Of a DNA stretch of 64,000 nucleotides, positions 1 to 64,000 are shown in pieces. Under the pieces are notes generated by a model. The model did not search any database. It was not told where the DNA came from and saw nothing but the letters and a program-made list of their open reading frames with translations. Location of the stretch: contig JAKLDQ010000001.1 of the NCBI GenBank assembly GCA_022703425.1, positions 36,243-100,242 on the forward strand, given 5' to 3'. Source of the stretch: Patescibacteria group bacterium. GTDB taxonomy: Bacteria > Patescibacteriota > Minisyncoccia > Minisyncoccales > Staskawiczbacteraceae. The translations under genes were made by a program, and so were the position numbers. Numbering within the stretch: position 1 is the first letter of the stretch; every line of letters starts with the position of its first letter.

Positions 1-141
1 TACCGGCAGAAGCCCGCCGATGCGGTAATAAGCAGAAACAAAATAGTTTTTTCAAAACCGCAGAAAGGGGTTACTCCCGGACAGTCGGCTGTCTTTTATA
101 TAAACAAAGAGATGATAGGGGGAGGAATAATCAGGTAGAAT

Positions 142-169
142 TTGACAAGGTTTTTTATTTTGATATGAT
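142..169 (+). promoter_or_regulatory. sigma70-like promoter TTGACA-16nt-TATGAT upstream of the copper cluster
   Basis: TTGACA at 142-147 and TATGAT at 164-169 read directly; spacing is 16 nt. Confidence 0.4.
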
Positions 170-170
170 T

Positions 171-193
171 GACCTATACCATAGGTGTAGGTC
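171..193 (+). promoter_or_regulatory. palindromic operator GACCTATACCATAGGTGTAGGTC, candidate CsoR binding site
   Basis: perfect GACCTA/TAGGTC arms with nested CCTAT/ATAGG; sits between the -10 and the start codon of the first gene of a csoR-containing operon. Confidence 0.4.
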
Positions 194-194
194 A

Positions 195-389
195 ATGAAG
201 AAAAGCTGCGCATGCAAAAAATCAGTCAGCCATAAGAGATGCAGGTGTCCGGAAAATTGCGCCTGCGTCAGCGACCGCCTTTCTGAGGTGAGAAAGTGCG
301 CGTGCTCTTTTGCATATAAAAATAACAAATATTTTTGCGCCGGATGCTGCAACCACAATGACGGGTGCATTTGTCCGCTCGTCGAATAA
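195..389 (+). CDS. Cys-rich metallothionein-like small protein (16 Cys in 64 aa). ORF trimmed to the second ATG because the promoter/operator overlap the upstream ATG at 165
   Basis: MKKSCACKK...CAGCCNHNDGCICP; CxC/CC motifs; operon context with csoR/copA. Confidence 0.5.
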   Translation: MKKSCACKKSVSHKRCRCPENCACVSDRLSEVRKCACSFAYKNNKYFCAGCCNHNDGCICPLVE

Positions 390-409
390 TAATATTAAAT
401 TAAAATCGT

Positions 410-682
410 ATGACTATAAATAAGCAGGCGACTTTGATAAATTTTAAAAAAGCCAACAGTTTGACTGCAAAAATCATAAGCATGATCGAGAAGGATGAGT
501 ACTGCATTGATGTTATGCAGCAGAATTTGGCTGTAATCGGCCTTTTGAGGTCAGCCCATGAAATGCTCATGGAGAATCATCTAAACTCGTGTTTTAAAAC
601 GGCAATGGCCTCAAAAAACGAAAAAAAGAAAAGGGAAATGACGGACGAAATTTTAAAAGTAACCAAAATTTTCAACAAATAA
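410..682 (+). CDS. csoR: CsoR/RcnR-family copper-sensing transcriptional repressor
   Basis: ~90 aa all-helical; C(YCIDVM)...H(RSAHEM)...C(NSCF) signature of CsoR (DUF156). Confidence 0.8.
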   Translation: MTINKQATLINFKKANSLTAKIISMIEKDEYCIDVMQQNLAVIGLLRSAHEMLMENHLNSCFKTAMASKNEKKKREMTDEILKVTKIFNK

Positions 683-683
683 T

Positions 684-2216
684 ATGCCAAAGGAGCAGTT
701 GTATAAAGTCAAAGGAATGCATTGTGCATCGTGCGAAATACTCATCGAAAAAAAGATGCTGGAACTCGAGGGTGTTAAGGCTGCAGATGCGTCAACCCAT
801 AAAGGGGAGGTAATAATCGAATACGAAGGGGAAAAGCCCGATGAAAAAAAACTGAACACGATTTTTTCCAAGGAAGGGTACAGCTTTTCTGAAAATGAAA
901 TTTCAAAGAAAGAGGAAAAGAAAAATACTATGAGTCCGACGCTTTTTGCGTTTGATATCGCGCTATTTATTATTATTGCTTTCTTGTTTTTGGACAGAGC
1001 GGGAATTTCAGGCCTTTCGGGCGTCAGCTCCGGATCGTCAATCCCTGCTTTCTTCATTTTCGGTTTGCTTGCGGGAATTTCAAGTTGCGCGGCGCTGGTC
1101 GGGGGAATCGTCCTTTCCATGTCAAAGCAGTGGCTTGAAATATATTCAGAAAATCAAAAGTTCTCAAAAAAAATCCAGCCCCATGTAATGTTTAATGCAG
1201 GAAGGGTAGCTTCCTATGCTCTCTTCGGCGGTCTTCTCGGTCTGGTCGGCTCAAAACTCCAGTTCTCATTGCAGGCAAGCTCATTTCTGATAATTGCAAT
1301 CTCTTTTTTAATGGTCGCAATGGGCCTGCAGATGCTCGGCGTAAAAGCATTCAGAAAATTTCAGATAGCTCCTCCGAAATTTATCACCAGAAATATTGCA
1401 GACGAAAGAAATTTTCAGGGAAAGCTGATGCCGTTAATAATGGGCGCTTTGACTTTCTTCCTGCCTTGCGGGTTTACAATCACAGCCCAGGGAATCGCAC
1501 TTTTGTCGGGAAGCTTTGTAAAAGGATCCCTGATAATGTCGGCGTTCGCCCTCGGGACGGTTCCCATGCTGATGCTTATCGGGCTTTCAAGCGCAAAATT
1601 TTCGTCAAAACCTCATTTGGCTGAAAGGTTTTCCAAAATTGCCGGATTTCTGGTTTTGTTTTTTGCGCTTTTCAATATAAACGGCCAGCTGAATGTCCTT
1701 GGATTCTCCGGAATAAATTCTCTCTTCGGTTCGGGCGAAAGCGCCAAAGTTGAAAATCTTCCGCCAATGGTCGAGGGAAAACAGATAATAAAAATGGAGG
1801 CGTCGGCATCAGGTTACAGCCCGAATTATTTCAAGGTGCGCGCAAACGTTCCGGTAAGATGGGAAATCACAGACATCGGCACAAGCGGGTGCACGAATGC
1901 GGTTATTTCGAGAAATTTGTTCGACGGGCAGGTGGATCTCGAACCGGGAAAACTTTCGGTGAAAGAGTTTACCCCCGCAACTCCCGGCAAATACAGGTTT
2001 TCCTGCTGGATGGGAATGGTTTCCGGAACGATTGAGGTTATAGATGAAAACAGCGGAAACGCAGGAAATGATTCATCTTCAAATGAAGCAAACTCAAACC
2101 CGGGTAACGTTGCTTCCGCCTCCGCGTCCAATTCCTGCGGAGGGTCATGCGGAGGCTCGTGCGGATGCGGAGGAAAAAAACCATCCGGATCGGGACAAGG
2201 AGCAAGCTGTCATTAA
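684..2216 (+). CDS. fusion protein: N-terminal HMA metal-binding domain, DsbD_2/CcdA-like polytopic permease, C-terminal cupredoxin-like domain, Cys/Gly tail
   Basis: GMHCASCE HMA motif; TM segments with conserved Cys (GISSCAALVGG, FFLPCGFT); C-terminal beta-sandwich segment ...FSCWMGMVSGTIEV; tail CGGSCGGSCGCGG. Confidence 0.7.
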   Translation: MPKEQLYKVKGMHCASCEILIEKKMLELEGVKAADASTHKGEVIIEYEGEKPDEKKLNTIFSKEGYSFSENEISKKEEKKNTMSPTLFAFDIALFIIIAFLFLDRAGISGLSGVSSGSSIPAFFIFGLLAGISSCAALVGGIVLSMSKQWLEIYSENQKFSKKIQPHVMFNAGRVASYALFGGLLGLVGSKLQFSLQASSFLIIAISFLMVAMGLQMLGVKAFRKFQIAPPKFITRNIADERNFQGKLMPLIMGALTFFLPCGFTITAQGIALLSGSFVKGSLIMSAFALGTVPMLMLIGLSSAKFSSKPHLAERFSKIAGFLVLFFALFNINGQLNVLGFSGINSLFGSGESAKVENLPPMVEGKQIIKMEASASGYSPNYFKVRANVPVRWEITDIGTSGCTNAVISRNLFDGQVDLEPGKLSVKEFTPATPGKYRFSCWMGMVSGTIEVIDENSGNAGNDSSSNEANSNPGNVASASASNSCGGSCGGSCGCGGKKPSGSGQGASCH

Positions 2217-2220
2217 AAAC

Positions 2221-2436
2221 ATGAAATATACAAAAACATCAACGTTAAAAAATATCCTGGATAAAAAGGGGGCAGGCGAAGTCTTGATGAAAAACGGGGT
2301 TCCGTGCCTTTCGTGCCCGATGGCATCGCTGGAGCTGGAGCATCTTCAGATCGGACAAGTCTGCAAAATGTACGATCTGCCTCTTGATAAAATATTAGAG
2401 GAATTAAATGAGCCTTCAAAAAAGGTAAAAAAATAA
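2221..2436 (+). CDS. DUF1858-like small redox-disulfide protein (trimmed from the longer ORF that overlaps the upstream gene)
   Basis: [38 protein letters not shown] matches the DUF1858 CxxC pattern; ATG at 2221 directly after the upstream stop. Confidence 0.6.
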
Positions 2437-4676
2437 TGGAGGAGAAAAAAATATTGAAAATAAAAGGAATGGACTGCGCTTCGTGCTCAGCTTTGATTGA
2501 ACATGCGCTAAAAAAGGAAAAGGGCGTAAGTTCGGCAAATGTAAATTACGCGTCGGAGAAAGCGCATGTGAACTTTGATCCGGAAAAAACGAGCGCTGAA
2601 AAAATTGAAAAAGTTATCAACGGCCTCGGATATTCTGTTGAGAAAGAAGAAGAGATGGGTCACGGCCACGAACATCATCATAGGCCCGAATCGAAAAGCG
2701 AAATCAAATCATTGAGAAATCGCTTTTTTTTGTCTTTGTTTTTCGGTTTGCCGGCAATATACATGGTGATGGGTCCGATGGTCGGTCTTCCGCGCCTGCC
2801 GATAGATGAAAAAAACGGTATTTTTTTGCAGGCTTTTCTTGCAACGCTTGTAATAGCTGCGTGTTTTAACATCTGGGAATCCGGGCTGAAGAAAGTTCTG
2901 AAATTCGGGCCGAATATGGACACTCTGATTTTCGTCGGCACGGCGACGGCCTATGTTTACAGTATGGCAAATGCGATTCTGCTTTTTTTCGGGCGGGAAA
3001 TTCCGATGGAAAATTTTTATTTCGAATCTGCAATTTTTATTTTGGTTTTTATTTCTCTCGGAAAATATCTTGAGGCAATTACAAAAGGGAAAACATCGCA
3101 GGCGATCAAGAAGCTGATCGGCTTGCAGGCAAAAACCGCTGTTGTAATAAAAAACGGAGAAGAAACTGAAATTCCCATCTCTGACGTAAAGGCGGGGGAC
3201 ATAATAATAGTAAAACCCGGAGAAAAAATTCCCGTTGACGGAATAGTCATAGACGGATATTCGGGAGTGGACGAAAAAGCAATCACGGGGGAGTCTATTC
3301 CAGCCGAAAAGAAAAAGGGCGATTCTGTGATCGGAGCCACAATAAACAAAACAGGAGTTTTAAAGTTTCAGGCAACAAAGGTGGGCAAAGACACAATGCT
3401 TGCCCAGATTATAAAAATAGTCGAAGATGCGATGGGTTCAAAGGCGCCCATCCAGTTTCTTGCAGACAAAGTTTCATTTTATTTTGTGCCGATTGTCCTG
3501 GTTCTGGCAGTTCTGTCTGCCGCGGTCTGGCTTTTACTTGGATATTCGTTTGTTTTTGCGCTTACTGTTTTTGTGGCGATTCTGATCATTGCCTGTCCTT
3601 GCGCACTTGGGTTGGCCACTCCCACGGCTGTGATGATGGGCACCGGTCTGGCGGCCGAAAGAGGGATTCTTATAAAATCCAGCAAGGCTCTCGAAACCGC
3701 CAAAGACATCGATATTTTTGTTTTTGACAAAACAGGAACTCTTACAAGGGGGGAGCCGGTCGTCACAGACATTGTTCCTTTGGACGGACAGTTCAGCCAG
3801 AGCGAAATATTAAGGATAGCAGGCTCTGCTGAAAAAAATTCCGAGCATCCGCTTGCCCAGGCAATAGTCAATAAGGCAAAAGAGGGCAAAATAAGCCTCG
3901 CAAATGCAGAAAAATTCAGCGCCGTGCCCGGCAAAGGAGTAAAAGCCGTTGTAGAAAAAAAACAGATTTTGCTCGGAACAAGAAATCTTCTCGCAGAAAA
4001 TGGTATCGGAGCGAAGTCTTTTGAAAACAGGCTCTTTGCGCTCGAAGACAACGGCAAAACAGCAATATTGCTGGCTGTGGGGAAAAAAGTCGCCGGAATT
4101 TTGGCTTTGCAGGACGTCCTGAAAGATCATTCTTACGAAGCTCTCGAAAAGATACACAAAATGGGAAAGGAAGTTTATATGCTGACGGGCGACAACAAGC
4201 GCGTCGGGGAAGCCATTGCAAAACAATTGAATGTAGACAAGGTTCTCGCCGAGGTCCTGCCTCACGAAAAGTCAGATGAGATAAAAAAACTTCAGCACAA
4301 AGGAAAAAAAGTTGCCATGATCGGGGACGGAATAAATGATGCTCCGGCGCTGGCGCAGGCAGATCTTGGGATTGCTTTGGGATCTGGGACGGATGTCGCC
4401 ATGGAAACGGGCGAAATTGTCCTTATCAGAGATGATTTGCGCGATGTGATTTCCGCCATTGATTTAAGCAGATATACGCTGACCAAGATAAAACAAGGCC
4501 TGTTTTGGGCGTTTTTCTATAATGTTGTGGGAATTCCCGTCGCTGCAGGGGTGCTTTATCCTTTTTTTGGGATTCTTTTAAATCCGGCAATCGCAGCTGC
4601 TGCAATGGCATTTTCATCTGTCAGTGTCGTGCTTAACGCGCTTTCCATGAAAACATACAGCAAAAAGAAAATCTAG
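2436..4676 (+). CDS. copA: copper-translocating P1B-type ATPase
   Basis: HMA GMDCASC; His-rich GHGHEHHH; CPC (CPCALG); DKTGTLT; GDGINDAP; TAATG overlap with the upstream gene. Confidence 0.93.
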
Positions 4677-4736
4677 TATTGCGTTCGGAGGTTTTTTAGG
4701 GTTTAATGGAATTAATATAATAATTATTCTAAACAA

Positions 4737-5144
4737 ATGGATATCAAAGCATTTTTCGCAAACAAAAGAAATCTCGCATTGGTTTTGGTTGCGGCAGTTT
4801 TAATAATTACAGGAGGGGGGTTTCTGCTTAACCGTTTAGGATTATTAAATATGCAGAGCGTGGAAGTTCCAAAAGGAATAATTCTTTTTTATGGGAACGG
4901 ATGTCCGCACTGCCAGCAGTTGGAGGAATTTCTTACAGACCACAAAATTAATGAAAGGGTGAGCCATACAAAACTTGAAGTCTTTGAAAACGAGTCAAAC
5001 GCGCAGATACTTTTGGAAACCGCAAGAAGATGTAAAATTTCAGACGACCAGATCGGGGTTCCTTTTCTTTGGGACGGGGAAAAATGCTACCTCGGATACC
5101 CTGACGTTGAAAAGTTCTTTAGAGATCAATTAGTAAACGGCTAA
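4737..5144 (+). CDS. membrane-anchored thioredoxin-fold protein (CPHC active site)
   Basis: N-terminal TM; YGNGCPHCQQLEEF. Confidence 0.6.
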   Translation: MDIKAFFANKRNLALVLVAAVLIITGGGFLLNRLGLLNMQSVEVPKGIILFYGNGCPHCQQLEEFLTDHKINERVSHTKLEVFENESNAQILLETARRCKISDDQIGVPFLWDGEKCYLGYPDVEKFFRDQLVNG

Positions 5145-5145
5145 A

Positions 5146-5661
5146 ATGTTTAAAAAAACAACTTTTTTATCAGGTGTAATTTTTTGCGGACTGGCTTTGG
5201 CAAATTTTGCGAAAGCTGTCTGCCCTGTGTGTGTTGTTGCTGTCGGTGCGGGAGTAGGCTTGTGCAGGTGGCTCGGAGTTGATGATACAATTTCAGGGCT
5301 TTGGATCGGAGGGGTTACACTGGCGCTGGCTATGTGGACTGTTTTCTGGCTGAAGAGTAAAAAGTGGAGCTTTAAATTTGATTGGGCGTTAGTAACTGTT
5401 GCTTATTTTGGACTTGTTCTATTTCCCTTGTTTGCATACAAAATCGTAGGTCATCCTAATAACAAAGTTCTTGGGGTTGACAAGCTACTGTTTGGAATAG
5501 GCGCAGGAGGCGTTTTGTTTTTGTTAAGCAGTTATATAAGCTCATATCTGAAAAACAAAAACGGAGGGAAGGTTTATTTTCCCTACCAAAAAGTCGCAAT
5601 TCCGGTAATTGTCTTGATTATTGCCAGCGGAATTTTTTATTTAATAATCAAATGCTATTAA
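5146..5661 (+). CDS. polytopic membrane protein with CxxC inside TM1
   Basis: AVCPVCVVAVGAGVGLC; 4-5 predicted TM segments; adjacent to the thioredoxin-fold gene. Confidence 0.5.
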   Translation: MFKKTTFLSGVIFCGLALANFAKAVCPVCVVAVGAGVGLCRWLGVDDTISGLWIGGVTLALAMWTVFWLKSKKWSFKFDWALVTVAYFGLVLFPLFAYKIVGHPNNKVLGVDKLLFGIGAGGVLFLLSSYISSYLKNKNGGKVYFPYQKVAIPVIVLIIASGIFYLIIKCY

Positions 5662-5662
5662 C

Positions 5663-6193
5663 ATGGAAATAGACGATAAAAAAATAAACGAATTTATAAA
5701 AAAAGTAAACGAAAGCAAACAGGAAAAAATGGACCTGTCCTCTGACGAAGATCTTTCAATTGCAATAATGAATCTTATTTCCATCGAAGAACATTTTTTC
5801 TTTACTGCGGAAAAAACCGGAAAATCGGAGTATTTTGATTTGTTGAACGCTGCGCGGGAAATGCGGAAATCTCTTCTCAAGAAGATAATCAAGGACTATG
5901 AAGGCGAAGTCTGGTGCATCTCAAAACATCTTTTGGCAGCTTCGATGAGGCTTATGGAGGTTGGAACAAAAGCGCTGGGGCGGGGGAAAAAACAGGAAGC
6001 AGAAGATCTTTTTAAAAAAGCGTATGAACTTTATTCATTGTTCTGGGGGCTGAATCTGAAAATGGTAGATTTGGGGGACGTTAAAAAAATAGAAGAAAAC
6101 CAGATTTCAAAAAAAGACGACGACAAAAAAACAGGCATAATGGGAAAGCTTGGAAAAATGGTACAGTATGTTATAGACTGTTGCAGGGAATAA
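5663..6193 (+). CDS. hypothetical protein
   Basis: 176-aa ORF; no recognisable motif. Confidence 0.45.
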   Translation: MEIDDKKINEFIKKVNESKQEKMDLSSDEDLSIAIMNLISIEEHFFFTAEKTGKSEYFDLLNAAREMRKSLLKKIIKDYEGEVWCISKHLLAASMRLMEVGTKALGRGKKQEAEDLFKKAYELYSLFWGLNLKMVDLGDVKKIEENQISKKDDDKKTGIMGKLGKMVQYVIDCCRE

Positions 6194-6294
6194 TTTAGAT
6201 TTGAACGGCTCAGGCGGTCATACACCGTATGAGCCGTTTTTGTTTGCAAAAAATTATTGTATAATTAAGCAAATACTAAATTATTTTTTCAAAT

Positions 6295-7086
6295 ATGTTC
6301 GGATTAAACAAAACAACTCCAAAGTTTTGCGAATTAAAGGGAAAAGTAGCAATCGTTACGGGGGCAGCCAAAGGAATGGGAAAAGCCGATGCAATAAAAT
6401 TTGCAAATGCAGGCGCAAAAGTTGTCCTTGCAGATATTTCCCAGCAGGAATGCGAATCTGTTGCCACAGAAATTAAGAAGATGCGCGGAGAAGCGATAGC
6501 AGTAAAATGCGATGTGAGTAAGAAAGCAGATGTTGATACGGTCGTTTCAGAAGCAATTAAAAAATTCGGCAAAATTGATATTCTGGTGAACAATGCGGGA
6601 ATTTTTCCGTTCGAACCCTTTCTGCAAATGCCCGAACAAAACTTTGAAAAAGTCATCGACGTAAACCTTAAAGGAAGCTTTTTGATGGCCCAGGCATGCG
6701 CAAATGAAATGGCAAAGCAGAAATCCGGATCAATCATAAATATTACATCAATTGCGATGGGGCAGGTTGGCATGGGATTTGCCGGCCTTTCCCATTATTG
6801 CGCATCAAAAGGCGGAATGGTGGGAATGTCTGAAGCTATGGCTCTGGAGCTTGCTCCCTTGGGAATACGTGTAAACTGTATTGCCCCCGGAGCCATTGAT
6901 ACGCCCGGCGCTTCTTCAACAAGATTGGATGTAAAGCAAATGGAGGCGATGCTTGCTCCTATTCCGATGAAAAGAAAAGGGAGCGCAGAAGAAGTCGCAA
7001 ACGCAGTGCTTTTTCTTGCCTCAGACGAGTCATCTTATATGACCGGATCTGTGATGATTGTGGACGGTGGCTGGTGCGCAAATTAA
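6295..7086 (+). CDS. SDR-family oxidoreductase (FabG-like)
   Basis: VAIVTGAAKGMG Rossmann motif; NNAG; YxxxK (YCASK). Confidence 0.85.
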   Translation: MFGLNKTTPKFCELKGKVAIVTGAAKGMGKADAIKFANAGAKVVLADISQQECESVATEIKKMRGEAIAVKCDVSKKADVDTVVSEAIKKFGKIDILVNNAGIFPFEPFLQMPEQNFEKVIDVNLKGSFLMAQACANEMAKQKSGSIINITSIAMGQVGMGFAGLSHYCASKGGMVGMSEAMALELAPLGIRVNCIAPGAIDTPGASSTRLDVKQMEAMLAPIPMKRKGSAEEVANAVLFLASDESSYMTGSVMIVDGGWCAN

Positions 7087-7212
7087 CAAAAAAGCTCAAA
7101 TTATGTTTGACAAGAGTTTTTGATGGTATAAAATAGTCGTAATACTGTGAATAACTCATTTTTGAACCAAACCAAGGTCGAAGAACTCTATTAATTTTCA
7201 AAATTCAAACTC

Positions 7213-7374
7213 ATGTCAACAGAAGCTTATTGCGTAAAATGCAAGGCCAAAAGAAATATGAAAGATGAGAAGGAAGTGGAAATGAACGGCAAAGGCGGAA
7301 AAAAGAGGGCAGCCATGACAGGTACTTGCGAAAAATGCGGAACAAAGATGTTCAAGATAATGGGACTGAAATAA
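7213..7374 (+). CDS. 53-aa zinc-ribbon small protein, absent from the ORF track (<60 aa)
   Basis: MSTEAYCVKCKAKR...TGTCEKCGTKMFKIMGLK; two CxxC pairs; TTGACA-16-TAAAAT-like promoter upstream; terminator immediately downstream. Confidence 0.55.
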   Translation: MSTEAYCVKCKAKRNMKDEKEVEMNGKGGKKRAAMTGTCEKCGTKMFKIMGLK

Positions 7375-7380
7375 TATAAA

Positions 7381-7405
7381 GCCGCCTGAACTGAGGCGGC
7401 TTTTG
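7381..7405 (+). terminator. rho-independent terminator
   Basis: GCCGCCTGAACTGAGGCGGC hairpin followed by TTTTG. Confidence 0.6.
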
Positions 7406-8311
7406 CGTATGAAAAAAATTCCGGCAACAATCTGTATTGCCCTTTTTGCTCTTAATTTTTTTGCCTGGCAGGAAGTATTTTATCTGCAAAGGCCGAAACT
7501 GCTGGAGGTTGTTTTCTTTGATGTTGGGCAGGGTGATTCGGCACTTATAAAAACTCCGGAAGGACGCCAGATTTTAATCGACGGGGGGCCGGATTCGTCT
7601 GTTTTGGAAAAGCTTTCACAGGAAATGCCTTTTGCAGACAGAACAATCGACGCAATAATTCTGACGCATCCCGAAAAAGACCATTTTACCGGATTTCTGG
7701 ATGTTCTTGAAAGATATGATGTGCAGTATGTTTTCTGGACAGGGACAAGGAGCGACAATGCAGAATATAAAAAATGGACAGAGGCGGTTGAAAATGAGAA
7801 GAAAAATATCTGGCTTGCCGGAGGAAAAAAAGAAAATACAAAAATTTTTGAAATAAAAAAGGGCGCAAACATCAGGGCGGGAAATGTTCTGATTGAAACT
7901 CTTTCTCCGGAAGAGAGCTTCAGTGGTGTTAAAATGAAAAATTCAAGCAATGATTCAGGAATTGTTTCTCTTCTGAAATACGGTGAAGTTTCATTTCTGT
8001 TTACAGGGGATATTGCTCAAAAAACAGAAAGCCGGCTTGCCAATTCTTACGGATTGGCAAATGCCTTTGGAATGGATATTGATGTTTTGAAAGTTGCCCA
8101 TCACGGCTCAAAGTATTCAACTTCGGAATTTTTTCTACAAAACACAAAACCGGAATTTGCCGTGATATCAGTCGGGAAAAATTCGTATGGCCATCCGACT
8201 CCTGAGGTTTTGCAAAGACTGGAAAAATTTGGTATAAAGGTTTTGAGAACAGACCGCGATGGAGATGTAAAATTTCTATCTGACGGGAAAAATTTAACAG
8301 TAAAAAAATAA
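7403..8311 (+). CDS. metallo-beta-lactamase-fold protein related to the ComEC C-terminal domain
   Basis: signal/TM; VVFFDVGQGDSALI; HPEKDHFTGF; VAHHGSKYS. Confidence 0.75.
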   Translation: MRMKKIPATICIALFALNFFAWQEVFYLQRPKLLEVVFFDVGQGDSALIKTPEGRQILIDGGPDSSVLEKLSQEMPFADRTIDAIILTHPEKDHFTGFLDVLERYDVQYVFWTGTRSDNAEYKKWTEAVENEKKNIWLAGGKKENTKIFEIKKGANIRAGNVLIETLSPEESFSGVKMKNSSNDSGIVSLLKYGEVSFLFTGDIAQKTESRLANSYGLANAFGMDIDVLKVAHHGSKYSTSEFFLQNTKPEFAVISVGKNSYGHPTPEVLQRLEKFGIKVLRTDRDGDVKFLSDGKNLTVKK

Positions 8312-8315
8312 TTTT

Positions 8316-9386
8316 ATGAAAGACTTAGACTTTCCGATATTTAAAACAAAAAGTGCTTCATATAAAAAATTTGACCTTACCGATGTAAAACATAGGCAGG
8401 AGTATTTTGAATATAAAGCCGGTGATGAAATTAAAAGAATGAGGGAATTTTTGAAAGAAAACACATTTATTGCCTACCTCATGGGGAAAAAATCTTCCGG
8501 AAAAGGAACGTATGCAAAAATGCTTGCAGAGATCATTGATAAAGACGGGATTGCTCATTTTTCCATTGGAGACATGATACGATCCTTTGATGAAACTGTC
8601 AGGGATCCCGAAAAAAGAAAAGAACTGGAAGAATTTTTGAAGAAAAATTACAGGGGATACCATTCGCTCGACAAAATAGTACAGTCTCTGCAGGAAAGAT
8701 CAACGAAAACATTGCTGCCATCAGAATTAATTCTGGCTTTGGCAAAAAGAGAAATTGCAAAGCTTGGCAGGAAAGCAATTTTTATTGACGGTTTTCCGCG
8801 CGACTTGGATCAAGTTTCGTATTCGCTGTTTTTCCGCGACCTTATCGGATATAGGGAAGATCCTGACGTGTTTATTTTAATTGATGTTCCCACAACAGTG
8901 ATTGATGAAAGGGTAAAAACAAGAGTTATCTGCCCGCTGTGCCAAACGTCAAGAAGCACAAAGCTTCTTCCAACAAAGAATGTTGAGTATGAAAAAGAGA
9001 CGGGCAAATTCCATTTAATATGTGACAATTCGTCCTGCAAGGGCGCAAGGATGGTAATGAAAGAAGGCGATGAGCACGGAATTGCCCCGATAAAAGAAAG
9101 GCTGGATAAAGACGAACTCCTGATTAAGGAGGCATATAATTTGCAGGGAATTCCAAAAGTGCTTTTGAGAAATACAATCCCGGTTGAAAAAACGGGGGAG
9201 TTTGCCGACGATTATGAAATTACTCCGGAATTTTCATACTCATACGACGAAAAGAGCGGTAAAGTTGAAATTTCGGAAAAGCCGTGGGAGGTAAAAGACG
9301 ATGAGGGAATGTCTTCAAACAGTCTGATGCCGCCTCCGGTTGTCGTATCTCTTATCAAACAGCTTGTGGAGGTTTTGGGCATTTAA
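8316..9386 (+). CDS. adenylate-kinase-family NMP kinase paralog with zinc lid and ~130-aa C-terminal extension
   Basis: P-loop GKKSSGKGTYAK; lid CPLC...CDNSSC; canonical adk is elsewhere at 42759. Confidence 0.6.
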   Translation: MKDLDFPIFKTKSASYKKFDLTDVKHRQEYFEYKAGDEIKRMREFLKENTFIAYLMGKKSSGKGTYAKMLAEIIDKDGIAHFSIGDMIRSFDETVRDPEKRKELEEFLKKNYRGYHSLDKIVQSLQERSTKTLLPSELILALAKREIAKLGRKAIFIDGFPRDLDQVSYSLFFRDLIGYREDPDVFILIDVPTTVIDERVKTRVICPLCQTSRSTKLLPTKNVEYEKETGKFHLICDNSSCKGARMVMKEGDEHGIAPIKERLDKDELLIKEAYNLQGIPKVLLRNTIPVEKTGEFADDYEITPEFSYSYDEKSGKVEISEKPWEVKDDEGMSSNSLMPPPVVVSLIKQLVEVLGI

Positions 9387-9433
9387 ATACCGGCTTCTGC
9401 AATAAACAATAGCCTTGATAAAAATAATTAAAA

Positions 9434-9455
9434 AGCGCCAATGGGGCGCTTTTTA
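9434..9455 (+). terminator. rho-independent terminator
   Basis: AGCGCCAATGGGGCGCT hairpin followed by TTTTT. Confidence 0.6.
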
Positions 9456-9719
9456 ATTGCTCTGACTTTCCATAAATTTCTAGCAATCTAATTAAAGTGG
9501 GTGCCCTCACGCCCTGGCCACAGCCAGAACAAATGTTTGGGCTCCCTATAAGAAAAGTTGTGTAGAAAATTTAGAAATGCCAGAGCTACTTTTATTTTAG
9601 CTTTGAAAGTACCCAAGTCAAGACTAAAAGTACGAATTTTGCCTGCGTTTTTTGGGGTAACTTTGCTTTACATAATATTTCAAACTTATATAATTAACAA
9701 ATAGCTTTAACTATATAAA

Positions 9720-12041
9720 ATGGCAAAAAATTTATCTCTGGCGATAAAAATCTGCGACAAAGCAGCAAAATTCAGCGTTTACGCCCTTGCGTTCTTTCTG
9801 CCTCTGGCAGTTCTCCCCGTTACGGCAGATCCGGTTGATTTTAACAAGCAGGCGGTTCTGCTTTTACTGGCTTTTATCGGCCTTTCTGCAACCGTGGTAA
9901 AAGCCCTGATTTCGGGCAAGCTGGATTTAAATTTAAACAAAACATATATTCCCGTTTTGCTGGTTGTGCTGGCGTACGGGCTCTCAACGATTCTTTCGCT
10001 TGATAACAACTCGAGCTTTTGGGGATTTACGAAAAACAGTTCTGAAAGTTTGTTAACGGTTTTTTGCCTTGCGGTGATTTACTTTTTAATTTCAGTTTTC
10101 GGAAAAGAAGAAACTTTTAATCTTCTGAAAACTTTTATTGCGTCCTGCGCAGTTGCGGTTTTTGCCGGATTCATCCAGCTTTCGGGAATTCCATTTTTAA
10201 ATATTTCAAAAATTTTCAGCTTCAATACGATTGGTCTTGTTTCCAGCCTTGGAATTTTTGTCGCCATAGCCATTCCCTTGCTGACAGCGCTCTCTATGGC
10301 GGACAAAAGCTGGATAAGGTGGCTTGCCTTAGCGGCGCTGATTTTCTCTGCTGTATTGCTGGTGATAATCAATTTCCAGCTTGCATGGTGGCTTGTTCTT
10401 GCCGGATCTGTTTTTTTTGTTTTATTTTCCATGCTGAAAAAGGACTTGTTCGATTTAAGATGGCTGAGCATCCCGACCTTTTTTCTTGTTGTGGCATTGT
10501 TTTTTATTTTAATAAAACCGCAGATAGCATTATTCAGCAGGCCAACAGAAGTGATTCTTGGCCAGACGTCCGGCCTTGAGGTTGCGCTTAAAACTCTCTC
10601 AAAATTTCCTGTAACAGGTTCCGGTCCGGGCACATTTGTTTATGATTTTTCGAAGTACAAAAATGCCGACTTCGGCAAGGGTCCGCTTTGGAACCTGAGG
10701 TTTGATTCAGCCGGGTCAAAATTCTTGACTGTTGCGGCAACCACGGGCGCGATCGGAATAATTGCGTTTATTTCCCTGATATTAACTGTTCTTTTTTATA
10801 TCTTCAGATATCTGGCTTCCAAACACAGCGAAGTTGATGAAAGCGAAAACGGGGAGTGGATTTTGGGCGGATCTGCGATTGTTTCCATTTTGCTGATTGT
10901 GCTTGCTTATTTTCTGGGAAATTCAAATTTGGCTTTGGATTTTGCATTTTTTCTGCTTATTGCTGTGTTTATCGCGCTTGTTTCAAAAAACAAAAAAGAA
11001 TACACGCTTTCGCCTTCTTCGCTTCTAACCCTGGGCGTCACATTTTTATCGACCTTATTTTTGATTTTCGGTCTGGGGATAGTTATTCTATATGGCCAGC
11101 GTTACTATGCCGAAACAAGATATTTATCCGGTATTAAAGAGCTTTCGGCCGGAAATTTGGACGCGGGGATAAAATTGCTAGAAAAATCTGTAACGTTAAA
11201 TCCGAAGCAAGACTCGTATCTGCTGGAGTTGTCTCAAGCATATCTTGTTAAAGCCACGCAGCAGGCAAACAAAGAAAGCTTGTCGGATTCTGAAAAAAGA
11301 AATATTGAACTTCTCGTGAACAACGCAATAAACGGAACGAAAATCGCCACGGATATAAGTCCAAATAGTGCGGGCAATTGGTCTGTGCGCGGATATGTTT
11401 ATCAGAATATCATCGGGCTTGTGCAGAGCGCCGAGGATTGGGCAATGACATCTTATGATAAGGCAATTGAGCTTGAGCCAGCAAATCCGTACTACTATAC
11501 GCAACAGGGATCCGTTTTGGCGAGCAAAGCACTTTTGCCCGCAAACGCTACTTCAAAAAACAAAATTCTGGAAGAAGCAATTGTAAAACTTAACGAGGCG
11601 ATAAAAATAAAATCAGATTATAGTCCGGCAAGATTCCAGCTGGCAATGGTTTATCAGGCGCAGGGGAAAATTAACGAGGAGATAAGCGCTCTGTCTGAAG
11701 CCATTAAAGAATCGCCAAACGATCCGGGTTTGTATTATCAATTAGGGATTGTATATTTTCAAACAGGAAGATACCAGAACGCAAAAACTCAGCTTGAGAA
11801 AGCAGTAAGCTTGAATTCTGAATATGCGAATGCGCTGTATTCGCTTGCTCTTACATATGAAAAACTTGGGCAAAAAGAAAAGTCTCTTGAAACCATGGAA
11901 AAAGTCGCAAGCATTTATCCAAATAATGCTCAGGTAAAAAAAGTTTTGGAGAATATCAGAAGCGGGCAAAGTGCGCTTTCCGGAATAGGGGAAACGTCGC
12001 CAGGGCCGGTCCAGGAAGCCCCTCCAGAAGTTAAAAAATAG
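9720..12041 (+). CDS. O-antigen ligase/polymerase-like (Wzy/WaaL) polytopic membrane protein with C-terminal TPR repeats
   Basis: ~12 TM helices over the first 420 aa; C-terminal TPR-like repeats (AxxYxxxG spacing). Confidence 0.6.
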   Translation: MAKNLSLAIKICDKAAKFSVYALAFFLPLAVLPVTADPVDFNKQAVLLLLAFIGLSATVVKALISGKLDLNLNKTYIPVLLVVLAYGLSTILSLDNNSSFWGFTKNSSESLLTVFCLAVIYFLISVFGKEETFNLLKTFIASCAVAVFAGFIQLSGIPFLNISKIFSFNTIGLVSSLGIFVAIAIPLLTALSMADKSWIRWLALAALIFSAVLLVIINFQLAWWLVLAGSVFFVLFSMLKKDLFDLRWLSIPTFFLVVALFFILIKPQIALFSRPTEVILGQTSGLEVALKTLSKFPVTGSGPGTFVYDFSKYKNADFGKGPLWNLRFDSAGSKFLTVAATTGAIGIIAFISLILTVLFYIFRYLASKHSEVDESENGEWILGGSAIVSILLIVLAYFLGNSNLALDFAFFLLIAVFIALVSKNKKEYTLSPSSLLTLGVTFLSTLFLIFGLGIVILYGQRYYAETRYLSGIKELSAGNLDAGIKLLEKSVTLNPKQDSYLLELSQAYLVKATQQANKESLSDSEKRNIELLVNNAINGTKIATDISPNSAGNWSVRGYVYQNIIGLVQSAEDWAMTSYDKAIELEPANPYYYTQQGSVLASKALLPANATSKNKILEEAIVKLNEAIKIKSDYSPARFQLAMVYQAQGKINEEISALSEAIKESPNDPGLYYQLGIVYFQTGRYQNAKTQLEKAVSLNSEYANALYSLALTYEKLGQKEKSLETMEKVASIYPNNAQVKKVLENIRSGQSALSGIGETSPGPVQEAPPEVKK

Positions 12042-12049
12042 AACTAAAA

Positions 12050-12082
12050 AACCGCCTGCGATACGCAGCGCGGTTTTTTAGT
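12050..12082 (+). terminator. rho-independent terminator
   Basis: ACCGCCTGCG...CGCAGCGCGGT hairpin followed by TTTTTT. Confidence 0.5.
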
Positions 12083-12149
12083 TATCCACATTGTTGACAA
12101 GTGCTTTTGATGTTAAAATTAGGTAATATTTTTACCGTATTTGTTCGGG

Positions 12150-14474
12150 ATGGAGCAAATCAAAATTAGATACGTTAAAAGCGAGCCGAAACGAAAGCCG
12201 AGTTCTTCGGTTGTAAAGTTTTTGTTTCCAAAAAATGCGGTTCTCTGCATACTAAGTACGCTAGTTATTGCCGGTTTGTTTTGCTCTGCAGTTTATGTTT
12301 TTGCCGTTCCGCCTGACAGCAAATATGATGCGGGCGCAACGCTTGATCCCGCTTGCACTGTCGGATCTGCAAATTGCAGTGTTGTTGCTCCTGCCGCCTA
12401 TTCGTTTGGTGCAAATAATTTTTCTGGTTCGGGGGGATTTACATCAACTGCCGGTACGGGAACCTTTGCACAAATAATCGATAATGGGCTGACAGCATCG
12501 AAGGTTGTTTTTACCGATTCTAACAAACAGCTTACATCAACTGGTACGCTTGGTCTTGATCAAGGCGGAACAGCTGCCAGTCTGACAGCATCAACGGGTG
12601 GAATTGTTTACTCCGGAGCATCTGCTTTGGCGATTTTATCAGGAACCCCAACTGCTAACAAGGTGTTGTTGTCTGGAGCTTCGGCTGCGCCAGCATGGTC
12701 TACTGCAACTTATCCTTCAACTGCCTCGGGAACAGGAACAATTCTGCGCGCAGACGGAACAAACTGGACAGCAACAACGGCAACTTATCCAACAACAACA
12801 ACCGCGAATCAAATTTTGTATTCCACGGCGCTTAATACAATCGGCGGGAGCGCCGGTTTGACCTTTGACGGAAATACTTTGAGTTTAACAACAACTGCAT
12901 CCGTTCCGAATGAAAAACTTATTTACGACGGATCAAATTATTCTACATTATCTTCTGACAGCATCGGAAATTTGAATGTAAATGTTTACACCGGCGGAAG
13001 CGGAGGCGATATTATTTTTACGCCGGGAACAGCCGGAAACCCCGGAGTTTATTCTGATTCGGGCACACTGATATTGGGAAGCAGCAAGCCTTCGTCATAC
13101 AAAGAAAATCTAAGCTTTGATTTTGAGGGGACCGAAAACACAGTCGCAATAGGATCCGGATCGGGCGTAACAAATCTTACATGGTCTGGAAATTTAACAA
13201 TGGGCGGAGGCACAACCGGAACATTGGTAACCAGAGTTTCGAGCGGCGCTCCGACAGAATCAGATTCCAACGGATCTATCGTTATTAACTCGGGTTCGAG
13301 TCCGGGAATTTATTACAGATATGGAGGTGCCTGGCATTATGCCGGAAACACTGCCGGTTTTCAGATTCCAAGTTATGAAACTTCAGATCCAATTTCCGGA
13401 GAAAAAATAAAAACAGGCGATATCGTCTTGGGAATGATCAATGAAGAATATGAAGATGACGCCCTTCACGGAATCTGGGTAAAATGGGAGAGCGTTAAAA
13501 AACAGCTTTTGGCTGAGGCAAGAGGAGAATTATCAAGCGCCGGAAGCTATGGAACAGGAACGATTTCAGAGGTTGACACAACGCCATTTTTAACAAAAAT
13601 TACAAATTCACTTGTGTCACTTGGCATCTCTTTTGTTGACGGAGTAGTGCATATTAAAGATTTGGCAGTTGAAAGATCAACAACAGATATTGCACGGATT
13701 AAGAAAATAGAAATGATTGACCAGGATACAGGCGAAATTTATTGTACATGGATAAGAAACGGGGAATGGGTCAAAGTGAACGGAGAATGCAGTTCTATTT
13801 CGGCTACAGTAGCCGCATCAAAGCCGGCAGAACAGATGGAGGGGTCAGTCCAACAAGCAGTTGCGCAGGTACAGGAAGCTGTTGAACAGGCGCAGGAAGC
13901 AACAAAGGAAGCACAGGAAGCGACAATTCAAGCGCAGGAAGCTGCTGTTGCGGCAGAAGAAGCGATTGAACAACCAGTAGAATCTTCGGAAGAACCTGCA
14001 GAACCGATCGAACAGCCAGCTGAATCAGAAGAAAACGCCAGCGAAGAACAAAATGCGGAGGAAACGGTGCAGGAAACAACTGAAGATGCTCAAGAGGAAT
14101 CAGAGCAGGAAACGCCAAGCGCTGGCGAAATCATTCAGGAGTCTGCAGCCGGATTTATGAATTCGGTATGGAACTCGACAAAAGGCGCAATTACAATGGA
14201 CTTCTCGTTTATAACACCTGTTTCAAAACTTGCTGCATCGGCTGCAACAAGTCTTTCTAATTTTTCTTCCGATGTGATAAGAGCTTCTGTTGAATTTATT
14301 AAATTTATTTTCAGCGACGGGATCGATGCCGTTTCATCTGCCGGAATTATTCAGAGTTCCAGCGCAGGATTATCAAAAGTTGTTAATAACATCAAGCAAA
14401 ACTCTCTGGTTAAGGAATTTAATTATTTGATAAACGGATTGCTCGAGCCCATAAATAATTTATTAGGCAGATAG
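12150..14474 (+). CDS. large secreted/surface protein: Gly/Thr/Ser-rich fibre-like N-terminal half, acidic AQEA coiled-coil segment
   Basis: signal-anchor; repeated GTxxxxT blocks; AQEAVEQAQEATKEAQEATIQAQEA; start moved to MEQIKI by analogy with the next gene. Confidence 0.55.
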   Translation: MEQIKIRYVKSEPKRKPSSSVVKFLFPKNAVLCILSTLVIAGLFCSAVYVFAVPPDSKYDAGATLDPACTVGSANCSVVAPAAYSFGANNFSGSGGFTSTAGTGTFAQIIDNGLTASKVVFTDSNKQLTSTGTLGLDQGGTAASLTASTGGIVYSGASALAILSGTPTANKVLLSGASAAPAWSTATYPSTASGTGTILRADGTNWTATTATYPTTTTANQILYSTALNTIGGSAGLTFDGNTLSLTTTASVPNEKLIYDGSNYSTLSSDSIGNLNVNVYTGGSGGDIIFTPGTAGNPGVYSDSGTLILGSSKPSSYKENLSFDFEGTENTVAIGSGSGVTNLTWSGNLTMGGGTTGTLVTRVSSGAPTESDSNGSIVINSGSSPGIYYRYGGAWHYAGNTAGFQIPSYETSDPISGEKIKTGDIVLGMINEEYEDDALHGIWVKWESVKKQLLAEARGELSSAGSYGTGTISEVDTTPFLTKITNSLVSLGISFVDGVVHIKDLAVERSTTDIARIKKIEMIDQDTGEIYCTWIRNGEWVKVNGECSSISATVAASKPAEQMEGSVQQAVAQVQEAVEQAQEATKEAQEATIQAQEAAVAAEEAIEQPVESSEEPAEPIEQPAESEENASEEQNAEETVQETTEDAQEESEQETPSAGEIIQESAAGFMNSVWNSTKGAITMDFSFITPVSKLAASAATSLSNFSSDVIRASVEFIKFIFSDGIDAVSSAGIIQSSSAGLSKVVNNIKQNSLVKEFNYLINGLLEPINNLLGR

Positions 14475-14493
14475 CTTTTCGTTTGTTTTCGGA

Positions 14494-15702
14494 ATGGAGG
14501 CAAACAAAATAAAAACCCTTTTAGTAAAGTGTAAATACATTCTCTTTCTTCTGTTCTTTTTTGGAACAGCTTTGTTTTGTTTAGATGTTCGTGCAGACAC
14601 TCTGACCGTTTATCCGGATGCAAGCACTGGAGGAACAACCGTGGATGGTGATGTTGGTGAGCAGTCTCTTGCTGGAACTACGTGGCCATCCATAACGGGT
14701 GCGGCAGGCGACCAGCATTCCGACACTTCTGCCTTAATTAGGACTTATTATCAGTATGCTGATTCCGGAGAGCCCGATTTTTCACTTCTTTATAGAGGTA
14801 TTTTACTTTTTGACACTTCCTCTCTTGGATCAGATGCTACGGTTTCGTCGGCAACGGTATCCTTGTTTGGACAGGCAAAATATAATCAGTCATCCTCTGA
14901 GGGTAGCGGGCACCCGGATTCTACAAGTATTAATGTCTATACATCGACTCCTGCTTCAGACAACGATTTGGCGAATGCCGACTATGCGCAGATTGGTACA
15001 ACAGCCCAGGCGACTGCAATAGAATATTCCAGTTTTTCTGCATCTGGATATAACAATTTTACTTTGAATGCGACTGGATTAAGTAATATATCAAAAACAG
15101 GCATAACAAAATTTGGAACCAGAGAGGCGAGTTATGATGTGACCGGCACCACTCCTCCGTGTGCGGGATTTTGCACGACTGAAGTGGAAGGATATATTTT
15201 TTACTCCGCAGACCAGGCAGGCACAGACAATGATCCGAAATTGGTTATCAATTATACTCCGGCAGTTTCCAACACCACCCCCACAGCTTCGTCTGTCACA
15301 GTATCTCCGAAATCAAACAAAGTCGGATACGACTTCACATTCACAGGAACATGGACCGAGTCAGACGCAGGAGACAATGTCAAAATGTACATATGCAAAG
15401 ATTCCTCTTGTACAAACTGCGATAACACATCCCAGACCAACTGCTGGTGCTATTCTGACGACAATGTAACCCAGCCGACAGTCACAGACACATGCACATA
15501 TACAGCCCAATCATCAGACATTGGCAACCGCAATTTCTACATGAAAGTCTGTGATGACGAACCATCGTGCAGTGTATCAATCTTCGGGGGATCATTTCTT
15601 GTCGGTCCTGCAACGAGCACCCCCTTGAGATTTAAAGGGGGAGTTGTTCTTAGAATTAAAAACGGTTTTGATTCAAAAAGCATTAGAATAAGGTGTTTAT
15701 GA
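14494..15702 (+). CDS. secreted Cys-rich protein, paralog A
   Basis: signal peptide; TLTVYPDASTGGTTVDGDV shared with paralog B; identical C-terminal 144 aa. Confidence 0.6.
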   Translation: MEANKIKTLLVKCKYILFLLFFFGTALFCLDVRADTLTVYPDASTGGTTVDGDVGEQSLAGTTWPSITGAAGDQHSDTSALIRTYYQYADSGEPDFSLLYRGILLFDTSSLGSDATVSSATVSLFGQAKYNQSSSEGSGHPDSTSINVYTSTPASDNDLANADYAQIGTTAQATAIEYSSFSASGYNNFTLNATGLSNISKTGITKFGTREASYDVTGTTPPCAGFCTTEVEGYIFYSADQAGTDNDPKLVINYTPAVSNTTPTASSVTVSPKSNKVGYDFTFTGTWTESDAGDNVKMYICKDSSCTNCDNTSQTNCWCYSDDNVTQPTVTDTCTYTAQSSDIGNRNFYMKVCDDEPSCSVSIFGGSFLVGPATSTPLRFKGGVVLRIKNGFDSKSIRIRCL

Positions 15703-15703
15703 T
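15271..15703 (+). repeat. 433-bp direct repeat, copy 1 (3' end of paralog A)
   Basis: nucleotide-identical to 16909-17341 by inspection. Confidence 0.8.
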
Positions 15704-16169
15704 ATTTACAAGAAAAAAAATATTTTGGGCGGTTTCTATTTTATTGATTGTTTTTGGAGCGTGCGGACTTGCATATACGGCGTACATCTTTAAAAGGCCT
15801 TCGCTGGCAGAGCAGATAAAAAACATGACTCCGGAGGAAAGAAATCTGGCAAAAATTGCAGCTTTTACAAAAATAAGAACTCCCGTCAAATATGCCTATG
15901 AAGGAATTGATATTAAGATTACCAGCTTAAGTATGGAAAACAGTCTTTTAAAAGTAATGGTTTCTGCGCAAAAAAATGGAAAAGAAATTAAATTGGATTT
16001 GCCTTTTTATTACCAAAATCCGCCGATACTCGTAAGTATTGGAACAAAAAGAACTGCAGTCGAATACGGCGAGGAGGTTGAGCTAAACAACTACCGAGAA
16101 GATATTCCTGAAGCACTCAGAAGGATTGTGGGAGAAACGGTTAAGTTGCAATCAGAGAATGCAAAATAA
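15693..16169 (+). CDS. hypothetical membrane-anchored protein
   Basis: N-terminal TM; overlaps both neighbours. Confidence 0.5.
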   Translation: MFMIFTRKKIFWAVSILLIVFGACGLAYTAYIFKRPSLAEQIKNMTPEERNLAKIAAFTKIRTPVKYAYEGIDIKITSLSMENSLLKVMVSAQKNGKEIKLDLPFYYQNPPILVSIGTKRTAVEYGEEVELNNYREDIPEALRRIVGETVKLQSENAK

Positions 16170-17340
16170 ATTTTTAAAAATATTTTTAATTTCTTTGCTG
16201 TTTGCTTTATCTGCTGACTTTGCTTTTGGTGCGACTTTGACTGTATATCCGGATGCAAGCACTGGAGGGACAACAGTTGACGGGGATGTGGCCGAAACGG
16301 GAACTCCGCAATGGTGCCAAGCAAGGTATCCTGGATCAGGAGATACACACACAGATACTGCAACGACTATTAGAACATATCACACAATTGATGAGACAGA
16401 AGGAGTGACTGGAACGTATCGCGGAATACTTCTTTTTGACACATCAGATCTTACAAGTGGCGCAACAATATCGGCAGCTGTTCTTTCTGTTTATGTCGTC
16501 TCAGAGTCTCACGTTCCAGGATTTTCGTCCGCTTTTAATGTCTTTTCCGCAACTCCTGAATCAGACGACGATTTAGTCAACGAAGATTATGCAGCCGTCG
16601 GGAGTACAGTTTTATCTGACACATGGAAGGCATCAACTACATTTGCGCCGTTAAATTGGGAAGCATACACAGCCAGCGCATATAATGATTTTACGTTGAA
16701 TGCTTCTGGGATCAGCAACATATCTAAAACTGGAATTTCAAAGTTTTCAACAAGAGAGTGGTTTGAGGCTCAAAACACACAAGATGAGTGCTGTGACGTG
16801 GGCGGTTGCTTTGATTCCACAAATCCTACCGGTTACACCTACTACTCCGCTGACCAAACAGGCACAGACAACGATCCAAAGCTCGTTATCACATATACTC
16901 CGGCCGCAAACACCACCCCCACAGCTTCGTCTGTCACAGTATCTCCGAAATCAAACAAAGTCGGATACGACTTCACATTCACAGGAACATGGACCGAGTC
17001 AGACGCAGGAGACAATGTCAAAATGTACATATGCAAAGATTCCTCTTGTACAAACTGCGATAACACATCCCAGACCAACTGCTGGTGCTATTCTGACGAC
17101 AATGTAACCCAGCCGACAGTCACAGACACATGCACATATACAGCCCAATCATCAGACATTGGCAACCGCAATTTCTACATGAAAGTCTGTGATGACGAAC
17201 CATCGTGCAGTGTATCAATCTTCGGGGGATCATTTCTTGTCGGTCCTGCAACGAGCACCCCCTTGAGATTTAAAGGGGGAGTTGTTCTTAGAATTAAAAA
17301 CGGTTTTGATTCAAAAAGCATTAGAATAAGGTGTTTATGA
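16159..17340 (+). CDS. secreted Cys-rich protein, paralog B (start trimmed to MQNKF)
   Basis: signal peptide; same N-terminal motif and identical C-terminus as paralog A. Confidence 0.6.
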   Translation: MQNKFLKIFLISLLFALSADFAFGATLTVYPDASTGGTTVDGDVAETGTPQWCQARYPGSGDTHTDTATTIRTYHTIDETEGVTGTYRGILLFDTSDLTSGATISAAVLSVYVVSESHVPGFSSAFNVFSATPESDDDLVNEDYAAVGSTVLSDTWKASTTFAPLNWEAYTASAYNDFTLNASGISNISKTGISKFSTREWFEAQNTQDECCDVGGCFDSTNPTGYTYYSADQTGTDNDPKLVITYTPAANTTPTASSVTVSPKSNKVGYDFTFTGTWTESDAGDNVKMYICKDSSCTNCDNTSQTNCWCYSDDNVTQPTVTDTCTYTAQSSDIGNRNFYMKVCDDEPSCSVSIFGGSFLVGPATSTPLRFKGGVVLRIKNGFDSKSIRIRCL

Positions 17341-17341
17341 T
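16909..17341 (+). repeat. 433-bp direct repeat, copy 2 (3' end of paralog B)
   Basis: identical to 15271-15703. Confidence 0.8.
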
Positions 17342-17395
17342 TATCCACTGTTTTACGGATAAGAAATTTTATATAATAGGAAAATTATTCATCCG

Positions 17396-19975
17396 ATGAG
17401 AAAGAGCATAAAAATTTTTTTGTTATTTGCTGGAATTCTATTTCCCGTTTTTGTTTTTGGTGCAGACGGAACGATCGATTCAACAAACAAATATGCCTGG
17501 TCTGATAATATGGGATGGATTAATTTTAATCCCACAAATGGAAATGTTGTGGTTTCTGACACCGAAATCACCGGATATGCGTGGAATGACAATTATGGAT
17601 GGATTAATCTTTCCCCGACAAACAGCGGAATCTCAAATTCTTCGGGAACCCTTTCAGGATATGCTTGGGGGGAAGGCGTTGGCTGGATAAATTTTTCGGG
17701 GGTGACAATTAATTGCGACGGAGAATTTTCGGGAACAGCAACGGGGGATGTCGCCGGCAATATAAGTTTTGACTGTACAAATTGCAGTGTAACCACAGAT
17801 TGGAGGGCGGCTTCGTGCGGAGGCACTGTTTGCGGAAACGCAAGCTGCGAAAGTGGAGAAAGCTGTTCCACTTGCCCAGCTGACTGCGGAACATGCCCGG
17901 CAGTCTGCGGAAATGATTCATGCGAATCAGGAGAGACATGCGCGAGTTGCCAGGCAGATTGCGGATTATGTCCGTGGAATCCCGTTTTCCATCGCGAGTG
18001 CAATACTGATCTTCAGTGTATTTCTGTAATCGGGCCCGGAGCAAATCAATGCGAAACGAATACAAATTGCACTTCGCACAGAGAATGCAATACGCAACGA
18101 CAGTGCGTGTCCGTTGAAACTCCCGGTCCTGATTTATGCTATACGGAGTCTGATTGCAGTAATTCCCACAACGAATGCAGCGGAGCGCAAATTGTCTGCT
18201 ACCCGGATATTTGTTTTGGAGAACAATGTGTTTCAGTTTTGGGCTTTGGAACCAACCAATGCCAGGTTGATTCGGATTGCGAATCTATTAGGCATAATGT
18301 TTGCAACGAGCAAAAACAATGTGTCTCGGTGGACGGTGAAGGACAAAATATGTGCCAGACTAACAATGATTGCCAGACACATAATGAATGCAATCTTTCT
18401 TTCCAGTGCATACAGGTCACAGGTGTCGGCTCTAATTTATGCCAGACAGATCAGGACTGCAGAACCGCAACTCACAGCGAATGCAATGTAGAAAAAAAAT
18501 GTGTGCAGGTAAATGGAGAAGACGTTGACCAATGCGATAGCGACGAAGACTGTCAGGAGGAGATCGAACAGCACAGCGAATGCAATAGCGAAAAAAAATG
18601 TGTTTTGGTTGAGGGCGCTGGTCCCGATTTCTGTGTGATAGACGGTGACTGCCAAAGAACGCACCTTGAATGTAATGCACAAAAACAGTGCGTATCTGTT
18701 ACCGGCGTTGGGATTGACCAGTGTGTGCAAGATTCAGACTGTAGCCGGGGAAGGCATAATATATGCAATGTCGAGCGCCAGTGTGTCCCCACTGATGGTG
18801 AAGGGGATGATGAATGTCAGACAAACAGAGATTGCAGTTCGGGAACAACCGGTGCTCTACACTCAGAATGCAAAAATTGGAAATGTATTTACGTTGAGGG
18901 TGGCGGAGAAAACGAATGTAATTCTGACAATGAGTGCAAACCTGATATAATAGAAATAATAACGGAGCCCTTCGAAGAAATTCCGGAATTTATTGGGACA
19001 GTAATTGAAGAAACAAAAAAAATTATTGAAACTCCGGCGGGGTATTATGCGACAAAAGCTCTTTCAACTTTCGGACTTGTAGCTGTTGGCGCGAGTATGG
19101 CGTTTTCATTTTCTTTTTTTGAAATTTTTCTTGTGCCCCTGCGCCTGATAAGCCTGCTCCTTACCGCGTTTGGAATTAAAAAGAGGTCTGTGCCATGGGG
19201 AACAGTTTACGATTCTATTACAAAACAACCGCTGGATCCTGCATATGTAACTCTTATAGATCAAAACGGAAAAAAAATAGCGTCGGCAATCACAGATTTG
19301 GACGGGCGTTATGGTTTTTTGACAGAGACCGGAACATACAGAATCGAGGCAAATAAAACTCATTACATTTTCCCTTCAAAGAAACTTGCCGGCAGAACGC
19401 AGGACGAACTTTATGCGAATCTGTATTTTGGCGAATTGTTTGATGTAAGGAGCAGAAATGAAGCTGTAATAAGGAACATTCCTTTAGATCCGATAAATTT
19501 TGACTGGAACGAATTTGCAAAAAGGGACAAAAAACTAATGAAATATTATTCAAAATGGGATTCCGCGCTAAGGGAGGTTTCGGACATATTCTTTGTAATA
19601 GGGTTTATTGTCGCCCTCGTTGCATTTTTCTTTGCGCCTTATCCTTACAACACGATTATAATCATTTTATATTTTATATTCCTTCTTTTAAGGATTTTTG
19701 GCATAAAGCCAAGGCCGTTTGGAATCGTTTCTGAACAGGCGAGCGGAGGCCCTCTTTCTTACGGAATAATCAGGATATTTATGGCTGGAACAGATCGCCA
19801 GATTGCGTGGAGAGTTTTAGACAAATTCGGCAGATATTATTGTCTAGTTTCGCCTGGCGGATACAATGTACGAATTGAAAGGAAAAATAGCGACGGATCT
19901 TATTCCGAGGTTTACAGGTCTTCTTTAATAAGCGTTGGTAAAGACGGAATTATTAAAAAGAAATTCCAAATTTAA
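17396..19975 (+). CDS. 859-aa membrane protein: signal peptide, three GYAW...GWINF repeats, two CxxxCESGExCxxCxADCGxC modules, thirteen ~31-aa four-Cys modules (H-x-E-C-N-x4-Q-C-x10-C-x5-C), TM segments, two carboxypeptidase-regulatory-like domains
   Basis: repeats read directly from the translation; hydrophobic segments at ~560-600 and ~740-780. Confidence 0.65.
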   Translation: MRKSIKIFLLFAGILFPVFVFGADGTIDSTNKYAWSDNMGWINFNPTNGNVVVSDTEITGYAWNDNYGWINLSPTNSGISNSSGTLSGYAWGEGVGWINFSGVTINCDGEFSGTATGDVAGNISFDCTNCSVTTDWRAASCGGTVCGNASCESGESCSTCPADCGTCPAVCGNDSCESGETCASCQADCGLCPWNPVFHRECNTDLQCISVIGPGANQCETNTNCTSHRECNTQRQCVSVETPGPDLCYTESDCSNSHNECSGAQIVCYPDICFGEQCVSVLGFGTNQCQVDSDCESIRHNVCNEQKQCVSVDGEGQNMCQTNNDCQTHNECNLSFQCIQVTGVGSNLCQTDQDCRTATHSECNVEKKCVQVNGEDVDQCDSDEDCQEEIEQHSECNSEKKCVLVEGAGPDFCVIDGDCQRTHLECNAQKQCVSVTGVGIDQCVQDSDCSRGRHNICNVERQCVPTDGEGDDECQTNRDCSSGTTGALHSECKNWKCIYVEGGGENECNSDNECKPDIIEIITEPFEEIPEFIGTVIEETKKIIETPAGYYATKALSTFGLVAVGASMAFSFSFFEIFLVPLRLISLLLTAFGIKKRSVPWGTVYDSITKQPLDPAYVTLIDQNGKKIASAITDLDGRYGFLTETGTYRIEANKTHYIFPSKKLAGRTQDELYANLYFGELFDVRSRNEAVIRNIPLDPINFDWNEFAKRDKKLMKYYSKWDSALREVSDIFFVIGFIVALVAFFFAPYPYNTIIIILYFIFLLLRIFGIKPRPFGIVSEQASGGPLSYGIIRIFMAGTDRQIAWRVLDKFGRYYCLVSPGGYNVRIERKNSDGSYSEVYRSSLISVGKDGIIKKKFQI

Positions 19976-19978
19976 ATT

Positions 19979-20866
19979 ATGGAATTAATAATTAAGTTTT
20001 TAAAATATTTTCTTTTAGTCGTAACCACCAGCTTAATTCTTCTTGCGCTTCTGTTTTTGGAATCCGTCCTGTTTTCTTCAAAAGAAAATAGCATTGCATA
20101 TTCCGCAACATTTCTTGCATCCATTATTTTGATTTTCTGGCTTTACAGATATTTGGACAAGCAAAACACCGGGAAAAGATCCGAGAGAACGTTAATGAGA
20201 AGAAGTTCTGCGGTAATGCATAACATTAAAAATTCTCTTGCTGCAGAAAAATGGTCCCTGAAAATGCTTGCAGAGGGGGATTTTGGGAAAGTCACTGAGG
20301 AGCAAAAAGCAGTGCTGGAAAAACTTTTTAACAAAAATTCACAAATGATTACCCTTTTGGGAAACTTAATAATTGAGAAGAACGGGGGAGAAATAAAAGA
20401 CGCCCACGTCAACCTTGAAGAGGCAATAAATGATTTAATTTATGATAACAGCGGTTTGATTTCGGCAAAAAAAATATCGTTGGAATTTAAGAATTTGTCT
20501 TATGCACCACCCATTGCAATTGGCGATGCACAAGGCATAAAATCGGCATTGCAGAGCGTGTTTGAAAATGCGGTCAAATATACTCCCGAAGATGGCAATA
20601 TTTCTATCAGTCTGAAAACAAATAAAAACGAAATTGAAGTAAAAATACAGGATACCGGAATTGGAATACCAAAAGACCAGCAGGATAGGGTATTTTCAAA
20701 GTTTTTTAGAGCAAGTAACGCAAGCGAGATGGTTTCAACTGGTACGGGAATGGGTCTTTATATTGCAAATGACTTAGTAAAAGCGAACGGTGGGAAAATC
20801 TGGTTTACATCCGAACAAGGCGAGGGAAGCGCATTCTATATCAGTTTTCCGCGAAAAGAATTTTAA
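19979..20866 (+). CDS. sensor histidine kinase
   Basis: two N-terminal TMs; HATPase_c G-boxes (DTGIGIP, GTGMGLYIA). Confidence 0.75.
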   Translation: MELIIKFLKYFLLVVTTSLILLALLFLESVLFSSKENSIAYSATFLASIILIFWLYRYLDKQNTGKRSERTLMRRSSAVMHNIKNSLAAEKWSLKMLAEGDFGKVTEEQKAVLEKLFNKNSQMITLLGNLIIEKNGGEIKDAHVNLEEAINDLIYDNSGLISAKKISLEFKNLSYAPPIAIGDAQGIKSALQSVFENAVKYTPEDGNISISLKTNKNEIEVKIQDTGIGIPKDQQDRVFSKFFRASNASEMVSTGTGMGLYIANDLVKANGGKIWFTSEQGEGSAFYISFPRKEF

Positions 20867-20896
20867 TTAAAAAATAGAAATTAATAATTTAAAAAT

Positions 20897-21262
20897 ATGG
20901 GGAAAAACATTTTAATCATCGAAGACGACGAGTTTTTAATCGGTTTGCTTGGGAAAAAGCTAAAATCGGAAGGATTTGAAGTTTCGATGGCAAAAGACGG
21001 GAAAACCGGCGCAAAAAAAGCAAAACAGGAAAAGCCGGATTTGGTTTTGCTTGATTTGTTGTTGCCGGAAATCGATGGGTTTGAGGTGCTGGCAATGTTG
21101 AAATCAGATCCGGAGGTAAAAAATATTCCGGTGCTTGTTCTATCAAATTTAGATCAAAAAAGCGACATCGATAAGGTTATAAAACTTGGAGCGATGGAAT
21201 ATTTAATTAAAGCGCAATCAACTCCAGAAGAGATCGTGGATAGAATCAAAAAAATTTCATGA
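20897..21262 (+). CDS. single-domain response regulator (receiver only)
   Basis: ILIIEDDE; LVLLDLLLP; K at the expected position; no output domain. Confidence 0.8.
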   Translation: MGKNILIIEDDEFLIGLLGKKLKSEGFEVSMAKDGKTGAKKAKQEKPDLVLLDLLLPEIDGFEVLAMLKSDPEVKNIPVLVLSNLDQKSDIDKVIKLGAMEYLIKAQSTPEEIVDRIKKIS

Positions 21263-23979
21263 AAATAGTTGCTGTTTATTACTGCGTACTCTTGTGCCTG
21301 GCGTTTTTTGCCGGAGCGCCTTTTGTGTCAGGCGCAGAAAACCTTAAATGGGACGAAATAATGCCTGCGGGAGATACCAACAAAAATTGGTATTCTGTTG
21401 CGGAAGATTCAACGGGGAACACAATTTTGATCGGAGTAAATGGCGGGCGCCTGTATTTATCTCAAGACGGCGGTTTTAGTTGGCAGGAAAAACAGCCGGC
21501 GGGGAACGCCGACAAAGCATGGCAGACTGTTGCATGCGATGGATCAGGAAAAAATTTAATTGCAGCTGTAAACAGCGGAAGACTTTATGTTAGTTCTGAC
21601 TTCGGCCAAAGTTGGCAGGAAAAACAGCCGGCTGGAAATTATAATAAGGCATGGAAAGCGTCCGCTTCAAATAGCACTGGATCGCAATTGCTCGCAGCTG
21701 TAAACAACGGAAGAATGTATATTTCGAGAGATTCTGGCGTAAACTGGTCAGAAGTCCGTCCAAATGGAAACAAAAACATGGGATGGAGCATGATTGAATC
21801 AAATTCTTCGGGATCTGTAATTATTGCCGGAGTGACGGGAGGCAATTTGTATTTATCAAAAGATTCCGGAAACAACTGGACTGAGGTAAAACCGCTTGGC
21901 GCAACAATAAAGGAGTGGATTTCTGCAGGCATGAGTTCGTCTGGATCCAATATAATAGTCGCTGCAAGAAACGGAAGACTATATATTTCTGCAGACACAG
22001 GAAGCACCTGGCGGGAAACACAACCAGCCGGAAACAGTAATAAAAATTGGAGCCGTGTTGATTCAGATTCGACAGGACAGCACCTGGTTGCAGCGATTTC
22101 AACGGGAAGTTTTTATACGTCATCTGACGGCGGACAAAAGTGGATTGAAAGATGGCCTGCCGGCGGAGGGAGTAAAAGCTGGTTTATCGCATCTTTAAAT
22201 GCCGGCGGCACAAGCTTTTTAGCAGGAGTTTATTCCGGAAGATTATATAAATCAAGCGTAACAACAGAACCTTCCCAGAATGAACCGGTGCTTTCAACGG
22301 TCGCAGGTTTGTATATAAAAGGAAAGCCCGGAAGGGCGATTGGGGCAAAATTTGGCTCTGTCAAAGGTTATGTGATAATTGCAGACAAAGACACATTAAA
22401 TGCAAGCACGGTTAAAGTTTCTCAATATATTTCTTCCTGGACAGATGAATTGGTCCTTTTTACCGTAAATCCGGGAACGCTGGCACAGGGTGTTCAGGCA
22501 TACGTTTACGTGCAAAAATCGACAGGAGAATATAATACCGCAGGATATCCGATTATAATCGGCGGCGGTCAGGCAGACGCAATTGCTCCAGTAATTGTCT
22601 CATCTGCGCCAAAAGCAAATGAATTTTTTGTTCCGATTGACACAAAAATCTCTCTTGAAATTTCCGACGCAAATCCCGGCATAAACAGATCCAGTATTCT
22701 TTTATATGTAAACAGTGCAAGAGTTGCTCCTGCAATCACGGAAGAAAACGGGAATTTAATTCTAGAATACACCCCTCCCGCGAATTTCAATTATTTTCAA
22801 AGCGTTTCAGTCCGTATTATTGCGAGTGATTTTGACGGCAATAAACTCGACAAGTCCTATGTCTTTAAGACGATCGCGACCAAGGCATATCCCGACGTTG
22901 CATGGGAATTATCTGTTTTGGCAGATGAAGGATATTCCGAAACAGATGTCGATAACACCGATACGATAAGGCTTCTGATTGACGGTGAAAAACTTGCTTT
23001 TTCCGCAGATAAAATTGCGCTGGAGTTTGTGGGCAGAAAAACGGATACTTATTATATAAGAAACGTATCAATAGCAGAAGCAGATATTTCCGCGGGTGAT
23101 GGTAAAATTGTTGCCGGCACGTGGAGAAAAGTTTTATTTGACAGTCAAAACGACAATACTTGGAAAAACTCAACTGTTGCTGTTCTTCCGGGCGGATACA
23201 AAACAAGCAAGCCCCTTGATTTTGTAATCTATCCGGACAAATTTTATTACGTAACTTTTAAAAACATATCAAAAGCGGTAAAACAGACCGCATATCCGCA
23301 GGCAAGAGCGTTCAAGGTTTCCGGAACGGATTCGTCCGGAAGGGCGGTTGACTTTTCGATGACATTGGACTGGACAAATCCTTCCGCCGGAGAATTTTAC
23401 AATTTAAGCAGGATTTATGCAGTAAATGTAATTGCACGAACGCGCAGGTTGACCGTAAACACTAATTCCGGCGGAACAGTAACAAAAAATCCTGACAAGC
23501 CGTTTTATCTTGATGGAGAAAGAATAACTCTCCAAGCGACGCCACCGCAGGGATATGTGTTTGCATGGTGGTCTGGCGAAAATTTTATGAAAGCTTTAAA
23601 TCCCCTGACATTGATTATGGATTCTGACAAAACTTTGAATGCAAACTTTATTCCTGTTTCATCGACAACATACACTCTGACGGTTATTTCTGAAAAAGGC
23701 GGTACGGGTGCCGATCAAATATATACATCAAGATATATGGCAGGATCTGTGGTTGTCATGAAAGCAAGCTCCAATCCGCAATATAATTTTACAAACTGGT
23801 CGGGCGATGTAACAGGTACCAGCGCTCTGATTAATATCACAATGGATCGCGACAAAACAATTACTGCCCACTATGCTCCAATTTTAACCGGTCCTGTCAC
23901 TTCTGTTTTGCACAATCTGACAGCCGGGTTATGGAGCGGAGTAAAGAATTTATTAAATGCAATAGATTTGTTTAAATAA
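21259..23979 (+). CDS. secreted BNR/Asp-box repeat beta-propeller protein with C-terminal Ig-like domains
   Basis: eight or more SxDxGxxW motifs (SQDGGFSW, SSDFGQSW, SRDSGVNW ...); signal peptide. Confidence 0.7.
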   Translation: MKIVAVYYCVLLCLAFFAGAPFVSGAENLKWDEIMPAGDTNKNWYSVAEDSTGNTILIGVNGGRLYLSQDGGFSWQEKQPAGNADKAWQTVACDGSGKNLIAAVNSGRLYVSSDFGQSWQEKQPAGNYNKAWKASASNSTGSQLLAAVNNGRMYISRDSGVNWSEVRPNGNKNMGWSMIESNSSGSVIIAGVTGGNLYLSKDSGNNWTEVKPLGATIKEWISAGMSSSGSNIIVAARNGRLYISADTGSTWRETQPAGNSNKNWSRVDSDSTGQHLVAAISTGSFYTSSDGGQKWIERWPAGGGSKSWFIASLNAGGTSFLAGVYSGRLYKSSVTTEPSQNEPVLSTVAGLYIKGKPGRAIGAKFGSVKGYVIIADKDTLNASTVKVSQYISSWTDELVLFTVNPGTLAQGVQAYVYVQKSTGEYNTAGYPIIIGGGQADAIAPVIVSSAPKANEFFVPIDTKISLEISDANPGINRSSILLYVNSARVAPAITEENGNLILEYTPPANFNYFQSVSVRIIASDFDGNKLDKSYVFKTIATKAYPDVAWELSVLADEGYSETDVDNTDTIRLLIDGEKLAFSADKIALEFVGRKTDTYYIRNVSIAEADISAGDGKIVAGTWRKVLFDSQNDNTWKNSTVAVLPGGYKTSKPLDFVIYPDKFYYVTFKNISKAVKQTAYPQARAFKVSGTDSSGRAVDFSMTLDWTNPSAGEFYNLSRIYAVNVIARTRRLTVNTNSGGTVTKNPDKPFYLDGERITLQATPPQGYVFAWWSGENFMKALNPLTLIMDSDKTLNANFIPVSSTTYTLTVISEKGGTGADQIYTSRYMAGSVVVMKASSNPQYNFTNWSGDVTGTSALINITMDRDKTITAHYAPILTGPVTSVLHNLTAGLWSGVKNLLNAIDLFK

Positions 23980-23984
23980 TATAA

Positions 23985-24008
23985 AACGCCCCGCGTACGG
24001 GCGTTTTT
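23985..24008. terminator. bidirectional rho-independent terminator
   Basis: AAAACGCCCCGCGTACGGGCGTTTTT. Confidence 0.6.
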
Positions 24009-24014
24009 GTTTTG

Positions 24015-24085
24015 TCGGGATATTGGGATTTGAACCCAAACTAAATCCACCCCATGGACTCGTGCTACCGTTACACTATATCCCG
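24015..24085 (-). tRNA. tRNA-Pro, anticodon GGG; no encoded CCA
   Basis: hand-folded cloverleaf: acceptor CGGGATA/TATCCCG; U8; D-loop with GG; anticodon loop AUGGGGU; T-arm TTGGG-TTCAAAT-CCCAA; C1-G72 and A73 typical of tRNA-Pro. Confidence 0.75.
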
Positions 24086-24162
24086 CTAAAATAACTATCG
24101 CATAAATGTATAAAAAAATAAATGCTTTTAGCATCTATTTTCATTTTATATAGAAAGAAAGC

Positions 24163-24351
24163 TTAGACTTTCGAAGTTCTCTTAATGCACTTGGCACAAG
24201 CTAACACTCTTTTTCCGGAAGCCAAACGAACCCACTGAAGATTGGGGTACTTTCTTGATTTTTTTGTTGGGTTGTATTTTCCTCTCAATTTAACAAGAGT
24301 GACGCCCATTCCGGATTTCTTTCCGCAAATTGTACAAACTTTTTCTGCCAT
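24163..24351 (-). CDS. rpmB: 50S ribosomal protein L28, the 62-aa C-terminal part of the 118-aa ORF
   Basis: MAEKVCTICGKKSGMGVTLVKLRGKYNPTKK...LACAKCIK matches the L28 zinc-ribbon pattern; the upstream 56 codons are AT-rich read-through. Confidence 0.7.
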   Translation of the reverse strand: MAEKVCTICGKKSGMGVTLVKLRGKYNPTKKSRKYPNLQWVRLASGKRVLACAKCIKRTSKV

Positions 24352-24508
24352 ATACGTGTTAATTAATAAATCTATAATATACCATTTTTCAAATAATTGC
24401 AACCGTAATGACCATAAACGGGGGTCTTTTAATTTAAAAGATGTCTGGTAGAATATTGATTGTTGCTTTTGTTTGTATATATAAAAATTATCTGATAACA
24501 TAAAAAAT

Positions 24509-25138
24509 ATGGAACCCATTACGGCGATTTTTTCAATTATTGTTTTGCTTTTTTCTGTAATAATGCACGAGCTTGCCCATGGCAGTGTTGCTTATTCTTT
24601 GGGAGATCCTACTGCAAAATATGAAGGAAGGCTGACTTTAAATCCTTTAAAACACCTAGATCCCTTTGGCTCGGTTATATTGCCATTAATGCTTCTGGTT
24701 ATTACAGCTGGTGCGGGGCCGATATTCGGATGGGCAAAACCTGTCCCGGTAAATCCCTATAACCTCCGCGACCAAAAATGGGGTTCTTTAAAAGTGGCAA
24801 TTGCGGGCCCTGCAACAAACTTTGCAATCGCAATATTTTTTGGACTGATTATCAGATTTTTGGATATGCCCCAGACGACCCCTTTTATCAGCTTTCTGTC
24901 TTTAATTGCGCTGTATAATTTTCTGTGGGGGGTATTTAACCTTGTTCCGATTCCTCCTTTGGACGGGTCATGGATTTTATTCAGATTTTTGCCCGACGTA
25001 AGGATGAGAACTTTTCTTCAGCAGTATGGACTTTTTCTTCTGATATTTTTTATCTTTTTCGGAGGCCTGCAGGGCTTGGGTAATATCGCCGGTTTTCTGT
25101 ATTCGCTCGTAACTGGCACTCCTTTTATGTTTCTCTAA
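24509..25138 (+). CDS. M50-family site-2 protease-like membrane metalloprotease
   Basis: HELAHG; NLVPIPPLDG. Confidence 0.7.
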   Translation: MEPITAIFSIIVLLFSVIMHELAHGSVAYSLGDPTAKYEGRLTLNPLKHLDPFGSVILPLMLLVITAGAGPIFGWAKPVPVNPYNLRDQKWGSLKVAIAGPATNFAIAIFFGLIIRFLDMPQTTPFISFLSLIALYNFLWGVFNLVPIPPLDGSWILFRFLPDVRMRTFLQQYGLFLLIFFIFFGGLQGLGNIAGFLYSLVTGTPFMFL

Positions 25139-25232
25139 TAAAGGGGTTATTGACGTATTTGGGATTATTTGTTAAACTTACAAATACATAAGCGCAAGGC
25201 GCGCTTGTTTTTCTAAATCAATAAAATAAAAA

Positions 25233-25643
25233 ATGCCTACAATACATCAGTTAATAAAAAAGAACAGAAAGAGCGCAAAAAAGCGCAAAAAGACAGTTGC
25301 ACTGCAACGCGGTTTTAACGTTCTAAAAAACAGGCCTACAAATTATCCTTCACCTTTTAAGAGGGGAGTTTGCATCAAGGTTTTTACACAAACACCTAAA
25401 AAGCCTAACTCGGCTTTGAGAAAAGTCGCCAGAGTAAAGCTTTCAAACGGAATGGAGGTTACAGCCTACATCCCGGGAGAAGGGCATAACCTTCAGGAAC
25501 ACTCGGTTGTTTTAATCAGGGGAGGAAGAGTTAAGGACTTGCCCGGAGTAAGATATCACATTGTGAGAGGAGTTTTGGATACAGCCGGAGTCGAAAACAG
25601 AAAGCAAGAAAGATCAAAATACGGTACCAAAAAAGCCAAGTAA
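25233..25643 (+). CDS. rpsL: 30S ribosomal protein S12
   Basis: [11 protein letters not shown]; conserved S12 core. Confidence 0.95.
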
Positions 25644-25655
25644 TCTACTATATAT

Positions 25656-26120
25656 ATGAGAAGAGCCTACAAAAAACACAAAGCACAGCCGGATTCAGTT
25701 TACAACGACACAGCAATCGGGCAGTTTATAAACAAAGTAATGAAAGACGGGAAGAAAACGACCGCGCAGAGGATTGTTTATGATGCTTTCGAAATTATAA
25801 AAAACAAAACAAAAAAAGAGCCCGTTGAAATTTTCAGGCTCGCAATTGAAAACGCTTCGCCTCTTTTGGAAGTAAAGCCAAAGAGAATCGGAGGAGCCAC
25901 ATATCAGGTTCCCATGGAAGTAAGGGGAGAGAGAAAGCTGGCTTTGGCAACAAAATGGATTTTAGACGGAGCAAGAGCCAAGAAAGGAAAATCAATGGCA
26001 GAAAAACTGGCGCAGGAACTGATTGACTGCACAAACAACGAAGGTTCAGCCATCAAAAAGAAAAACGACACCCACAGAATGGCAGAAGCAAACAAAGCTT
26101 TCGCCCATTTTGCCAGGTAA
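25656..26120 (+). CDS. rpsG: 30S ribosomal protein S7
   Basis: S7 core; follows rpsL. Confidence 0.95.
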
Positions 26121-26164
26121 TATATTAAATTGTATACTCAAAGCATGGAACTTCGTTTCATGCT

Positions 26165-28252
26165 TTGTTTAAAATTATGCCTCGTAAACATCCTTTAGAC
26201 AAACTAAGAAATATCGGAATTATTGCTCACATCGATGCTGGAAAGACAACTTTCTCTGAGCGTCTTTTGTTTTACACCGGAGTTTCCCACAAAATCGGAG
26301 AAGTACACGAGGGAGAGGCAGTCATGGACTGGATGGTTCAGGAAAGAGAGAGGGGAATTACAATCACCTCCGCTGCCACGACAATGTATTGGAAAGATTA
26401 CCAGATAAACCTTATTGATACCCCCGGACACATCGACTTTACCGCCGAGGTTCAGAGGTCTCTAAGAGTTTTGGACGGCGCGGTTGTCGTATTTGACGGA
26501 GTTGCCGGAGTTGAGCCTCAGTCAGAAACAGTATGGAGACAGGCAGACAAATATTCTGTTCCAAGAATGTGCTTTGTTAACAAGCTGGACAGAATGGGAG
26601 CATCTTTCGACAAGAGCTTTGATTCAATTTTAAAAAAACTGACCCCGAATGCAGTTGCTATTGAAATTCCGATGGGTGTTGAAGAAAAAATGTCAGGTGT
26701 GATTGATCTGCTTAAAATGAAAGCATTGTATTTTGAAGGCGAAAAAGGAACAACAGTTGTAGAAAAAGAAATTCCGGAGGAATTTAAGGCAGAAGCTGAA
26801 AAATGGCACAAAATCGCAGTTGAAAAAATCGCAGGCGACGACGACATTCTTACAGAAAAATTTTTGGAGGGAAAAGAAATTTCTTTGGAAGAATTGAAAG
26901 CCGCTTTGAGGCGCGCAGTTCTTGCTTATAGGCTGGTTCCGGTTTTGTGCGGAACAGCACTGAAAAACAAGGGAGTCCAGCCCGTTTTGGATGCAGTTGT
27001 TGATTATCTTCCTTCTCCATTGGATTTGCCCGCACAAAAAGGAACAGATCCGAAAACAGCAGCTGTTATAGAAAGAAAGGCAGATGACAACGAACCGTTT
27101 GCCGCTTTGGTTTTTAAAATCGCAGCAGACCCTTATGTGGGAACTCTTACATATTTCAGGATTTATTCGGGAGTTTTGAAAAAGGGATCTTATGTTTTAA
27201 ATGCAAATACAGGAGAACAGGAAAGAATTGCCAGAATTTTGAGGATGCACGCCGATTCAAGGCAGGAATTGGACGAACTTTATGCCGGAGAAATCGGAGC
27301 AACTGTCGGATTGAAGGCAACAAACACAGGACACACTCTTTGTGAAAAGACAGCTCCTGTAATTCTGGAGAAAATCGTATTTCCAGAGCCCGTTATCGGA
27401 ATCAGAGTGGAGCCGAAAACAAAAGCCGACCAGGAGAAACTTATTATGTCTATCAGGAAGCTCACAGAAGAAGATCCGACTTTCAGAATCAAAGAGGACC
27501 TGGAAACAGGAGACACTGTTATTTCCGGAATGGGAGAACTGCACTTGGATATTATTGCCGACAGATTGAGGAGAGAGTTCCATGTTGACGCAAACTACGG
27601 AAGACCGCAGGTTGCATACAAAGAAACAATTTTGGCCGAAGCCAATGGTGAAGAAAAATATGTAAGGCAGTCGGGAGGAAAGGGACAATACGGACACGTA
27701 TTGCTGAAAATCAAGCCGAAAGAGAGGGGAGCGGGATTTGAATTCATCGATGAAATCAAGGGAGGAGCAATTCCAAAAGAATTTATCGCTCCTGTTGAAA
27801 AAGGAGTAAAAGAAGCAATGGACAAAGGAATCGTTGCAGGATATCCGATGGTTGATGTTGAAGTTACGCTTTATGACGGAAGCTATCACGATGTTGACTC
27901 ATCTGAATTCGCTTTCAAGATTGCAGGATCTATGGCATTCCAGAAAGCGGCCAAAGCTGCAAAACCGATCATACTTGAGCCGGTCATGAAAACAGAGGTT
28001 ATTACTCCGCCGGATTTCTTCGGACAGGTTATTTCTGATTTAAGTTCAAGAAGAGGAAAAATCGAAGAAACATCAGAAAGAGTCGGGATGAAAGTCATCG
28101 ATGTAATGGTTCCATTGTCTGAAATGTTTGGATATGCAACAGGATTGAGATCTCTCACAGAAGGAAGGGCGAGCTTTACAATGGAATTTGACCACTATGA
28201 ACAGGTGCCAGCTAATGTGGCACAAGAGATTATAGACGGAAAAAGACAGTAA
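26165..28252 (+). CDS. fusA: elongation factor G
   Basis: AHIDAGKTT; DTPGHIDF; NKLD; full EF-G domain set. Confidence 0.95.
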
Positions 28253-28268
28253 ACTCTAATAAGTAAAA

Positions 28269-28294
28269 ATGCGCACGAAAATGCGCATTTTTTG
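28269..28294 (+). terminator. fusA rho-independent terminator
   Basis: ATGCGCACGAAAATGCGCAT followed by TTTTTT. Confidence 0.7.
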
Positions 28295-28310
28295 TTGAAA
28301 ACTAAAATTT

Positions 28311-28630
28311 GCCGAACGGCTCACTCCGCCAGGGCACCAGTGCAATATTAGGAATCAGATTTAGAATACAAAAAATGAGCTGATTTCAAGACGCAGCGAG
28401 GAGGTTGTGCAAAGTGTTTGCACATCGACGAAGCTGTAACGACGAAATCAGCCATTTTTTGTATTCCCTTCGGGGCGGGCCAATTACAGCAATCTTCTGC
28501 GTTGCTCGTCGCGAACGATGCATTTCTCGCTGCATCAGTTCGCTTCCTCGCGCCTTGAAATATTGCTGTAATTGGCTCCGCTAAATTGATTCTAATATTG
28601 TACTGGCGCCCTAGGAGCCGTTCGGGTTTT
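28311..28630. repeat. ~320-bp nested-palindrome element: ~45-bp imperfect terminal inverted repeats enclosing two internal ~100-nt hairpin arms; MITE-like or structured RNA
   Basis: CCGAACGGCTCACTCCGCCAGGGCACCAGTGCAATATTAG versus CTAATATTGTACTGGCGCCCTAGGAGCCGTTCGG; inner pairs GAATACAAAAAATGAGCTGATTTC/GAAATCAGCCATTTTTTGTATTC and GGGCCAATTACAGCAAT/ATTGCTGTAATTGGCTCC. Confidence 0.5.
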
Positions 28631-28639
28631 GTAAAAAAA

Positions 28640-28671
28640 GAGCCCCGTAGTATACCTATGGGGCAAAAAGT
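28640..28671 (-). terminator. rho-independent terminator of the minus-strand DUF4177 operon
   Basis: minus-strand GCCCC-13nt-GGGGC followed by TCTTTTTTT. Confidence 0.6.
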
Positions 28672-28704
28672 CTTTGTCTTGCGACTCAGATACATATATT
28701 TACT

Positions 28705-29010
28705 TTACTCCTGACCGGAATATTCCTCGCCGGGAGCCAAAGCTTGGTAATTCTTCCAGAGATCCCTCCGCATCTCCTCAGGGGAGGGAAGTTCTGATAA
28801 AGATTCCTCCGCTTCCTCAATCAGAGTGTGTCCGACGGAGGATGGTGTTTGCACTGCGGACGGATCGGGAACTTCGCGAATCAAGACGTAAACGAGCTCA
28901 CTTCTTGAAATGGTGACTTTCCATCCGTTCTTTTCATCTTTGCCTAATATCTTCCGGGAAATTTCCGGAGGCGTATCGATTGGCAGACGAATCTCTTTTG
29001 TTTCTTTCAC
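28705..29010 (-). CDS. DUF4177-like paralog 4 (partial similarity)
   Basis: GWKVTISRSELVYVLIREVPDPS shares the GW...IxEREVP(E/D) signature with the three upstream paralogs. Confidence 0.45.
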   Translation of the reverse strand: MKETKEIRLPIDTPPEISRKILGKDEKNGWKVTISRSELVYVLIREVPDPSAVQTPSSVGHTLIEEAEESLSELPSPEEMRRDLWKNYQALAPGEEYSGQE

Positions 29011-29112
29011 CGCGTTCTCCTTTCTTCGCCCGCCGTAGCTTTAGCGAAGGCGCGCTTTGACCAAAGTAGCTTGCGAAGGCGGGTTTTGTTGAGTTTGTCG
29101 GACCCGATGAGA

Positions 29113-29697
29113 CTATTCAAAGCCTCCGGGTTTTAGCTCCGAAAGCTGTCCAAGGGTCATCTCTCTTGTTTTGCTGTTCGGATTTACCTCCACTTTTCCC
29201 GGAGTTCTTTCAAAGTGTTCTCTGGGAATATCCCGGACAACAATTTCCTCGTCGGGCGGACGATCAAATTCGGGGATAGGTCCCCAAAATCTCTGGTCTC
29301 CTAATACTGGAAACCACCTGTTGCAACCAATTAAGAGATATTGTCCGCGTACCACTTTTACAATTTCTATTTCAGGTTCCTCTCCAATTTCTGTGAAATA
29401 ATATCCGTTGTCTGGACTTGTAGCCCTTTCAAGATTCGCCCAAACGGACTCCGGCTGTTCAATCCGGAATTTTCCGTCGTCACCGATAACTCTGCGCTCG
29501 ACAACCGTTTCGGGTGCGGGCGTTTTCGTTTCTGGAACTTCGCGCTCCATTAGAATAAATGAATCGTTGTAGAGAAACGAGCAGAGGGGTGGCACTATGC
29601 GCCATCCTTCCTTTGCCGCTGAATTCAGCTCTTTTGCCCAGTCATCGCTATCTGGACTGCCAAACGGCCGCAAGATTTTGTATTCTACCTTACTCAT
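29113..29697 (-). CDS. DUF4177-like domain protein with ~130-aa C-terminal extension (paralog 3)
   Basis: VEYKILRP...WAKELNSAAKEGWRIV...FILMEREVPETK; AAGGAG RBS. Confidence 0.55.
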   Translation of the reverse strand: MSKVEYKILRPFGSPDSDDWAKELNSAAKEGWRIVPPLCSFLYNDSFILMEREVPETKTPAPETVVERRVIGDDGKFRIEQPESVWANLERATSPDNGYYFTEIGEEPEIEIVKVVRGQYLLIGCNRWFPVLGDQRFWGPIPEFDRPPDEEIVVRDIPREHFERTPGKVEVNPNSKTREMTLGQLSELKPGGFE

Positions 29698-29720
29698 TGC
29701 AATCTCCTTTTTTTTATAGA

Positions 29721-30041
29721 TTAAAGCGGCCTTAGGCCAGAGTGCATTTGCCGGAAATGATCATCCAGATCACCCGGAAAACGCTTCTCGCAAAGCTGAC
29801 AATACATCTCGTATTCTGGCGAAGCCAGTTCCGGTAAGGCCGTTTCGGGAACCTCGCGCTCGAGAGTTGCAATATAAGCGAGAGTTGTCCCAGTTTCTCG
29901 AACCTTCGCTCCGGGAAAAACAGCTGAAAAAATAACCTTGTAGCCATTATTTGCCAATACATTCAGCGCTTTTTCGAACGATGTCGCGCCTTCTTCGGCT
30001 ACGCACTTGTATTCGTATCTTTTCATTGGGTTCTCCTTCAC
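29721..30041 (-). CDS. DUF4177-like domain protein with C-terminal C2H2-like zinc-finger motif (paralog 2)
   Basis: YEYKCV...FEKALNVLANNGYKVI...ATLEREVPETA; CQLCEKRFPGDLDDHFRQMH. Confidence 0.55.
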   Translation of the reverse strand: MKENPMKRYEYKCVAEEGATSFEKALNVLANNGYKVIFSAVFPGAKVRETGTTLAYIATLEREVPETALPELASPEYEMYCQLCEKRFPGDLDDHFRQMHSGLRPL

Positions 30042-30253
30042 ATTCCTGTGTCACAACCAGCAAACGCGTCGTGAGGTGTTGCGCCTTTCGGACGCTTGAA
30101 AACGAAGACGGTGACGTTCGGAGTGTGGCTGGTAATTGAGCGAAGTTCTGAAGAGGTTGTTAGCTCCCAGCCTTGCTCTCCAAACTTGTCGAGTTCTTTC
30201 TCAAGATCTTCCTGATCGTAAGTAAGTCGTTGACACATGTACTCCCACCTCAT
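30038..30253 (-). CDS. DUF4177-like small protein (paralog 1)
   Basis: MRWEYMCQRL...LEKELDKFGEQGWELTTSS...VFVFKRP matches the canonical DUF4177 pattern (WEYK...EELEkkLNeLGeeGWELV...FKRP). Confidence 0.6.
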   Translation of the reverse strand: MRWEYMCQRLTYDQEDLEKELDKFGEQGWELTTSSELRSITSHTPNVTVFVFKRPKGATPHDAFAGCDTGM

Positions 30254-30330
30254 TATTTTCTCCTTTCGAAAACGAGAAGACAGAGTACAAATAGGGCGAA
30301 AGCCATTGCAATCGTTTCTGCCATGTTCAT
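30253..30330 (-). CDS. 25-aa hydrophobic leader peptide MNMAETIAMAFALFVLCLLVFERRK, overlapping the next gene by TAATG
   Basis: perfect AAGGAGGG Shine-Dalgarno 5 nt upstream of the ATG; directly downstream of the near-consensus promoter. Confidence 0.4.
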   Translation of the reverse strand: MNMAETIAMAFALFVLCLLVFERRK

Positions 30331-30388
30331 AAAAACCCTCCTTGGTCAGAGAAATCCTAAAAAGATTTTCAAAATGCTAAGTGGCTGA

Positions 30389-30417
30389 TTTATATCATCT
30401 TTAATGGTTATTGTCAA
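30389..30417 (-). promoter_or_regulatory. near-consensus sigma70 promoter TTGACA-17-TATAAA on the minus strand, driving the island operon
   Basis: reverse complement reads TTGACAATAACCATTAAAGATGATATAAA. Confidence 0.5.
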
Positions 30418-30560
30418 TGTATAAAATCTGATGCTTTTTAGTTGTTGACTTGGCAAAAAATATAGGTTATTATTACTTTAAGTTTTGCTTTACAGGAATT
30501 TGTTAAAATTCCGAAATTTTTGTAAAGCAGAGGTTTTGTTTTTCCGACACCCAAAACGGG

Positions 30561-30589
30561 TTGACGGATTACAAAAAATATAATAATAT
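30561..30589 (+). promoter_or_regulatory. candidate tuf promoter TTGACG-17-TAATAT
   Basis: read directly; ~90 nt upstream of the tuf ATG; a second candidate TTGACT-17-TATTAT lies at 30445-30473. Confidence 0.35.
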
Positions 30590-30678
30590 AAGTTCATATT
30601 AAATTCCAGATTCGAAATCGCAAATCACTCTATGTAATTTGTAGATTGTAATTTGGAATTTCGTAAATAAAAAATAAT

Positions 30679-31872
<1,194 letters not shown>

Positions 31873-31894
31873 AGCGGTTTTGTTGAAAATGTTT

Positions 31895-31935
31895 CACCTG
31901 CCAAGGTTATACAATTTTGGCAGGTGCTCATTTTT
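31895..31935 (+). terminator. hairpin followed by a T-tract between tuf and rpsJ (terminator/attenuator)
   Basis: CACCTGCCAA...TTGGCAGGTG followed by CTCATTTTT. Confidence 0.5.
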
Positions 31936-31966
31936 CGCAAGAAAAATGTATTTTATATAATTTATT

Positions 31967-32365
31967 ATGCCAGCTAAAAAGACAACTAGCAGGAAAAAAC
32001 CTACGAAAGCTTCATCTGTTAAGACTCAGGACACAGAAAAGAAGGCTGAGGGTACTCCGGAGCTGTCAAAGCTTCGGATTAAGCTTCGCGCTTATGACCA
32101 CAAAATTATCGATAATTCTGCAAAACAGATTATTGATATTGCAAACCGCTACGGAGTAGAGGTTGTGGGACCGGTTCCCTTGCCTACTGAGATTCTGAAG
32201 TACACCGTCAACAGATCGACCTTTGTGCACAAGAACGCCAGAGAGCAGTTCGAAATGAGGGTTCACAAGAGGGTTATCGATATTCTTAGCCCGAATGCTG
32301 AAATCATAGAAGCATTGAGAGATTTGAATCTCCCGTCAGGTGTTGACATTGCGATAAAAATTTAA
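31967..32365 (+). CDS. rpsJ: 30S ribosomal protein S10 with N-terminal Lys-rich extension
   Basis: IRIKLRAYDHK...LPT core. Confidence 0.9.
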   Translation: MPAKKTTSRKKPTKASSVKTQDTEKKAEGTPELSKLRIKLRAYDHKIIDNSAKQIIDIANRYGVEVVGPVPLPTEILKYTVNRSTFVHKNAREQFEMRVHKRVIDILSPNAEIIEALRDLNLPSGVDIAIKI

Positions 32366-32504
32366 TAAGATATGGTTATATTCTAACCATAAGAAATTAG
32401 AGCGATAGTTAACTTTTCCATGGATATTTTTTAAAGAAAATATTACAGGAATAACAACATTGCCGGACTGGGCAAGTTGCCCAGTTTTTATTAACAGCGA
32501 CAGT

Positions 32505-33101
32505 ATGAAATTCATATTAGGACAAAAAATTGGAATGTCTCAGTTGTTCAACAAAGAAGGCAAATTGGTGCCTGTTACTTTGGTTTCCGCAGGTCCTTGC
32601 TATATTCTCCAGAAAAAAACAAAAGAGAAAGACGGATATTCAGCCCTTCAGGTTGGTTTTGTTAGGATAGAAAAGAAAAACAAAATAAAGAAAACAATGA
32701 AGGGGAAGGAATATAAACATATTAAAGAAAACAGAATTGAATCCGGCGATGATATTAAGGTCGGTGACGAGGTTAGCGTTTCAGTATTTGAAGAGGGCGA
32801 TAAGGTGAAAGTTTCCGGAATTTCAAAAGGAAAGGGATTTCAGGGAGGCGTCAAAAGGCACGGATTTCACGGAAGAAACAAGACGCACGGAGTAAAACAC
32901 GAACAAAGAACAATCGGTTCAACCGGGAGGCGTTTTCCGCAGCACGTGCAGAAAGGAAGAAAGATGCCTGGCAGAATGGGATATGAAAGAATAAGCGTCA
33001 AGAATTTAAAAATTGAGAAAATCGATAAAGAAAACAATATTTTAATATTAAGAGGAGCAGTTCCCGGACACAGGGGCACATTGCTGGAGATAAGAGCATA
33101 A
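32505..33101 (+). CDS. rplC: 50S ribosomal protein L3
   Basis: KIGMSQLF; FQGGVKRHG. Confidence 0.9.
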   Translation: MKFILGQKIGMSQLFNKEGKLVPVTLVSAGPCYILQKKTKEKDGYSALQVGFVRIEKKNKIKKTMKGKEYKHIKENRIESGDDIKVGDEVSVSVFEEGDKVKVSGISKGKGFQGGVKRHGFHGRNKTHGVKHEQRTIGSTGRRFPQHVQKGRKMPGRMGYERISVKNLKIEKIDKENNILILRGAVPGHRGTLLEIRA

Positions 33102-33102
33102 T

Positions 33103-33732
33103 ATGAAAGCTGATGTTTACAGCCAGAAAGGCGAAAAGGTGGGAGAAATTTCTCTTCCAAAAGAAATATTTGAGGTAAAGCTCAACGCTGATTTGGTTCA
33201 CCAAGTTCTTGTTTCGCAGATGGCAAACAAGCGCCAGGTTTCTGCTCACACAAAATTCAGAGGAGAAGTTTCGGGTGGCGGGAAGAAGCCATGGAGGCAA
33301 AAGGGAACAGGAAGGGCAAGACATGGATCAATAAGATCGCCGTTGTGGAGAGGAGGAGGAGTCACATTCGGTCCGAGAACGGAAAGAGTGTTTGAACGCG
33401 AAATCCCAAAGAAAATGAGAAGAAAAGCCTTGCTTATGGTTCTTTCCGAAAAAGCAAGGAATAAAGTTTTGATTGTAATGGACGAATTAAAAATGGAATC
33501 ACCCAAGACGAAAGAAATTGCAAAGGCATTAAAAAAACTTCCGGCAAACGGAAAAAGCCTGCTCATTGCTCTTCCGCAGTATGATAAGAATGCTTTTTTG
33601 TCTGCAAGAAACATTAAGAAAACAGCTGTCGAGGACGCAAGAAATTTAAATGTTGCAGATTTGTTACAGTATAAATATTTATTAATGACAAAGGACGGAA
33701 TAAAGACAATTGAGAAAACTTTTAAGGTTTAA
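33103..33732 (+). CDS. rplD: 50S ribosomal protein L4
   Basis: PWRQKGTGRAR. Confidence 0.9.
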   Translation: MKADVYSQKGEKVGEISLPKEIFEVKLNADLVHQVLVSQMANKRQVSAHTKFRGEVSGGGKKPWRQKGTGRARHGSIRSPLWRGGGVTFGPRTERVFEREIPKKMRRKALLMVLSEKARNKVLIVMDELKMESPKTKEIAKALKKLPANGKSLLIALPQYDKNAFLSARNIKKTAVEDARNLNVADLLQYKYLLMTKDGIKTIEKTFKV

Positions 33733-33736
33733 AGAC

Positions 33737-34207
33737 ATGGCAGCACTATTTGATTTTTTAAAAAAGAAGGATGCAACTGAAAAAGCAAGGGAAGGGAAAA
33801 AAACTCCGGCAAAAAGAAAACAGCCGAAAACCGAAAAAGCGGTAAAAAGGGATGAGAAAAAGGAACCAGCAGTACAGGAGCCGAAAAAAGAGGTTGCAAA
33901 AATGACAAGCGTGAAGCAGAAAAAAACCTACGGTTTTTCTTATGATATTGTTAAAGAGCCCCATATTTCGGAAAAGGGATCCATTTTATCAGAAAAAAAC
34001 CAGTATATTTTTAGGACAATAGACGGAGCGAATAAAACAGAGATAAAAAAGGCAATTGAAGGAATTTACGGAGTGGATGTTTTGTCGGTAAATATTGTTA
34101 AAATTCCGGCAAAAAAAAGGAGACTCGGAAGGACGCAGGGATACAGAAAGGGATATACAAAAGCTTTTATTAAAATAAAGGAAGGACAAAAAATAGAGAT
34201 AATATAA
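33737..34207 (+). CDS. rplW: 50S ribosomal protein L23 with Lys-rich N-terminal extension
   Basis: IVKEPHISEK...TIDGANKTEIK. Confidence 0.85.
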   Translation: MAALFDFLKKKDATEKAREGKKTPAKRKQPKTEKAVKRDEKKEPAVQEPKKEVAKMTSVKQKKTYGFSYDIVKEPHISEKGSILSEKNQYIFRTIDGANKTEIKKAIEGIYGVDVLSVNIVKIPAKKRRLGRTQGYRKGYTKAFIKIKEGQKIEII

Positions 34208-34255
34208 TGCAATCCTTCGCTCAAGATCTGAGCTCAGGATAATTCGTTCACAATC

Positions 34256-35083
34256 ATGAAGTCATATAAACCAACAACTCCATCCAGAAGAGGAATGACA
34301 GGAATTGATTTCTCCCAGCTTACAAAAAAGAAAGCAGAGAAAAGTCTTTTGAAATACGTCAGAAGGAGCGTTGGAAGGTCAAAATCTTCGGGCAGAATAA
34401 CAACAAGGCACAAGGGAGGAGGAGTTAAAAAACTATACAGAATTGTTGAATTTTCCCAGACAAGACTAAATAGCCCGGCAAAAGTGATAGCATTGGAATA
34501 CGATCCAAACAGGACTGCTTTTATTGCATTGATTGAATATGCAGACAAAACAAAGCAGTACATAATTGCTCCGCAGGAACTGAAAGTTGGAAACGAAATT
34601 ATTTTTGCAGAAAAGGCCGCTTTAAATCCCGGAAACAGAATGCATGCAAAACATATTCCTGTTGGAATTTCGGTTTATAATGTTGAATTAGAATCAGGTA
34701 AGGGGGGTAAAGTTGTGCGGTCAGCGGGATCATCGGCTCAGATATTGGCGCAGGAGGAAAACTATACGACAATAAAAATGCCATCGACAGAAGTAAGAAA
34801 AATTAAAAATGATTGCTTCGTTTCAGTTGGAATGGTTTCCAATCCGGAAAACAGGTTTTACAGAGTAGGAAAGGCGGGAAAATCCAGATTGAAGGGAAGA
34901 AGGCCTCACGTCAGGGGATCTGCAATGAATCCGGTAGACCATCCGCATGGAGGAGGAGAAGGAAGACAGCCGATTGGATTAAAGCATCCGAAAACACCCT
35001 GGGGAAAACCTGCTTTGGGCGTAAAAACAAGAAATAAGAAAAAGTGGACAAATAAATTCATTATTCAAAGAAGAAAGAAGTAA
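34256..35083 (+). CDS. rplB: 50S ribosomal protein L2
   Basis: [23 protein letters not shown]. Confidence 0.95.
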
Positions 35084-35084
35084 T

Positions 35085-35414
35085 ATGGCAAGAAGTCTTA
35101 AAAAAGGACCATATATAGACCAGAATTTGCTCGAAAAGGTTTTGAAATTGAGAAAAGACGAAAAAATTATCATCAAAACCTGGGCAAGAGCTTCTACAAT
35201 TTCGCCTGAAATGGTCGGGTATACATTTGGAGTGCATAATGGGAAAGAATTCGTGCCCGTTTACGTTTCAGAAGATATGGTTGGCCATAAACTTGGAGAG
35301 TTTGCGCCTTCAACAAAGTTTGGAAGGCATGGAGGAAAAATGCAGAGGGAAATCGAAGCTGGAGCAGAACAAAAAGCGGCAGCAAAAGTAGAAACGCCGG
35401 CAGCAAAGAAATAG
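35085..35414 (+). CDS. rpsS: 30S ribosomal protein S19
   Basis: [12 protein letters not shown]...[10 protein letters not shown]. Confidence 0.95.
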
Positions 35415-35431
35415 AATTTCAATAAACAAAC

Positions 35432-35914
35432 ATGGAAGTCAAAGCATCATTAAATTATTTAAGAATAGCCCCAAGAAAAGTCAGACAGGTTGCAGATTTG
35501 GTCCGGGGAAAAAAAACGGAAGAAGCAAGGACTATTCTCGAGTTTGCAATAAAAAGAGGAGCCAATCCTGTTTTGAAGCTTTTGAATTCTGCGGTCGCAT
35601 CCGCTAAACATGATTTTCATTTGCAGGAATCGAACTTGTTTGTTTCGCAGATTATGGTTAACGAAGGGCCGACATTGAAGAGATGGCACCCGATGTCGCG
35701 CGGAAGAGCTTACCCCATAATGAAGAGAAGCTCGCACATTATACTTATATTAAAAGATAATTCAGTTGTTGAAGAAAAAAAGGTTGAAGCGGCAAAGATC
35801 GAGGATAAACCGAAAACCGAGAAAAAAATAAAGAAAACAGTCAAATCGGCAAAAATAGAAACAAAGAAAACTGAAAAACCAAAGAGAACAAGAAAAACAG
35901 CAGTAAAAAAATAA
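35432..35914 (+). CDS. rplV: 50S ribosomal protein L22 with Lys-rich C-terminal tail
   Basis: RIAPRKVRQVADLVRGK. Confidence 0.9.
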   Translation: MEVKASLNYLRIAPRKVRQVADLVRGKKTEEARTILEFAIKRGANPVLKLLNSAVASAKHDFHLQESNLFVSQIMVNEGPTLKRWHPMSRGRAYPIMKRSSHIILILKDNSVVEEKKVEAAKIEDKPKTEKKIKKTVKSAKIETKKTEKPKRTRKTAVKK

Positions 35915-35917
35915 ATT

Positions 35918-36565
35918 ATGGCACACAAAGTCCATCCAAAATCATTTAGAATAAGGGGAACAGAAGACTGGAACATCAGAGGCTTTTATGGCAAAAAAAT
36001 GCCCCAGTTTTTGATGGAAGATTTTTTGATTAAGGACTTTCTGATGAAAAAATTGGCTGAGGCTTCAGTGTCCAATATTGAAATTGAGCATTCGGCAAAT
36101 AAATTAAATATAATTATTTCCACAGCAAGGCCCGGTTTGATTATTGGCAGAGGCGGAGGCGGGGTAGATACGCTCAAAAAAGCAATTGAAAAGAAAATAG
36201 GAAAAAAAGAAGGTAAAAGAGAAATAAAAATTGAAATCAGAGAAATTAAGAATCCCTGGGGATCTGCTTCATTGGTCGCTCAATTTGCAGCCCAGCAGAT
36301 CGAAAAGCGTATTCCGTTTAGGCAGGTTTTGAAAGGTTCAATTGAAAAAGTAATGCAAAACAGGGACGTCAAAGGAGTCAGGGTTGAAGCATCCGGAAGG
36401 TTAAACGGAATTGAAATTGCCAGAAAAGAATGGCTCAGACAGGGAAAACTTCCCAGAAACACAATCAGAGCAGACATAGATTATGCGCAGGCGGAAGCTC
36501 ACTGCACTTATGGAAAAATCGGAATAAAAGTCTGGATTTACAAAGGAGATAAATTCGATAAATAA
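35918..36565 (+). CDS. rpsC: 30S ribosomal protein S3
   Basis: KH domain; GIKVWIYKG. Confidence 0.95.
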   Translation: MAHKVHPKSFRIRGTEDWNIRGFYGKKMPQFLMEDFLIKDFLMKKLAEASVSNIEIEHSANKLNIIISTARPGLIIGRGGGGVDTLKKAIEKKIGKKEGKREIKIEIREIKNPWGSASLVAQFAAQQIEKRIPFRQVLKGSIEKVMQNRDVKGVRVEASGRLNGIEIARKEWLRQGKLPRNTIRADIDYAQAEAHCTYGKIGIKVWIYKGDKFDK

Positions 36566-36582
36566 ATTAGAAGAACAAAGAT

Positions 36583-36999
36583 ATGGCAATAATGATGCCC
36601 AAAAAAGTAAAGCACAGAAAGTGGCACAAGGGAGTGACCAGAGGAGTTGAAACACGCGCGACCGAGGTTGCTTTTGGCAGCTATGGATTAAAATCCCTTG
36701 GAACAAAATGGATTACCGCCAGACAGCTTGAATCTGCAAGAAGGCACATTATCAGATACTTAAAAAAGGGAGGAAAGCTTTGGGTCAGGGTATTTCCGGA
36801 CAAGCCGGTAACATTTAAGGGCGCGGAGGTGGCCTTGGGAGGAGGAAAAGGAGCTGTTGACCACTATGTTTATCCGATAAAACCCGGCAGAATTATTTTC
36901 GAGCTTGACGGATTAAAAGAAGAGGTTGCCAGAGAAGCGTTTAAAGGTGCAGGCAATAAGTTGCCAATTAAGACAAAATTTGTTAAAAAGGAGAATTAA
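36583..36999 (+). CDS. rplP: 50S ribosomal protein L16
   Basis: MPKKVKHRKWHKG. Confidence 0.95.
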   Translation: MAIMMPKKVKHRKWHKGVTRGVETRATEVAFGSYGLKSLGTKWITARQLESARRHIIRYLKKGGKLWVRVFPDKPVTFKGAEVALGGGKGAVDHYVYPIKPGRIIFELDGLKEEVAREAFKGAGNKLPIKTKFVKKEN

Positions 37000-37007
37000 T
37001 TGCGAAT

Positions 37008-37193
37008 ATGAAAACAGCCGAATTAAGAAAAAGAGACAGGAAAGAGCTTGAAAAGCAGGTTTATGATCTGAAGAAAAAACTGAATGATATCAGGTTTAAG
37101 TTTTCGTCGAATAAATTAAAGAATGTAAAGGAAGTGAAGGATACGAAGAAAGATGTTGCGAGGATATTAACCATTCTTAAAGAGCAAAAGTAA
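37008..37193 (+). CDS. rpmC: 50S ribosomal protein L29
   Basis: ELRKRDRKELEKQVYDLKKKL. Confidence 0.85.
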   Translation: MKTAELRKRDRKELEKQVYDLKKKLNDIRFKFSSNKLKNVKEVKDTKKDVARILTILKEQK

Positions 37194-37194
37194 T

Positions 37195-37440
37195 ATGCCA
37201 AAAAGAAAATTATCAGGTGTAGTTGTTTCAAACAAGATGCAAAAGACAATCGTTGTTGAAGTTGAAACAATGAAAGAACACCCAAAATACAAAAGAAGAT
37301 ATAAGGTCCACAACAGATACAAAGCTCATGATGAAAAAGGAGAATATTTAATGGGCGACAGGGTTGTGATAGAAGAAACAACGCCAATTTCAAAAGACAA
37401 AAAATGGAAAGTTATACAAAAGATTAATCCGACCAAATAG
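37195..37440 (+). CDS. rpsQ: 30S ribosomal protein S17
   Basis: GVVVSNKMQKTIVVEV. Confidence 0.9.
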   Translation: MPKRKLSGVVVSNKMQKTIVVEVETMKEHPKYKRRYKVHNRYKAHDEKGEYLMGDRVVIEETTPISKDKKWKVIQKINPTK

Positions 37441-37447
37441 CAAAGGT

Positions 37448-37816
37448 ATGATTCAATTAAGGTCAATGCTAAAAGTTGCCGATAACTCAGGTGCAAAAAT
37501 AGTGCAATGCATTAATGTACCCGGGGGAACAAGAAAGCGTTATGCTCAGCTGGGAGACATTATTGTTGGCGTGGTTAAAAAAGCAGAACCGAGAAAAATT
37601 GTAAAAAAGCACGAAAAAGTCAAAGCAGTAATTATCAGGCAAAAAAAAGAGTTTAAGAGAGCTGATGGATCTTATATCAGATTTGACGATAACGCGGTTG
37701 TTGTTTTAGGCGACGGAAAAATGCCGAAGGGGGGAAGAGTATTCGGTCCCACAGCAAAAGAATTAAGAGAAAAAGGTTTTGAAAAAATAGCGATGATGGC
37801 ATCTGAATTGCTTTAA
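37448..37816 (+). CDS. rplN: 50S ribosomal protein L14
   Basis: MIQLRSMLKVADNSGAK. Confidence 0.95.
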   Translation: MIQLRSMLKVADNSGAKIVQCINVPGGTRKRYAQLGDIIVGVVKKAEPRKIVKKHEKVKAVIIRQKKEFKRADGSYIRFDDNAVVVLGDGKMPKGGRVFGPTAKELREKGFEKIAMMASELL

Positions 37817-37820
37817 AAAC

Positions 37821-38126
37821 ATGAAAGTTAAAAAAGGAGACAATATTTTAGTAATTACCGGGAAAGACAAGGGTAAGACGGGAAAGGTTTTAAGGGCTCT
37901 TCCAAAGGAGAGAAAGGTTTTGATTGAGGGAGTAAATATGAAGGTCCATAATATCAGGCCGAAAAAACAAGGTGAAAAAGGGCAGATAGTGAAAGTTCCG
38001 GCCCCGATTTTTACATCGAATGTCAAGGTCATCTGTTCAAAGTGCGGAAAGGCAGTGAGGGTCGGATATAAGATAGAGGGAGACAAAAAGGACAGAATCT
38101 GCAAAAAATGCGGGCAAAGCACATAA
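37821..38126 (+). CDS. rplX: 50S ribosomal protein L24 with C-terminal zinc-ribbon extension
   Basis: KOW motif VKKGDNILVITGKDKGKTGKV; CSKCGK...CKKCG. Confidence 0.9.
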   Translation: MKVKKGDNILVITGKDKGKTGKVLRALPKERKVLIEGVNMKVHNIRPKKQGEKGQIVKVPAPIFTSNVKVICSKCGKAVRVGYKIEGDKKDRICKKCGQST

Positions 38127-38158
38127 CTCGCAGGCAAACGGAAATTATTTGAGAAAAC

Positions 38159-38728
38159 ATGAAAAGCTTAAAAGAAAAATTTCAAAAAGAGGTAATACCG
38201 CAAATGATGAAGGAAATGGGATTTAAAAATCCTATGGCTGTTCCGAGGATAAAGAAAGTTGTTTTAAATACCTCATTCGGAAGGGAAGTTGTGGTCAAAA
38301 CCTCAGGAGAGAGGGAAAAATTATATAAACTGGTTACTCAGGACTTGGGTTTGATTGCCGGACAAGCGCCGGTTTTGACAAAGGCAAAAAAATCAATCGC
38401 CGGTTTTAAGCTGAGGGAGGGCCTTCAGATTGGAGCCAAAGTCACATTAAGAAAAGACAGGATGTGGGATTTTCTGGAAAGATTGATTTATTTGTCATTG
38501 CCAAGATCGAGGGATTTTAAGGGAATTGATCCCAAAAATATTGATAAAAACGGAAATCTGACAATTGGATTTAAAGAACACATTTCGTTCCCTGAAATAT
38601 TTACCGAAAAAGAAAAAACAATTATCGGACTGCAAATTACAGTATCGACAAACGCGAGGAGCAAAAAGGAAGGACTGGCATTATATAAATTTTTAGGATT
38701 TCCGATGAAAGAGGAAAAAAATAAATAG
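38159..38728 (+). CDS. rplE: 50S ribosomal protein L5
   Basis: L5 core; position in the spc operon. Confidence 0.9.
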   Translation: MKSLKEKFQKEVIPQMMKEMGFKNPMAVPRIKKVVLNTSFGREVVVKTSGEREKLYKLVTQDLGLIAGQAPVLTKAKKSIAGFKLREGLQIGAKVTLRKDRMWDFLERLIYLSLPRSRDFKGIDPKNIDKNGNLTIGFKEHISFPEIFTEKEKTIIGLQITVSTNARSKKEGLALYKFLGFPMKEEKNK

Positions 38729-38779
38729 TAATCCTTCGCCTTGTCGGCTCAGGATGAATTATTACTTCGTTCATAATTC

Positions 38780-38965
38780 ATGGCAAAAACATCACAAATT
38801 GCAAAATCAAATAAAAAGCCAAAGTTTTCATCCAGAAAGGTGAACAGATGTTTTAAGTGCGGAAGAAGGCACGGTTATATGAGAAAGTTCGGCCTTTGCA
38901 GAATCTGTTTTAGAGAACTTGCTAATAAAGGAGAAATTCCGGGAGTTAAAAAATCAAGCTGGTAA
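38780..38965 (+). CDS. rpsN: 30S ribosomal protein S14 type Z (zinc-binding)
   Basis: [20 protein letters not shown]. Confidence 0.95.
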
Positions 38966-38969
38966 AAAT

Positions 38970-39359
38970 ATGACAGACCCAATAACAGACATGTTAAACC
39001 AAATAAGGAATGCCGAAGCCGTGCAGAAGGCCGAAGTGGTTTTGCCTTATTCAAGGTTAAAATTTGAAGTTGCAAAAATACTGATGCAGGAAAATTTTAT
39101 TTCTGACGTCAAAAAAGTTGCCAAGGGCAAAGCAAAAACAATGAAAATTGTTTTAAAATATGAAAATGGAGTGCCAGGAATCGCGGGATTGAAAAAGATT
39201 TCAAAGCCCGGCCAACGAATTTATCAAAAACATTCAGAATTGAAATACGTAAAGGGCGGATATGGCATTGCAGTTATTTCAACACCCAAGGGATTAATGA
39301 CAAACAAAGATGCAAAAAAAGCAAAATTGGGAGGGGAGGTGCTGTGCGAAATCTGGTAG
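38970..39359 (+). CDS. rpsH: 30S ribosomal protein S8 (start trimmed to MTDPITDML)
   Basis: DPITDMLNQIRNA; GGEVLCEIW. Confidence 0.9.
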   Translation: MTDPITDMLNQIRNAEAVQKAEVVLPYSRLKFEVAKILMQENFISDVKKVAKGKAKTMKIVLKYENGVPGIAGLKKISKPGQRIYQKHSELKYVKGGYGIAVISTPKGLMTNKDAKKAKLGGEVLCEIW

Positions 39360-39407
39360 GAAGGCACTCGCCTGTGAAGCTATATAATATCATAATACAA
39401 CAATATC

Positions 39408-39959
39408 ATGTCACGAATAGGAAAAAGACCAATTGAAATTCCGGTAGGGATAACATTAGAAATCAAGGATGAAAATTTAAAGGTTACAGGTCCGAAAGGA
39501 ACCCTCGATTTGAAGTTGAACAGAGAAATCAATGTTGAGCAAAAGGACAATCAGGTTTTGGTTTCAATAAGGCAAGAAACTGCCACCGGAAAAGCAAGCG
39601 CTTTGTGGGGGTTATACAGGGTTCTTATTTCTAACATGATAGAGGGAGTTTCAAAGGGTTTTGAAAAAAAACTTGAAATTGAAGGAGTAGGATTTAAGGC
39701 CGCGGTTCAGGGAGATGAATTGGTTTTAAATCTTGGATTTGTAAATCCGGTAAAGGTTAAAAAACCGGCAGGCATTAATTTTCTTGTTGAAAAGAACGTT
39801 ATTACCGTTTCCGGAGCGGACAAACAGGCTGTCGGGGAAATAGCAGCCATTATAAGAAAACAGAAGAAAGCAGAACCCTACAAAGGCAAAGGAATTAAAT
39901 ATCAGGGCGAAAAAATAAGAAGAAAGGAGGGTAAGAAAGTTGTATCATCTAAAAAGTAA
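39408..39959 (+). CDS. rplF: 50S ribosomal protein L6
   Basis: MSRIGKRPIEIP. Confidence 0.95.
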   Translation: MSRIGKRPIEIPVGITLEIKDENLKVTGPKGTLDLKLNREINVEQKDNQVLVSIRQETATGKASALWGLYRVLISNMIEGVSKGFEKKLEIEGVGFKAAVQGDELVLNLGFVNPVKVKKPAGINFLVEKNVITVSGADKQAVGEIAAIIRKQKKAEPYKGKGIKYQGEKIRRKEGKKVVSSKK

Positions 39960-39962
39960 AAC

Positions 39963-40310
39963 ATGTTAACCAAAAAGGAAAAACGCGTAAAACGCCATAT
40001 AAGAGTCAGAGCAAAGATAAGTGGAACAAAAATCCGCCCGAGGCTTTGTGTTGCAAGGTCTGCAAATCACATCTATGCCCAGCTTATTAATGATGAAAAT
40101 GCAAAAGTGATAGCATCGGCTTCCGATAAAGAGCTTAAAAATGCAAAAGGAGACAAAAAAGCGCTGGCAAGAGAGGTTGGGAAGCTGATTGCAAAAAAGG
40201 GATTAGAAAATAAAATCGAAAAAGTTGTTTTTGACAGAGGAGGAATCGTTTTTCACGGCAGAGTAAAAGCTCTTGCCGAAGGCGCCAGGGAAGGCGGGCT
40301 AAAATTCTAA
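39963..40310 (+). CDS. rplR: 50S ribosomal protein L18
   Basis: [16 protein letters not shown]. Confidence 0.9.
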
Positions 40311-40321
40311 TATAAAAAGCT

Positions 40322-40933
40322 ATGGAAGAAAAAATAGAACAGAAAAATTCTAACCAGCAGACCGGAGTTCCGGCAAAAGACGGCTTTAAGCCGTATGGAA
40401 CCGGCCCGATGCAAAAATCACATGGGCGCGGATTTGGCGGAGGAAGAGGAGGAAATCGCGGTCCACGGAGAGACCAGGTAAGGGATGAATTCGATTCCAA
40501 GCTTTTGGATTTGGCCAGGGTTACAAGGGTTACCGGCGGCGGAAAGAGATTGAGGTTTAGAGCTGTAGTTGTGGCGGGAGACAAAAAAGGAAAAGTGGGA
40601 ATCGGAATTGATAAAGGCAAAGATGTTTCACAGGCAATAGAAAAAGCAACAAGAAGAGCAAAGAAAAACCTTATTAGCGTTGCTGTAATGGATGGAACAA
40701 TTCCTCACGAGGTGGAGGCAAAAATCGGTCCGGCAAGGATTTTGCTCAGACCGCAAAAAAAAGGAAGAGGACTTGTTGCCGGAGGAGCAGTCAGAATTAT
40801 TTGCGATCTCGCGGGGATAAAAAATGTTTCTTCCAAGATTTTGTCTGGTTCAAAAAACAAGTTGAATAACGCAAGAGCAACAATGGAAGCGTTAAGAAAA
40901 TTAAAAGCTGAGCAATCAAAGCAGGCAAAATAA
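40322..40933 (+). CDS. rpsE: 30S ribosomal protein S5 with Gly/Arg-rich N-terminal extension
   Basis: LRFRAVVVAGDKKGKVGIGIDKGKDVSQAIEKA. Confidence 0.9.
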   Translation: MEEKIEQKNSNQQTGVPAKDGFKPYGTGPMQKSHGRGFGGGRGGNRGPRRDQVRDEFDSKLLDLARVTRVTGGGKRLRFRAVVVAGDKKGKVGIGIDKGKDVSQAIEKATRRAKKNLISVAVMDGTIPHEVEAKIGPARILLRPQKKGRGLVAGGAVRIICDLAGIKNVSSKILSGSKNKLNNARATMEALRKLKAEQSKQAK

Positions 40934-40934
40934 T

Positions 40935-41366
40935 ATGCAGTTACACGAATTACAGCCAAAACACAAAGCAAAAGGGAAAAAGAGAGTTGGCAGAGGCGGA
41001 AGAAAAGGAACTTATTCAGGAAAAGGAAATAAGGGCCAGAGCTCAAGAGCCGGAAGAAAAATGGTGCCAATTATCAGAGAGCTTATTAAAAGGTATCCTA
41101 AATTGAGAGGATACAGAAGGTTTAAGCTGGACGATTATTCAGCTGTGTTAAATTTGGATGTTTTGGAAAAGCACGTTAAAGCCGGTGAAACCGTAAATCC
41201 TGAAAATTTGATAAAAATGGGATTAGTGCGTATGATAAGAGGAAGAGTTCCCGAAATAAAGATTCTTGGAAACGGAAAAATCTCAAAAAAAATAACAGTT
41301 GAAAACTGCAAAGCTTCAAAATCAGCAAAGGAGGCGATTGAAAAAGCAGGAGGGAACGTTAAGTAG
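40935..41366 (+). CDS. rplO: 50S ribosomal protein L15 (directly follows rpsE; no rpmD)
   Basis: LHELQPKHKAKGKKRVGRGGRKG. Confidence 0.9.
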   Translation: MQLHELQPKHKAKGKKRVGRGGRKGTYSGKGNKGQSSRAGRKMVPIIRELIKRYPKLRGYRRFKLDDYSAVLNLDVLEKHVKAGETVNPENLIKMGLVRMIRGRVPEIKILGNGKISKKITVENCKASKSAKEAIEKAGGNVK

Positions 41367-41425
41367 GCAATGAAACCCTTCCATTTTAAAATGTCAGGGT
41401 AATTTATTCGCTTCGCTCACAAATT

Positions 41426-42703
41426 ATGTGGTACGACAAAGTAGTATTTCTTTTTAAAAACAAAGAGCTGAGGAACAAATTTATTTTTGTTCTGTCATTG
41501 TTTATTATATTCAGAATCGCGGCCAACATTCCAATTCCCGGAATCGGAGCCCAGGATCTTGTAAAATTTTTCTCACAAAATCAGGTATTCGGCCTTCTGA
41601 ACCTATTTTCAGGAGGAGCTTTAAGCAACTTTTCTATTGTTCTGCTGGGACTTGGGCCCTATATTACTGCAACCATTATATTGCAGCTTTTAACAATGAT
41701 TTTTCCCGCATTGGAAAGGTTATATAAAGAAGAAGGAGAAGCCGGCAGGCAAAAATTCAACCAGTACTCACGATTGCTCACAATTCCATTGGCAATATTT
41801 GAGGGATATGGAATGCTGATGCTTTTTCAGAAGCAGGGAATCATATCAGCTCTTCCTTTACCGGTTTTAATCAGCTCTATAATTACAATAGTTGCAGGAG
41901 CAATGTTTTTAATGTGGCTCGGAGAAATCATCACCGAACAGGGCCTTGGAAACGGGATTTCACTGCTTATTTTTGCGGGTATCGTTGCAAGCCTGCCGAT
42001 GAATATTTTTCAGACGTTCGTAAGCTGGGATCCGGCGCGAATTCCCTCATATCTTTTATTTATTGTGCTGTCAATCGTGATAATCGCGGGTGTTGTCCTG
42101 ATTACAGAGGCCAGAAGAAACATTCCGGTTTCATACGCAAAGAGAGTAAGGGGAATGAAAATGTATGGAGGCGTTTCCACATATCTTCCGCTCAATGTTA
42201 ACCCGGCTGGAGTCATTCCGATTATTTTTGCGCTTTCAATACTTTTATTTCCGGGCATGATCGCAGGATTTTTCGGAAGCTACCCCGGAGTTGTGGGAAC
42301 TGTGGCAACAAACATCGGAGCATTCTTTAATAATGTCTGGATTCACGGAATATTGTATTTTCTGCTTGTCATAATGTTCACATATTTTTATACAGCCGTT
42401 ACTTTTGATCCGAAAACCATAGCAGAAAATCTGCAGAAAATGGGGGGATTCATTCCGGGCGTAAGGCCGGGGAATTCCACAACAGTTTATCTCAAACACA
42501 TTTTAAACAGAGTGTTGTTTACCGGCGCGATATTCCTTGGACTGATTGCGGTTCTGCCTTCTATTGTGGCGGGCATGACCGGAGTTACCGGATTCACATT
42601 CCTGATCGGAGGCACCTCATTGTTAATCGTCGTATCGGTGGTGCTCGACACGCTCCGTCAGGTAAACGCCCAATTGCAAATGCGAGAGTATGAAACTTTT
42701 TAA
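41426..42703 (+). CDS. secY: preprotein translocase subunit SecY
   Basis: 10 TM segments; GPYITATIILQLL. Confidence 0.95.
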   Translation: MWYDKVVFLFKNKELRNKFIFVLSLFIIFRIAANIPIPGIGAQDLVKFFSQNQVFGLLNLFSGGALSNFSIVLLGLGPYITATIILQLLTMIFPALERLYKEEGEAGRQKFNQYSRLLTIPLAIFEGYGMLMLFQKQGIISALPLPVLISSIITIVAGAMFLMWLGEIITEQGLGNGISLLIFAGIVASLPMNIFQTFVSWDPARIPSYLLFIVLSIVIIAGVVLITEARRNIPVSYAKRVRGMKMYGGVSTYLPLNVNPAGVIPIIFALSILLFPGMIAGFFGSYPGVVGTVATNIGAFFNNVWIHGILYFLLVIMFTYFYTAVTFDPKTIAENLQKMGGFIPGVRPGNSTTVYLKHILNRVLFTGAIFLGLIAVLPSIVAGMTGVTGFTFLIGGTSLLIVVSVVLDTLRQVNAQLQMREYETF

Positions 42704-42758
42704 CCTAACGGTTAAAAAGTTTTTGATTATTTAACAAATTTTTTAATTTTTAAATAAA

Positions 42759-43460
42759 ATGTCAAAGCAAGTTGTAATTTTATTCGGCCAGCCCGGGGCA
42801 GGAAAGGGAACGCAGGCAGAAATATTGGCAGACAAAACGGGATTCTATCATTTTGAATCCAGCAAAGTTATTGAGGCAAGCTTTGTCGAGTTTCCCCCCG
42901 AAAAGACTTTTGAAATTGAAGGCCAGACCTATAAAATAGAGGACGAAAAGAAAAGATGGGAAGCCGGATTGCTTAACAGTCCGCCTTTCGTTGTCTATTT
43001 GATGACCGAAAAAATAAAGGAGCTTGCCGACATGGGCAAATCCATTATTTTTTCCGGTTCTCCTAGAACTCTTTACGAGGCAGAAAGGGAAATCCCGCTC
43101 TTGAAGGAATTATACGGAGCAGAAAACATAAGATTTGTAATGCTCGAAATATCAGCCGAAACTACAATTTTCAGAAACTCAAACAGAAGAATTTGCGAAT
43201 TAATAAGGCATTCAATTCTTTTTAATAAGGAAACCGAGCAGTTGTCAGAATGCCCGCTTGACGGATCAAAACTTGTAAGAAGGAAAAAGCTTGATGATCC
43301 TGAAACAATAAAAACAAGACTGGAGATTTATAAAGAACAAACCTTTCCTGTCTCTCAATTTATTGAGAAAGAGGGCTTGCCCGTTCATAAAGTAAATGGC
43401 GAGCAGACAGTCGCGGAAGTTTTTGCAGACGTATTAAAGGCAGTAGAATCAAAGCAGTAA
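42759..43460 (+). CDS. adk: adenylate kinase
   Basis: LFGQPGAGKGTQA; Zn lid C...CPLDG. Confidence 0.85.
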   Translation: MSKQVVILFGQPGAGKGTQAEILADKTGFYHFESSKVIEASFVEFPPEKTFEIEGQTYKIEDEKKRWEAGLLNSPPFVVYLMTEKIKELADMGKSIIFSGSPRTLYEAEREIPLLKELYGAENIRFVMLEISAETTIFRNSNRRICELIRHSILFNKETEQLSECPLDGSKLVRRKKLDDPETIKTRLEIYKEQTFPVSQFIEKEGLPVHKVNGEQTVAEVFADVLKAVESKQ

Positions 43461-44207
43461 ATGGCAATTACGATAAAATCCGAAGAAGAAATTAAGATAA
43501 TGGCAGAAGGGGGCAAAATCCTGGCAACCGTTTTAAGTGAGGTTGAAAAAATGGTAAAGCCTGGAATTACCACCTTGGAGCTGGACAGGGCCGCAGAGGC
43601 CCTTATTTTAAAGCACGGCGCAAAGCCGGGATTTAAAAATTACGAAGGTTTTCCGTTCAGCCTGTGCGCTTCGGTGAACGAGGATATTGTCCACGGATTC
43701 CCCTCGGGCAGGGTGCTTTATGAGGGCGATGTGATCGGGCTGGATCTGGGCGTTTACTACAAGGATTATTATTCAGACATGTCCAAAACAATTGCCGTGG
43801 GGAAAATTTCTTTCGAAGCAAAAAGGCTTTTGGACGTAACAAAAAAATGCTTGCGCCTTGGAATCAAAAAAGTCAGGCCGGGGAATACTATTGGAGACAT
43901 TGGAAATACAATACAAAGGTTTGCGGAGGATCAGGGATATGGAGTAGTGCGGGAATTATGCGGGCACGGAATTGGAAAAGAACTGCACGAAGATCCGAAA
44001 ATCCCGAATTATGGCAAGAGGGGCGAGGGAGCAAAACTTGAAGAGGGAATGGTAATCTGCATTGAACCGATGCTGACGATGGGCGACTATCATCTGAAAA
44101 CAGCCAAAGACGGATACGGATATGCAACAAAAGACGGGTCATTATCAGCGCACTTTGAACACACGATAGCAGTCACAAAAAACGGAGCAAAGATACTGAC
44201 GGAATAA
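43461..44207 (+). CDS. map: methionine aminopeptidase type I
   Basis: pita-bread fold; FEHTIAVT. Confidence 0.9.
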   Translation: MAITIKSEEEIKIMAEGGKILATVLSEVEKMVKPGITTLELDRAAEALILKHGAKPGFKNYEGFPFSLCASVNEDIVHGFPSGRVLYEGDVIGLDLGVYYKDYYSDMSKTIAVGKISFEAKRLLDVTKKCLRLGIKKVRPGNTIGDIGNTIQRFAEDQGYGVVRELCGHGIGKELHEDPKIPNYGKRGEGAKLEEGMVICIEPMLTMGDYHLKTAKDGYGYATKDGSLSAHFEHTIAVTKNGAKILTE

Positions 44208-44209
44208 TA

Positions 44210-44232
44210 AAACGGCTTTTGCCGTTTTTTGT
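44210..44232 (+). terminator. rho-independent terminator
   Basis: AACGGCTTTTGCCGTT followed by TTTTTG. Confidence 0.6.
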
Positions 44233-44267
44233 TTTATGTTAAAATCAGCTAATTAATTATTTTCAAC

Positions 44268-45002
44268 ATGAAACCATTAATCGCAGGAAACTGGAAGATG
44301 AATCCAAACAGCGCAAAAGAGGCAAAAGAGCTGTTTGATGAAATTAAAAAAGGAATAAAAACGGCAAAATCGGAAGTGGTTGTTTGTCCGCCGTTTGTTT
44401 ATCTTTCCCAGCTGAACGGACTTTCTTTGGGGGCGCAAAACGATTTTTACGAAGAAAAAGGGGCTTATACCGGAGAAATCTCTGCATCAATGCTGAAGGA
44501 TTTGGACATAGATTATGTAATTCTGGGCCATTCAGAGCGCAGAAAATATTTTAACGAGACAGACGAACAGATAAACAAAAAAATAAAAAAATCTCTAGGG
44601 CAGGGGCTTAAAATAATTTTTTGCATAGGCGAAACAGCAGAGGAGAGAGATGCGCAGAAAAAATCAGAGGTTCTGGAAAAACAGATTAAAGAGGGGCTGA
44701 AAGGCGTAACGCGGGAAGAAATGAAAAGCATAAATATTGCGTATGAGCCTGTTTGGGCAATCGGCACCGGAAATAATTGCTCGGTTGATGAAACAATGAG
44801 TTCAGTGCTTTTTATCAGAAAAACAATATCTGATTTGTATAACAGGGAAATTGCAGACAACACAAGAATTCTTTACGGAGGAAGTGTGAAAAAAGATAAT
44901 TCCGGTTCATACATTAAGGATGCCGGCGCAAACGGATTGCTCGTCGGAGGCGCCTCGTTGAATGCAGATGATTTTGTTGAAATTGTAAAATCGGCAGAAT
45001 GA
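44268..45002 (+). CDS. tpiA: triosephosphate isomerase
   Basis: AGNWKMN; AYEPVWAIGTG; GGASL. Confidence 0.9.
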   Translation: MKPLIAGNWKMNPNSAKEAKELFDEIKKGIKTAKSEVVVCPPFVYLSQLNGLSLGAQNDFYEEKGAYTGEISASMLKDLDIDYVILGHSERRKYFNETDEQINKKIKKSLGQGLKIIFCIGETAEERDAQKKSEVLEKQIKEGLKGVTREEMKSINIAYEPVWAIGTGNNCSVDETMSSVLFIRKTISDLYNREIADNTRILYGGSVKKDNSGSYIKDAGANGLLVGGASLNADDFVEIVKSAE

Positions 45003-45068
45003 CAGAATATCGGAATGTCAGAAATTGCGGGAATTGACTTGTTTTGCTGTTTTATGTAGTGTAAAAAT

Positions 45069-45605
45069 ATGAACGATGACATCATAAATAACGGAAGCTT
45101 CTTCAGCCCCAGCAAGGGCGATATTAGTTTTGAAGAGGTGATTGGCGAGATTTATAACTACATTTCCGAGAAACCGGAATTTTTTTATGATATTGTTGTC
45201 GGATGTGATTCGCCCTCATCAGACAAGCCGTTTTTTCCGATTGCAATTGTTGTTTTGAGAACGGGAGCCGGCGGGAGATTTTTTCTTAAAAAAATGCGTT
45301 ATCCGGATAATTTTCTGAAAAAATTCGCCCACGTGCCTACAAATTGGAAGAGCAGGATATTAAACGAGGTTTATTTGTCCTGCGAGCTTGCTCTTTCTTT
45401 GCGCGAAACTCTTGAAAAAGAATTCGGTAAGGCTTCGCCAAATTTTAATTATCAGTTTCAGTACATTCACGCAGATGTCGGTGAAGTCGGCAAGACAAAA
45501 GAGATGGTCAGGGAAGTGGTGGGACTGATAAGGAGCAGCGGATTCGAACCGATTATAAAACCGTTGTCGTTTGCAGCATCAGTCGTTGCAGACAGGTATA
45601 CATAG
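45069..45605 (+). CDS. hypothetical protein, possibly DUF458/YkuK-like RNase H fold
   Basis: 178-aa ORF; weak resemblance only (DIVVGCDS ... AIVVLRTGAGGRFF). Confidence 0.4.
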   Translation: MNDDIINNGSFFSPSKGDISFEEVIGEIYNYISEKPEFFYDIVVGCDSPSSDKPFFPIAIVVLRTGAGGRFFLKKMRYPDNFLKKFAHVPTNWKSRILNEVYLSCELALSLRETLEKEFGKASPNFNYQFQYIHADVGEVGKTKEMVREVVGLIRSSGFEPIIKPLSFAASVVADRYT

Positions 45606-45676
45606 CTGGTTGTCTGGTTTTTCTGGGTATTTTTGACCGCCGGGGGCGGTTTTTGTATGGAATTTTTTGCTTTTTT

Positions 45677-45704
45677 GAACGGCTCACTTCGAAGTGAGCC
45701 GTTC
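45677..45704. repeat. hairpin GAACGGCTCACTTCGAAGTGAGCCGTTC, one member of a dispersed AACGGCTCA...TGAGCCGTT palindromic motif
   Basis: same stem sequence recurs at 46416-46446 and in the outer arms of the 28311-28630 element. Confidence 0.5.
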
Positions 45705-45716
45705 ATGGAAAGGGGT

Positions 45717-45744
45717 TTGACATATTTATTTTGTTTTGTATAAT
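45717..45744 (+). promoter_or_regulatory. consensus sigma70 promoter TTGACA-16-TATAAT at the head of the GC-rich noncoding region
   Basis: read directly. Confidence 0.5.
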
Positions 45745-45751
45745 AAAAAAT

Positions 45752-46387
45752 ATTAAAATCCCTTGATGGCTTAATGCATGTGCGACAGAGTCCGATTCTG
45801 TACTGGGGGACGCAATCCGTCCACAATGAGCTGAAAAGCACATCCCTCCAAAAGAAGTGCAATTCTGGCCCCAGTGGTCTGCCTTCGGCGTCCGTTTACG
45901 GGATTTGACGGGCAGGCAGGCGATAACCGCGCAGGAAAAACAGTTGCATCGGCCAAGCGCACGACGGTGCACGCGTGCAGACTTCGGCGTTTTTCCCTTT
46001 AAGCCATCATTTTGCTCTTTGAAAATAAGTTCGGATAAAAAAGCGTGTTATGGCGACAACTCCGGAAACGGAGCAGTTGGGTCCGATTCCCAAACGCTTG
46101 GTTGTGTGGAAACTGATTTTGTTGTGCTGCGTAGGTGGGAGACATTGAAGCACGGGCGCCAGCTTGTGCAGAGTCGCTAAAGCGACACCACCCTCTTAAT
46201 CGGTTTTCATATTGCCTCCGAACTTATATAAACTTCTTCGTCGCGAGGGCGCGTTGCCGTTGCGTGGTGGCCAGGTGGGCCGTGGAGGGGTGGGAACAGC
46301 CATGTTCAAACCGTCGGTTCGACTCCGACAAAACTTGGCCAGGGCCGTCAGAATTTTCAAGGGGTCTTGATCTGACGGCCTCTTTTA
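45752..46387 (+). ncRNA. candidate structured ncRNA transcript (~60% GC), identity unresolved; tmRNA-like, RNase P-like and SRP-like features all present
   Basis: bounded by a consensus promoter and the 46343-46387 terminator; no credible ORF; tRNA-like T-arm GTCGG-TTCGACT-CCGAC then ...CTTGG-CCA at 46313-46341; GGAUUUGACGGG box at 45901; UCCGGAAACGGAGCAG (GNRA-capped helix) at 46069. Confidence 0.45.
46343..46387 (+). terminator. rho-independent terminator
   Basis: GGCCGTCAGA...TCTGACGGCC followed by TCTTTTA. Confidence 0.65.
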
Positions 46388-46415
46388 TTACATTTTTGTA
46401 ACACCGTCTTTTTCC

Positions 46416-46446
46416 AACGGCTCAACGTGAGTTGAGCCGTTTTTGT
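46416..46446 (+). terminator. second hairpin terminator (REP-like motif copy)
   Basis: CAACGGCTCAACGTGAGTTGAGCCGTT followed by TTTG. Confidence 0.55.
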
Positions 46447-46496
46447 ATACGAAGGCGATTCTTGCCGTGCAAAAAAATTTAATGTAGAATACAGTA

Positions 46497-48275
46497 ATGA
46501 ATTCCTCCGAATTAAGGACAAAATTTTTAAATTTTTTCAAGAGCAAAGGGCACGCAGTTATTCCTTCAGCTTCTTTGATTCCGGAAAACGATCCTACCGT
46601 TTTGTTTACTACCGCCGGAATGCATCCCTTGGTGCCTTATCTGCTCGGACAAAAACACCCTGAAGGAACAAGGTTAACTGATGCGCAAAAATGCATTAGA
46701 ACAGGTGATATTGAAGATGTGGGTGATGATACGCACCTTACTTTTTTTGAGATGCTCGGAAACTGGTCGTTGGGCGACTATTGGAAAGAAGATGCGATAA
46801 AATGGAGCTTTGAATTTTTGACAGAAGAACTTAAGGTTCCACTGGACCGCCTGGCAGTTTCATGTTTTTCCGGAGACGATGATGCGCCAAAAGACGAGGA
46901 ATCAGCAAAAATTTGGGAATCTTTGGGGATAAAAAAAGAAAGGATTGCTTTTCTTCCAAAAGAAGACAACTGGTGGGGGCCTGCCGGAAAGACCGGTCCG
47001 TGCGGTCCGGATACAGAGATGTTTTATTGGAAACTGAATGATGAGCCGGCTCCTGAAACTTTTGATCCAAAAAACAAGAACTGGGTTGAAATTTGGAACG
47101 ATGTTTTTATGCAGTATGTAAAAGATGAAAATGGAAAGTTTCTTCCGGCAGAACAAAAAAACGTTGATACAGGAATGGGACTGGAAAGGACAGTTGCAGT
47201 ATTAAACGGAAAAGAAAATGTTTACGAGACGGATGCATTTGATTTCATAATCAAAAAAATTGAAGAATTATCCGGAAAAAAATATAACGAAGACCCAAAG
47301 TCCTTCAGAATAGTTGCCGATCATTTGAAGGCGGCAACGTTTATTGTCGGAGATAATAAAGGAGTTGCTCCGAGTAATCTGGGGCAGGGATACATTGTCA
47401 GACGCTTGATAAGAAGAGCAATAAGATTCGGGGAAAAACTAGGAATTGGCCGAAAGAATTGGCTTGCAGATGTTGCTGAAATTATTGCCGGAAACTACAA
47501 AAGCGCCTATCCAGAAATTTTAAAAAACCTTGATTTTGTCAGATTTGAATTCTCCAAAGAAGAAGAGAAATTTGGCGCAACAATTGAAAGAGGAATTATA
47601 GAGACAACATCAGAAATTACTAGCATGGGTCATCTTACCGGGGATGCTGCATTTAGGTTATATGAGACGTATGGGATGCCACCTGAACTAAGTCAAGAAA
47701 TTGCTCGCGAAAAGAAATTTAAAATTTCTCGCAATTTTCATACAGAATACGGTATTGCCAAGGAAAAACACCAGGAATTATCGCGCACATCCTCTGCGGG
47801 AATGTTTAAGGGCGGACTTGCTGATGCATCAGAACAGACAACAAAATATCATACTGCAACACATTTGCTTCTTGCGGGATTGAGAAAAGTTTTGGGCGAT
47901 CACGTGACTCAGAAAGGAAGCAATATTACTGCTGAAAGAATAAGGTTTGACTTCGCGCATAAAGAGAAAATGACTTCTTCACAGATAAAAGATGTAGAAA
48001 ATTTTGTAAATGATATAATAAAGAAAGATTTGCCTGTCTATTGTGAAGAAATGACTCTTGAGAAAGCCCGTGAGCTTAACGCTATGGGAGTTTTTGAATC
48101 AAAATACGGCGAAAAGGTGAAAGTATACACAGTGGGAGAAGGAGATGATATTGCAAGCAGAGAAATTTGCGGAGGGCCTCATGTTGAAAGAACAGGAATA
48201 TTAGGACACTTTAAAATACAAAAGGAAGAAAGTTCTTCCTCCGGCGTAAGAAGAATCAAAGCGATACTCGAATAA
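46497..48275 (+). CDS. alaS: alanine--tRNA ligase, short 592-aa form lacking the C-terminal C-Ala/oligomerisation region
   Basis: FTTAGMHP; FFEMLGNWSLGDYWK; editing HxxxH (HTATHLL); CGGPHV. Confidence 0.85.
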   Translation: MNSSELRTKFLNFFKSKGHAVIPSASLIPENDPTVLFTTAGMHPLVPYLLGQKHPEGTRLTDAQKCIRTGDIEDVGDDTHLTFFEMLGNWSLGDYWKEDAIKWSFEFLTEELKVPLDRLAVSCFSGDDDAPKDEESAKIWESLGIKKERIAFLPKEDNWWGPAGKTGPCGPDTEMFYWKLNDEPAPETFDPKNKNWVEIWNDVFMQYVKDENGKFLPAEQKNVDTGMGLERTVAVLNGKENVYETDAFDFIIKKIEELSGKKYNEDPKSFRIVADHLKAATFIVGDNKGVAPSNLGQGYIVRRLIRRAIRFGEKLGIGRKNWLADVAEIIAGNYKSAYPEILKNLDFVRFEFSKEEEKFGATIERGIIETTSEITSMGHLTGDAAFRLYETYGMPPELSQEIAREKKFKISRNFHTEYGIAKEKHQELSRTSSAGMFKGGLADASEQTTKYHTATHLLLAGLRKVLGDHVTQKGSNITAERIRFDFAHKEKMTSSQIKDVENFVNDIIKKDLPVYCEEMTLEKARELNAMGVFESKYGEKVKVYTVGEGDDIASREICGGPHVERTGILGHFKIQKEESSSSGVRRIKAILE

Positions 48276-48299
48276 AAATAATTTTTTTAAACTTTTATA

Positions 48300-49577
48300 A
48301 TGGCTAAAAAAATTTACGATATCGTTCCGCCTAAAGCACGGCATAAAGCCGAAGCGGGCAAAAAAGCAGAAACTGTGCACAAGCATGCCCATACAAAGCA
48401 TGCCGTCCGTCACAATGCCAGCAGTTTTCCCTTCTTGAGGGTTGCTTATATCTCGGGGGCTGTCGTTATTATTTTATTAGCCGTTTTTTTGTATTTTAAA
48501 CTGCAACGAGTAGAAGTATCCATCTGGCCTAAAACTGAAATTTTAAATTTTGAAGAGAAAATTACTGCAGATAAAAGCGCTGATGCGGTTGACCCGGTAA
48601 AAGGTATTATCCCGGCGCAGTTTATAGAAGATGAAAAGGAGCTGTCGCAGGAATTTCAGGCGACTGGCGAATCAGCTGAGGATACCAAGGCAGGGGGAAC
48701 AATAAAAGTGTTTAACAATGAGACTTCTTCTGTGACATTAAAAATCGGGACGCACTTTTTATCCGATTCCGGAAAATATTTTATCAGCTTGTCTCGTATT
48801 GTAATTCCTGCCGGAAAAAAGAGCGGGAGCAAGGTTACGCCCGGTTCGGTTGATGTGAAGGTTCAGGCGGTTGAAGCAGGAAGCGGATCAAATATCGGTC
48901 CTGCAAAATTTTCTGTTCCAAAACTTGCCGGAAATCCTCTTTATTACAGCGTGTATGCCAGCTCGTCTGCTTCGATGTCCGGAGGATCTGAAAAAGACGT
49001 AAGGCAGGTAAGCGAAAAAGATGTTGATGACGCAGAGACAGCGGTGACAGAAAAAGCGAGAGAGCAATTAAAAGAATCCTTAAAATCCAAAATCACCGGA
49101 GAACAAATTCTTTTGGACGATGCACTGTTAATTGATATTTTAGAAAGTTCGCCGTCAGTGAAGGTTGGAACGGCGGCTTCAAACTTCAATTATCAGGTAA
49201 AGCTGAAAGGTTCTGCGCTGGTAATCAAAAAGGAGGATCTTAGAATGTTTGTGAAGGATTATTTGCTTTCACGCTCTCCGGCAGGAAACACCATATTGGA
49301 CGAAAGCATTTGGATGGACTACTCGGTGGACTCAGCCGATTTGAAAACCGGAAAAATGACCATAAAAATTTCTTTTTCCGGAAAAAATTATGCTGAGATA
49401 AACAAGGAAACATACGTAAGTTCCTTCCGCCAAAAAACAGAGAATCAGATTATAAACGAGGTGAGTGCGGATTTCGGAGAGAATGTTTCAAAAGTTGATG
49501 TAAAACTCTGGCCGTTCTGGACAATGAAAGCTCCGTCAGAGAAGGAAAAAATCAGGATTAAACTCCATTTTGATTAA
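48300..49577 (+). CDS. hypothetical membrane-anchored protein
   Basis: His/Lys-rich N-terminus, one TM, then a 350-aa beta-rich domain; no recognised motif. Confidence 0.5.
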   Translation: MAKKIYDIVPPKARHKAEAGKKAETVHKHAHTKHAVRHNASSFPFLRVAYISGAVVIILLAVFLYFKLQRVEVSIWPKTEILNFEEKITADKSADAVDPVKGIIPAQFIEDEKELSQEFQATGESAEDTKAGGTIKVFNNETSSVTLKIGTHFLSDSGKYFISLSRIVIPAGKKSGSKVTPGSVDVKVQAVEAGSGSNIGPAKFSVPKLAGNPLYYSVYASSSASMSGGSEKDVRQVSEKDVDDAETAVTEKAREQLKESLKSKITGEQILLDDALLIDILESSPSVKVGTAASNFNYQVKLKGSALVIKKEDLRMFVKDYLLSRSPAGNTILDESIWMDYSVDSADLKTGKMTIKISFSGKNYAEINKETYVSSFRQKTENQIINEVSADFGENVSKVDVKLWPFWTMKAPSEKEKIRIKLHFD

Positions 49578-49733
49578 AAAAACGGGTAGGAAAACAAGGA
49601 ATATTGCGTTATGCTCCTGGGTGCTTGACTTTAAACTATTAATTTGTTAGTATAATAAATTCCACCCAGTTAAATTAAAAGCAGATTTTAACTTTGGCGT
49701 GGCCGAAGTTATTTAACAGGGTAAAATAAAACA

Positions 49734-49970
49734 GTGAACGAAGGGAAAAACCAAGACTCAAAAAAAGTCGTAAGGTGCGACGGAAGGGTTATCGAAGCCT
49801 TGCCGAATGCATTCTTTAAGATAGCATTGGAGGATGGAAGAGAGGTGATAGGATTTCTTTCCGGTAAAATGAGACTCCACAGAATCACAATTTTGCCGGG
49901 AGATAAGGTAACGCTGGAAATGACGCCTTATGATCAATCAAAAGGGAGAATAGTGTATAGATTAAAATAA
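49734..49970 (+). CDS. infA: translation initiation factor IF-1 (GTG start)
   Basis: [14 protein letters not shown]...[16 protein letters not shown]. Confidence 0.9.
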
Positions 49971-50058
49971 AACGAGCTACAGCGAGTTTTTACCCCGCCC
50001 TCTGGGCTTTTGTTTTTTACATTAGCATAGAGGGCGGGGTTCATAATATTTCTATATC

Positions 50059-50175
50059 ATGAAAGTAAAACCATCAGTTAAAAAAATGTGCAAAGATTGC
50101 AAGATCGTCAGAAGAGAGGGTCGGATTTATGTCATCTGCAAAAAGAATCCAAAACACAAACAGAGACAGGGATAA
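50059..50175 (+). CDS. rpmJ: 50S ribosomal protein L36, 38 aa, absent from the ORF track
   Basis: [38 protein letters not shown]. Confidence 0.9.
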
Positions 50176-50209
50176 ATAAAATCATACTTAAATAATTTTA
50201 CTAAAAGTC

Positions 50210-50599
50210 ATGCCAAGAATTGCGGGAGTAAATATTCCTGAAAACAAAAGAATAGAAATTGCTTTAACCTATATATATGGAATAGGAGGCCATTTGAGTA
50301 AGGAAATTCTCAAACTGGCACAGGTTGATGCCAACAAAAAAGCAAAAGATCTTACCCCAAAAGAAGTTAACGACCTCAAGGAGCTTATTGAAAAAAATCA
50401 CAAAATCGAGGGAGATTTGAGAAGGCAGGTTATGATTAATATCAAAAGGCTGAAAGACATCGGAGCATGGAGGGGAATGAGGCATGCAAAGGGATTACCG
50501 GTAAGAGGCCAAAGGACAAAAACAAATAACAGAACAATAAGAGGCAATGTCAGGAAGACCATGGGTTCGGGAAGAAAGCCTGCAGCTACGCCGACATAA
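50210..50599 (+). CDS. rpsM: 30S ribosomal protein S13
   Basis: [26 protein letters not shown]. Confidence 0.95.
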
Positions 50600-50657
50600 T
50601 TGTTTACACTTCGTCCGTCGGGACTCAGTGTGATTTATTCACTTTCGTTCATAAATC

Positions 50658-51110
50658 ATGGGAAAAAAGCATATCATAGAAACAAATCAGGAAGAACTGA
50701 TTAAAGAAAAAGAAAAAGTTGAAGCAACCATGAAAAAAGAAGCAAAAGTAAAAGCTTCTGAAAGGGTTGCCGAAGCGAAAGTTTTCGTTTCTTCTTCATA
50801 CAACAACACCATAGTTACCCTTACAAATCACAGAGGACAAGTTTTAGCGTGGAAATCGGCGGGATCGGTTGGATTTAAAGGGACAAAGAAAGCAACATCG
50901 TTTGCTGCATCAAGGGTTGCCGAAGCCATTGCGAATATCGCAAAAAAACTAGGAGTTGAAAAAATCGAAGTTCTTATAAAGGGTATCGGAGCAGGAAGAG
51001 AGTCTGCTGTCAGAACTTTGGTTACACAAGGGTTAAATATTATTTCTATAAAAGACGTCACGCCTATTCCTCACAACGGATGCAGGCCAAAGAAAGTAAG
51101 ACGCGTATAA
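50658..51110 (+). CDS. rpsK: 30S ribosomal protein S11 with N-terminal extension
   Basis: SSYNNTIVTLTNHRGQVLAWKSAG. Confidence 0.9.
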   Translation: MGKKHIIETNQEELIKEKEKVEATMKKEAKVKASERVAEAKVFVSSSYNNTIVTLTNHRGQVLAWKSAGSVGFKGTKKATSFAASRVAEAIANIAKKLGVEKIEVLIKGIGAGRESAVRTLVTQGLNIISIKDVTPIPHNGCRPKKVRRV

Positions 51111-51116
51111 CGAATT

Positions 51117-51749
51117 ATGGCAATATACGATCAATGTAAAACTTGCAGAAGACTTGGAGAAAAGCTTTTCATTAAAGGAGAGCGCTGTTTGTCTCAGAAA
51201 TGCGCACTCACAAGAAGGGCTTATGCCCCCGGTCCGCAGAAGAAGAGGAAGGGCGGAGCTCCCTCGGACTATAAAAAATCGTTGAACGAAAAGCAGGCTC
51301 TCAAGAAATGGTACGGCCTTTCTGAAAAACAGTTCAAGAGATACGTTGAAGAAACTCTTGCAAAAATGGGCAAGGTTGAAAACGTTGCAGACGAGTTGAT
51401 CAAAAAACTTGAAACAAGGCTGGACAACACAATTTTCAGACTGGGGTTTGCTACGACAAGGACGCACGCAAGGCAGATGGTTTCGCATAGCTTCTTTTTA
51501 GTAAACGGAAAACCGGTAAATATTCCTTCATATCAGGTTAAGAAGGGAGATGTTATTACCATAAAAGAAACCAAGAAAAAAAAGCCGGTATTCAATTCTT
51601 TGTCAGAATCCTTAAAGAGAAAAGAAGTGCCGGTCTGGTTGAATTTAAATAAAGAAAAATTGGAAGGAAAGCCTGTCGGAGAACCTTCTTTGGCGGAAGT
51701 AAATCCTCCTGCAGAAATTTCCTTAATATTCGAGTTTTATTCACGCTAA
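51117..51749 (+). CDS. rpsD: 30S ribosomal protein S4
   Basis: CKTCRRLGEKLF zinc ribbon; S4 domain. Confidence 0.9.
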   Translation: MAIYDQCKTCRRLGEKLFIKGERCLSQKCALTRRAYAPGPQKKRKGGAPSDYKKSLNEKQALKKWYGLSEKQFKRYVEETLAKMGKVENVADELIKKLETRLDNTIFRLGFATTRTHARQMVSHSFFLVNGKPVNIPSYQVKKGDVITIKETKKKKPVFNSLSESLKRKEVPVWLNLNKEKLEGKPVGEPSLAEVNPPAEISLIFEFYSR

Positions 51750-51820
51750 CCGCATGGAGCGCGTGATAGGGAGCAAATAACATTGTTATGCTTCATATCT
51801 GTTGCTCGATGCAAAATTAT

Positions 51821-52780
51821 ATGATTCCATTACCGTTACCGCCAAAAATTATCCACAAGAAAAAGAATCACGCCCTTTTTGAAATAGAGGGCCTTTATCC
51901 TGGATACGGCGTTACAATCGGAAACAGTTTGAGAAGAGTTTTGCTCTCCTCAATGCAGGGATCGGCAGTCACTGAAATAAAAATTAAGGGAGCATCCCAC
52001 GAGTTTTCAACAATTCCGGGCGTTTTAGAAGACACAATAATGATTATTTTGAATGTCAAAAATTTGAGATTCAAAATACACGAAGGCGATTCGCAGAGGA
52101 TTACCCTTAAAGTGAAGGGGGAGAAAGAAGTTAAGGGATCGGACATTGATTTGCCCGCTCAAGTTGAGCTTGCAAATCCCGACCAGCATATCGCCACAAT
52201 CAGCGACAAGAAAACAGAATTTGAAATGGAGTTTTTTATTGAAAAGGGAATCGGATATGAGCCGAAGGATCAGAGAAAAAATAAAAAAGCGGAAATCGGC
52301 GTGATTGCACTTGACGCAATTTACACTCCGATTAAAAATGTTAACTTCCAAATAGAGAGCATGCGTGTCGGTGACAGAACTGACTTTGACAGATTAAATC
52401 TTGAAATCGAAACCGACGGAACAATCACTCCGGAAGAAGCATTTTTTGAGGCGTGCGACATTTTAATTAAGCACTTCAACGTTATTTTTGAAGGAAAAGC
52501 GCCGAAAACCGCTGTTAAGGATGAGACCCCCGATTTAATGGGCGGAGAAGAAGAAAAATCGGAAGCTGAGGCAGATGCCACAAAAACAAATGTTGAAGAT
52601 TTAAAGCTCTCAACAAGAACCTTAAATGCATTGCTCGACAATAACATTAAGACAGTCGGAGGATTGATAAGAAAATCAGAAAAAACCTTGTCTGAGCTAG
52701 AAGGAATGGGCGATGTTGCAATAAAGGAAATAAAGAAAAGATTAAAGAAACTCGGCTTGGAATTAAAGGCGGGTGAATAA
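51821..52780 (+). CDS. rpoA: DNA-directed RNA polymerase subunit alpha (start trimmed)
   Basis: LYPGYGVTIGNSLRRVLLSS; C-terminal domain LSTRTLNAL. Confidence 0.9.
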   Translation: MIPLPLPPKIIHKKKNHALFEIEGLYPGYGVTIGNSLRRVLLSSMQGSAVTEIKIKGASHEFSTIPGVLEDTIMIILNVKNLRFKIHEGDSQRITLKVKGEKEVKGSDIDLPAQVELANPDQHIATISDKKTEFEMEFFIEKGIGYEPKDQRKNKKAEIGVIALDAIYTPIKNVNFQIESMRVGDRTDFDRLNLEIETDGTITPEEAFFEACDILIKHFNVIFEGKAPKTAVKDETPDLMGGEEEKSEAEADATKTNVEDLKLSTRTLNALLDNNIKTVGGLIRKSEKTLSELEGMGDVAIKEIKKRLKKLGLELKAGE

Positions 52781-52797
52781 TAGGATTTTAAATAGAC

Positions 52798-53148
52798 ATG
52801 AGAAAGTTAAACAAAGGAAGAAAATTATCCAGAACAAAAAATAAGAGAAAAGCGCTATTGAAAGCATTAGTGACCAGTCTTTTCTTGCACGAAAGAATTC
52901 AGACAACAGAAGCGAAGGCAAAAGAACTTCGTGTTGTTGCCGAAAAATTTATAACAAGGGCAAAGAACAACACTATTGCCAACAAAAGAGTTTTGGCACA
53001 GGTTCTTTCTCCCAAAATAAATAAAAAATTATTTGAAGAAATTGCTCCGAAATACAAGGACAGAAACGGCGGATACACAAGAATAATGAGGCTTGGTCCG
53101 AGGCCGTCTGATGGAGCAAATATGGTAATTATAGAACTCGTTAAGTAA
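52798..53148 (+). CDS. rplQ: 50S ribosomal protein L17
   Basis: LFLHERIQTTEAKAKELR. Confidence 0.9.
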   Translation: MRKLNKGRKLSRTKNKRKALLKALVTSLFLHERIQTTEAKAKELRVVAEKFITRAKNNTIANKRVLAQVLSPKINKKLFEEIAPKYKDRNGGYTRIMRLGPRPSDGANMVIIELVK

Positions 53149-53152
53149 TAAC

Positions 53153-53512
53153 ATGGAAAAGATTCAAAGAGAAAATCACATAATTGATGCAGAGGGAAAA
53201 ATTCTTGGAAGACTGGCAACACAAGTTGCAAACCTGTTGAGAGGAAAGAACAAGCCGGGATTTGTTTTACATCAGGACATGGGGGATTTTGTCACAATAA
53301 AAAACGTAGATAAAATGAAATTCACCGGAAAGAAATTTACAGACAAAATTTATTACAGGCATACAGGATATTTGGGAGGGTTAAAACAGATGACATTAAA
53401 AGAGCTTCACACAAAAAGACCTTCAGAGGTTTTGAGAAAAGCAGTTATGGGAATGCTTACAAAAAACAAATTGAGGGCAAGACAGATTAATAGATTAAAG
53501 TTTGAGAAATAG
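53153..53512 (+). CDS. rplM: 50S ribosomal protein L13
   Basis: IDAEGKILGRLATQVANLLRGK. Confidence 0.9.
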   Translation: MEKIQRENHIIDAEGKILGRLATQVANLLRGKNKPGFVLHQDMGDFVTIKNVDKMKFTGKKFTDKIYYRHTGYLGGLKQMTLKELHTKRPSEVLRKAVMGMLTKNKLRARQINRLKFEK

Positions 53513-53516
53513 AAAC

Positions 53517-54098
53517 ATGCCAACAGCAAAGAAACCAACAACTAAAAAAACACCGGCCGAAAAGCCGGTAAAGAAAACAGCTCCAAAGCCGGTTGAAGAA
53601 ATAAAAGAACCGGTTCAGGCATACGTTACACCGGACATTGCAGATGATGACGGAGATGATTTTTCTTTGGAAGATTTTAAATTTGACAAGGAGCTTGCTT
53701 CAAAGCCCGACAGGTATTTTGAGGCAATCGGAAGAAGAAAGACTGCTGTTGCAAGAGTAAGGCTTTTTACAAGAGGAGAGAAACAATTTTTAATAAACAA
53801 CAAACCCTACGAAGAATATTTCAAAGTTTCAGAAGACCAGCAGACAGCGACGGCTTCAATGAAAAAAATGAAATGCCTCGACAAATTCAGAATCACAGTA
53901 GTTGTGAGAGGGGGAGGAAGGCACGCCCAGGCAGAAGCAGTAAGGCACGGAACAGCCAGAGTATTGGTTGATTTCAACAATAACTTCAGAAAGAGGCTTA
54001 GAAAAGCCGGATTCTTAACAAGAGATCCGAGAATGAGAGAAAGAAAGAAGTTCGGTTTGAAGCGTGCAAGAAGAGCGCCACAATGGGCAAAGAGATAA
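53517..54098 (+). CDS. rpsI: 30S ribosomal protein S9 with long N-terminal extension
   Basis: GRRKTAVARV...GGGRHAQAEAVRHG...KRARRAPQWAKR. Confidence 0.9.
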   Translation: MPTAKKPTTKKTPAEKPVKKTAPKPVEEIKEPVQAYVTPDIADDDGDDFSLEDFKFDKELASKPDRYFEAIGRRKTAVARVRLFTRGEKQFLINNKPYEEYFKVSEDQQTATASMKKMKCLDKFRITVVVRGGGRHAQAEAVRHGTARVLVDFNNNFRKRLRKAGFLTRDPRMRERKKFGLKRARRAPQWAKR

Positions 54099-54104
54099 TG
54101 GAAA

Positions 54105-54126
54105 ACCGCCGAAAGGCGGTTTTTTG
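54105..54126 (+). terminator. rho-independent terminator ending the ribosomal operon
   Basis: ACCGCCGAAAGGCGGT followed by TTTTTTG. Confidence 0.7.
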
Positions 54127-54219
54127 TTAGCACTCATATCGGAAAGGCATCTATTGACATTGTATATTATCCATAGTATAATCAAGAAAGTACAGTGATG
54201 TTCTTGCACAAAGGAGATT

Positions 54220-54858
54220 GTGATGAAAATGAAAGTAGCAGTGGCGGTATTGGTTCTCGCATTCGCCAGTATGGCCAAGGGCGATACGCTGGATGGAAGC
54301 TATCTTGTTCCGGGCTCCACTTTGACCGAAAGTTATGTTTTCGATAACTACAATTTCGGCGGTGGCATCCAGAACTACGTTTATTACCATGAGGGCGCTC
54401 CTCAGTTCGAGTGGGCACATCTCTGGGTTAGCTTTAACAGCGCCTATCGGCTGATTGGCAGTCCGGCATGGATTTTTGAGTCTGAGCCGGGAAGCAAGCA
54501 GTGGACGGCCACTTTGAGCTTTTCTGGAGTGGAAACGATGGACAATACCAGGTCAATGGCTTATTCGCCGGCATTCCTATATGTTAATGGGTGGGAAGCA
54601 CGGGGCGGAGTTATGACCCTCTGTGAATATGGAAATCCACTCTGGGTCAATCTAAATGCGTCCCTGCAGGTAAGCCCGTTTGCCAAGGCAAACAACTTCG
54701 ATTTCCAGTTTACGGAAACGCCGGATCCAACGGGGACTGTCCACTTTCAAGGAACTTATACTGCATATGGCGAATTTGCACCTGTTCCCGAGCCGAGCGC
54801 ACTTGTGCTAATGCTTGGTGTTGTTGCAGGCGGAATGCTGATTTTTCGCAAAAAATAA
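54220..54858 (+). CDS. secreted protein with C-terminal PEP-CTERM sorting signal
   Basis: signal peptide; C-terminal PVPEPS + TM (ALVLMLGVVAGGMLIF) + RKK; locally elevated GC. Confidence 0.6.
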   Translation: MMKMKVAVAVLVLAFASMAKGDTLDGSYLVPGSTLTESYVFDNYNFGGGIQNYVYYHEGAPQFEWAHLWVSFNSAYRLIGSPAWIFESEPGSKQWTATLSFSGVETMDNTRSMAYSPAFLYVNGWEARGGVMTLCEYGNPLWVNLNASLQVSPFAKANNFDFQFTETPDPTGTVHFQGTYTAYGEFAPVPEPSALVLMLGVVAGGMLIFRKK

Positions 54859-54936
54859 GGTCATCGTAATTTGACCCCGACCGCATGGTTTTGCCCAGCG
54901 GCCTTTTTTTATTAAGAAAATAAATCAAAAGAAAAA

Positions 54937-54958
54937 CCGCTGGGGGAAGCGGTTATTT
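54937..54958 (-). terminator. rho-independent terminator for the minus-strand small gene
   Basis: minus-strand ACCGCTTCCCCCAGCGGT followed by TTTTCTTTT. Confidence 0.55.
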
Positions 54959-54971
54959 AATGGGATAAACT

Positions 54972-55211
54972 CTAAGAAATTTTTCCCTCGGTCCAATCGC
55001 CGTAGAGAGCATTCAGCTCAAGTTTCATCGCGACAATTTCTTCGACCAAACCTTGGTCAATAAGACCCGTAAAAGACGCTCGAAACTCTGCAACGCGAAT
55101 TTTTGCTTCAATTTTTTCTGTCAGCTCGATGATTACTGCCGGTCGGTATGAACTTTTGGCAAGTTCAAACGCCCTTAACGATGCTTTTTGGCTTAACACT
55201 CGCAATGGCAT
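54972..55211 (-). CDS. hypothetical small protein
   Basis: 79-aa ORF with its own terminator; no recognised motif. Confidence 0.45.
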   Translation of the reverse strand: MPLRVLSQKASLRAFELAKSSYRPAVIIELTEKIEAKIRVAEFRASFTGLIDQGLVEEIVAMKLELNALYGDWTEGKIS

Positions 55212-55285
55212 TCTACTCTCCTTAGCAAAACGGTGTACAAATGAACTATTCTTAAACTAACCGAAGAAACTTCTTTTGTCAATTT

Positions 55286-56014
55286 ATGTTCAGGGTTGCA
55301 CAAATTTTTCAAAATGATAAAATTCAGAATATGTTAAAAGAACTAATTGACCAGTTTTATATCGAGAACCAAAAAAACAGGGATCAGACTCATTTTTATA
55401 TAACAGATGCAGGCAAATGCCCCCGCGCTGTTTTTTTTAAGTTCAAAAATGTTCCAAGAGAACCGATGGATGCAAGATTACTGAGAGTTTTTGAGCACGG
55501 CGAACATCTTCACCGAAATATTTTTAATATTTTATACAGGTTGAGAGTAGGAGTTACGACAGAAATTCCAATTCCGGCGCAGGAAATAATTTCGGGCAGG
55601 GCAGACGCAATCCTGTGCGTTAACAACGAAAATTATGTGCTGGATATTAAAAGCATGAACAGCATGATTTTCCGGAACTTAAAAGAGCCGAAAGAGGAGA
55701 ACGTTTATCAGATCCAGTTGTATTTGCACTATTTTAATATCAAAAAAGGAATTTTACTGTATATAGACAAAGACCAGCAAAATTTAAAGGAGTTTATAAT
55801 TACTTATGATCCGGTTCTGGTAAAAGGGCTGCTCGAGGGATTTTATTCCTTAAAAACACAGATTGAAGAGGGATCTGTTCCGGCAAGATTGGCGGAATAT
55901 CCCCAAAATTGGCAGTGCACATATTGCCAGTTCCGCGACATATGCAAGTTAGCGGATGGAGAAAATGTAAAATGGGAGGAATTCAAAAAGAAAATTGAGA
56001 CTTTGCAGGCATAA
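55286..56014 (+). CDS. Cas4-like / RecB-family PD-(D/E)xK nuclease with four-Cys Fe-S cluster signature
   Basis: N-terminal Cys (DAGKCPR); motif II D (ADAIL); VLDIKS (DxK); QIQLYLHY (QxxxY); C-terminal CTYCQFRDIC. Confidence 0.6.
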   Translation: MFRVAQIFQNDKIQNMLKELIDQFYIENQKNRDQTHFYITDAGKCPRAVFFKFKNVPREPMDARLLRVFEHGEHLHRNIFNILYRLRVGVTTEIPIPAQEIISGRADAILCVNNENYVLDIKSMNSMIFRNLKEPKEENVYQIQLYLHYFNIKKGILLYIDKDQQNLKEFIITYDPVLVKGLLEGFYSLKTQIEEGSVPARLAEYPQNWQCTYCQFRDICKLADGENVKWEEFKKKIETLQA

Positions 56015-56045
56015 AAAAATCCCCGCAAAACGGGGATTTTTTATT
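56012..56045. terminator. bidirectional rho-independent terminator
   Basis: AAAAAAATCCCCGCAAAACGGGGATTTTTTATT. Confidence 0.7.
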
Positions 56046-57393
56046 GAGTGATTTTTTCCGATGCGATTAACGTATTGCCGGAAAGCATATATATCTTTCC
56101 GTCATTTCGGTTAAAGGCTATTTTTGCTCCTTTTGTGCTGAATTCTTTTCCGCCGGCAATCAACGTCTGGGGGAGGGTGTGCATATTGATGTGTCCGCGC
56201 GGATCAATTTCTGAAATAACGATGCTGTTTTGCGTGTTAAAAATCAGGTAATCATTATTCAGCCAGTAGCAGTCAATAATTTTCTCCTGGAGGCGTGCAA
56301 GCAAAACTTTTTCGGCCGGTCCATCTTTTGTGGTTAAGTAGGAAATTTCATTTTCATTGTAATAAAGCAATTTTTTTCCATCTGGAGAAACGCTTGTTTT
56401 GGCAATAGGGGAATAAAAATCCTCAAAAAGTTTTGTGGTTTTATTCAGGAAAAAAAGCTTCTGGTTTTCCTGCAAAGAAATATTTTCCTGTGAGGTTGCC
56501 AGTTTATAACTATTTGCTGTGTTTACTGAGTAGGGCTTTTCAAAAAGGGTTGAAATAAGCTTTCCCGAAAAATCCGAATTGTAAATATTGCTGTCATACG
56601 AGAGCCAGACTATTCCTCCGTCAGCAAAATAATACGAAGCAACATTTTTTATAATAGGAACGGATTTTTTGCTGGAGTATAAATTTTTGTTTATCACGTA
56701 AAAAAAGTCGTCTGAATTTCTCGGGTCAAAAGAAATTTGTTTTGCAGATGAAAGATAGGGAAGCGGCAGCGCTTTCGGCTTCTGTTCAAAAGGGTTAAGC
56801 AGATAATATTTTCCTTGTGATTTCATTAAAAGCTTGTTTGAGTCTCCGGACCATATCAAATCTGTTATATTTGCAATTTCGGCGGGTAAAAGCACTGTCA
56901 TTGTGTGCTTCTCTGAGTTCCTGGAAATAATATTCGCTTCAATTGAAGCCGGCTTGAAGACAGCATAAAAAAATCTGTTCCCGTCATCTGACAATGAAAG
57001 ATAGTCTGCTTTCTGCGCAATTTCAGAAAAGGGAATATCTTTTTTTATAAGCAGGATATCCTCAATTTTCTCTGCCTGTTTTCCGGTAACCTCAAGAGTT
57101 TTTTGATAATCAAAATACCCGATTTTTCTTACCGTGACTGTATGCTGTCCCGGAAGCAAGTCCTGCACGAAAACAGCGCTGTCAAACAGGCCGGGTTTAA
57201 CAGTTTTTTTGGAGTCTATGGTAACCTCGTTGGCAGAAGGAAAGCTCCTTATATATATTCCTCCCGTTGAAACAATCTTCCATCTCTGCAAATCTATCCT
57301 GTAGCCGATTGAATACATAACAATATACGGAGCGGCCGCAAAGAAACAAATAATACAGGCGAAGAATATAACTAGACGTATTTTTTTATTCAT
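56041..57393 (-). CDS. membrane-anchored PEGA-domain protein with beta-propeller-like C-terminal region
   Basis: N-terminal TM; PGQHTVTVRKIGYFDYQKTLEV resembles a PEGA motif. Confidence 0.5.
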   Translation of the reverse strand: MNKKIRLVIFFACIICFFAAAPYIVMYSIGYRIDLQRWKIVSTGGIYIRSFPSANEVTIDSKKTVKPGLFDSAVFVQDLLPGQHTVTVRKIGYFDYQKTLEVTGKQAEKIEDILLIKKDIPFSEIAQKADYLSLSDDGNRFFYAVFKPASIEANIISRNSEKHTMTVLLPAEIANITDLIWSGDSNKLLMKSQGKYYLLNPFEQKPKALPLPYLSSAKQISFDPRNSDDFFYVINKNLYSSKKSVPIIKNVASYYFADGGIVWLSYDSNIYNSDFSGKLISTLFEKPYSVNTANSYKLATSQENISLQENQKLFFLNKTTKLFEDFYSPIAKTSVSPDGKKLLYYNENEISYLTTKDGPAEKVLLARLQEKIIDCYWLNNDYLIFNTQNSIVISEIDPRGHINMHTLPQTLIAGGKEFSTKGAKIAFNRNDGKIYMLSGNTLIASEKITQ

Positions 57394-57496
57394 AAATATG
57401 GTTTGACTTTATCACAAAAGCCGGCTTTTTTCAATTGACACTCAGGGTTTACAATATCGGGTTTTTGGATTAGGATAAAAACAATTAACCATAAAA

Positions 57497-58759
57497 ATGG
57501 CAGAAAAATTTGTAATTCAGGGCGGAAAACGCCTTTCCGGAGAAATTGAAGTCAGGGGTTCAAAAAACGCGGCAGGTCCAATACTTGCTGCTTGTCTTTT
57601 GACCGACAAGGAATGTGTTATTGATAATCTTCCGTTAATAGAAGATATTTTTAATATTCTGGAAGTTTTTAAAAGCATCGGTGTCGGCATCGAAAACATT
57701 TCAGAAAGGAAAATAAAAATCAAAGCAGAAAAGCTCGAGCTTGATAAAATGGACTTTGAAAAGGTTTCAAGAACCAGAATTTCTGTGTTGCTTTTTGGCG
57801 CTTTAATTTCGCGGGCAAAGAATTTTGTGATGTCTGCTCCCGGCGGTGACAGAATCGGATTAAGGCCGATTTATGTGCACCTGGATGCTTTTGAAAAACT
57901 GGGCGCGAAAATCGAGAGGAACGATGGATTTTACACTGTTGATTGCGCAAATTTGAAAGGGACAGAAATAGTCCTGGACGAATTTTCTGTAACTGCAACG
58001 GAAAATATTATGCTTGCTGCGGTTTTTGCCGAAGGAAAAACTGTTATCAAGGGGGCCGCATGCGAACCGCATGTTGAAGATCTTGGAAAAATGCTTTCAT
58101 CAATGGGAGCAAAAATTAAGGGTGCCGGGACACACACAATCGAAGTTGAAGGCGTCAAGAACCTTAATGGAGCTGAGCATACAATTATTTCTGACTACCT
58201 GGAAGCCGGCACGTTCATTGTTATCGGAGCATCAGTTCCGGGCTCTTCGATCAGGGTTAAAAATGTTCCAATGGAAAATCTGGACCTGTTTTTTAAAAAA
58301 ATAGACGAGCTTGGAATTAACTTTAAAAAAGAGGGGGATGATGTTATAGTTTCATATACCGATAAATTAAATGCATTGAGAATCCAGGCACTCCCGTATC
58401 CCGGTTTCCCGACAGACCTGCTTCCGGTTGTAATTCCTCTTCTTACAAGGGCAAAGGGAAAGAGCCTTATACATGATCCTTTATATCCAGGGAGGTTTAA
58501 TTATGTAAACGAACTGAGAAAAATGGGCGCAGACATAGAAATTGTAGATCCGCACAGAGCTTTTGTTTTCGGGCCATCAGAGCTCTCCGGATTGACGATT
58601 GAGTCATGGGACATCAGGGCAGGAGCCTCCTTAATTATTGCCGGATTGATGGCAGAAGGAAAAACAACGATCCAAAATATTTATCAGATAGACCGCGGAT
58701 ACGAAAAAATTGAGGAGCGGCTGTCAAAAATAGGAGCGGATATCAAACGAACCAATTAA
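57497..58759 (+). CDS. murA: UDP-N-acetylglucosamine 1-carboxyvinyltransferase
   Basis: IQGGKRLSGEIEVRGSKNAA; active-site Cys region; full length. Confidence 0.9.
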   Translation: MAEKFVIQGGKRLSGEIEVRGSKNAAGPILAACLLTDKECVIDNLPLIEDIFNILEVFKSIGVGIENISERKIKIKAEKLELDKMDFEKVSRTRISVLLFGALISRAKNFVMSAPGGDRIGLRPIYVHLDAFEKLGAKIERNDGFYTVDCANLKGTEIVLDEFSVTATENIMLAAVFAEGKTVIKGAACEPHVEDLGKMLSSMGAKIKGAGTHTIEVEGVKNLNGAEHTIISDYLEAGTFIVIGASVPGSSIRVKNVPMENLDLFFKKIDELGINFKKEGDDVIVSYTDKLNALRIQALPYPGFPTDLLPVVIPLLTRAKGKSLIHDPLYPGRFNYVNELRKMGADIEIVDPHRAFVFGPSELSGLTIESWDIRAGASLIIAGLMAEGKTTIQNIYQIDRGYEKIEERLSKIGADIKRTN

Positions 58760-58848
58760 TATCAATTATCAATTTGCAATAAATTTTCAAGGATTGAATG
58801 ATTAGTTCCGTTTTGAAAATTTGAAAATTGTAAATTGGAAATTTTCGC

Positions 58849-59856
58849 ATGTTTAATACTAAAATCGCAATTGATTTGGGAACCTGCAATTCCCTTGTTT
58901 ACGTCCAGGGAAAAGGAATTGTTTTGTATGAGCCGTCCGTAGTTGCTGTTTCTCTCGCTGATAATAAAATTTTAGCAGTAGGAGAGAATGCCAAGGAAAT
59001 GATCGGCAGGACTCCGGCAGATATCAAGGTTTATAGGCCTTTAAAGGACGGCGTTATTGCTGATTATAAAGTGACGCAGGCAATGATGCGCTATTTTATT
59101 TCAAAAACAGCAAGCCGGTTCAGGATGTTTAAGCCTGAGTTAGTTATCTCGGTGCCCGCCGGAATTACTAGCACAGAAAGAAGGGCGGTAATTGAGGCCG
59201 CGCTTTCATCGGGGGCAAAAACAGCATATGTTGCCAAAGAACCCATTCTTGCGGCGATCGGCGCCGGAATTCCGATTAATTCCTGCTCAGGGCATATGAT
59301 TGTTGACATCGGCGGAGGAACTTCTGAGGTTGCGGTTATTTCGCTGGGCGGGATTGTCACTGCGCACTCCGTAAGGGTTGCCGGGGACAAACTGGACATG
59401 GCAATCGCCGAATATATAAAAAAGAAATATAATCTTGCAATCGGAACGCAATCAGCCGAAGAAATTAAAATCAAAGTCGGGTCGGCCCTGCCTCAGAAAG
59501 ACCCGAAATACCTTGAAATTCAGGGAAGGGATTTGATCTTGGGTCTTCCGAGAAATATAAAGATTTCAAGCAATGAAGTCTGCGAAGCAATTTCGGACAC
59601 ATTGATTGAAATCATCCAGGTTTTAAAACAGGTTCTTTCTGAAACTCCGCCGGAACTTTCCGCCGACATTATGAACAAAGGAATTATTATGGCGGGGGGA
59701 GGCGCACTGCTTCCAAAAATTAACGAATTGGTGGCGCAGAATACCGGAGTGCCGTGCTTTATTGCAGAAGAGCCGTTATTTTGCGTGGTAAAAGGAACGG
59801 GAGTAGTGCTCGAACATTTGGATGATTACAAGAAAGTTGTAATGTCAAAAAAATAA
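58849..59856 (+). CDS. mreB: rod-shape-determining protein MreB
   Basis: IDLGTCNSLVYV; actin-fold phosphate motifs DIGGGTSEVAV. Confidence 0.9.
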   Translation: MFNTKIAIDLGTCNSLVYVQGKGIVLYEPSVVAVSLADNKILAVGENAKEMIGRTPADIKVYRPLKDGVIADYKVTQAMMRYFISKTASRFRMFKPELVISVPAGITSTERRAVIEAALSSGAKTAYVAKEPILAAIGAGIPINSCSGHMIVDIGGGTSEVAVISLGGIVTAHSVRVAGDKLDMAIAEYIKKKYNLAIGTQSAEEIKIKVGSALPQKDPKYLEIQGRDLILGLPRNIKISSNEVCEAISDTLIEIIQVLKQVLSETPPELSADIMNKGIIMAGGGALLPKINELVAQNTGVPCFIAEEPLFCVVKGTGVVLEHLDDYKKVVMSKK

Positions 59857-59863
59857 AAACTAA

Positions 59864-60814
59864 ATGATTTTAGGGCACAAAAAGCAATGGGGTTTCCTAC
59901 GGAATAAGTTTGAGCTGGGACAATTATCGCATGCGTATCTCCTTACAGGCGAAAGGCAGCTCGGTAAAAAAACCTTTGCAAAAGAAATAGCAAAGATTAT
60001 AAACTGCACCGGAGAAAATAAGTCCTGCGGGGAATGCAACGGCTGCCGGCTTATTGAAAAAGGAAGCCATCCCGATCTGCTGATTGTTGAGCGGAAAGAA
60101 GACCAAAAAGAAATCCAGATTGCCCAAATTAGAGATGCACAGAACTTTTTAGGATACAAATCCTATTATGGAGGATATAAAACCGTAATTGTGGACAATG
60201 CAGAGGAGATGAGTATTGAGGCGCAAAACTGTTTTCTAAAAACTCTTGAAGAGCCGAAGGGGAGAACAATAATTTTTATGATTTCTTCAAATCCTGCCTT
60301 GCTGCTTTCAACAATCTATTCAAGATGCCAGAACGTTAAATTTTTTAAAGTGAAGGATAGCGAAATTAAGGAATATTTAAGGTCTCAGGGGTTAAAATCA
60401 CAGGATGCAGAATTAGTATCATTAATATCTGAAGGCAGGCCGGGCAGGGCGGATGAGTTTGTAAAAAATCCTGATAAATTATCCGAGGACAAAAATGCGG
60501 TGCAAGAGATTATTAAAATAGCAGATTCAGAACTGGGGGCTAAATTCCAATTTTCAAAATCTACTGATCTGGAAGGAGAGAGATTGAAAAAAATATTTGA
60601 GGTTCTGCAAAGATACTTCAGGCACCTCTTGCTTTTGAAGACGGGAGCTGGTAATGCAAACGGATTTTATCCTGAGCCGACTGCAAAACAAAAAAGCTAT
60701 TCTGTCGAAAAAATTAAGAATATTTTAGAATTAATTGAGAAAGTTGACTACAAAATATCATCTACCAATGCAAGCCCGAAGCTTGCTTTGGAAGTAGTAT
60801 TAATGCAATTATAA
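59864..60814 (+). CDS. holB: DNA polymerase III delta-prime subunit
   Basis: HAYLLTGERQLGKKTFA; CGECNGCRLI zinc module; clamp-loader AAA+ fold. Confidence 0.75.
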   Translation: MILGHKKQWGFLRNKFELGQLSHAYLLTGERQLGKKTFAKEIAKIINCTGENKSCGECNGCRLIEKGSHPDLLIVERKEDQKEIQIAQIRDAQNFLGYKSYYGGYKTVIVDNAEEMSIEAQNCFLKTLEEPKGRTIIFMISSNPALLLSTIYSRCQNVKFFKVKDSEIKEYLRSQGLKSQDAELVSLISEGRPGRADEFVKNPDKLSEDKNAVQEIIKIADSELGAKFQFSKSTDLEGERLKKIFEVLQRYFRHLLLLKTGAGNANGFYPEPTAKQKSYSVEKIKNILELIEKVDYKISSTNASPKLALEVVLMQL

Positions 60815-60818
60815 ATAT

Positions 60819-61376
60819 ATGCCGACGTATAAAGAATTTATAGACCGAGTTAAGCCGGAATTTGATAAAACATTTAAATTTTTAGAAGGCGAGGTTTCAA
60901 AAATAAGGACATCGAGAGCGTCTCCGGCTCTGGTTGAAGACATTGAGGTGACTGCTTTTGGTTCCAAGTTTGCATTGAAGCAGCTCGGCGCGATTTCCAC
61001 TCCTCAAACAAATCAGATTGTCATACAGCCATGGGATTCTTCTTATATTGAGCCGATTGGAAAAGCGATTGCGCAGTCGGGACTTGGAATGTCGGCGGCA
61101 GTGGATAAAAATTTAATCAGGTTAAATCTCCCGACCCTTACCGAGGAATACCGAGTGGGTTTGACAAAAGCTTTAAATGAAAAAGCAGAACAGGCAAGAC
61201 AGACAATCAGGCGCTGGAGAGAAGATGCATGGAACAAAATACAGGATGCGCAAAAAGCAAAACAGATTTCAGAGGACGACAAATTCCGCGGAAAAGACGA
61301 ATTGCAGAAAATAATTGACGAATACAACGAGAAAATTAAAAATTTAATCGAAAGGAAAAAGTCGGAGATAATGTAA
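60819..61376 (+). CDS. frr: ribosome recycling factor
   Basis: VSKIRTSRASPALVEDIEV ... LPTLTEEYR. Confidence 0.85.
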   Translation: MPTYKEFIDRVKPEFDKTFKFLEGEVSKIRTSRASPALVEDIEVTAFGSKFALKQLGAISTPQTNQIVIQPWDSSYIEPIGKAIAQSGLGMSAAVDKNLIRLNLPTLTEEYRVGLTKALNEKAEQARQTIRRWREDAWNKIQDAQKAKQISEDDKFRGKDELQKIIDEYNEKIKNLIERKKSEIM

Positions 61377-61396
61377 AAAAAGCCCTGCGAACAGAG

Positions 61397-61609
61397 CTAT
61401 TCGGAAAACTGCTTATACCAGACGAGTAAAGTTGTTACCGTGACGAACTGATGGCCGACAAAGCCGGAATTGCTGAAGGTTTCACGGGTTAATATGTCCG
61501 TTGTCGGCGGGAGGCTTTCAATCCAGCCGTTTATCTCTTTTTCAAATTCTCCGATGTGATCTTTGTTAAACTGGATGCACTGAAAAACTTTTACCTGGAT
61601 TGCCATCAA
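61397..61609 (-). CDS. hypothetical small protein, possibly DUF4177-like fold
   Basis: 70 aa; EFEKEINGWIESL resembles the ELEKELxxxGxxGWEL core of the island paralogs; weak. Confidence 0.35.
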   Translation of the reverse strand: MMAIQVKVFQCIQFNKDHIGEFEKEINGWIESLPPTTDILTRETFSNSGFVGHQFVTVTTLLVWYKQFSE

Positions 61610-61681
61610 TATCTCCTTTTCAAGGTTCCACTAATTTATTTATACGAATTTTAAAAATATTATTATCAAAGCGGAAACATT

Positions 61682-62839
61682 ATGCTATTAACTACAATTT
61701 TTACACTTGTAATCGCGCTTTTAAGCCTGATTGCTTTGATGATAATCCACGAATTCGGCCATTTTATAATTGCAAAAAAATTCGGAGTGCGTGTGGATGA
61801 GTTCGGCATTGGGTATCCTCCGCGCTTATTCGGGAAAAAAATAGGAGAAACAATTTACTCAGTAAACTTGATTCCGCTTGGCGCGTTTGTCAGGATTTAC
61901 GGAGAGGAGGGCGGACTGGACGATTATAGGAGTTTTTCAAAACTTGCCATTTGGAAGAGAGTCCTTATTGTTATCGGCGGAGTCGCCGCTTTTTGGATTG
62001 CATCAATTGTCATTTTTACTGTTGTATTCGGAATTGGCGCGGATATCCCGGTTGGCGACCAGGATGTTAGCGGGGTAACGAATCCTAAGGTGACTGTTGT
62101 TTCTGTTGCATCGGACTCTCCAGCTCAGAATGCGGGATTACAGAGCGGGGACGTGTTGGTTGAAATTAAAAGCCAGAGATATGAAAGCGCTCAGGTCGGA
62201 CCGGAAGTTTTAAAAATTGACAAAATAAAGGATTTTCAGGACTTTGTAAAAGCCCATGTTTCGGAAAAGGTGGACATTGTATTTGAAAGAAACGGCGAAA
62301 GAATGGAAACTTCACTAAGCCCGCGCGAAACGTATCCGCAGGGGCAGGGAGCGGTTGGCGTGGGACTCGAAAGAATGGCGACTTTGATTCAAAAATATCC
62401 CTGGTATCTAACGCCCATTCAAGGCGCAAAATATACGTGGGAAATTACGGTAAAATCAGTCGCCGGTTTGTGGGATATTTTAAGAAATTTGTTTGTCGGA
62501 AAAGGCGTTCCTCAGGGCGCGGAATTGGCAGGGCCGTTGGGAATAACAGTATTTTTGGCGAGAGCGGTTGATTATGGAGCCGGATTCTTCCTGTATTTCA
62601 TCGGGGCGATTTCTGTTTTTATCGCAATTTTTAATCTTTTTCCAATTCCGGCGCTGGACGGGGGGAAGCTTGTTTTTCTTCTGATCGAGAAAATCAAAGG
62701 AAAACCGGTGTCTCCAAAAGTTGAGCAGATTGTAACCGCAACATTCTTCTTTATACTTATTGGTTTGTCTCTGTTTATTACTGTGCGATTTGACATCCCC
62801 AGAGTGGCCGATTTTTTCAAATCAAGCCTGCAGAGGTAG
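61682..62839 (+). CDS. rseP: RIP metalloprotease RseP (M50 family with PDZ domain)
   Basis: HEFGHFIIAK; PDZ region; LFPIPALDGG. Confidence 0.85.
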   Translation: MLLTTIFTLVIALLSLIALMIIHEFGHFIIAKKFGVRVDEFGIGYPPRLFGKKIGETIYSVNLIPLGAFVRIYGEEGGLDDYRSFSKLAIWKRVLIVIGGVAAFWIASIVIFTVVFGIGADIPVGDQDVSGVTNPKVTVVSVASDSPAQNAGLQSGDVLVEIKSQRYESAQVGPEVLKIDKIKDFQDFVKAHVSEKVDIVFERNGERMETSLSPRETYPQGQGAVGVGLERMATLIQKYPWYLTPIQGAKYTWEITVKSVAGLWDILRNLFVGKGVPQGAELAGPLGITVFLARAVDYGAGFFLYFIGAISVFIAIFNLFPIPALDGGKLVFLLIEKIKGKPVSPKVEQIVTATFFFILIGLSLFITVRFDIPRVADFFKSSLQR

Positions 62840-62879
62840 CAAATTATTTCTGCATTTAAAATACTAAAAAATAAAAATA

Positions 62880-64000
62880 TGCTTCAATCAAAGCTTTTTT
62901 GTAAGACTCAAAAAGAAAAATCAGCTGATTCGTCCTCTGTATCGCACGATCTGCTTGTGCGTGCAGGCTTTGTCGACCAGCTTATGGCAGGCGTTTATAC
63001 TTATATGCCTCTGGGCTTTAAGGTTTTACAGAAAGTTGAATGCATTATCAGGGAAGAAATGGAAAAAGCCGGCGGGCAGGAAATTTTGATGCCTGTCCTT
63101 CATCCTAAAGAAAACTGGGAAAAAACCGGCAGATGGGATTCTCTTGATATTTTGTTTAAGGTAAAAGGCGGAGGCGAAAAAGAATATGCCTTGGGTCCCA
63201 CGCATGAAGAGGTTGTTTCTCCATTGGCAAAAAAATTTGTATTGTCTTATAAAGATCTTCCATTTTCAGTTTTTCAGATACAAACAAAGTTCCGGGACGA
63301 GCTTAGGGCAAAATCAGGAATCCTGCGAACAAGAGAATTTTTAATGAAAGATTTTTACTCGTTTCATTCAGACCAGTCAGATCTTGATAAGTTTTATGAC
63401 AAAATGGCAAAAGTCTATGCGAACATTTTTAAGCGGGCCGGCATAGGCAAACAAACATACCAGACTCTGGCATCAGGAGGAAGCTTTTCAAAATATTCAG
63501 ATGAATTCCAGACGGTGACTGAAGCCGGCGAAGACATTATTTATGTCTGCTCAAAATGCAAGATTGCCATAAACCGGGAAATTAAGGAAGAAAACCAGTT
63601 CTGCCCGAAATGCAAAAATTCAGAATTTGAAACAAAAAAATCCGTCGAGGTGGGAAACATCTTCAAGCTTGGCACAAAGTATTCCGCCCCTTTTGACCTG
63701 AAATTCCGGGACAAAGACGGAATAGAAAAGCCGGTATTAATGGGGTGTTACGGAATCGGGCTTGGAAGGGTTCTGGGAGCTGTTGTGGAAATCAGCCATG
63801 ATGAAAAAGGCATTATTTGGCCGGCAGAAATTGCGCCTTTTTCTGCGCATCTGATTCAGATAGAGAACACGCCGAAGGTTTTAAAAACTGCGCAAAAATT
63901 ATACACAGATTTACAAAAAGAAAATATTGAGATATTATACGACGAAAGACAAGACAAAACTGCCGGCGAAAAATTCGCCGATGCAGATCTGATGGGAATT
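62880..64000 (+). CDS. proS: proline--tRNA ligase, 5' partial (runs off the window end)
   Basis: class II aaRS motifs; zinc-binding CSKCK...CPKC insertion; open to the end of the window. Confidence 0.8.

Follow-up and report, generated by a model that had tools for sequence, protein, structure and literature searches.

A predicted single-pass membrane micropeptide at the head of a DUF4177 gene cassette in a Patescibacteria group bacterium

Known small membrane proteins and the 25-codon ORF

Small membrane proteins are systematically overlooked in genome annotation, and in the Patescibacteria, which are uncultured and have reduced genomes, they are to our knowledge almost unstudied. Several systems described in other bacteria can be used for comparison. 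KdpF is the small hydrophobic product of the first cistron of the E. coli kdpFABC operon and joins the membrane complex that is encoded downstream. The type I toxins, which include TisB, IbsC, ShoB, Ldr, Fst and Hok, are encoded by stand-alone genes, and their translation is curbed by antisense RNA and by folding of the mRNA. The enterobacterial proteins AcrZ, MgtS, MgrB and YohP have a single transmembrane (TM) helix and fewer than 50 residues, bind larger membrane partners and are mostly monocistronic.

The ORF discussed here lies on the minus strand of a 64-kb stretch of Patescibacteria DNA, which is called the window in this report, and it resembles each of these systems in part. Like KdpF, the predicted peptide is about 25-30 residues long with a single TM helix, is encoded by a tightly packed first cistron and has long been left unannotated. 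However, the genes downstream of the peptide encode small soluble DUF4177-type proteins, and there is no sequence relationship to KdpF. The peptide has the length, the single hydrophobic helix and the charged end of a type I toxin, but its ORF has a strong Shine-Dalgarno (SD) sequence and heads a five-cistron operon, with no supported antisense RNA and no match to a toxin family. It shares with AcrZ, MgtS, MgrB and YohP the status of an unannotated single-TM protein of fewer than 50 residues; its proposed partner, however, is a soluble DUF4177 protein, and no homology to these proteins was found. The layout is also that of coupled upstream ORFs and leader peptides, with a short leader ORF, a stop codon that overlaps the next start and a hairpin over the next start codon. 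Unlike leader peptides, the ORF is not accompanied by a terminator or antiterminator and has no run of regulatory codons that can be recognized by eye, and unlike a pure coupling device it belongs to a group of ORFs whose hydrophobic character recurs across lineages.

The 25-codon ORF (Table 1) most probably represents a true gene that annotation has missed and that encodes a single-pass membrane micropeptide. The perfect SD sequence that the initial annotation had placed five nucleotides before the peptide ATG was found on reading the minus strand. This sequence, AAGGAGGG, is unique on the minus strand of the window and is the strongest SD in it. The description of the product as a 25-residue hydrophobic peptide with a single predicted TM helix and a basic tail was also borne out. 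The peptide has an 18-residue hydrophobic stretch with a maximum 15-residue Kyte-Doolittle mean of 3.09, and it is predicted to insert with the N-terminus outside and the basic C-terminus inside. The four codons of the ERRK tail (GAA AGG AGA AAA) double as the SD of the next gene, and the tail is thus partly a by-product of that downstream SD. The last A of the TAA stop codon is the A of the next ATG at 30253, which gives a TAATG overlap.

Table 1. Positions of the cassette features in the window, with the small membrane ORFs of related cassettes (TM, predicted transmembrane helix)
Feature	Coordinates	Strand	Length	Sequence or motif	SD	Remarks
Sigma-70-type promoter	30389..30417	-		-35 TTGACA (30417-30412); -10 TATAAA (30394-30389)		17-nt spacer
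Leader motif	30365..30372	-		TTGAAAAT		repeats the -35-like octamer TTGACAAT in degenerate form
SD of the peptide ORF	30336..30343	-		AAGGAGGG		followed by TTTTT and the ATG at 30330
25-codon ORF, window cassette	30253..30330 incl. stop	-	25 aa	MNMAETIAMAFALFVLCLLVFERRK	AAGGAGGG	predicted TM helix ~A4-F21, then ERRK tail
Junction hairpin	30238..30289	-				stem holds the DUF4177 AUG, apical loop most of the DUF4177 SD
SD of the first DUF4177 gene	30259..30265	-		AAGGAGA		inside peptide codons E22-R24; 6 nt before 30253
Promoter-like site	30230..30259	+		TTGACA, 18 nt, TATTTT		antisense to the 3' end of the peptide ORF; 10/12 matches
First DUF4177 gene	30038..30253	-	71 aa	MRWEYMCQRL...	AAGGAGA	
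Second cassette gene	29721..30026	-	101 aa		GAAGGAGAA	ATG at 30026; DUF4177-like with a Cys/His motif
Third cassette gene	29113..29697	-	194 aa		AAAGGAGA	DUF4177-like N-terminus
Fourth downstream cassette gene	28705..29010	-	101 aa		AAAGGAGAA	GTG start
Terminator-like hairpin	28272..28287	-				far end of the cassette, adjoins the fusA stop
L007-L010, peptide 1			29 aa	MSFLSVSAIVLGAVALGLFLWLQFTKKEK	CAGGAGA	TM
L007-L010, peptide 2			36 aa	MKYVVKVVVNVAVVLFLLAFISLLFCIQPITKEKKS	TAAGGAG	TM; ATGA overlap with the DUF4177 gene
L011-L013			32 aa	MDPVSVFALVLSGLCLFFGYVLGKEKEWSTLQ	AAGGAG	TM
L100/L101			64 aa		AAGGAGA	two TM helices; different genomic context, after a ClpB-like gene

The likelihood that such an ORF arises by chance was estimated by shuffling the 135-nt leader 20,000 times with its dinucleotides preserved, a test regarded as conservative that keeps the T-rich, hydrophobic-codon-rich composition. 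An SD with a start codon appeared in 1,293 of the 20,000 shuffles, and 532 also had an ORF of at least 20 codons. In 133 the ORF also ended no more than 25 nt from the next start, and in 5 it was also TM-like (2.5e-4). The ORF is more than chance because the full combination arose in just 5 of the 20,000 leader shuffles. Three further metagenome assemblies of this organism contain identical DNA, so the locus is not an assembly artefact. The peptide has no family match in Pfam, NCBIfam, PADLOC or PHROGs, including toxin, defence and phage families, and only one of the recurring peptides described below is present in the protein collection, as a singleton. It is most likely an optional part of the cassette that stands, by these searches, outside all known families.

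The cassette and the junction with the first DUF4177 gene

The cassette consists of five minus-strand cistrons, in the order peptide, 71-aa DUF4177 protein, 101 aa, 194 aa and 101 aa, and lies antisense between fusA (26165-28252, +) and tuf (30679-31872, +). An AGGAG-type SD at -20 to -4 precedes 5/5 cassette cistrons and 1/59 host genes. Every cassette cistron is led by an SD, and by this standard of the cassette the peptide ORF counts as a gene. With a GC content of about 0.48, the cassette is richer in G and C than the genes on either side (0.40-0.44) and the divergent promoter region (0.32). The downstream cassette proteins have no long hydrophobic stretch in the translations inspected and no signal or leader peptide, and their DUF4177 domains are hypervariable between near-identical strains. 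The SD-dependent, hypervariable antisense cassette is more unusual than the peptide itself. No Rfam family was found in the cassette; weak palindromic Rfam hits coincide with the terminator-like hairpin at its far end.

A word-index search with the 71-aa and 194-aa proteins returned only self matches, and the subfamily was reached only by an exhaustive search. The first homologue alignment was too diverse for locus scanning and a 7-sequence subset was used in its place, with which matches were obtained in metagenomes but none in GTDB species genomes or IMG/VR. All readable members of the subfamily are antisense between tuf and fusA, except L100/L101 and L005/L006 (the carriers read at the tuf-fusA site are L007-L010, L011-L013, L014, L095, L096, L097/98, L099, L102 and L103/104). 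The carrier organisms have EF-Tu proteins 90-94% identical and EF-G proteins about 85% identical to those of the window. Among species-level genomes, the nearest EF-Tu proteins are those of Candidatus Nealsonbacteria and Paceibacterota at 79%, which places the host among the Parcubacteria-like Patescibacteria. The cassette was found in 0/80 of the best 80 tuf loci of GTDB species genomes. On a tree of the EF-G C-terminus, which is built on a short alignment without support values, the carriers form one clade, and within it the number of cassette genes ranges from 1 to 5. By this distribution the cassette is a clade-conserved locus of Parcubacteria-like bacteria and not a recent insertion, because it has been kept at this site across the whole clade; the term island used in the initial annotation does not fit it. 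A mobile-element origin was considered and rejected. The 2.4-kb cassette had no blastn match in phage and plasmid collections and no relative in IMG/VR, and it had no PADLOC match and only marginal PHROG matches.

The first DUF4177 protein matches Pfam PF13783 with an E-value of 5e-5 (23.8 bits, below the cutoff of 25). It matches NCBIfam NF053529, named 'Sp36 family', over the full profile with an E-value of 2.5e-8 (33.7 bits, below the cutoff of 50). Its relationship to PF13783 and Sp36, with full-length alignment, is clear despite the sub-threshold scores, and its placement in a subfamily of the form 'MKKWEYMCQRL...FFKREIPEPP' is firm. The predicted structure is a small beta-alpha-beta-beta domain (pLDDT 79), which has no significant neighbour in the PDB (best E 0.095), and sequence searches found no solved relative. 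The NCBIfam name may refer to sP36 of M. mazei, a link that is made by name only. The sP36 protein of M. mazei, which has 61 residues and is soluble and hexameric, is brought to the membrane by a membrane protein and docks to AmtB1 and GlnK1 (PMC10714827). Like sP36, the first DUF4177 protein is small and soluble, and it matches the whole Sp36 profile. However, amtB and glnK were not seen beside the cassette, and sP36 has not been reported with a TM micropeptide.

The start of the first DUF4177 gene determines whether the TAATG overlap exists. Other gene callers begin this gene at Met6, which gives a 66-aa protein (P0001) and would abolish the overlap. About 20 short homologues with 36-53% identity, recovered in the exhaustive HMMER search, align from query residue 1-3 and have in common the N-terminus M-(K)-K-W-E-Y-M-C-Q-R-L. 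Position 30253 is the true start and the overlap is real, because the homologues align from the first residues and an AAGGAGA lies 6 nt before it; the Met6 start is ruled out on the same grounds. The overlap reported in the initial annotation therefore stands, with its start site now fixed by the family alignment.

A hairpin spans this junction. Its 5' arm consists of peptide codons V15-F21, which pair with the first five codons of the DUF4177 gene. The hairpin has a folding energy of -18.5 kcal/mol and a z-score of -4.24, with 1/200 shuffles as stable, a significance that is somewhat inflated because the segment was picked after a longer fold had been seen. The structure is lineage-specific and is not conserved in L007 (z +0.73). 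A scan of the window found no terminator between the peptide ORF and the DUF4177 gene, and no slippery site that could produce a peptide-DUF4177 fusion by frameshifting was seen by eye. The ORF had been proposed to lead the operon, and it looks like a translated first cistron in having a strong SD of its own, a stop codon that overlaps the next start and a hairpin that reaches that start. The hairpin and the overlap form a classical coupling layout and are consistent with translational coupling between the peptide and the DUF4177 gene. Ribosomes would load at AAGGAGGG and read 25 codons, and this translation would melt the hairpin whose stem holds the DUF4177 start codon. Termination at the TAA would be followed by re-initiation at the overlapping ATG, and the peptide and the first DUF4177 protein would be co-produced. 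It is tempting to speculate that the peptide then serves as a membrane partner or tether for one or more of the soluble DUF4177 proteins.

Recurrence of the ORF and possible roles

Eleven distinct cassettes with readable upstream DNA were compared; L102 was left out because only about 75 nt are available upstream. SD-led small membrane ORFs are found just upstream of the first DUF4177 gene in 4 of the 11. In the other seven (L014, L095, L096, L097/98, L099, L005/6 and L103/4) the promoter and SD lead directly to the DUF4177 gene, except that in L097 they lead to a soluble 73-aa protein instead. L099, with just 44 nt of upstream DNA, is the weakest of these absence calls. The initial annotation had looked to conservation of the peptide alongside DUF4177 cassettes as support and to its absence from homologous islands as evidence against it, and some of each was found. 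Position and architecture recur in three other cassettes, but the ORF is absent from seven and the peptides have no demonstrable sequence similarity. The peptide is thus dispensable for the expression or function of DUF4177, since so many cassettes are without it.

The retained ORFs have several features in common. All five, from four lineages, encode a hydrophobic helix and after it a K/R-rich segment, and this segment is also present where the next SD does not impose it, in L007 peptide 1 and in L011. These ORFs, every one preceded by an SD, take up almost all of the extra leader length of the carriers. Within any one lineage all copies of the peptide ORF are identical, with no polymorphism. 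Pairwise Smith-Waterman comparisons of the peptides against shuffles gave p values of 0.02-0.18, and common descent is unproven because this similarity is at best marginal. The enrichment of T at the second codon position (0.48 vs 0.28 and 0.34) is real but makes a circular argument, since the ORFs were selected for hydrophobicity.

The initial annotation had also pointed out that peptides of this shape are typical of type I toxins. The sole candidate for an antisense promoter is the plus-strand site of Table 1, and 6 such sites were found where shuffles gave an expectation of 4.2. The TTGACA of this site is tgtcaa, a Cys-Gln codon pair, read on the opposite strand, and in L007 and L011 the pair is tgccaa. 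The site at 30230-30259 is probably fortuitous. A type I toxin is unsupported by the gene organisation, since the ORF is an operon lead with a strong SD and not a repressed stand-alone gene; its SD is the strongest in the window, the antisense site is unconserved and occurs at chance level, and no toxin family is matched.

What could the peptide do? The reading that we favour, with a probability of about 0.55, is that it is an accessory membrane micropeptide, encoded by the first cistron of an SD-dependent, sP36-like operon, probably coupled in translation to the DUF4177 gene and perhaps acting as a partner or tether of its product. A tether role is preferred because of the Sp36 match and the precedent of membrane recruitment of sP36, provided that the family name means the M. 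mazei protein. That the ORF is instead a decaying remnant, or fortuitous, is unlikely, although a series can be drawn in which an ancestral two-TM gene erodes from the intact ORF of L100 (64 aa) through the split form of L007 (29 + 36 aa) to the one helix of the window and L011 and to loss elsewhere, and in which the window ORF may be translated and functionless. The ORF is missing from 7/11 cassettes, its carriers are scattered over the EF-G tree, and conservation of the peptide sequence cannot be demonstrated. The two L007 peptides are in one frame, separated by a TAA and four codons, and at the equivalent position L100 has the intact two-TM ORF, so that descent from a two-TM ancestor is possible. 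However, every retained ORF has kept a strong, well-spaced SD and stops at the next start or close to it, and the L007 stop is embedded in the new SD of peptide 2, TAAGGAG, which looks adapted. Unselected ORFs in AT-rich leaders would be expected to gain stops fast, and the shuffles of the leader also argue against a remnant. It is improbable, too, that the ORF acts purely in cis, as an upstream ORF whose translation opens the hairpin and sets the rate of DUF4177 synthesis while its product is irrelevant. The stop/start overlap, the stable hairpin over the DUF4177 AUG that flanks its SD, and the lack of peptide sequence conservation between lineages all fit such a device. Yet hydrophobicity is needless for coupling, and five of five ORFs in four lineages are TM-like and basic. 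The hairpin is missing in L007, L011 and L100 have no overlap with the next gene, and seven lineages express DUF4177 straight from an SD with no upstream ORF.

A conflict module, made up of a membrane-damaging toxin (type I-like or holin-like) with DUF4177 as antidote, or of an immunity peptide with a bacteriocin-like DUF4177 protein, is very unlikely. The size and shape of the peptide match type I toxins, and DUF4177 varies among near-identical strains as proteins of conflict systems do. The 7 lineages that have DUF4177 but not the peptide would fit a lost toxin and an orphaned antidote, and one DUF4177 protein, PEG 446, has been reported to have bacteriocin-like activity (PMC11322243). However, PEG 446 is a distant member of the family and the activity comes from a single study, signal and leader peptides are absent from the DUF4177 proteins of the cassette, and the searches against toxin, defence and phage families and the organisation of the locus speak against a type I system here too. 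On another reading, which we consider quite improbable, one or more TM micropeptides and the hypervariable sP36-like DUF4177 proteins would make up an undescribed two-part system of Parcubacteria, with a membrane receptor, anchor or toxin and its fast-diversifying soluble partners, SD-dependent in a genome that otherwise does without SDs and antisense in the fusA-tuf core of the translation genes. If such a system exists, its placement between fusA and tuf would tie its output to the translational state of the cell or to conflicts with phages or hosts. Under the favoured reading of an accessory membrane partner, cooperation of the peptide with DUF4177 would offer a first clue to what this widespread domain of unknown function does, and the cassette would in addition exemplify selective SD-dependent translation. 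If the two do not cooperate, the peptide is simply another unannotated small membrane protein.

The promoter and the leader

The near-consensus minus-strand promoter that had been described upstream of the ORF is present, with 11/12 matches on direct reading, and a TG at 30397-30396 precedes the TATAAA and makes it an extended -10. It was missing from the scanner list because the scanner demands a T at the last -10 position, which here is an A. Promoters of the form TTGAC(A/G)-17-TAnnnT are found at the equivalent place in 8 related cassettes (L007, L011, L014, L095, L097, L100, L103 and L005). The initial annotation called the peptide strongly expressed, which is a prediction from consensus motifs only. 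The leader between the -10 and the peptide SD is about 45 nt long on the minus strand. The fold of the whole leader is ordinary (z -0.45), and only a weak hairpin (-10.3 kcal/mol, z -0.96) covers the SD of the peptide ORF.

The -35-like octamer TTGACAAT has the degenerate second copy TTGAAAAT within this leader, and no usable -10 follows the second copy. Might the second octamer be an operator? L007, L011, L014, L099 and L103 each have another TTGACAA(T/G) at a distance of 28-45 nt before the first start codon, and in L096 tandem copies of the octamer are located at -73/-65.

Translation signals and the leader of the cassette

The cassette differs from its host in the use of Shine-Dalgarno (SD) sequences. 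Scoring all genes of the window for an AGGAG, GGAGG or GAGGT core at -20 to -4, only one of the 59 host genes possesses such a core and the host upstream regions are A/T-rich, whereas AAGGAG(A/G) precedes all five cassette cistrons (28705-30343). Equally strong SDs are present in all related cassettes. The cassette ends with a 115-aa ORF that is probably not a gene: it has neither a proper SD nor any family matches and is not called in the JGI contig annotation.

The -35-like octamer of the cassette, TTGACAAT, has a second copy within the transcribed leader in most lineages, located 28-45 nt 5' of the first start codon, and in the L096 leader the copies are arranged in tandem at -73/-65. Since a usable -10 was not found 3' of the second copy in the leaders, this copy may be an operator.

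Features of the window and of the compared loci (L-numbers)
Feature	Location	Strand	Remark
115-aa ORF	window 28348-28695	-	end of cassette
Terminator-like hairpin	window 28287-28272		3' of 115-aa ORF
Second octamer copy	window 30365-30372		form TTGAAAAT
Second octamer copy in leaders	L007, L011, L014, L096, L099, L103		
Promoter-like sites 5' of tuf	window 30445-30473 and 30561-30589	+	TTGACT-17-TATTAT and TTGACG-17-TAATAT
Stretches compared, L007 vs L008	L007 3989-4158 and 4399-4510		
Three small genes	L103 380-1065; L104 143-828		
64-aa two-TM ORF	L100 523-717; L101 420-614		outside fusA-tuf context

The fusA-tuf interval

In the window tuf is probably transcribed apart from fusA, because the antisense cassette sits between the two genes. 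Both promoter-like sites upstream of tuf diverge from the cassette promoter. The fusA-tuf spacer is unusually long (400-1,500 nt) in many other Patescibacteria (gaps of L015-L060), and several of these spacers contain a gene on the same strand, encoding roughly 70-135 aa with the N-terminal motif '..GGKFIFVE.GKP..VV.S..EY'; in eight of the products the C-terminus reads EDLPF, EDLPL or EDLPYL. This spacer gene is missing from the window's clade, which has the antisense cassette in its place. In one lineage (L103/L104) tuf is separated from the antisense DUF4177 gene by three small genes, including a HigB/ParE-like toxin homologue.

Arrays, modular tails and mosaic domains

Among the homologue-search matches P0003-P0146 are many proteins 400-1,800 aa long in which the GWEL...FKR part of the DUF4177 protein (residues 27-57) gave up to 13 repeated matches, and the secreted-looking protein P0027 has four tandem DUF4177 repeats. 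These repeated matches indicate that the domain occurs also as long repeat arrays. The C-terminal tails of the cassette proteins are, on sequence comparison (window 29113-30026 with P0149), modular: this 145-aa NCBI protein carries both the 'VVERRVIG(D/E)DGK(F/M)RIE' segment found in the 194-aa protein of the window and the 'C..C....DDHFR..H.G' motif found in the window's 101-aa protein.

L007 and L008, loci of two strains that encode two TM peptides, are 100% identical across about 1,690 nt covering tuf, the leader and both peptides, but identity falls to about 60% exactly at the DUF4177 start codon and through the domain. It is back at 92-98% in the C-terminal tail before falling again in the second DUF4177 gene. 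Judged from this alignment, the DUF4177 domains are mosaic or hypervariable. DGR-like diversification was considered and rejected because indels are present.

The two L007 peptides lie in one frame, separated by TAA and 4 codons, as if a two-TM ORF had been split. An SD-led 64-aa two-TM protein is encoded in L100/L101, where a subfamily DUF4177 gene (P0013) lies 3' of it, and the two genes have the ribosome-binding context ttgaAAGGAGAaacgt in common.

Follow-up and report, generated by a model that had tools for sequence, protein, structure and literature searches.

What is encoded in the GC-rich segment directly upstream of alaS in this Patescibacteria genome? The initial annotation described it as a non-coding transcript of about 640 nt with a tRNA-like 3′ end, perhaps a tmRNA, an RNase P RNA or an SRP RNA, either one of these or two side by side. 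We analysed it within the window, that is, the whole stretch of 64,000 nucleotides to which all positions refer, and observed that its central part carries a copy of the L1 stalk of 23S rRNA.

Transcription unit, neighbourhood and coding potential

The description of the segment as a structured, promoter- and terminator-bounded transcript of the + strand, about 640 nt long and lacking a credible ORF, held up (Table 1). The promoter matches the sigma-70 consensus at every position of both boxes, which places the presumed transcription start around 45751, and with these signals the RNA would be expected to be expressed. Left and right copies of a 34-nt repeat enclose the promoter-RNA-terminator cassette. 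A pattern search for this repeat, with a short loop, recovered just these two sites. The use of the repeats as attachment sites was considered and weakened, because the same type of hairpin recurs as a terminator elsewhere in the window (6203-6238).

Table 1. Features of the locus, in window coordinates
Feature	Position	Strand	Description and basis
34-nt direct repeat, left copy	45670..45703	+	hairpin GAACGGCUCA...UGAGCCGUUC; repeat search
Sigma-70-type promoter	45717..45744	+	TTGACA-16 nt-TATAAT; 12/12 consensus matches
Predicted primary transcript	45751..46390	+	~640 nt, 52% GC, without credible ORF
Domain 1	45764..46009	+	246 nt; perfect 11-bp helix 45764-45774/45999-46009
Domain 2	46025..46227	+	203 nt; perfect 11-bp helix 46025-46035/46217-46227; holds module X and the L1-stalk arm
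Module X	46041..46099	+	small three-way junction; MFE and centroid folds
Copy of 23S rRNA L1 stalk (H76-H77-H78)	46108..46208	+	blastn, Rfam LSU, pair counts
Domain 3	46268..46341	+	9-bp closing stem 46268-46276/46333-46341; topology as module X
Intrinsic terminator	46343..46390	+	10-bp GC-rich stem 46343-46352/46371-46380, inner hairpin, then UCUUUUAUU
34-nt repeat, right copy	46408..46447	+	second terminator hairpin 46416-46441, then UUUUUGU
alaS own promoter	46462..46490	+	TTGCCG-17-TAGAAT; ends 6 nt before alaS ATG at 46497

The GC content had been overestimated, at about 60% in a 38% background: 45751-46390 has 52.3% GC and the whole window 41.2%. The region is nonetheless the highest-GC 600-nt stretch of the 64 kb (52-53%, 3.4 sd above the mean). 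GC richness alone is no argument for an RNA, since the cargo of relatives at this site is GC-rich coding DNA. As annotated, alaS follows downstream. On its upstream side the RNA adjoins an RNaseH_like (PF04308) gene (45069-45605), with tpiA (44268-45002) one gene further on, and the locus sits within a ribosomal-protein gene neighbourhood. The promoter of alaS is so close to its start codon that the gene looks leaderless and outside the RNA unit; relatives without the RNA show an equivalent promoter-ATG arrangement.

In these relatives the same site holds small, unrelated, GC-rich protein-coding cargo, a different insert in each, and in one of them (L122) no insert at all. The locus is accessory: the RNA occupies a site whose cargo varies. 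Given such neighbours, and given ORFs of 107 and 88 aa in the region, it might likewise encode one or more small proteins. The relatives' genes are preceded by strong SD sequences. Here, however, the ORFs are short and overlapping and none combines an ATG with an SD; the two just named start with GTG, lack an SD and overlap one another, and the 88-aa frame runs across both the L1 stalk and a T-arm. Translations were searched against 5.8 and 1.8 billion proteins: the 88-aa ORF had no match, and an exhaustive search with the 107-aa ORF returned only long repetitive proteins. This agrees with the initial annotation, in which the four short ORFs were taken as fortuitous. Gene callers also left the region blank in the three further assemblies available for this strain. 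A protein-coding origin is therefore scarcely credible.

The RNA sequence in those three assemblies is identical except for one SNP, G45973A, which falls in a hairpin loop if the surrounding palindrome is taken to pair with itself, although the MFE fold gives these bases other partners. Contigs of the other assemblies break at 45756/45788 and 45065, probably from low coverage (~3x) and not from structural polymorphism.

A three-domain fold with an L1-stalk arm and T-arm hairpins

The RNA is predicted to fold into three separately closed domains, and the whole transcript is more stable than expected (z=-3.7). An inverted-repeat search recovered three perfect long-range helices of 10-11 bp, which delimit the domains. 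Domains 1 and 2 reached z=-2.87 and z=-4.79 respectively, with 0/200 shuffles as stable in either case, and the fold of domain 3 taken alone was insignificant (z=-1.1 to -1.25).

The L1-stalk arm of domain 2 aligned with positions 2120-2221 of the Rfam LSU_rRNA_bacteria model at 41.3 bits (E=1e-11), below the family gathering score of 50. By blastn it showed 77% identity over 73 nt to the 23S gene of an annotated Paenibacillus rRNA operon (E=5.6e-10) and matched 23S genes of many phyla, including Bacillota, Actinomycetota and Pseudomonadota. The module core GGUGGGAG...ACCACCC is present with helices H76, H77 and H78. H77 (GGUGG/CCACC), the GA bulge, the base of H78 (GAC/GUC) and the 8-bp distal H78 are intact; accordingly, pair counts in the alignment gave standard pairs in the window sequence at all 16 consensus H77/H78 positions. 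The local Rfam LSU alignment covers exactly H76-H78, and its H76 pairs are compensatory. This copy, the one part of the RNA with a clear identity, had been overlooked in the initial annotation.

The similarity to rRNA stops at the base of H76 and does not enter H75 or H79. An apparent upstream extension by nhmmer into H74/H75 was discarded, having low posterior probabilities and not being colinear with the fold. Searching with the whole 23S by nhmmer gave nothing in the window beyond the stalk. Hence a 23S rRNA gene was rejected, only model positions 2120-2221 being matched.

Relative to the arm in 23S rRNA (H76-H78, E. coli 2093-2196), with which it shares sequence and secondary structure, the window copy thus lies outside any 23S gene, between flanks unrelated to H75/H79, and its two loops are substituted. 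Loop A reads UGCGUA instead of AGGAUA and loop B AAGCGACA instead of UUGRRAUA, the loop references in the alignment being two 23S sequences and viral stand-alone copies. Canonical T-loops at A and B are therefore not found in the window stalk, and loops A (2111-2119) and B (2162-2173) are its most diverged parts. In a real stalk these two loops form the platform for the tRNA elbow; their divergence suggests that the native function has probably been partly lost or changed.

Two small modules accompany the stalk, module X within the same domain and domain 3 downstream. Each has a closing stem and a G-rich linker reminiscent of a D-loop, then a single hairpin and a T-arm whose T-loop is canonical. 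In module X, a 6-bp stem and a G-containing linker are followed by a GAAA-capped hairpin (46060-46073) and a T-arm-like hairpin UGGG-UCCGAUU-CCCA (46078-46092), to which the tRNA model gave a local match of 10.3 bits (E=0.014). The corresponding T-arm of domain 3 is GUCGG-UUCGACU-CCGAC at 46313-46329, with a local match at 46312-46329 (9.2 bits, E=0.028). A T-loop hairpin of this kind is the element that forms the elbow of tRNA.

The tRNA-like 3′ end was thus correct as far as the T-arm is concerned. The rest was not confirmed: the covariance model, R1, built from 25 tRNAs and run with filters off, found two isolated T-arms and no acceptor, D or anticodon arm, and the CCA (46339-46341) is paired within the 9-bp stem of domain 3, directly before the terminator hairpin. 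Having no cloverleaf, the region was rejected as a tRNA. An alanine-type acceptor in domain 3 (C1-G72, A2-U71, G3-U70, G73, CCA) was also dropped because the 5-bp stem register that it needs is supported neither by the fold nor by the tRNA model.

Relation to known RNAs and to viral stalks

The resemblances to tmRNA, RNase P RNA and SRP RNA rest on short motifs: a GGAUUUGACGGG box, a tmRNA-like T-loop GGUUCGACUCC and a GAAA-capped hairpin. The motifs quoted do exist (GGATTTGACGGG at 45901, ACGACGGTGCA at 45961, TCCGGAAACGGAGCAG at 46061, GTCGGTTCGACTCCGAC at 46313 and CTTGGCCA at 46334). The identities proposed on this basis were contradicted by model searches. In the RNA region every Rfam 15 family stays below its gathering score, and the only match of the whole window at that level is a tRNA-Pro at 24015-24085. 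At E<=10, searches of 45500-46600 gave only noise, the LSU match having been removed by the search filters, and domain 1 alone behaved similarly. Neither standard nor permuted tmRNA models matched; the same was true of the bacterial A/B RNase P models, with their CR-I to CR-V core, on the region or on domain 1, and of the 4.5S and large SRP models with domain IV. CUCCG-GAAA-CGGAG is a plain GNRA hairpin. ARAGORN called no tmRNA or tRNA at default, 90, 80 or 70%, except for overlapping junk calls at 70-80%, among them a 'permuted' one at 70%, which bypass the T-arm. No 7-bp acceptor with G3:U70 and free ACCA could be built, nor was a credible resume codon or tag present, and none of these families contains an L1 stalk such as occupies the centre of this RNA. 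A divergent member of one of them, or two such genes side by side, is therefore the least probable of all the readings that we weighed.

Modules X and D3, which neither ARAGORN nor Rfam detects, share the topology of the tRNA-like domain of tmRNA and of Y RNA (YrlA) modules, without a D stem. They differ from these in having no free CCA, no G3:U70 acceptor and no tag reading frame, and no SmpB or Ro60 gene was found among the neighbouring ORFs scanned. By its length of ~600 nt, its multi-domain fold, its GC content relative to the genome and its accessory or mobile setting, the RNA resembles OLE, GOLLD, ROOL, HEARO and raiA. None of these matched the RNA region at E<=10 in Rfam, and to our knowledge none has an rRNA-derived domain. 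GOLLD and ROOL are associated with tRNAs and phages (PMC12286853, PMC5737381). A stalk copy flanked by two tRNA-elbow-like modules is an arrangement for which there is no described family.

The L1 recognition motif is reproduced outside the ribosome in the L11/L1 operon mRNAs also. L1 binds its rRNA and mRNA targets via the same motif, and a 55-nt piece of the stalk, taken by itself, forms a 1:1 complex with L1 in vitro (PMC2175363). These operon sites measure ~36-50 nt and act in cis from the 5′ region of the ribosomal-protein mRNA that they regulate, whereas the window RNA carries a complete 100-nt stalk in a separate 600-nt transcript far from rplK/rplA; rplA was not found in the 64-kb window. 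With an RNaseH_like gene and alaS as neighbours, and terminators of its own, the RNA was rejected as a ribosomal-protein autoregulatory leader.

We searched for homologues of the whole RNA and found none in the alaS loci of 80 other species, at 13 loci of conserved gene order in the genomes closest by alaS (72-77% identity), in the metagenome pattern scan, in six viral-contig scans or in phage and plasmid collections, where blastn of the phage collection gave no match. There is thus no covariation support outside the stalk. The metagenome scan with a stalk plus T-loop pattern returned the RNA itself, one real 23S, four chance matches and a rumen phage family. Scans of viral contigs for a stalk combined with a T-loop, for module X, for a domain 1 box and for the D3 T-arm gave nothing, or chance matches in terminase genes.

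Stand-alone L1 stalks do occur in viruses: in the rumen phage lineage (L091, L093, L095, L096, L101, L103, L105) and in a further viral contig, L104. They are independent of each other and cut at the same helix as the window copy. Two other viral 'stalks' (L102 and L117) were set aside as real 23S fragments or chimeras. Similarly to the window, the stand-alone copies are isolated H76-H78 arms inside several hundred nt of non-coding sequence, all with GAC/GUC at the base of H78; where H78 positions vary among them, pairing is always kept. There is no detectable similarity to the window RNA outside the stalk. In contrast to the window copy, those in viruses have retained canonical loops, AGGAUA and UUGAAAUA, with AGAAUA in place of AGGAUA and GUGGGAUA in place of UUGRRAUA in L104. 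The phage element, at 4597-5165 in L103, lies between two tRNA-Arg genes within a tRNA array, again unlike the window RNA. A tRNA follows the phage stalk by ~50 nt and a T-arm the window stalk by ~105 nt, a common 'stalk then T-loop' spacing that is partly imposed by the search pattern.

Presumed function and alternative explanations

According to L1-RNA crystal structures, ribosomal protein uL1 recognises H77 together with the GA bulge and the H78 base, in 23S and in autoregulatory mRNA alike. Their retention in the window stalk, taken with the in vitro behaviour of the 55-nt fragment, would make uL1 binding its most likely biochemical activity. We propose an accessory, independently transcribed, structured non-coding RNA of about 590-640 nt, an imitation of the L1 stalk that probably binds uL1, a reading to which we give about an even chance, its functional part being deduced from sequence. 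Its central domain would present a co-opted 100-nt stalk arm, with T-loop modules X and D3 on either side, to free uL1 in the manner of rRNA, and the two would form an RNP. Modules X and D3 may offer elbow-like surfaces, either folding back on the stalk or making intermolecular contacts. Downstream, the effect could be uL1 titration, altered ribosome composition or control of the L11 operon. Against this reading stand the want of homologues in the searches made, the diverged loops, the unremarkable stability of D3, and the loss of uL1 and H78 in some Patescibacteria classes (PMC12641178) together with the failure to find rplA in the window.

A wider version is unlikely, though worth stating: a hitherto undescribed kind of mobile RNA mimicking a ribosome part, built of an L1 stalk and T-loop modules and acting in trans on translation, would occur independently in a Patescibacteria cargo site and in phages. 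Such an RNA might capture uL1 or contacts of the type made by E-site tRNA; alternatively, docking of stalk and elbow might drive self-assembly, as in ROOL and GOLLD.

Alternatively, the copy may be a relic without function: foreign DNA of higher GC content, by chance including a fragment of a 23S gene, would have landed in a cargo hot spot, and its promoter, terminator and stems would do nothing at the RNA level. The RNA being an orphan in the searches made, the changing inserts of the relatives, the degenerate elbow-binding loops and a D3 no more stable than shuffles are all consistent with this. Yet the similarity ends exactly at the base of H76 and does not run on into H75/H79, the pairs of all three helices are intact, the 12/12 promoter is matched by a proper terminator, the domains are delimited by perfect helices with D1 and D2 beating 200/200 shuffles, and two unrelated viral lineages carry the same module cut at the same helix. 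We consider a relic rather unlikely on balance; were it true, all that remained would be a curious piece of rRNA at a hot spot for cargo.

Two other explanations assign the stalk a role in cis or in the ribosome itself. Interdigitated T-loops serve the L1 stalk, T-box Stem I and RNase P alike in recognising the tRNA elbow, and the RNA immediately precedes the co-oriented alaS, from which two terminators separate it, so that a T-box-like leader might be imagined in which the stalk platform holds a tRNA elbow and controls terminator read-through. Such a sensor is improbable: alaS has its own adjoining promoter, in RNA-less relatives too, no Rfam T-box matched at E<=10, at ~640 nt the RNA exceeds a T-box leader two- to threefold in length, the divergence falls in the loops that contact the elbow, and unrelated genes occupy the site in relatives. 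A T-box riboswitch was rejected accordingly. In the other explanation, the main 23S would have lost or shortened its stalk and the transcript would supply it in trans as a piece of a fragmented 23S. The ribosomal-protein gene neighbourhood fits this, as does the lineage-specific reduction or loss of H78/uL1 in Patescibacteria (PMC12641178). H76 is, however, closed by the RNA's own junction and 11-bp helix and thus leaves no free strands to pair with the 23S body, and relatives with the same gene order lack the RNA; we hold this possibility to be very improbable.

Mimicry of rRNA has so far been known only as short protein-binding sites in ribosomal-protein operon mRNAs. If the proposed uL1-binding mimic is real, it would extend to trans-acting, possibly mobile RNAs of 600 nt with a whole L1 stalk, and to analogous elements in phage tRNA arrays. 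Local LSU-rRNA matches below threshold in intergenic DNA would then not necessarily be pseudogene debris. Such an RNA would also open the biology of uL1 and the L1 stalk to direct study in Patescibacteria, where some classes have lost uL1 and H78, with H78 changing gradually within Paceibacteria (PMC12641178). The nearest named relatives of the host genome are Candidatus Staskawiczbacteria.

A bounded non-coding unit upstream of alaS

The feature at 45717-46390 is real: a unit of ~640 nt is delimited by a 12/12 promoter and by terminators, as the initial annotation had claimed, and every motif quoted there is present in the sequence. It is also GC-rich as then described, being the top 600-nt window of the 64 kb, although with 52.3% GC against 41.2% in the window rather than the ~60% and 38% first given. 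As to its neighbours, alaS was named correctly, whereas tpiA lies one gene further upstream, beyond the adjoining RNaseH_like gene.

Coordinates of the features discussed (window positions unless a contig is named)
Feature	Location	Description
RNaseH_like (PF04308) gene	45069-45605	immediate upstream neighbour of the RNA unit
Sigma-70 promoter	45717-45744	12/12 match
D1	45764-46009	perfect 11-bp closing helix; z=-2.9
D2	46025-46227	perfect 11-bp closing helix; z=-4.8
Module X	46041-46099	6-bp stem, G-containing linker, GAAA hairpin, T-arm-like hairpin
D3	46268-46341	9-bp closing helix; z about -1.2, not significant
Terminator hairpin	46343-46352/46371-46380	10-bp, GC-rich, then UCUUUUAUU
Second terminator	46416-46441	3' of the first terminator
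alaS	46497-48275	downstream neighbour of the RNA unit
Phage element, L091	5090-5642	
Phage element, L103	4597-5165	minus strand
Phage element, L105	261-790	minus strand
Phage element, L093, L095, L096, L101		
Insert, L081, L118		DksA/TraR zinc-finger gene
Insert, L082		two small ORFs
Insert, L084		minus-strand ORF
Insert, L106	804-2983	239-aa unknown gene, 840-nt gap without called gene, short reverse-transcriptase (RVT_1) ORF
Insert, L107		small basic ORFs and another promoter- and terminator-bounded non-coding unit
Insert, L119		response regulator
Insert, L120		121-aa ORF
Insert, L122		absent, nothing between the flanking genes

The ORFs of the region are short, overlap one another, have no SD and use GTG or TTG as start codons. 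The initial reading of these frames as lacking protein similarity holds: the 88-aa ORF had no relatives in the protein search and matches to the 107-aa ORF were restricted to repetitive proteins. Three other same-strain assemblies show no gene calls over the RNA region, and their RNA sequence is identical but for G45973A. Independent low-coverage same-strain contigs (L088, L089 and L090, from window 45756/45788 onward) have a break at the 5′ border of the RNA, and another (L124) ends at 45065, just 5′ of the RNaseH_like gene.

A tmRNA, RNase P RNA or SRP RNA with a tRNA-like 3′ end had been proposed. We observed no Rfam 15 family at gathering score in the RNA region and, at E<=10, no match to tmRNA, RNase P, SRP, T-box, OLE, GOLLD, ROOL or HEARO. 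Similarly, ARAGORN found neither tRNA nor tmRNA in the RNA, relaxed thresholds giving only mutually overlapping junk calls. Run with filters off, a tRNA covariance model based on 25 tRNAs found no cloverleaf and matched only two isolated T-arm hairpins, one with 10.3 bits (46078-46092) and the other with 9.2 bits (46312-46329). In the fold, the CCA (46339-46341) is base-paired as part of a 9-bp stem, with the terminator directly 3′. The proposed identifications are wrong, and both these families and a coding gene are unlikely as the nature of the RNA.

An L1-stalk arm within a predicted three-domain fold

Comparison of the RNA with a plasmid collection by blastn gave a 33-46-nt core matched in records from many unrelated phyla, the longest matches spanning 46132-46177. 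One match that we fetched sits inside a 23S rRNA gene according to Rfam, with 77% identity to the RNA over 73 nt (E=5.6e-10). The LSU_rRNA_bacteria model aligned its positions 2120-2221, the complete L1 stalk (H76-H77-H78), to 46108-46208 with 41.3 bits and E=1e-11, on a short stretch where Rfam filters are laxer. In this alignment H76 is maintained by compensatory pairs, and alignment with two 23S and viral copies showed all 16 consensus pairs of H77 and H78 to be standard. Judged from these alignments, 46108-46208 is certainly an L1-stalk copy. The similarity stops at the base of H76: Rfam gave no rRNA similarity in D1, and a whole 23S searched against the window had no match besides the stalk. 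A split-23S piece is likewise unlikely.

In the ribosome, loops A and B are the platform stacking on the tRNA elbow. These loops differ in the window stalk, with UGCGUA vs AGGAUA for loop A and AAGCGACA vs UUGRRAUA for loop B in the other aligned copies. H77, the GA bulge and the H78 base, which from L1-RNA structures we take to be the uL1 recognition motif, are retained.

The MFE and centroid folds concur in dividing the RNA into three domains, each with its own closing helix. Module X and the stalk arm, in this order, make up D2. The topology of module X recurs in D3 (stem, G-rich linker, hairpin, canonical T-arm), and therefore the stalk would be flanked by two elbow-like modules, X and D3, in single-sequence folds without covariation support. 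The T-loop/D-loop elbow of tRNA is the natural ligand of the stalk in the ribosome.

Stand-alone stalks in viral contigs

A single metagenome scan for a stalk combined with a T-loop recovered, besides the strain of the window, one genuine 23S, four chance matches and five contigs of one rumen phage lineage, to which two IMG/VR contigs of ~105 kb also belong. Within a tRNA array of this lineage, tRNA-Arg(tct) and tRNA-Arg(acg) flank a conserved non-coding element of ~420-480 nt. An isolated stalk (LSU positions 2131-2210, 61 bits) is its sole Rfam match, and it also holds the motif GGAA(A)CGUACAGCA, repeated twice. In L104, a separate 78.6-kb IMG/VR viral contig, an isolated stalk (6405-6492) lies in ~1.6 kb without substantial same-strand ORF (5960-7580, minus strand); of the isolated stalks, this one resembles the window copy most (nhmmer 29.9 bits). 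Outside the stalk, no similarity of these elements to the window RNA was detectable, and the shared order of stalk then T-loop is partly imposed by the search pattern. These copies do show that the H76-H78 arm has left its rRNA context more than once, at the same helix boundary.

Several further features were seen in these contigs. The 'tRNA-Arg(acg)' of L091 (5553-5642), with equivalents in L093, L095, L096 and L101, measures 89-90 nt and has a long variable arm. Its score on the tRNA model is sub-threshold, but the tRNA-Sec model gives it 39 bits, with an acceptor-like fold of 9 bp; at its position, L103 and L105 carry a normal tRNA-Arg(acg) of 76 nt. On the 3′ side of the L104 stalk are a hairpin resembling a terminator and a solitary T-arm (6105-6121), the latter possibly an attP-type tRNA 3′ fragment. 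A metagenomic 23S 3′ part (L098, 1-1119) spans 1417 positions of the LSU model although it is just 1119 nt long, has two T-arm-like sequences, GGTTCGATTCCGG and GGGTTCGAATCCCC, within ~130-200 nt after its L1 stalk, and could be a reduced or interrupted 23S.

A variable insertion site and the nature of the RNA

The window belongs to a Patescibacteria bacterium, whose alaS protein has its closest named counterparts in Candidatus Staskawiczbacteria (72-77% identity). Relatives conserve the order adk-map-tpiA-(RNaseH_like)-[insert]-alaS-GlxA-infA-rpsM, with a different insert each time, and none of the inserts of L081, L082, L084, L106, L107, L118, L119 and L120 resembles the window RNA. That of L106 is possibly an RT-based system, of retron-like or other type. 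The non-coding unit of L107 (2057-2770, ~680 nt), in the same hot spot, has its own TTGACA...TATAAT promoter and a terminator and holds two copies of UGAUUCUCCCC-hairpin-AUAAGCAAGAAUCA.

In the window and all these relatives alaS keeps its own promoter immediately 5′ of the ATG; hence the RNA forms a separate, accessory unit and is unlikely to be an alaS leader. The gene appears leaderless or nearly so, its -10 box ending 1-9 nt before the ATG without SD (window 46462-46497, also L081, L082 and L084).

Of the readings considered, the one with the best support is an accessory structured ncRNA with a central arm that mimics the L1 stalk and probably binds uL1 in its free form. L1 binds isolated fragments of the stalk stoichiometrically; its domain I recognizes a motif invariant between rRNA and mRNA targets, and the protein uses this same motif on the mRNAs through which it regulates (PMC2175363). 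Within Patescibacteria both uL1 and H78 are variable (PMC12641178), which bears on the predicted binding. The predicted binding, or the stalk itself, might result in uL1 titration, altered ribosome composition, a decoy role or self-assembly driven by stalk-elbow contacts. The main rival, a remnant of foreign DNA that includes a piece of rRNA, would suit an orphan RNA in a hot spot, but has to face an rRNA similarity ending exactly at a helix boundary, intact stalk helices, a consensus promoter with terminator, and stable D1 and D2 folds. The cassette lies between direct repeats of 34 nt that each form a hairpin; to this we attach little weight, since a hairpin of this type also serves as a terminator at another site in the window. 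As an L1-stalk mimic, the RNA would be a new form of rRNA mimicry; its content is unexpected but rests on one sequence. A wider reading, in which it belongs to a novel class of ribosome-part mimics that act in trans and also occur in phages, we consider rather improbable.

The recurrent hairpin, GAACGGCUCA...UGAGCCGUU(UUUGU), is used as a terminator at 6203-6238, 45676-45705 and 46414-46441, the latter two within the 34-nt repeat. Between fusA and tuf, ~1.9 kb of 46-52% GC (28350-30250) carries only minus-strand ORFs, two of which (115 and 194 aa) were scanned and had no Pfam match; this block looks like a second cargo insertion, in the str operon neighbourhood. The window also has two adenylate-kinase-family genes, at 42759-43460 and 8316-9386, the second being unusually long (356 aa).
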